Below are positions 1 to 21,491 of a stretch of DNA of 21,491 nt, one piece after another. This DNA is from an uncultured virus (IMG/VR IMGVR_UViG_3300049827_000124). Lineage: Duplodnaviria > Heunggongvirae > Uroviricota > Caudoviricetes. Under the pieces are notes generated by a model. That model was not told the DNA's origin, did no database searches, and saw only the letters and a list, made by a program, of their open reading frames with translations. The stretch lies in IMG/VR virus record IMGVR_UViG_3300049827_000124; one strand, written 5' to 3'. Positions within the stretch are counted from its first letter, which is position 1, and each line of letters begins with the position of its first letter. The translations under genes and the position numbers were made by a program.

Positions 1-164
1 TCTTGACGTTCTTCATCGTCATATGCTGCATAACTAGATCTGTGGTCCACAAAGAAGTAGATAAAGCTTAGTTCTTTAACTGTAAGCTTTTCAAATTCAG
101 GGATAGTCAGGGCATACACTGATGGTATGACCATGTTATTATTTACCGTTAGCAAGTCTTTCAT
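1..164 (-). CDS. Conserved phage protein, partial (runs off the window start)
   Basis: Own translation from ATG at 164: MKDLLTVNNNMVIPSVYALTIPEFEKLTVKELSFIYFFVDHRSSYAAYDDEERQ... It overlaps the end of the HU/IHF-like gene. The KEL-x-FIYF-x-x-D-x-RS-x-Y motif resembles a protein I recall beside IHF genes in crAss-like phages. Confidence 0.7.
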   Translation of the reverse strand, partial: MKDLLTVNNNMVIPSVYALTIPEFEKLTVKELSFIYFFVDHRSSYAAYDDEERQ

Positions 165-372
165 TTTTCCTTCTTTTTAGTTCGTTTATGTGGGCAATCC
201 TAGACTTCTTTGCATGAAATTTTCCAAAATATGGGAGCCTAATTGTTTCAAAATCTCCAAGCTTGATAATCTTAGCAGCATACTTGAATTGGTGGTACAC
301 CATATCTTCTACTTTGTTAAGAGGAAGATTATACTTAGTTGCCAGCTTCTGGATTATCGTCTTTTCTTTCAT
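139..372 (-). CDS. HU/IHF-like DNA-binding protein
   Basis: 77 aa, basic. N-terminal helices (IIQKLATKYNLPLNKVEDMV) followed by IRLPYFGKF, matching the HU/IHF 'V-x-L-x-x-FG-x-F' motif. Confidence 0.75.
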   Translation of the reverse strand: MKEKTIIQKLATKYNLPLNKVEDMVYHQFKYAAKIIKLGDFETIRLPYFGKFHAKKSRIAHINELKRRKNERLANGK

Positions 373-664
373 CTTTTAATTTTAAAGGTTTTCCACTTTC
401 CCCAACTTTAATTTTTGGCCATCTAGATGGTTTGTCTGGACATGCTTGACTTTGCCAAGCTCCTTTAGCTTCTACCCAACATCCACACAGACTGCAACGT
501 CCGTCTTTCTTTTCGTCTAAAACTAAGTTTGGACATGTGTTGCATGCATCCATTCTTTCTAAGAATTGTGCTTCGGTTACAGGCTTCATTCCTGAAGCTG
601 CATGCTTGATTACTGCTACTGTAAAGTTAGCTAGCATTTTAAGTCTTGATGGTAATTTACTCAT
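335..664 (-). CDS. Cys-rich putative Zn-binding protein (DUF6171-like)
   Basis: Pattern R-x-x-x-C-x-x-C ... C-x-x-CGC ... K ... CP ... W (RMDACNTC...CSLCGCWVEAK...ACPDKPSRW). Confidence 0.65.
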   Translation of the reverse strand: MSKLPSRLKMLANFTVAVIKHAASGMKPVTEAQFLERMDACNTCPNLVLDEKKDGRCSLCGCWVEAKGAWQSQACPDKPSRWPKIKVGESGKPLKLKDERKDDNPEAGN

Positions 665-782
665 GTGGAACTTCTGTTAATTGCAATAATAATACTTTAC
701 CTTTTCCATCCTGCACAACTGATAAGCACATGTTTTCAATGTAAAAGTATGTGATTACTTTATTTGAGTTGAATGTTATCAT
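657..782 (-). CDS. Small hypothetical protein (41 aa, not in ORF track)
   Basis: MITFNSNKVITYFYIENMCLSVVQDGKGKVLLLQLTEVPHE. Fills the gap exactly and overlaps both neighbouring genes. Confidence 0.6.
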   Translation of the reverse strand: MITFNSNKVITYFYIENMCLSVVQDGKGKVLLLQLTEVPHE

Positions 783-1090
783 TGTGGGGTGATGTTGATT
801 TGCACTTGCTCTTTCTTAAGTAGTGGGACCAAAGCATATCCGTTTGCTGTCTGCACGATAGCTTTTTTATCCTTCAATCGTTTAACGTAATTGTTTAACG
901 TGTTGTGATCTTTGATTTCCATTGCATCTGCTACTTTCTTTTTATTAGCAGGAGAGCATAAGTTTACAGTTTCACTTAAGTCAATTAGGTTAGCTAGAAC
1001 TCTTAACTCTGTGTCTGTTAGTTCTAGAATTCCGTTAAATACTTGAAGAAACTTAAGGGTGTTGTTTGTTTTGATGTTAATCTTCCTCAT
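779..1090 (-). CDS. Winged-helix DNA-binding protein
   Basis: LTDTELRVL...KKKVADAMEI...TLNNYVKRLKDKKAI...GY fits a wHTH pattern. Confidence 0.6.
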   Translation of the reverse strand: MRKINIKTNNTLKFLQVFNGILELTDTELRVLANLIDLSETVNLCSPANKKKVADAMEIKDHNTLNNYVKRLKDKKAIVQTANGYALVPLLKKEQVQINITPQ

Positions 1091-1346
1091 CTTCTTCTAT
1101 TTGTTTTCCGTTATCTAAAAGCTCAATTTTAGCTCGACCATCAACGATACGAACTTTGCATGTTGTGGAGTATGAGTTGAATTCATCTAGATGCTCGTCA
1201 ATGTTTTCTCTTGTAATCAAGAAAGTTAGGAATACCTCAAGCTCTTTTGCAGCTTTCAGTAATCCTGTTCTTTCTATTTTTGAGGCTTGGGCACCTAGTT
1301 TCAATGTCTCATAGTCTTCTATGGTCATTGTAACTGTTCCTGTCAT
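1077..1346 (-). CDS. Hypothetical protein
   Basis: 89 aa ORF overlapping both neighbours within the operon. Confidence 0.7.
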   Translation of the reverse strand: MTGTVTMTIEDYETLKLGAQASKIERTGLLKAAKELEVFLTFLITRENIDEHLDEFNSYSTTCKVRIVDGRAKIELLDNGKQIEEDEED

Positions 1347-1618
1347 TTTACTATTCCAAGAACTGCCATTGATTCGTTAATCATAACGTACTCTGAGTCG
1401 TTTAACTCAACGATTACTCCATCACTAGACGGATGAATGTAAACCACATCCCCAACTTTGCATTTGCAATCTGGGCCTGCAGCTAATACTGGAAGTACGT
1501 TAGAACGTAATTGTGATGCTGATCGATCTGATAAGATGATACCTGCATCTGTAACTTTTTTGTCCGGCTTTGGGACTACCAACCAGTCACGTGTTGGCTC
1601 GAAATTTAATTTTTCCAT
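1343..1618 (-). CDS. groES: Co-chaperonin GroES-like protein
   Basis: FEPTRDWLVV, mobile loop TDAGIIL, VLAAGP, KVGDVV and final E-x-x-x-VLGIV all follow the Cpn10 pattern; 91 aa. Confidence 0.85.
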   Translation of the reverse strand: MEKLNFEPTRDWLVVPKPDKKVTDAGIILSDRSASQLRSNVLPVLAAGPDCKCKVGDVVYIHPSSDGVIVELNDSEYVMINESMAVLGIVK

Positions 1619-1638
1619 TTGTTTTGATTTGCTTAATG

Positions 1639-1671
1639 CAAATGTATAACAAATGATCTTATATAAGCAAA
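1639..1671 (-). promoter_or_regulatory. Bacteroidota sigma-70-type promoter for the groES operon
   Basis: Minus strand TTTG (1671-1668), 21-nt spacer, TACATTTG (1646-1639); matches TTTG-N19-21-TAnnTTTG. Confidence 0.75.
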
Positions 1672-1675
1672 CTTT

Positions 1676-2122
1676 TTATTTAAACACTGCAACTATAGTA
1701 GTAGCAATGAATACAGAGGTAGTTAAGACAAATACTCCTGTTGAAACCTTATAAGTTCGTAGCTCTTCTTTGGTGTTATCAAGCTCAAGATTTAAGTTGT
1801 CGACATCTAGTTGTAGTGTCCCAATGTTCTCAAGGTTTATTTTATTTGAATTCTGACATTTAACATATGCATCATTTAAAGTCTTGATAGCCAAGTCTTT
1901 ATCTTTCAATCTTATTTCATAAGAATTAACGTTTTGATTTAACAGGAATTCACTTTTCTTACAAGCATCTAAGTCTACTAATGCTTTTAGTAGAATCTCT
2001 TCTTGCTTAGTTGTAAAGAATACTCCAGCTTGGCTGTTGTAATTAATTCTTTGGGGAGTAAGTTGCCCATAGCTGATCACGTTCATTGTTATCAGCACTA
2101 GAAATACGACCAATGACTTCAT
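1676..2122 (-). CDS. Exported coiled-coil protein with C-terminal hydrophobic segment; spanin-like candidate
   Basis: Signal peptide ending SYG|Q, long coiled coil, C-terminal GVFVLTTSVFIATTIVAVFK. Last gene of the lysis cluster, overlapping the upstream gene by 80 nt. Confidence 0.55.
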   Translation of the reverse strand: MKSLVVFLVLITMNVISYGQLTPQRINYNSQAGVFFTTKQEEILLKALVDLDACKKSEFLLNQNVNSYEIRLKDKDLAIKTLNDAYVKCQNSNKINLENIGTLQLDVDNLNLELDNTKEELRTYKVSTGVFVLTTSVFIATTIVAVFK

Positions 2123-2405
2123 CTCTGTCTTTTTTTATGTTAATGATTAGGTTTGCATTTGCAAGCACCTTGTATTTGTTGATGCTATCGTGATAAGCTA
2201 GGCTATCCACAATGTGCATTGTTTGTATTGAGTCAATCTTGAGCTCATACAAATCTGATATCACTTTTAATCTAGCATTTGCTTTTGATTTGGCTTCTTT
2301 ACTGGCCTGTAATTGTGAAACTAGGCCAAGAACTATGACTGTTAAGATTGCACAAGCTATAAATGCTATGCCTTGCCAGGAAATTGCTTTATTATTCTGA
2401 CTCAT
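2043..2405 (-). CDS. N-terminal membrane-anchored helical protein; i-spanin candidate
   Basis: One N-terminal TM helix (GIAFIACAILTVIVLGLV) followed by a helical domain; lies downstream of endolysin and holin candidates. Confidence 0.55.
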   Translation of the reverse strand: MSQNNKAISWQGIAFIACAILTVIVLGLVSQLQASKEAKSKANARLKVISDLYELKIDSIQTMHIVDSLAYHDSINKYKVLANANLIINIKKDRDEVIGRISSADNNERDQLWATYSPKN

Positions 2406-2634
2406 TTGATTTTGGTTTTCCGAATACTTTTGATACGTTTTCTACAGCTGTGAATCCCATTCCTGCCCCCGATAAAATCAATAATCCATCATAGATAAAC
2501 TCTGGGCAGATGTAAATTGTAAATGTTGACACATAGGCAATGACTAAGCATGTCAAAAGAGCTAGGAATGACCCAACTCTTTTGTAGCTTACATCTCCTT
2601 CAGCAGAAAACATTGACTTTATCCATTTTTTCAT
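2392..2634 (-). CDS. Putative holin (2 TM)
   Basis: 80 aa, two hydrophobic segments, S-x-KR motif before TM1, charged C-terminus; in the lysis cluster. Confidence 0.6.
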   Translation of the reverse strand: MKKWIKSMFSAEGDVSYKRVGSFLALLTCLVIAYVSTFTIYICPEFIYDGLLILSGAGMGFTAVENVSKVFGKPKSNESE

Positions 2635-2798
2635 TATTTCTCTCTTAACTCATCGTTCAACTTTTCTAATCTTTCGATTAATCTTTGCTTTTCTCTCCTG
2701 TCTTGTTGCAAGAACTTGTATATTACAAACCCCATTACTACACAGAGTACCCCAAGTAATCCAAATTCAAAAAGTTTGTTAATTATGGTAGTTTCCAT
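2634..2798 (-). CDS. Small single-TM protein, holin/antiholin candidate (54 aa, not in ORF track)
   Basis: METTIINKLFEFGLLGVLCVVMGFVIYKFLQQDRREKQRLIERLEKLNDELREK: TM plus charged coiled tail (BhlA-like architecture). TAATG overlap with the next gene. Confidence 0.7.
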   Translation of the reverse strand: METTIINKLFEFGLLGVLCVVMGFVIYKFLQQDRREKQRLIERLEKLNDELREK

Positions 2799-2800
2799 CT

Positions 2801-3346
2801 TTAAAATTCTCTTAATAAAGTGTAAGTAAATTCTTTTCTACCTGTTGTTTCACAAGAGCTAATCAATGTTTTGAACTGTTCGGGATTGTCTAACACTTGA
2901 CATCCTGCAGACCACTTATCTATAAGTTTAGAAATAGCTGATGCATTAGCACGATGGATGTTAATTCCAAATAAGCCGGTATCTTCTTTACCTTGCTCTT
3001 CTGCAGTATCATCTTTGTCACCATCACGGTATACAGTTACAGGTTTACGTTGCACTAATGCTTTGTACTTACCTTGGTGTAATCCTAACTGATAGGCATC
3101 TACGTATTGTCCTGGTTTAAGGACTGCAGTTCCCTTAGGATTTAGCAAATTCTTTAACCAGTGAGTCCCAGGATTAGTAGTTCCTGAAAATACGTACATT
3201 ATTGGACCTTTAATCAAGTAAAAGTAATCATCAAACTTGTTTTTTTCGTTAGCTAATGACCGTGTTCCAATTATATGGAAGGCCGGCCATTCGTATCCAA
3301 GTTCCTTGAACTTGTTTTCTAGTTCTACGTAAGAGTATTTTTTCAT
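2801..3346 (-). CDS. Putative endolysin with L,D-transpeptidase (YkuD)-like Cys/His site
   Basis: GINIHRA...WSAGCQV gives H-x13-S-x-GC, similar to the YkuD catalytic motif; directly upstream of the holin candidates. Confidence 0.65.
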   Translation of the reverse strand: MKKYSYVELENKFKELGYEWPAFHIIGTRSLANEKNKFDDYFYLIKGPIMYVFSGTTNPGTHWLKNLLNPKGTAVLKPGQYVDAYQLGLHQGKYKALVQRKPVTVYRDGDKDDTAEEQGKEDTGLFGINIHRANASAISKLIDKWSAGCQVLDNPEQFKTLISSCETTGRKEFTYTLLREF

Positions 3347-3450
3347 TCTGGTAATTTTTCTTCAGTTACTTCCTCTACTTCAATAAATTCAACACGAACA
3401 AGACCATTATCATCGTATATCTCGTTTCTTATTGTTTTTGGCTCTGTCAT
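3343..3450 (-). CDS. Small acidic protein (35 aa, not in ORF track)
   Basis: MTEPKTIRNEIYDDNGLVRVEFIEVEEVTEEKLPE. ATGA overlap with the endolysin; directly follows the tail-fibre-like gene. Confidence 0.6.
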   Translation of the reverse strand: MTEPKTIRNEIYDDNGLVRVEFIEVEEVTEEKLPE

Positions 3451-3454
3451 TTTT

Positions 3455-5029
3455 TTACGCTTTGGTGATAAATAAAGCACAGTTACCAACAGTGGTTAGT
3501 GTCGGTGTTCCAAATGGCGATGGAGCAGGTGATGCGTAAGTAATACCCGTTCTTTGAAAAGCTATATTTGAATTTGCTCCTGTCATACTTAGCGTTAGTG
3601 ATGAAATAGAAGTTAGGTGCAAACGAGATGCTGCCGTACCATTTGTTTTAATACCTAGCCAATAACGAGTTCCCGCAACAAAACTGAATGATGTTGTTGC
3701 AGTTTTTAAACCTAATGTGGAACAGTCCAAATCTGCACTCTCGTATAATCGTGTGTTCGGTAATCCGTTTAAATCTGAATAAATAACAATGGTACATAAT
3801 GAACCTGCTGTTGCTGTTGTAACACTAATAAACAAATTACTAGTTGTAATTGATTGAGCAGGAATATAAGGTGCTACTCTGACCACTAAGCCTGTTTGGT
3901 TTGTCGCTGATGTACTTGCGGCTAATCCGTTGTATGTAACATCTCCGCTTGCCATTGGTACAATTGAATGCACTCCTGCTAGTGGTGTGTACCCAAACGA
4001 GTTTTGTTTGTTGTTAAATGTGTTCCAATCGGTTGAACTCAATGCACCTCTATTCGTTGCTGATGCAGTAGGTAGATTAAATGTATGGGTAGTTCCTGTT
4101 GAGGATATGGCAAAGTCTGTTCCTGTAGTTCCTGTCGCTAGCGTTTGAACAGCTCCTGTCAATGAGTTAATGGCGGTAATACCTGTACCTGCTAAGATTC
4201 CTGCCTGCTGAGTCACTGTTAAAATTACTGAAGCAGCCGATGGAGGAGGAGATCCTGCAGCATAAAACTGCATTGTTACACTAGCAGCAGCAGTTGTACT
4301 CCACACTAATTCGTAGTATTGACCTCCGACTACATCAAGCAGATAGTTCCATGAAGCTACACAATGCCCATTAACACCACCATGTTTAGATGGCACTCCT
4401 ATAAAACCACTTGACCCAGGTACATCTACTCCGTTTAATCGAAGCCAAATGGTTACATCATGTTCCTGAGTATCTGTGTTTTGAAATTGAGATGAGAACT
4501 GAAGATTATATACTCCTGTGTTATCAAAAGTTATACGAGTTAGATTAGTACCATTGGTTACTACCCGGACCTGATTCTCTAAATCAATAGTCCTGAATAT
4601 CATTGGATAACCCGTATTGCTCACAGCCGCAGTCTGAGTTACATCGTCTTGCCATGCTCCATAATATCCTAATGGTGTAGGAGTGGCTGTATTATTAATC
4701 GTAACATTCCCAACTCCAGTGGTTGGAGAAATAGAAATGTTAGATCCTGCTATAATTTTTCTAACCCCTGTATTTGAAATAGTAGTTAATCCATCTTTGT
4801 CTGTAGAGATAGATATCCCGGTACCCCCTTGAAGAAGATCCGAGATGTATCGAAAGCTAAATGTCTTTGGACGATTGAACTTAGATAGAGATACTAGGAC
4901 TTGATTGTCCCTTACATTATCAACCCTATCTCTACTGCCCCCAGTCTGGTCAAAATCAGCAAGTTGCCTTAAGCTGATGTCAACTTTCTTAGGGGCAGCG
5001 GTAAGTTTACTAGGGTTGTAAGTATCCAT
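3455..5029 (-). CDS. Tail fibre/spike-like virion protein
   Basis: 524 aa, T/G/S-rich. Fibre-type repeats (GVRKIIAGSNISISP; LPTASATNRGALSSTDWNTFNNKQ), a central C1q/BclA-like beta domain (ITFDNTGVYNLQFSSQ) and a distinct C-terminal beta domain. Confidence 0.7.
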   Translation of the reverse strand: MDTYNPSKLTAAPKKVDISLRQLADFDQTGGSRDRVDNVRDNQVLVSLSKFNRPKTFSFRYISDLLQGGTGISISTDKDGLTTISNTGVRKIIAGSNISISPTTGVGNVTINNTATPTPLGYYGAWQDDVTQTAAVSNTGYPMIFRTIDLENQVRVVTNGTNLTRITFDNTGVYNLQFSSQFQNTDTQEHDVTIWLRLNGVDVPGSSGFIGVPSKHGGVNGHCVASWNYLLDVVGGQYYELVWSTTAAASVTMQFYAAGSPPPSAASVILTVTQQAGILAGTGITAINSLTGAVQTLATGTTGTDFAISSTGTTHTFNLPTASATNRGALSSTDWNTFNNKQNSFGYTPLAGVHSIVPMASGDVTYNGLAASTSATNQTGLVVRVAPYIPAQSITTSNLFISVTTATAGSLCTIVIYSDLNGLPNTRLYESADLDCSTLGLKTATTSFSFVAGTRYWLGIKTNGTAASRLHLTSISSLTLSMTGANSNIAFQRTGITYASPAPSPFGTPTLTTVGNCALFITKA

Positions 5030-5259
5030 TAGTTAAGTTTCGTTCTAGCTTGAATGTACAAATGTGACTTCTCTTGCTCTGCAGCCATTACAGCCATTAT
5101 CCCTCGAAGCTCTTCATAGGTAAATTGTAAGATTAAGTCATCGGAGTCATTTAAGACTTGGATAACATTTTCATCAATATACACTAGAGCTTGCTCGGCC
5201 TCCTCATCATTCTTAGTGAAAGGAGGTTGATAAATTCCAGTCTTAAGATAGGTTGGCAT
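5029..5259 (-). CDS. Hypothetical protein
   Basis: 76 aa, TAATG coupling to the tail-fibre-like gene, promoter element just upstream. Confidence 0.75.
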   Translation of the reverse strand: MPTYLKTGIYQPPFTKNDEEAEQALVYIDENVIQVLNDSDDLILQFTYEELRGIMAVMAAEQEKSHLYIQARTKLN

Positions 5260-5277
5260 TTGTACTCAATTTGAAAT

Positions 5278-5285
5278 CAAAGATA
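5278..5285 (-). promoter_or_regulatory. Bacteroidota -7 promoter element
   Basis: TATCTTTG on the minus strand, 18 nt before the ATG at 5259; no clear -33 element. Confidence 0.55.
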
Positions 5286-5289
5286 ATCA

Positions 5290-5540
5290 AATTATTGGAC
5301 ATAGTTATCCCCTTGAGATTTTTTCGTTTAAAATTGACCTTCAGATTACTGCCGTCTTTAGCCTTCGGAGGAACATTTCTGTCAGCCTATAGTTTTAACC
5401 CTCCCCAGTATCCTATATCAATTCAATTTTTGCAACTATTGGGGACAACTTTTTCTAACTATGTTGATAGAAATAGAACCCAACTTCTGACCCCTTACTT
5501 TGGTTACCTCAGGGGTGATCGTATTGGCTTACGGTTGCAG
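5290..5540 (-). ncRNA. Candidate structured non-coding RNA or long leader
   Basis: About 250 nt with no credible co-oriented ORF, directly downstream of TATATTTG (5551-5544). GC-rich stems at 5490-5495/5511-5516 and 5402-5407/5440-5445. Confidence 0.4.
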
Positions 5541-5560
5541 ATGCAAATATAATAAGTTTG

Positions 5561-5698
5561 TTACCCTTGTCCTACTGAAAGTTTTCGATAGTTCTTTGAA
5601 CTTTTCAACTTTGAGTGTTTGGTCTTAGAATGGACTCCAGGTCTTTTGATTCTAGGTTTCGGATTGAATGTGCTAGATGTTTGCTTTACTTTGGCCAT
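5561..5698 (-). CDS. Small highly basic protein (45 aa, not in ORF track)
   Basis: MAKVKQTSSTFNPKPRIKRPGVHSKTKHSKLKSSKNYRKLSVGQG. K/R-rich with no acidic residue; TATATTTG element upstream at 5751-5744. Confidence 0.7.
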   Translation of the reverse strand: MAKVKQTSSTFNPKPRIKRPGVHSKTKHSKLKSSKNYRKLSVGQG

Positions 5699-5704
5699 CT
5701 TATC

Positions 5705-5860
5705 TTAGTGCTTTTCTAATGTGATTCTAATTGAGTACTTGTACAAATATATACTTAAGTACAATTCCCACCACAATTTATTTTCTGGTCTTACAAACTT
5801 GAAGTCAATCCCAATTCTTTGGGTAAGCTTCATCTTTCTTTTTGTTGCTCTTAGTTTCAT
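5705..5860 (-). CDS. Small hypothetical protein (51 aa, not in ORF track)
   Basis: MKLRATKRKMKLTQRIGIDFKFVRPENKLWWELYLSIYLYKYSIRITLEKH; fills the gap on the coding strand. Confidence 0.5.
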   Translation of the reverse strand: MKLRATKRKMKLTQRIGIDFKFVRPENKLWWELYLSIYLYKYSIRITLEKH

Positions 5861-5871
5861 CTTTTTAAATT

Positions 5872-6024
5872 TTAGCTACCACAGTATAGACAATCCTCAT
5901 TATCGTCGTCATAATATCCACTGATGATTTTCTCCATCTCGGTATTAATTTCTTCGTCGGTCCAGTCAGGGTTCTTCATCTTAACTTGGACTCTTAAAAA
6001 TTGGTATTGTTCTAGGCTGTGCAT
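5872..6024 (-). CDS. Small acidic protein ending in CxxC
   Basis: Start re-called at ATG 6024 (MHSLEQYQ...DDDNEDCLYCGS) because TATATTTG lies at 6039-6032, inside the longer predicted ORF. Confidence 0.65.
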   Translation of the reverse strand: MHSLEQYQFLRVQVKMKNPDWTDEEINTEMEKIISGYYDDDNEDCLYCGS

Positions 6025-6223
6025 TTCGTAACAAATATACGTAAAAATTGTTACCACACTATAGTAAGTAATGTCCGTTATAACTCCTAAGATTACTTGG
6101 TTTTATACCTTTAATGACACTTTAATGTGGTTTTTAAGAAATAGAAAAGCTGTTTTTTATTTTGTATACAATATGTTATGTTAAAACTGCATAGTCCTTT
6201 TATACCTAATAATGTTAAAATGT

Positions 6224-6254
6224 TTTGATTACACCTAATAGTTACGTATATTTG
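6224..6254 (+). promoter_or_regulatory. Bacteroidota sigma-70-type promoter
   Basis: TTTG (6224-6227), 19-nt spacer, TATATTTG (6247-6254), 16 nt before the ATG at 6271. Confidence 0.8.
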
Positions 6255-6270
6255 CATTAAAAGGTATAAT

Positions 6271-6819
6271 ATGAAAACTAATTTAATCTACTCTCTTTAC
6301 TGCCCCATTCATCACAAACCTGTTTATGTAGGTCAATCTAGTGTTGGTATGAACAGGCCATTCACACACATTAAAGAGAAATCTCACAGTGTTAAAGTTA
6401 ATGATTGGGTAAGACATCTTAAAGACCAAAACTTAGAACCAGTACTTGTAATACTAGAACATGACTTTGAAGACAAATATCTTAATGACAAAGAAAAGTT
6501 TTGGCTTAACAAGACTTTAAATGATGGACATCTTTTGTTAAACCAACAAGGGGTGTCTTCAGCATTTTATCAAGCAACCGAGTTTGATGTAGAACCTTCA
6601 ATTGATTTTCTTGCCGATATAAGACTGTATGTAAAAGGAAGAAGAAAATTACTAAAACTTACACAACCAGAGTTAGCAGCAAGGGCTGGTGTAGGATTAA
6701 GATTTGTGAGAGAACTAGAAAGTGGTAGCAAATCTAACTTCCAGACGGCATCTATAGAAAAAGTTCTTAGCTTATTAGGAAATGTTAAAATAAAAGTAGA
6801 ACCCCTTAATATTAGTTAG
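6271..6819 (+). CDS. GIY-YIG nuclease domain fused to an XRE (HipB/y4mF-like) HTH
   Basis: N-terminal IYSL...YVGQS...R-x-x-x-H...E...LLN. C-terminal RRKLLKLTQPELAARAGVGLRFVRELESG. Confidence 0.8.
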   Translation: MKTNLIYSLYCPIHHKPVYVGQSSVGMNRPFTHIKEKSHSVKVNDWVRHLKDQNLEPVLVILEHDFEDKYLNDKEKFWLNKTLNDGHLLLNQQGVSSAFYQATEFDVEPSIDFLADIRLYVKGRRKLLKLTQPELAARAGVGLRFVRELESGSKSNFQTASIEKVLSLLGNVKIKVEPLNIS

Positions 6820-6836
6820 ATGTTATAAATAACACC

Positions 6837-7123
6837 TGTCCGATATAAACGGACAACTCTTGTCGTAAGTATAGTAAACTTTTGAGACAAGGATTGTGGA
6901 AAATAATCACCAGAATAAGGCTTATAGTGGAAAATAATCCCCAACCCCTTTGCCAAACTCTGTAATAAAATGCTGCCAAACTCGGAAGTTTACCGAATTG
7001 TTTTGTATGATTTAACATGCATTAACATATAGAATTAACGATCTGCCTAATATAGCATGCAATTACATATAAGATGGTTAGCGACAGTAACCTACTGAAA
7101 TTTTTTTTGGGGAAAAATTTTTT
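6837..7123. repeat. Non-coding region with paired short direct and inverted repeats
   Basis: Direct repeats GTGGAAAATAATC (6896, 6927), TGCCAAACTC (6951, 6974), CATGCA(T/A)T(A/T)ACATATA (7016, 7056). Inverted repeat TGTCCG/CGGACA (6837-6855). A/T-tract palindrome at 7098-7123. Confidence 0.7.
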
Positions 7124-7208
7124 GAGAGTGATGCCCTACCTAATCAACGACCCCCACTAAGTCTCGGGAATCAAGAAGATCCCCATAAATTAAATAAATT
7201 ATCAGCTC

Positions 7209-7481
7209 ATGTCAGAAAAAATTACTGCTGCATCAGTCAGCCTTTGCTTTAAAGATAAAGCAATCTCAGGATTAATCCTTTCGTCCGTTGCCGCTTCTAT
7301 CGAAGATGTCAACGTAGACAAGAAATCAGGTACAATTACATTTACCGGATATGACTCACTCGACAAACAATTCGATGTCGAGAGAAAAGTATGTTTCGTT
7401 GGCTCGAAACATCCTAAATTCCAAGATATTCTTGCTGCCGCAAGAAAATCAGGAATTGTTACCAATGAATTGCCGGCCTAA
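7209..7481 (+). CDS. Hypothetical protein, first gene of the rightward accessory region
   Basis: 90 aa, A/T-rich leader, followed by a strong terminator. Confidence 0.75.
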   Translation: MSEKITAASVSLCFKDKAISGLILSSVAASIEDVNVDKKSGTITFTGYDSLDKQFDVERKVCFVGSKHPKFQDILAAARKSGIVTNELPA

Positions 7482-7487
7482 CGGCCA

Positions 7488-7512
7488 GGGGGACATTCGT
7501 CCCCCTTTTTTT
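7488..7512 (+). terminator. Intrinsic terminator
   Basis: GGGGGAC-ATTC-GTCCCCC followed by T7. Confidence 0.9.
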
Positions 7513-7684
7513 GAAAATTAATCTCTCGAGGCAGATCACGACACGTAGTAGTTGTAGACAAATCGGTGAGATAATTCTTGGTGACAAGGGTGTAAGTGAC
7601 TGAGTTCCAGGACACACACACCACATTCAAGGTCATTCGATTGATACCTCAAAATCAATCTATCAAACTATATAACACATTGTT

Positions 7685-7867
7685 ATGAAATACTTTCTAT
7701 TGACTATCATTATCATTGCTATGCTTGACAGCTTTGCATTGTTATATTTCTGCATCACATTACTTGAACCATCAGTATATGTACTATCATTTGTATCATT
7801 TGTTAGTGCCTTTACAGTATGGTTATTAGTATTCCACATCAAGGAATTAAGAGCCGGATCACGATAA
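7685..7867 (+). CDS. Small 2-TM membrane protein
   Basis: 60 aa with two hydrophobic segments and a basic C-terminus. Confidence 0.6.
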   Translation: MKYFLLTIIIIAMLDSFALLYFCITLLEPSVYVLSFVSFVSAFTVWLLVFHIKELRAGSR

Positions 7868-7973
7868 CATGTGAACCAAAGGGTTTAACTGTACCCATAG
7901 TAAACAGTTTACTTTCCAACAGCATTGAGGTCTGATTTGCCAAGCCAAGTCTTTCGACTGATATGTTGTTGGT

Positions 7974-8132
7974 TTGTATTAATGCATCATAACTTACTTC
8001 ACAAGGGTAAGCAATTATGATAATACTGATAACCACTCTTGAGACTAGAGATAAAATAGCTTAGACTAAGGGTTATATACACTTTCAATGTAGTGTAGTG
8101 GTATTATCATAATTGAATGCAGAGTGGTACAA
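7974..8132 (+). ncRNA. Twister self-cleaving ribozyme (type P1) with an extended P5
   Basis: P1 TTGTAT 7974-7979/GTACAA 8127-8132. U|AA cleavage site 7980-7982. P2 TGCA 7983-7986/8118-8121. P4 CTTAC/GTAAG with loop TTCACAAGG. T1 CAC 8000-8002/GTG 8124-8126. T2 TC 7987-7988/GG 8005-8006. Conserved GA 8122-8123. P5 is a perfect 15-bp stem, 8012-8026/8101-8115. Confidence 0.8.
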
Positions 8133-8230
8133 CAAAGGACTTTATCTATTGGACTTCATACAATAGAAGCTTTACAGTGAGGCTCAAACTGTTTGCAATA
8201 TAATTCATAAACTAAAATCATATAACGAAC

Positions 8231-8656
8231 ATGAAAGTAGTAATCAATGACTGTTATGGAGGCTTCGGTCTATCTGACGAAGTACTAAAGATGTATTTAG
8301 AAAGAAGTAATACACCTTATACAATCTATTATTCTGGACCCTGTGAACACCTTATAGTAGATGATCAACCTTTTACTGAAGATTCTATTGCAAGACATGA
8401 TCCTATCTTAATAGAAATCTTAGAAGAAGTAGGATGGGTTAAGAAAGGATTTGCAATTGTAGTTATTCCTGACTTTGCTAAGTATTCTATTGGTGAGTAT
8501 GATGGGAAAGAATGGATTGATAATACTTGGATCAACGTAACTGTTGATGAACTACGTGCTGGTCTTTCACAGGAAAAATTAGAACAGGCTAGTCAAGTAA
8601 ACTTTATTAAAGTAAATGTATTTAGTGAAGAGGAATTAGAACTTTACTTTAAATAA
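8231..8656 (+). CDS. Conserved phage protein of unknown function
   Basis: KVVINDCYGGFGLS...RHDP-x-LI...IPD...EYDG-x-EWI, a motif set I recall from many phage proteins. Confidence 0.8.
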   Translation: MKVVINDCYGGFGLSDEVLKMYLERSNTPYTIYYSGPCEHLIVDDQPFTEDSIARHDPILIEILEEVGWVKKGFAIVVIPDFAKYSIGEYDGKEWIDNTWINVTVDELRAGLSQEKLEQASQVNFIKVNVFSEEELELYFK

Positions 8657-8744
8657 CAATAGAAAGGACGTGATATTCGTCGTATTCCTAGGCATGAAGA
8701 CAAACTGCCTTATATTTTGTAATCATTCAACTAAATTAATAATC

Positions 8745-8954
8745 ATGAGAAAACCATTCAAACAACTATTCCGTGGACTAGCAGAATTAGCTGCTGTATT
8801 CACTGCCATTTTTATGGTACCAGCGTTGCTTACTGCTCTTGTCAACTTTGATATTAGCGTGTACTTTCAATGTATACATAATGTTACTTACTGTGTGTTC
8901 TTCACAATAGTAGGTATCATTGTGTCAATAGGTTATACAGCAATGTATCAATGA
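8745..8954 (+). CDS. Small 2-TM membrane protein
   Basis: Start re-called at ATG 8745 (MRKPFKQ...) behind an A-rich leader; ATGA overlap with the next gene. Confidence 0.65.
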   Translation: MRKPFKQLFRGLAELAAVFTAIFMVPALLTALVNFDISVYFQCIHNVTYCVFFTIVGIIVSIGYTAMYQ

Positions 8955-9136
8955 AAAAGCTTAAATATCACCTTCAACTCCATTGGTATTGGGAGGATCG
9001 AGTATTCGTATTCGTTCCAACCATTGCCTTTGGAGAGTGCTTACCCGATTACGACGACTCGTACTGGTTTGCGTTTATGTTTGGACCTATGAGATTAGGT
9101 ATCAAACGAGTTGCTAATAATATAGCACAAGATTAA
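8951..9136 (+). CDS. Hypothetical protein
   Basis: 61 aa, aromatic-rich, translationally coupled to the upstream gene. Confidence 0.65.
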   Translation: MKKLKYHLQLHWYWEDRVFVFVPTIAFGECLPDYDDSYWFAFMFGPMRLGIKRVANNIAQD

Positions 9137-9165
9137 GGATTTAATAAATCAACATATAAAAACAA

Positions 9166-9780
9166 ATGAGTAAAAACACTCTAAATTCTGGTAGTCTTCA
9201 GGGATTGAAGGCTGGCCAAACCTTGTTACACCGTGCTAGGAAAGTGAACGGTGGAAAAATTGAACTTGAGTATGCTGAGGTTTTAGAAAAAGAGCCTAAA
9301 CCAGTATCTCTAGTTGCGTTATTCAATGCTAGTGACTCTAGATTCTCTCAAGGAGGAACTAAAGCTCAACGTGCTTGGGCTTATGTATCACCTGTGGATG
9401 CAGGTAGATTGTTAGGTATTGATTTATCTGATAATGCTGAGTGGTACACAGATCAACAAGGTCGTCAGCTTTTAGACTTGAATATCCTAAACCCAGTAGT
9501 AATGCTAGGTTCTGAATCTCATTCTCTTAAAGTTCAAATCGTTGAGACTGTTGTTCCAACTGATTATCAAGAGGATAACATCGAGTCTACAGCTAAACGT
9601 AAGGGAGCTGATGGAGATTTCTGTACTCATAAGGGTATGTACATCTTCTCAAATTCAAGTGTTGTATTGAATACAGCTAACCACATCTTCTTAGAGATGG
9701 ATAAGACAACGAAGTCTGCAAAGTCTTCGAATGGTATCTATGCTAATGTAGATGCAGCAACAGGAGAGATTTTCAACTAA
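9166..9780 (+). CDS. Hypothetical protein
   Basis: 204 aa, A-rich leader, ends DAATGEIFN; followed by a strong hairpin. Confidence 0.85.
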   Translation: MSKNTLNSGSLQGLKAGQTLLHRARKVNGGKIELEYAEVLEKEPKPVSLVALFNASDSRFSQGGTKAQRAWAYVSPVDAGRLLGIDLSDNAEWYTDQQGRQLLDLNILNPVVMLGSESHSLKVQIVETVVPTDYQEDNIESTAKRKGADGDFCTHKGMYIFSNSSVVLNTANHIFLEMDKTTKSAKSSNGIYANVDAATGEIFN

Positions 9781-9797
9781 ATCTCAAATGTCTAACA

Positions 9798-9827
9798 AAT
9801 GTCTAGGGGATTCGTCCCTTAGACATT
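9798..9827 (+). terminator. Strong UUCG hairpin (terminator or 3' stabiliser)
   Basis: 13-bp stem AATGTCTAGGGGA-TTCG-TCCCTTAGACATT; lacks a long U tract. Confidence 0.6.
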
Positions 9828-9828
9828 A

Positions 9829-10255
9829 TACTTCTGTGCAGAGCAGACCAAGGGTTGTAACCTTGCAGAAGTACTATAGGTTATCAGGTTCCTTTAATAT
9901 CTGATGAGTACTTGCCTCTTGTAAGTCTTACCCCGAACTGCCAACATCATAGGGAATTAGTAAGTAAGAAATGGTTTCTGTTGAGCCACAGATACAGCTC
10001 AACTTTGTCTATAAGACAGATCGGTAGACAAATGCAACGTAAGTTGCGGCCTATTTATGGAGGGGAATCTGGTAATCACTGTCATGATTACAAATCGGAT
10101 TGCTCTATGAAGTAATAGGTAATGTGTAGTATTTTTAATATTACATATTAGTACCAATTGTATCTCTACCAACATGTAGTAAAACTGTTTACAAGCAATG
10201 ATATGAGAGTTTTCTGATAATTTCTCTCGTATTGTTGCTTGTTTTTTACAGTTTT
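9829..10255 (+). ncRNA. Large multi-hairpin candidate non-coding RNA
   Basis: Nearly contiguous stems: 9881-9907, 9910-9926, 9927-9964, 9980-10003, 10004-10032, 10034-10047 (GTAA tetraloop), 10049-10120, 10121-10149, 10181-10255. Several contain G-U pairs that favour the plus strand. Confidence 0.65.
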
Positions 10256-10330
10256 CGGACAAAAAAAGAAAAAAGAGATGACTTCCGAAAGAGGCAAATC
10301 ACGAACTATATTTATAAAAACCAAATAATC

Positions 10331-10495
10331 ATGAAAAAATCAAATGCTTATCTTATTCTTTACTTTGCAATCATCATTGCAATAGCTTGTATGACATCTT
10401 GTAGTAGCTCTCAACATGGTTACGATTACAAGTCTCATGCTAAGCATCGTAATACAGGACCTAGTAAATGCTATAAAAAGCATAACAATTGGTAA
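10331..10495 (+). CDS. Small lipoprotein
   Basis: Start re-called at ATG 10331: MKKSNAYLILYFAIIIAIACMTS|CSSS, a basic N-terminus, hydrophobic core and lipobox. Confidence 0.75.
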   Translation: MKKSNAYLILYFAIIIAIACMTSCSSSQHGYDYKSHAKHRNTGPSKCYKKHNNW

Positions 10496-10667
10496 TAGCT
10501 CCGTTGGCCAGGAGATCGTAAAACACAGTAACTCCTCTTGAATCGTACCAGCTATACTATCATGGTATAGACGAACTTAATGAAACTGTTCTCATCGTAT
10601 AGGAGATAGGGTATTAGTTAGCCTTTTCAAACACCCGACGTCGTATCCAAACTTTAAAAGGCAACAT

Positions 10668-10737
10668 AGTCAGGTAGTTTAATTGTTAAAACGTTCTCAT
10701 AGTGAGAAGATTACAGGCTCGTTACCTGTCCTGACTA
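10668..10737 (+). tRNA. Degenerate tRNA-like element (no canonical anticodon loop)
   Basis: Acceptor AGTCAGG/CCTGACT, D arm GTTT...AAAC, TTCTC-ATAGT-GAGAA arm with a 5-nt loop, T arm ACAGG-CTCGTTA-CCTGT. Confidence 0.65.
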
Positions 10738-10806
10738 CAACCAGCTAGGACATGCTGTTGTTTTATTCATAAGTATACGGTACCCCCGAAGTCCAAGGGG
10801 GTATAC

Positions 10807-10923
10807 AGAAGAGTAGTGTATTGGTACATCGGATGGTTATAGCACCGATAGCAAAAAAGCATCTGAACAAGATGTGGTCACTGTAATGGCAGCTACATAA
10901 GGGTTCGACTCCCTTCTCTTCTT
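10807..10923 (+). tRNA. tRNA-like element with an expanded central insert
   Basis: Acceptor AGAAGAG/CTCTTCT, D arm GTGT-ATTGGT-ACAT, canonical T arm AAGGG-TTCGACT-CCCTT. About 70 structured nt replace the anticodon and variable arms. Confidence 0.65.
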
Positions 10924-10956
10924 CTAATTTTAAATAATAATTAACCCTTAAATTTT

Positions 10957-11181
10957 ATGGCTAAAAAGAAAGAACAGAAGATTGTAAAAGAAAAAACTTA
11001 CAGTATCAAACACATTACCTATGAAGATGGTAGTTCACATTTGATACGAGAGAATAATGGCTTTAATCCATTTGAACTATTAGGGTATTTAGAACATGCC
11101 CAATTAGAAATCATGCAGGAAATAGCAGGTGTGCTTAAGCCTGATGTTGTAGAGAGAAAATTTGTTAAAACTAAAAACTAA
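10957..11181 (+). CDS. Hypothetical protein
   Basis: 74 aa with an R-x-N-x-GF-x-x-FELLG motif and an A/T-rich leader. Confidence 0.75.
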   Translation: MAKKKEQKIVKEKTYSIKHITYEDGSSHLIRENNGFNPFELLGYLEHAQLEIMQEIAGVLKPDVVERKFVKTKN

Positions 11182-11186
11182 AAATT

Positions 11187-11360
11187 ATGAAAAGATTTCT
11201 TAAAAGAATATTTTTTGGTAAGCCACTTTTGATGAGTGTATTTCAAGATAAGTATGGTCGCAAGTATGGCGGTACAATACATAAGGAAGGTCAAGATGTG
11301 GTAGATATTACCTCACATATTGAAGAACCCATTTGGTTAGGCAAGATTGAAATTTATTAA
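11187..11360 (+). CDS. Hypothetical protein (57 aa, not in ORF track)
   Basis: MKRFLKRIFFGKPLLMSVFQDKYGRKYGGTIHKEGQDVVDITSHIEEPIWLGKIEIY; preceded by an AAACTAAAAA leader. Confidence 0.65.
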   Translation: MKRFLKRIFFGKPLLMSVFQDKYGRKYGGTIHKEGQDVVDITSHIEEPIWLGKIEIY

Positions 11361-11371
11361 AACTAAAAAAT

Positions 11372-11812
11372 ATGGAAAGGAAACAAGGTTGTATAGATTG
11401 GTTGGTTGAAGAAATCAACAAACAAAAGGCTTGGGCTGACCCTTCAAAGTTAGAACCGATTATTGAACAAGCCAAAGCAATGCACAAGGAGGAGATTCAA
11501 TATGCCTATTGGGAGGGAGGAATGGATAAACCAAAAGGGAGTAAAGAATGTGAACACTACTACAACGAAACTTACGGAGAAACTAAAAACTCAATAACTA
11601 TGGAAAAGAAACAAACTGCGGTTGATACTTATTTTGGTCGTTACAAATGGTATAGAAAATTAGTTGGTAGTTTTTGGTACAAGCACCAATTTACAAAAGA
11701 TGCAAACGAACTAACCTTTACAGCAGGTGGGACTTGGTGGGCAAGATATAATCAATGCAATAGATATTCAGAAGTAATTGAAATAGAAACTTATGGAGGT
11801 AACAATGAGTAA
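11372..11812 (+). CDS. Cassette-array genes 1+2 (in-frame fusion; second start at 11600)
   Basis: Unit 1 is MERKQGCIDWL...QAKAMHKEEI...YYNETYG; unit 2 is MEKKQTAV...ETYGGNNE. Confidence 0.75.
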   Translation: MERKQGCIDWLVEEINKQKAWADPSKLEPIIEQAKAMHKEEIQYAYWEGGMDKPKGSKECEHYYNETYGETKNSITMEKKQTAVDTYFGRYKWYRKLVGSFWYKHQFTKDANELTFTAGGTWWARYNQCNRYSEVIEIETYGGNNE

Positions 11813-12017
11813 ACAAACTGCGGTTGAATTATTAGAGCAACAATTAAAGGAGAGGTACTCTCTTATGAACTCTGAACCACTATTTGACCAAGCCAAGCAA
11901 ATGGAGAAGGAGCAGATAATTGATGCTCATATTCACGCTCAATTCAAAGTTTTAGAAGCAAAAAGAGAATTTGCACAAAAGTACTTTAATGATTTTTACG
12001 GAGGTAACAATGAGTAA
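11805..12017 (+). CDS. Cassette-array gene 3 (KQTAV family)
   Basis: MSKQTAV...QAKQMEKEQI...FYGGNNE; start re-called at the ATG after GGAGGT. Confidence 0.8.
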   Translation: MSKQTAVELLEQQLKERYSLMNSEPLFDQAKQMEKEQIIDAHIHAQFKVLEAKREFAQKYFNDFYGGNNE

Positions 12018-12288
12018 ACAAACTGCGGTTGACTTGTTAGTAAGCATACTAAATAAGGAAGGTTTTGCTCCCGTATTAACTGATGAAGAGATACAACACT
12101 TTAAGCAAATGGAGAAGGAGCAGATTGTAAATGCTTATTGGGATGGTGGACAAGATGTTCCAATGCACATAAGCACTTGTGAAAAATACTACAATGAAAC
12201 ATTTGGAGTGGAAACGGGTGTAATTGTATTTGATAACATACATTTGACTAACACAAATAAAATTAATAATGGAGGTAACAATGAATAA
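12010..12288 (+). CDS. Cassette-array gene 4 (KQTAV family)
   Basis: MSKQTAV...KQMEKEQIVNAYWDGG...YYNETFG...GGNNE. Confidence 0.8.
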   Translation: MSKQTAVDLLVSILNKEGFAPVLTDEEIQHFKQMEKEQIVNAYWDGGQDVPMHISTCEKYYNETFGVETGVIVFDNIHLTNTNKINNGGNNE

Positions 12289-12565
12289 TCTAGAAATAAC
12301 AAAGGTCTCTGAATTAGAAGCAAACACTACAAGAGTATGTGAAATCAAATTTAATTGTCTAGTCACAATGCATGATGTTGCTTACAAAAAGTATAAAGGT
12401 GTATGGGGTCAAGAAAAACAATCAAAGATAGCACAATGGTTTAAAGCAAACCAAACAATAACATTAGAAGGTGTTAAAGATGCTGACCCATATGAACTTG
12501 GAATGAGGATTAAACAAGTGTTTAATCAAATGGAAGACACAATTAACAAGTATGAAAATGAGTAA
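12281..12565 (+). CDS. Cassette-array gene 5 (unrelated body)
   Basis: Starts in the junction GGAGGTAACAATGAATAA and ends in the AATGAGTAA junction; the body is not similar to the KQTAV family. Confidence 0.75.
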   Translation: MNNLEITKVSELEANTTRVCEIKFNCLVTMHDVAYKKYKGVWGQEKQSKIAQWFKANQTITLEGVKDADPYELGMRIKQVFNQMEDTINKYENE

Positions 12566-12821
12566 ACAAACAGCGGTTATGTATTTTATTAATGAGTTGA
12601 AAAAATCAAAAGATTTTCAAAGAGTCATTAATGAAGTTAATCTAAGTAGTACATCGGTTAGAGATATAGTTCAAGAAACTTTACAATTGGAACGTGAGCA
12701 GATTGTACTGTCTTATACTGCAAATAGCGTAATAAGAATAAGAACTAAAGCTGAACAATACTACAACGAAACTTACGGAGAAAAGTTCGGGGAAAAGTTC
12801 GGAGGTCAAGATGAAAACTAA
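12558..12821 (+). CDS. Cassette-array gene 6 (KQTAV family)
   Basis: MSKQTAV...LQLEREQI...AEQYYNETYGEKFGEKFGG; 12-bp tandem duplication near the 3' end. Confidence 0.8.
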   Translation: MSKQTAVMYFINELKKSKDFQRVINEVNLSSTSVRDIVQETLQLEREQIVLSYTANSVIRIRTKAEQYYNETYGEKFGEKFGGQDEN

Positions 12822-12827
12822 TCAGCT

Positions 12828-13034
12828 ATGGGTTATATGAAGTGGGTAAAAGGCCTGATGGATACAGGTCGGCACACAATTCTTCGTGAGAAATACGACG
12901 AAGCAATTAAGTGTGAGTTTAAACGAATAGAATTTGACAATTCTAATCTTGATGTTAAATTTGTAGGTCACGTTCTTGATTTTATTGACAAGAATGATGA
13001 TGCTCATACAGCAACAAGACATGAAAAACTCTGA
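12828..13034 (+). CDS. Hypothetical protein
   Basis: 68 aa ORF overlapping the polymerase start. Confidence 0.65.
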   Translation: MGYMKWVKGLMDTGRHTILREKYDEAIKCEFKRIEFDNSNLDVKFVGHVLDFIDKNDDAHTATRHEKL

Positions 13035-14412
13035 TTCTATCTATGTAGTTAATGGTAAAGATAATCTCTTTGAATACCCATTGAACTCGTGTACAATGCA
13101 AGAATGTGTAGACTACTTACGATCAATTGATTTGATTGGGGTAGATACCGAGACCGAAGGTTTCGACTTCACAGGCAAACGATTGTTAATGATTCAATGT
13201 GGTGACAAAGGGAAACAGTTTATCATTGATTACAGAGTAACTAGTAAGCAAGAGATAGCATTGTTGAAATCTGTTTTAGAAGATGATTCTAAAATTAAGA
13301 TACTTCATAATGCTAAGTTTGATTACAAGTTCCTCAAGTTCTATTGTAATATCAGCCTCAATAATGTGTACGACACATTCTTGGTGGAGAAGATATTACA
13401 CTGTGGTAAAGACGATTATGGTTTTGCTCTTGGCAAGCTTACTCAAAGGTATTTAAACGTCACTCTCAATAAAGAAGTACGTAACAGATTCGTAGACCTT
13501 GGTAGTAATCCATTCACTGTTGATCAAATGGTGTATGGTGCTAAAGATGTAGAATATCTAATCGATATCTATCACAAACAACAGCCTGATATTGAGCTTA
13601 AGAGACTACGAAGTGTAGTTAGGCTTGAGAACGAAGCTGTTGTAGTTTTCTCTGAGATTGAGTATGAGGGATTAATCCTTGATACTGAAGCTTGGCAAAA
13701 ACTTGCTGTCAGAAACAAAGCCATGTCTATTCAGCTTGAGAAAGAGCTGGACAAGTCATTGGTTGCTGATGAAAGGTTTACGAAATACAAGGCACAAAAG
13801 CAGTTGGATATGTTTACTGCTGTAGAGGATTTGAAAGAGTCTACAGTTAAGTGGTCGTCCCCAACTCAAGTGTTAAAGATTTTCAGAACGTTAGTACCTG
13901 AGCTTGAGAATGCTAACGGTAAGAAGCTTGCACCTTATAGGTTTAAGCATACTCTTATCGATGAGTATATCAAGTACAAGGAGAAGGATAAGTTATCATC
14001 TGCATTTGGAGATAACTTCTACACATTCCTTAGTGCTGACAAGAAAGTTAGAACGAATTTCACACAAATCCTGGACACAGGTCGTGTTAGTAGTTCTGAG
14101 CCCAATATGCAACAAATTCCTGCTACTAACGAGTACAGAAATTGCTTTGTGGCTCCTGAAGGTTATGTGTTTGTATCTAGTGACTACTCATCACAAGAAT
14201 TAAATGTAATAGCATATGGATCTCAAGACCCTGTGTTTCTAAAAGCTCTCGAAAATAATGAAGACTTGCACTCGGTATGTGCAGAGTTAGTATTCGGAGA
14301 AGTATGGAAGAATGCAGCAGAAGAGGATTGTGCCTATTACAAAACGAAAGAGAAGTGTGACTGTAAAGCTCACAAGAAATTAAGAACTCAAGTTAAGACA
14401 ATCAATTTCGGT
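13021..14412 (+). CDS. polA: Family A DNA polymerase, exon 1 (3'-5' exonuclease and polymerase N-terminal part)
   Basis: ExoI VDTETEG, ExoII HNAKFD, ExoIII YGAKD, TGRVSS-x-x-PNMQQIP, motif A DYSSQEL, motif B truncated at RTQVKTINFG. Start re-called at ATG 13021. Confidence 0.92.
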
Positions 14413-14987
14413 TAAATTTTATTATCTTTGTCTTATGAAAAAAGATAGCCAGGCCGAAGTAAAAATCCGTAAATTCAGGGAACCCTCAGCACGTAACGGT
14501 GGTGGCAATCCTGAGCCAAGCCTTGAGAGTAAGGAAGGTGCAGAGACTAGACACGGATTATGTAAGAAATGCAATGAACCTATTCCGGTTCACAAATACA
14601 AAAATGCTAAATTTTGCAGCGACAAATGTAGAACTGCATTTGCTTCTCATAAATGGAGAGTTGAACATGGATTAATCAAAGTTCCTAATGTAGGATCTGG
14701 AGGTAATCAATGGGGAAAGGACAATCATCAGTACAAAACTGGTGTTGGTACTTATTCTAAAAAAGCTTTTGAACATTATGGGAAAATTTGTAATAGATGC
14801 TCTATTGAAAAGAACTTGTTAGTACATCACATAGATCATGACAGGTGTAATAATGATTTATCTAATTTAGAAGTTCTTTGTAAAAAGTGTCATCAGAATC
14901 ATCATTGCATCAGAGATGAAGAAGGAAAATTCATCTCACATACATAAAGGTATAGTCCAGGCACATAGGAAACTATGTGAATCCATG
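14413..14987 (+). mobile_element. Group I self-splicing intron (575 nt) in polA motif B
   Basis: 5' exon ends in U and intron ends in G; splicing restores KTINFG|LAYGMG. P AAATTCAGGGAA 14471, Q AATCCTGAGC 14507, R GTGCAGAGACTAGA 14538, S AAGGTATAGTCC 14947. P1 ATTTCGGT/GCCGAAGT with U-G pair. P9 CACATAG-GAAA-CTATGTG. Confidence 0.95.
14435..14947 (+). CDS. Intron-encoded HNH homing endonuclease
   Basis: CKKC...FCSDKC zinc finger, and CNRC...VHHIDHDRCNNDLSNLEVLCKKCHQNHH HNH domain. Confidence 0.9.
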   Translation: MKKDSQAEVKIRKFREPSARNGGGNPEPSLESKEGAETRHGLCKKCNEPIPVHKYKNAKFCSDKCRTAFASHKWRVEHGLIKVPNVGSGGNQWGKDNHQYKTGVGTYSKKAFEHYGKICNRCSIEKNLLVHHIDHDRCNNDLSNLEVLCKKCHQNHHCIRDEEGKFISHT

Positions 14988-15512
14988 TTGGCATATGGAA
15001 TGGGACCTAAGAAGTTATCTGAAACAATCAATTGCTCTACAAAAGAAGCAAAGGATTTGATTACTAAGTACTTCAAAGCCTTCCCTAAAATTGAGGCATT
15101 CTTAAATGGTCTTGGGGAGTTTGGAAAGAAACACGGTTACATTGAGACTTTCCCTCCATTCAGAAGGAAGAGGTGGTTTAACAGTTGGACTCCAAAGATG
15201 TACAGTGATAGAGATAGCTTTATGGAACTGGGATCAATTGAGAGAGCATCTAAGAACACACCGATTCAAGGTAGTTCAGCTGATATGACTAAGCTTGCAT
15301 TAGTTCTCATTTATAGGCATATTAAAAAGTACGACTTACCTGTTAAGATAATCATGACTGTTCATGATCAGATTGACACAGTTTGTCCAAGAGAATATGC
15401 TGAAGAATGGAAACAAAGAATGACTGAGCTTATGCAACAAGCAGCTGACACTGTTATTAAGAATGGATTGTTGAAAGCAGAAACATCAATCACTAATGTT
15501 TGGAGTAAATAA
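14988..15512 (+). CDS. polA: Family A DNA polymerase, exon 2
   Basis: LAYGMG, ERASKNTPIQGSSAD, motif C TVHDQI. Spliced product is 638 aa from ATG 13021. Confidence 0.92.
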   Translation: MAYGMGPKKLSETINCSTKEAKDLITKYFKAFPKIEAFLNGLGEFGKKHGYIETFPPFRRKRWFNSWTPKMYSDRDSFMELGSIERASKNTPIQGSSADMTKLALVLIYRHIKKYDLPVKIIMTVHDQIDTVCPREYAEEWKQRMTELMQQAADTVIKNGLLKAETSITNVWSK

Positions 15513-15514
15513 TC

Positions 15515-15865
15515 ATGACTCAAGAAGAAGAAAAAATTAAAGTACTAACATTATTAATGTGGTTACAGACTGCTGTTTATGCTGCAGATGAATGTCAAGA
15601 GATTGCATGGTTTAATACTAGAAGAAGTAAACAACTATTAAAGTCTACTGTTGACATCATTCTGAAAGAGCACGGTGGAATTATCAAAACCTTATGGGAT
15701 GTAGATGGTGTGCAAATGCCAGAAGTCACTAAAGCTTTAGAAGAATTCACTGGGCTCTTATCTACTACTGACTATTACAAACTGCCTGAGATATCAGCTC
15801 TTATCAGAGCTTATCAAGCAGGAGAATTTGAAGAAATGTTTAAACCTACAAGAAATGAACAGTAA
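15515..15865 (+). CDS. Hypothetical protein
   Basis: 116 aa, starts 2 nt after the polA stop. Confidence 0.75.
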   Translation: MTQEEEKIKVLTLLMWLQTAVYAADECQEIAWFNTRRSKQLLKSTVDIILKEHGGIIKTLWDVDGVQMPEVTKALEEFTGLLSTTDYYKLPEISALIRAYQAGEFEEMFKPTRNEQ

Positions 15866-16097
15866 TTTACCAGCAGGGGCAGAGAATGACCCTAATAGAC
15901 CATGGGATACTTCAGAGAAGTATTGTCGTGTTTGTGAATCTGAGTCCATTGGAGATCTAGTTGATAATTATTTAGCAGAACATCCCGATTGTGGAGATTG
16001 GAATGAAGCTTATCAAAAGCTAGAAGAAGATGAGCAGATTGGATTATGTAGACATTGCTATTGGGAAGAAAATCACGGATGGGACAATGAAGACTAA
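15855..16097 (+). CDS. Hypothetical acidic protein with two CxxC motifs
   Basis: Start re-called at ATG 15855: MNSNLPAGAENDPNRPW...CRVC...CRHC. Confidence 0.7.
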   Translation: MNSNLPAGAENDPNRPWDTSEKYCRVCESESIGDLVDNYLAEHPDCGDWNEAYQKLEEDEQIGLCRHCYWEENHGWDNED

Positions 16098-16386
16098 AAG
16101 ACTAACTGATGATGACATGGTAAAAGATATAATCAATACCATGTTTCTTATAGCTGGCCACAATGTAACCTTTGAGGACATCAAAGACCGTAAGGACAAG
16201 TGGTATGAGCAATGGACCATGACTCCTGAGCAAGAAGAAAAGTGGACGGAATGGATGGTAGGATATTTACGTAAGCATAGAAGGCTTACCGTTAAGTATG
16301 CTCAAAGATCTGCTTCTATGTACAACCTAATGTGGGGCCTTAAAGTGGAACAGGCTAAAGTTCCCGATATCGATAACATAAATTAA
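16087..16386 (+). CDS. Hypothetical phage protein
   Basis: Start re-called at ATG 16087; Trp-rich (WYEQWTMT-x-EQ-x-x-x-W...WGLK). Confidence 0.75.
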   Translation: MKTKRLTDDDMVKDIINTMFLIAGHNVTFEDIKDRKDKWYEQWTMTPEQEEKWTEWMVGYLRKHRRLTVKYAQRSASMYNLMWGLKVEQAKVPDIDNIN

Positions 16387-16387
16387 C

Positions 16388-16555
16388 GTGAAAAAGTTAT
16401 TCATTCTTGCACTGCTGTTTGCTTCATGTAAGCAAGCCCCAGTAAACATTACAGTTCATTGTCCAGAAAAGGATACAACGAAACTGTTTGACTTAGAAAC
16501 TGTAGGTACTACAACAGACCCAACAGAAGAAGAACTTAATCAATTAAACAATTAA
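16388..16555 (+). CDS. Small lipoprotein (55 aa, not in ORF track)
   Basis: GTG start; MKKLFILALLFAS|CKQAPV... is a classic lipoprotein signal. Confidence 0.75.
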   Translation: MKKLFILALLFASCKQAPVNITVHCPEKDTTKLFDLETVGTTTDPTEEELNQLNN

Positions 16556-16560
16556 ACAAA

Positions 16561-16863
16561 ATGGTTATAGCAATCACAGTTTTATCATTACTATTGGCCT
16601 GTATGACAATAGTATTTGCTTTTGGATTAAAAGTAATTAGAAGAATGTCAAATGAAATCAAGTATCAAGAAGATATTATTGATGCTAAAAATGATTCTTT
16701 GAAATATTATTTGGATTCTTATCAAGATGTTTTTGACGAGTTGATGAAATTAAGAATTTCTACTGCTAACAAAAGATCTCCTGGCCGTCCTAAAGGTTCT
16801 AAGAACAAGGTTCAGAAGCCTAAGTTTTCTCAGAAAGAGTTTGACAAAAAATACGGGAAATAA
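16561..16863 (+). CDS. Membrane-anchored coiled-coil protein with an AT-hook motif
   Basis: N-terminal TM helix, coiled coil, KRSPGRPKGSKNK. Confidence 0.7.
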   Translation: MVIAITVLSLLLACMTIVFAFGLKVIRRMSNEIKYQEDIIDAKNDSLKYYLDSYQDVFDELMKLRISTANKRSPGRPKGSKNKVQKPKFSQKEFDKKYGK

Positions 16864-17048
16864 TGCCAGACATAGCAAAATGTAAGGGGGATAACTGCCC
16901 CCTTGCCTTTAACTGTTACAGACATACAGCTAAGGCAAATCCCTATGCTCAATCTTATTTTACAGAAGCACCTTGGGATGAAGAAAAGAAAGAATGTAAT
17001 TACTATTTACCAAACGAAAAAATCCAAATTAAATCAGATGACAAATGA
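16863..17048 (+). CDS. Small Cys-rich phage protein
   Basis: MPDIAKC-x4-CP-x4-CYR...QSYF...C-x-YY; TAATG and ATGA overlaps with neighbours. Confidence 0.75.
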   Translation: MPDIAKCKGDNCPLAFNCYRHTAKANPYAQSYFTEAPWDEEKKECNYYLPNEKIQIKSDDK

Positions 17049-17602
17049 CGGAAAGAAAGAAGTTTTACTCAACGAAAAGAAGGAAACATTTACTGAGTTT
17101 GATAGAGTCTTCACGGGATTCCTCGATAGAATTTACGAAGTCACGAGACCCGAAGGCAATATCGGAGATGATGATGAAGATAGTGGAGCATCTGTTTCAC
17201 ATTCCTAGAGAAGAATTCTTATCAGAGAGTCGTATCAGAGACTATGTTGTACGTCGTACTCTAGTTGTCAATCTAATAACTATGCATACTCACCACAGAG
17301 ATGTGGAGATTGCTAAGGTTATTAATCGTGACAGAACTAGTGTGATTCACATGCAGAAGCTTCACGACGATCTTATGTTTTCTGATGGAACATATCGAGA
17401 GTATTTCGAGAGAGCTTCTAGTTTTTATGCCAGAGCTAATTATTTACCAAGAGTAGAAGATGCAACATTAGATGGCATCATTGAAAAGATAGTAAAGCTT
17501 AATGAAGAAGTAGAAGTACTCAATGGAATGCTTGGTAATTTATTAGTTAACGTAAAATCTAAAGACAATGTCACAAGTACAGAACAAACTCTTAGCAATT
17601 AA
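17045..17602 (+). CDS. DnaA domain IV (Bac_DnaA_C)-like DNA-binding protein
   Basis: SESRIRDYVVRR...EIAKVINRDRTSVIH resembles the DnaA R-x-x-x-x-x-x-x-R...IG-x-x-F-x-RDHTTV-x-H signature; no AAA+ domain. Confidence 0.75.
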   Translation: MTERKKFYSTKRRKHLLSLIESSRDSSIEFTKSRDPKAISEMMMKIVEHLFHIPREEFLSESRIRDYVVRRTLVVNLITMHTHHRDVEIAKVINRDRTSVIHMQKLHDDLMFSDGTYREYFERASSFYARANYLPRVEDATLDGIIEKIVKLNEEVEVLNGMLGNLLVNVKSKDNVTSTEQTLSN

Positions 17603-18767
17603 AGATGCTGAACAAAAGAAAGCATTGAATGCTTGGAAAGATGAAGGCTATGTAGGCACTGTTATAGCTGGTACAGGATTCGGGAAGAGTCGTGTTGGTG
17701 TTATTGCCTGTGGAGCTATGATTCGTAAACATGGAGGTAGAGGCTTGGTCTTAGTCCCTACTAATCAATTGCAAGACCAGTTTGAAGAAGAATTTAAGAA
17801 GTGGGGTTATGAAGATGTATTGGATAGTGTAGATATCCTATGTTATGCATCGGCTCATAAACTACGAGATAAGATGTACACTGTTACAGTAGCAGATGAA
17901 GTGCATCTTGGTTTGTCCCCAATCTATCGAGAAATCTTTCTTCAAAATAACCACAAAAGACTTCTTTGTATGACTGCCACTGCCCCAGAGGAAGAGGAAT
18001 ACGAAGATTTACTTGATGAGATAGCCCCAACGGTCTATACCATTACCCTAGATGAGTGTGTAGAGAAAGGATTAGTGGCCCCTTACACTATTCACTGTGT
18101 TCCCGTTCCATTGTTAGATTCAGAGAGAGATGCTTACAAAGCTGCAAACAATGCCTTTGTTCATTATAAGTATCATCTTGGGATGTACAATGCTTTCGAG
18201 GAGGCAGGTAGAATATTGAAGGACCCTAATGCTAGTCCTGTACAGAAGAAGAATGCAACTTTGTTCTACAAAGCTATTCGAGATAGGAAGGAAGTAGTTC
18301 AGAAGGCTCATAACAAAATTCTTTATACTGCTATGATAGCTAAGACTAAAGCAGATAAGAAAATACTAACGTTTGCCGGAACTAATGAATTCACTAACCA
18401 AATGTATACAGAGTTGAATGCTGGAGATTGTAAATCGGCTAGATATCATTCAGCTCTTGGTAAGAAAGAGAAGGACAAAGCTCTCAAGGATTTCAGAGAA
18501 AATGAGGTACGAATACTGTGTTCTACAAAGGCATTGAATCAAGGATTCGATGTACCTGATGCACAGCTCGGAATCATCTGTGGCCTTGATAGCAAAGCAT
18601 TAGCCATGATTCAGAGAGTGGGTAGATTGTTACGACTTAGCCCCGATAAGGTAGGTGAAGTAGTAATCTTATACGTAAAAGACTCTCAAGAAGAAAAGTG
18701 GTTAAAAAGTTCTATCGAAAGTTTATCAAATATAGTTTGGTGTGACGATATTTCTTCTTATATTTGA
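17568..18767 (+). CDS. Superfamily 2 DExH helicase
   Basis: Walker A GTGFGKS, DEVH, TAT, LNQGFDVPD and QRVGRLLR. Confidence 0.92.
   Translation: MSQVQNKLLAIKDAEQKKALNAWKDEGYVGTVIAGTGFGKSRVGVIACGAMIRKHGGRGLVLVPTNQLQDQFEEEFKKWGYEDVLDSVDILCYASAHKLRDKMYTVTVADEVHLGLSPIYREIFLQNNHKRLLCMTATAPEEEEYEDLLDEIAPTVYTITLDECVEKGLVAPYTIHCVPVPLLDSERDAYKAANNAFVHYKYHLGMYNAFEEAGRILKDPNASPVQKKNATLFYKAIRDRKEVVQKAHNKILYTAMIAKTKADKKILTFAGTNEFTNQMYTELNAGDCKSARYHSALGKKEKDKALKDFRENEVRILCSTKALNQGFDVPDAQLGIICGLDSKALAMIQRVGRLLRLSPDKVGEVVILYVKDSQEEKWLKSSIESLSNIVWCDDISSYI
18736..18766 (+). promoter_or_regulatory. Bacteroidota sigma-70-type promoter
   Basis: TTTG (18736-18739), 19-nt spacer, TATATTTG (18759-18766), upstream of the ATG at 18804. 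Confidence 0.7.
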
Positions 18768-18803
18768 ATACGATTACTTATAGAAAGTATAAAAGAAACT
18801 TTT

Positions 18804-19367
18804 ATGATCATTGAAATTGATACAGAAAAGCTGTTGGCCCATGGGTTTACAGCTGATGAGTTCCTGTTCTTATCTATGCTTAATCGTGACCATGATTCTA
18901 GTGACTTAAAGTTAATTATTGACCGTGAGAAATTGCAAACCAACGGTTGGATTAAGTTGGGAGAGGAGGACGATTGTACATTGAGAGAAAAATTTAACGA
19001 CGAATTCTCAAGTACAGAAGATGTCATATGGCACGGCCTCCTTTCTCACTATCCACTCAAAGTAATTGCAAATGGAGCAGTCAGAATACTTAGAGCTAAA
19101 GATCCCGGCTCTAAGGCAAATGCAAAAGCAAAATCCCGTTATCTCAAATACATAGGAAAAGATAAACAAAAGCACGAACACGTTATAGAGTGTCTGCAAC
19201 GAGAGCTCCTATTACGTAAGAGAGGCAATAACTTAGGATTTATGCAGCAGCTAGAAACTTGGATTAATAATCACACATGGGAGAAGTACAGTGATCTAAG
19301 TGATGGAGAATCAAAATCAACAACTGAGTCATCAGGCTCAGAAAGTAGAATCACAAGACAGCTTTGA
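18804..19367 (+). CDS. Putative replication initiator or helicase-loader-like protein
   Basis: 187 aa directly upstream of and overlapping dnaB; W-x-x-x-x-x-x-YP and ETWINNHTWE motifs. Function inferred from position only. Confidence 0.5.
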   Translation: MIIEIDTEKLLAHGFTADEFLFLSMLNRDHDSSDLKLIIDREKLQTNGWIKLGEEDDCTLREKFNDEFSSTEDVIWHGLLSHYPLKVIANGAVRILRAKDPGSKANAKAKSRYLKYIGKDKQKHEHVIECLQRELLLRKRGNNLGFMQQLETWINNHTWEKYSDLSDGESKSTTESSGSESRITRQL

Positions 19368-20280
19368 CGACTCGTTAAAGGATTTTAGACACATCTCTCA
19401 TTCAGTAGACAAATCAATAGAAGAAATTAAACTTGCTCAAACAGGGCAACGAATTGTCTTCCCTACTGGATGGTCGAGATTGGATAAGAACTTGCTTGGT
19501 GGTTTACAGAAAGGTAAGATGTACGTTATTGCCGGTCGTCCTGGTGTAGGTAAATCTGCATTTTCAAACCAATTAATCTTTGATGTATTAGATAAGAACA
19601 AAGACAAGAAAGTAATAGTACTGTACTGGACGTTCGAGATGCCTGACTATCAGCAGATCATGAGAGCTGCATCAAACAAGGCACAACTCCAGTTTTCACA
19701 GTTATACAGTGTCGACCAAAAGTTATCTGACGATGGATTAAAGAAGTATGAAGATGCAGTAGACAGCTATAGGAAGTATCCTATATTCTTCTGCTCTATT
19801 CCACAGAACATGGTGAAGATTAAAGAGATTAACAACAGAGTGTATCAAAAGCATCCTGAACACACAATCATTAATCTTTATGACCATTCGAGATTGATTC
19901 TAGGATCAGAAGACACAGAGCTTCAGAAGCTGAATCAAGTATCGAAGACATGTATGTGGTTGCAAGCAAGAATGGGTAGTATTTCTATCCTGTTGTCACA
20001 GCTAAACAGGAATATCGAGCAAGAGTATCGTGCCAAACAACAGTATCAACCACAACTTACAGACCTATTTGGTGGTGATTCTATTGGGCAAGATGCTCAC
20101 GTAGTGATGATGCTACAAAGACCATTCGACCTTTACGGTATTACAGACAGCTATTGTGGGGAAGACCCAGAGGGGTTGTTAGCCTGTCATATTGAGAAGA
20201 ATCGTGATGGTCAATTGGGTATGATTCCCTACGAAGCTGATTTGTCAACATTTAATTTGACAGAAAGAGTGAAAAAGTAA
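19300..20280 (+). CDS. dnaB: DnaB-like replicative helicase (C-terminal ATPase domain)
   Basis: TGW-x-x-LD, IAGRPGVGKS, FEMP, LLSQLNR-x-IE, DLFGGDSIGQDAHVV and IEKNRDG. Confidence 0.92.
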   Translation: MMENQNQQLSHQAQKVESQDSFDDSLKDFRHISHSVDKSIEEIKLAQTGQRIVFPTGWSRLDKNLLGGLQKGKMYVIAGRPGVGKSAFSNQLIFDVLDKNKDKKVIVLYWTFEMPDYQQIMRAASNKAQLQFSQLYSVDQKLSDDGLKKYEDAVDSYRKYPIFFCSIPQNMVKIKEINNRVYQKHPEHTIINLYDHSRLILGSEDTELQKLNQVSKTCMWLQARMGSISILLSQLNRNIEQEYRAKQQYQPQLTDLFGGDSIGQDAHVVMMLQRPFDLYGITDSYCGEDPEGLLACHIEKNRDGQLGMIPYEADLSTFNLTERVKK

Positions 20281-20305
20281 ATTAATAATTTAACAATTAA
20301 ACGTT

Positions 20306-20584
20306 ATGAATTTAGACTCAGAAGAGCCAAGAGAAATGCCAATGCCTGAAATGGAACTTACGTCCACTGAATTTACAGGTGTAAAAGAATATGTCCCAAG
20401 TGCAGGAGATATTTTGAAAAATTACGAAGTGACTATTAAACCACTTGATTCTGGAGCTACAGTTAGAGTTGGATGCAAAACAATTGCATTTACAACTTTA
20501 GAAGAAGCTTTAGAAAACGTTAATTTTTATTTCAAAGATCCACAAACAAGTTATAAACATTGGATGAAAGAATTTAATAAGTAA
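20306..20584 (+). CDS. Hypothetical protein
   Basis: 92 aa with an A/T-rich leader and a VRVGCKTIAF motif. Confidence 0.75.
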   Translation: MNLDSEEPREMPMPEMELTSTEFTGVKEYVPSAGDILKNYEVTIKPLDSGATVRVGCKTIAFTTLEEALENVNFYFKDPQTSYKHWMKEFNK

Positions 20585-20588
20585 AAGA

Positions 20589-21293
20589 ATGGAGTTAGTA
20601 CTGCCAACAGAGAAGGTCGCTGCCCTTCGTAAGAGTCCGAGACACATGATTATCTACGGGCCACCCAAGGTGGGTAAAACAACAGCACTTGCTAAACTTG
20701 AAGGATGTCTTATCATAGATCTGGAGCAAGGATCGGATATGATAGAAGCACTTAAAGTTAAAGCAGCTAATCTAAAAGAGTTAGGTGAAATTGGTAAAGC
20801 AATTATGAAAGCTGGAAAGCCTTACAAATATATTGCTATCGATACCTTGACTCAATTAGAGGTATGGTGTGAGGCAGATGCCAAAGAACTCTATCGTCAA
20901 ACCCCAATGGGTAAGAACTTTGACACTGATAACAAAGGGTTATCTGTTCTTAGTCTTCCTAACGGTGCTGGCTATTTGTATCTACGAATGGCTATCAAGA
21001 AGTGGATGGATAGATTAGAGACTTTGTCTGACCACATCATTTACATCGGTCACTTAAAAGATAAGCAGATCGAGAAGAAAGGTAAGGAGGTATCAGCTAA
21101 AGATTTAGATTTGACTGGTAAGATTCGTAGTATTGCTTGTGCTAACTCAGATGCCATCGGCTATGTGTATAGAAACGAGGATAAGACTATGATCTCATTC
21201 AATTCATCTGATGATATCACTGCCGGCTCACGTTGTGAGCATTTAAGAGGTCAAGAGATCGAGCTTGACTGGAGTAAAATTTATATTGATTAA
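20589..21293 (+). CDS. P-loop ATPase, AAA_24/Sak4-like
   Basis: IYGPPKVGKTT, IIDLEQGS, Walker B IAIDT, IGH and DAIGY. Confidence 0.85.
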   Translation: MELVLPTEKVAALRKSPRHMIIYGPPKVGKTTALAKLEGCLIIDLEQGSDMIEALKVKAANLKELGEIGKAIMKAGKPYKYIAIDTLTQLEVWCEADAKELYRQTPMGKNFDTDNKGLSVLSLPNGAGYLYLRMAIKKWMDRLETLSDHIIYIGHLKDKQIEKKGKEVSAKDLDLTGKIRSIACANSDAIGYVYRNEDKTMISFNSSDDITAGSRCEHLRGQEIELDWSKIYID

Positions 21294-21309
21294 TTAAAAC
21301 CCTAGAAAA

Positions 21310-21491
21310 ATGGCTATTGAAGCTAACGTTCAACAAAATCCAACTGTTGCAAATAATGCAACAACTGAAGGTCCTATCGTATTAACGGTAACAGGAATCA
21401 TTAATGACTTAAACGACGGTATCGATCGTGATGGCATTGCAACTAAGTACAACTTGACTAAAGCTGAGGTAACTGAGCTATTCAAGCACCC
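21310..21491 (+). CDS. Partial ORF, possible HTH protein
   Basis: MAIEANVQQNPTVANNATTEGPIVLTVTGIINDLNDGIDRDGIATKYNLTKAEVTELFKH..., open to the window end. Confidence 0.7.
   Translation, partial: MAIEANVQQNPTVANNATTEGPIVLTVTGIINDLNDGIDRDGIATKYNLTKAEVTELFKH

Follow-up and report, generated by a model that had tools for sequence, protein, structure and literature searches.

In the accounts of the twister class given in PMC5408937 and PMC6154101, stems P1, P2 and P4 are essential, and stems P0, P3 and P5 are optional, being present in 21%, 78% and 1% of the annotated twisters, respectively. The class rules described in PMC11662667 consist of cleavage at an "NA" step, a catalytic A and a catalytic G, an "NC" 5′ strand of the 2-bp pseudoknot and a complementary 3-bp pseudoknot. 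In the assays reported there, every tested twister with P5/L5 was cleaved above 0.80, and twisters carrying P0 averaged 0.40 cleaved versus 0.85 for those without it. Twister-sister RNAs, as described in PMC6154101, have a similar P4 loop and no double-pseudoknot fold. Self-cleavage by twisters is site-specific, is assisted by Mg2+ and leaves 2′,3′-cyclic phosphate and 5′-OH ends. In PMC6765202, self-cleaving ribozymes are reported to cluster near phage genes, and bacterial twisters and hammerheads are proposed to function in processing. Phage-related pistol and hammerhead ribozymes (PMC6765202, PMC4604425) occur in the same kind of neighbourhood as the RNA analyzed here and have been given a proposed role in the processing of polycistronic transcripts; their fold is a different one.

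The window, by which we mean the whole stretch of DNA analyzed (21,491 nt; IMG/VR record IMGVR_UViG_3300049827_000124), belongs to a phage that encodes helicases, a Sak4-like protein and a DNA polymerase interrupted by a group I intron, and the sequencing runs containing it are from freshwater. The polymerase is approximately 30–35% identical to its best matches, crAss-like phages among them. The intron was located at 14404-14631 (Rfam RF00028, 53.6 bits, E = 2.8e-11) within the polymerase gene. The ORFs on either side of it, 12976-14415 and 14916-15512, both matched PHROG DNA polymerase families, and a 170-aa ORF (14435-14947) is situated in or behind the intron. Farther upstream, a terminator scan detected a strong terminator (7487-7506) located 3′ of the plus-strand ORF 7209-7481. 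This terminator is followed, in order, by a 60-aa ORF, the P0 hairpin, the twister and the gene beginning at 8231 (gene 8231). The features of the region are as follows:

7685-7867, plus strand: small hydrophobic ORF of 60 aa from the ORF list, likely the upstream cistron
7916-7972, plus strand: P0 hairpin, the optional twister stem directly 5′ of P1, present in the minimum free energy (MFE) fold
7974-7979, plus strand: U-rich 5′ strand of P1, pairing with 8127-8132
7980-7982, plus strand: predicted cleavage step U7980/A7981 (general acid A7981), followed by A7982, in agreement with the class rule "NA"
7983-7988, plus strand: 5′ strand of P2 (7983-7986) and 5′ strand of the T2 pseudoknot (7987-7988)
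7993-8011, plus strand: P4 (7993-7997 with 8007-8011) and its loop L4 (7998-8006)
8012-8026, plus strand: 5′ strand of the 15-bp P5 stem, pairing perfectly with 8101-8115
8027-8100, plus strand: branched, lineage-specific 74-nt arm on P5, with local helices in the MFE fold
8101-8115, plus strand: 3′ strand of P5, pairing with 8012-8026
8118-8132, plus strand: catalytic 3′ strand, comprising the 3′ strand of P2 (8118-8121), G8122 (predicted general base), A8123, the 3′ strand of the T1 pseudoknot (8124-8126) and the 3′ strand of P1 (8127-8132)
8134-8230, plus strand: 3′ spacer specific to the lineage, containing a palindrome and two weak hairpins, and after it a short leader shared with the relative L003
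8231-8656, plus strand: downstream gene of 141 aa, matching phrog_16527 (no function assigned)
7902-7910, 8186-8194, 10182-10190, 13213-13221 and 16481-16489: copies of the palindrome AAAC-N-GTTT, the first two of which flank the ribozyme

An initial annotation of the window had described a twister ribozyme with a structured insert at this position. We read the pairs from the sequence and checked each of them by script. All of the twister elements that had been listed were recovered pair by pair, as were the perfect 15-bp P5 stem, its 74-nt insert and the three local helices named within the insert. P1 consists of five Watson–Crick pairs and one U-G pair, and P2 is formed by 7983-7986 with 8118-8121. 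The 9-nt L4 holds both the 5′ strand of T1 (8000-8002, pairing with 8124-8126) and the 3′ strand of T2 (8005-8006, pairing with 7987-7988, one pair being U-G), so that the double pseudoknot of L4 with T1 and T2 is present. The P4-type hairpin is unique in the window. U7980, A7981, A7982 and G8122, together with the two pseudoknots, agree with all of the class rules as given in PMC11662667. The MFE structure of 7916-8140 was exactly the nested twister fold, with mean pair probabilities of 0.93 for P1, 0.97 for P2, 0.99 for P4 and 0.996 for P5. The plus strand of 7890-8205 folded at −89.2 kcal/mol, compared with −66.3 ± 4.7 kcal/mol in shuffled sequences (z = −4.87, none of 100 as good), whereas the minus strand gave a z of −0.59, with 28 of 100 shuffles as good.

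Searches with Rfam did not return a twister family for the window at the gathering score, for 7600-8400 or L003 at E ≤ 10, for 20 related loci at E ≤ 1 or for 181 nt surrounding the twister of the compact relative L026 at E ≤ 10, and RF03160 alone at E ≤ 10 matched none of five records. The natural compact relatives L026 and L024, with arms of 19–27 nt, still gave no match when scanned with Rfam. The scores thus stayed below the RF03160 gathering threshold of 67.2 bits, which governs inclusion in the catalogue and does not define the fold. Comparative analysis, rather than the catalogue, is therefore the basis of the identification, and this phage twister subfamily is an uncatalogued one that escapes the Rfam models.

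In a blastn search, 7600-8300 did not match any deposited phage. When the RNA was searched by nhmmer against 23 loci, 22 of which lie around homologues of gene 8231, it matched only the phage itself (L001 and L002) and L003. The gene 8231 family as a whole is without the twister RNA, and among the 22 homologue loci L003 alone has it. The order gene, twister, gene on the same strand is also found in L003: its ORF at the position of the 60-aa ORF is 48% identical to that of the window over 56 aa (E = 2e-14), and its homologue of gene 8231 is 64% identical. Between L003 and the window, two pairs of P4 show compensatory changes, as do T1, where L003 has C-G in place of A-U, and P1. The P0 hairpin of L003 is 93% identical to that of the window, all four changes being in the apical loop, and its P5 arm is entirely unlike the window arm.

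A census of the family was made by regular-expression descriptors. This core motif scan fixed TAA, CATAA, TTC, CAAGG and CAA, and left P2, P4, the middle base of T1 in L4 and everything 3′ of P4 unconstrained; members differing in the fixed motifs escape it, and it is the descriptors themselves that impose the family-wide invariance of these motifs and of GA. It yielded 82 loci with 60 distinct sequences: 23 loci in viral contigs, 58 in metagenome contigs and one in a genome set of 185,579 species, the last being in a Bacteroidia MAG, where its contig measures 1.4 kb. The 60 distinct copies come from lake, river and other metagenomes. Stems of 14 types were counted for P4, which was fully paired in 58 of the 60 distinct members, and a 3′ strand of P2 followed by GA was present in 54. 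Three of the remaining six are contigs that end early. The other three, L041, L092 and L103, have an intact 5′ core with no P2 3′ strand and GA within 271–330 nt, and they may be decayed copies or have arms that exceed the search span. T1 covaried in 53 of the 54 members, the free L4 base being C with GGG in 31 and A with GTG in 22. The sole mismatch, A in L4 versus TGG, was found in L035 (691-874).

We then aligned the 19 distinct members from viral contigs. Over the full structure, including both pseudoknots, 92.5% of the cells in this alignment were paired, compared with 79.0% in shuffles; 17 of the 31 pairs changed on both sides, and none of 500 shuffles attained any of the five measures. 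When the partners were slid by 1–3 columns as a control, just 28–46% of the cells paired. All seven columns of P1 varied on both sides, with 75% of the cells paired, and both-side changes were found at all five pairs of P4. P2 was 100% paired, with one pair divided into CG:16 and UA:3, and the P5 pairs were 94–98% paired. T2 was also 100% paired (UG:13/CG:6), its G-G side being fixed by the search pattern. G-U pairs were kept both at T2 (UG:13) and at P1 (UG:10). From this covariation in the relatives, the twister part of the structure exceeds chance. The placement of a twister-architecture RNA on the plus strand, in the leader of gene 8231, is thus backed by covariation across 54–60 relatives and by the synteny in L003, and we consider that the stretch between the two genes very probably encodes a genuine self-cleaving twister.

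The RNA resembles twisters of type P1 (Roth et al. 2014, reviewed in PMC5408937 and PMC6154101; see also PMC11662667) in the order P0-P1-P2-P4-P5 and in the two pseudoknots formed from L4. P0 lies 5′ of P1 and P5 lies between P4 and the 3′ strand of P2, in the positions of the optional stems, and the pairing of the class stems is observed both in the window and, for P4, P2 and P1, across the family. Further likenesses are the U-A cleavage step with A-A, the G directly 3′ of the P2 3′ strand, the "NC" 5′ strand of the 2-bp pseudoknot, and the phage genes and other ribozymes nearby. The subfamily differs from the known twisters in that neither RF03160 nor any other Rfam model detects it, in that P5 occurs in all 54 members whose 3′ half was located, versus 1% of annotated twisters (PMC6154101), in that the P5 arms, 19–140 nt long, are of 41 unrelated types, and in that it is essentially limited to phage and metagenome contigs. 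Assignment to twister-sister was excluded by the presence of both pseudoknots and by the T1 covariation, and there was no Rfam twister-sister match. The L4 of canonical twisters is 8 nt long, compared with 9 nt in the subfamily, and the 2-bp pseudoknot of GG with YC is also a departure from the canonical form. We therefore file the RNA, by its architecture, as a putative twister of a variant subfamily with a 9-nt L4, a GG/YC pseudoknot and a universal P5 that is missed by Rfam. A screen of the literature by titles and abstracts found no publication that describes a twister subfamily of phages in which the P5 arms vary.

Several loci of the family carry further elements. L049 (minus strand, about 1560-1040) has a tandem arrangement in which a family twister is followed by an isolated hairpin with a P5-like stem (CAATTGTAAC/GTTACAATTG) and by a second twister-like unit with approximately 110 nt inserted in the P4/L4 region and a T1 of CCA:TGG. 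The 3′ half of L035 resembles the 3′ half of this second L049 twister, and L035 looks like a recombinant of, or a deletion between, two tandem twisters. Pistol ribozymes (Rfam RF02679, 46–52 bits; gathering score 34.5) were found at approximately 330 nt or less from the twisters in three of the 20 loci scanned (L035 385-447, L038 989-1051 on the minus strand, and L041 280-342), which fits the clustering of ribozymes reported in PMC6765202. In L045, a tRNA gene with a long variable arm (1043-1127, 58 bits) is located approximately 210 nt 3′ of the twister.

The initial annotation had also nested the ribozyme in an outer domain of about 300 nt, closed by 7900-7910/8186-8196 and containing further hairpins. 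The 11-bp pairing exists and is part of the MFE fold. Both of its arms, however, are copies of the palindrome AAAC-N-GTTT and as two copies of one palindrome they are complementary automatically. Five copies of this palindrome occur in the window versus 0.83 expected, and none of 100 shuffles reached five. L003, the only syntenic relative, has neither the outer stem nor the hairpins at 8145-8184. Contigs from three RNA libraries (X19, X20 and X22), with matches that begin at 8004, 8007 and 8019, follow the window to 8132 at 99–100% identity and then continue in unlike sequence, and X21 covers 7682-7885 only; contigs are uninformative as to the ends, the strand and the expression of an RNA. The absence in L003 and the divergence of the contigs after 8132 indicate that the conserved unit ends at P1, and they do not support the outer domain as a real feature. 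As a site on DNA, AAAC-N-GTTT could serve to bind a protein, such as the HTH protein whose gene is at 6271-6819.

The other hairpin assigned to the outer domain, 7916-7972, is present in L003 as well. Because P0 is described as optional in the class (PMC5408937, PMC11662667), we identify this hairpin as the known optional stem P0 and not as part of an outer domain. P0-like hairpins ending at most 8 nt from the cleavage U were found in 42 of the 54 family members. Given the lower cleavage of twisters with P0 in the assays of PMC11662667, cutting at this locus may be partial. The terminator scan marked P0 together with the U-rich P1 strand in two of the three relatives tried (L041 and L046, and not L034) and left the P0 of the window unmarked; P0 and the U-rich strand acting as an intrinsic terminator is a possibility.

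Downstream of P1, the window and L003 are organized differently. The distance from the end of P1 to the ATG of the gene 8231 homologue is only 26 nt in L003, which leaves scant space for a separate promoter, so that the L003 gene must be transcribed through the ribozyme. The window sequence 8134-8184 has no counterpart in L003, and the alignment resumes from approximately 8185 towards the ATG; by blastn, nothing similar to the spacer 8134-8230 was found in loci other than L003. A short A-rich leader (CAT-N-AACTAAAAT) is kept before the ATG in the window (8205-8230) and in L003 (2976-3000), without a motif resembling a Shine-Dalgarno sequence in either. This leader, the crAss-like polymerase matches and the match in a Bacteroidia MAG weakly suggest a host of the Bacteroidota type. 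A perfect TATAAT is located at 8199-8204, 27 nt 5′ of the ATG at 8231 and just past the palindrome 8186-8194. It escaped the promoter scan, as there is no −35 element at 16–18 nt, and nothing resembling it was seen in L003; it may represent an own promoter or operator of gene 8231 in this phage. Sigma-70-like promoters predicted within the ribozyme (7998-8027 and 8039-8067) were rejected as being at chance level (18 found versus 14.9 expected).

The arm on P5 was proposed in the initial annotation to be a conformational or ligand-dependent switch. According to this explanation, the arm would sense a ligand, a protein or temperature, and ACCACTCT (8032-8039) would block T1, P1 and the G8122 site until its release. 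The exact complementarity of ACCACTCT to 8121-8128 on which the proposal was built is present. Its length exceeds that of the complement in 299 of 300 shuffles of the window arm (199 of 200 in another run), the isolated duplex is worth −12.9 kcal/mol, and the arm and the 3′ strand recur together beside a different 3′ flank in the three RNA libraries mentioned above. However, of the 52 members whose arms measure 20 nt or more, only one has an 8-nt complement; in the remainder it extends over 3–6 nt, as in shuffles, and approximately 0.17 such outliers are expected across 52 tests. A fold in which 8032-8039 was made to pair with 8121-8128 was 10.3 kcal/mol less stable than that of the ribozyme, and the probability of this pairing at equilibrium is 8e-8. 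In the presence of P5, the pairing would create a pseudoknot that has to extend back alongside the 15-bp helix, and the 8-mer overlaps the ATAACC/GGTTAT stem of the arm, which is transcribed ahead of the catalytic strand. Conservation of the insert across related phages, which a shared sensor domain would entail, was not observed: the arms of the 54 members fell into 41 unrelated clusters, in which the window arm is a singleton without a similar arm, and blastn of 8016-8089 (four fifths of the arm and part of P5) against the window and L001-L053 found copies of this phage only. L066 has a 32-nt core and a P1 identical to those of the window and carries a different P0, P5 arm and flanks, whereas L027 and L036 share an arm type and differ in P4, T1 and P1, as do L033 and L070; arm type and core type vary independently. 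The fold energy of the window arm is unremarkable (z = −1.29), and since this arm has no variants its internal helices are beyond the reach of covariation. Among 17 arms longer than 10 nt, three had a z below −3 and most folded no better than shuffles. No Rfam aptamer matched the arms, either in the window region or in the 20 related loci. Considering the single occurrence among 52 members, the energetic cost, the absence of an aptamer match and the cleavage of the P5-bearing twisters tested in PMC11662667, we regard a switch as very improbable. A natural ligand-switched twister is not supported, and the 74-nt arm is better described as a fast-changing add-on than as a conserved switch. In the arm variants L043 and L112, the inner stem is preserved through a compensatory C-G to U-A change, so the arms are folded RNA, though without a common domain.

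Engineered twister riboswitches have aptamers grafted on peripheral stems through a designed communication module. They resemble the window in carrying a large foreign domain on a peripheral twister stem and differ in being designed, a natural counterpart of which the window does not show. The pair of a c-di-GMP-II aptamer and a group I intron is ligand-dependent and has a conserved ligand-binding domain, unlike the window arm. The glmS RNA, as treated in PMC6765202, is likewise a self-processing mRNA-leader RNA with an extra structured domain; its domain is conserved and binds a ligand, whereas that of the window is confined to a single lineage and is unconserved in the family.

As a whole, the data are best explained by a twister of type P1 with P0 and P5, belonging to the subfamily undetected by Rfam, that cuts the plus-strand operon mRNA and carries a non-regulatory arm, a reading to which we assign a probability of roughly 0.75. 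What the analysis shows is the fold and its covariation, the synteny and how variable the arms are; the cleavage, and its effect on the stability or translation of the two mRNA halves, we infer. The stretch 7916-8132 would be transcribed from the plus strand as part of an operon, between the gene for the 60-aa membrane protein (7685-7867) and gene 8231, the first gene of the replication module. Completion of the 3′ strand (8118-8132) would allow the double-pseudoknot core to form, and self-cleavage would follow at U7980/A7981. This would leave an upstream mRNA that ends with the P0 hairpin and a 2′,3′-cyclic phosphate, and a downstream mRNA that starts with a 5′-OH and a very stable folded cap consisting of the ribozyme body with the 15-bp P5. 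The 74-nt P5 arm would be a tolerated, rapidly exchanged peripheral addition and no regulatory domain. Judged from sequence, the division of the operon mRNA between the small membrane-protein gene and gene 8231 is thus the most likely function.

A different role for the cut, also raised in the initial annotation, is conceivable, namely the maturation of a stable non-coding RNA of approximately 150–250 nt (7981 to about 8132-8200) whose 5′ end is generated by the twister; the arm would be its cargo and the mRNA context would be secondary. The compensatory change in the L043/L112 arm stem and the separate movement of arms and cores (L027/L036, L033/L070) are compatible with this, as are the P5-like hairpin standing free between the two twisters of L049 and the surroundings of the 19 distinct viral loci other than that of the window: three of these (L024, L032 and L034) have no plus-strand ORF of at least 45 aa within 500 nt downstream, and in further ones the nearest downstream ORF begins 190–310 nt away. 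It is nevertheless unlikely, because the L003 twister adjoins a gene start, the arms have no sequence or shape in common and seldom fold better than shuffles, and a single cut leaves the arm unreleased. We consider it slightly less probable again that the arms are exchangeable cargo RNAs, such as protein-binding or anti-defence decoys, displayed on a self-processing, nuclease-resistant twister scaffold; recombination at the base of P5, where the sequence is conserved, would shuffle them among phages, and in this phage the 8-mer would also tune the rate of cutting. An explanation that dispenses with RNA altogether, in which the inverted repeats are operators or recombination sites on DNA or occur by chance, could draw on the enrichment of AAAC-N-GTTT in the window, on the two copies of it that flank the region and on the palindrome CAATTG at the P5 base of many members. 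The strand asymmetry of folding and the maintained G-U pairs of T2 and P1 speak against it, and the T1 pseudoknot covariation is inexplicable at the DNA level; we therefore hold this explanation to be highly implausible.

The catalytic principle of the mRNA-cutting twister that we favor would not be new, since twister is a well-known ribozyme class. The failure of Rfam to detect a subfamily with 60 distinct copies means that ribozyme censuses of viromes undercount twisters. In addition, the universal P5, on which 41 types of arm are swapped between otherwise identical cores, represents a natural experiment on the cargo tolerance of twisters, and the diversity of these arms is useful to those who graft aptamers on ribozymes. 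Finally, the conserved layout of gene, P0, twister and gene provides a concrete case for the question of what role self-cleaving ribozymes have in phages.
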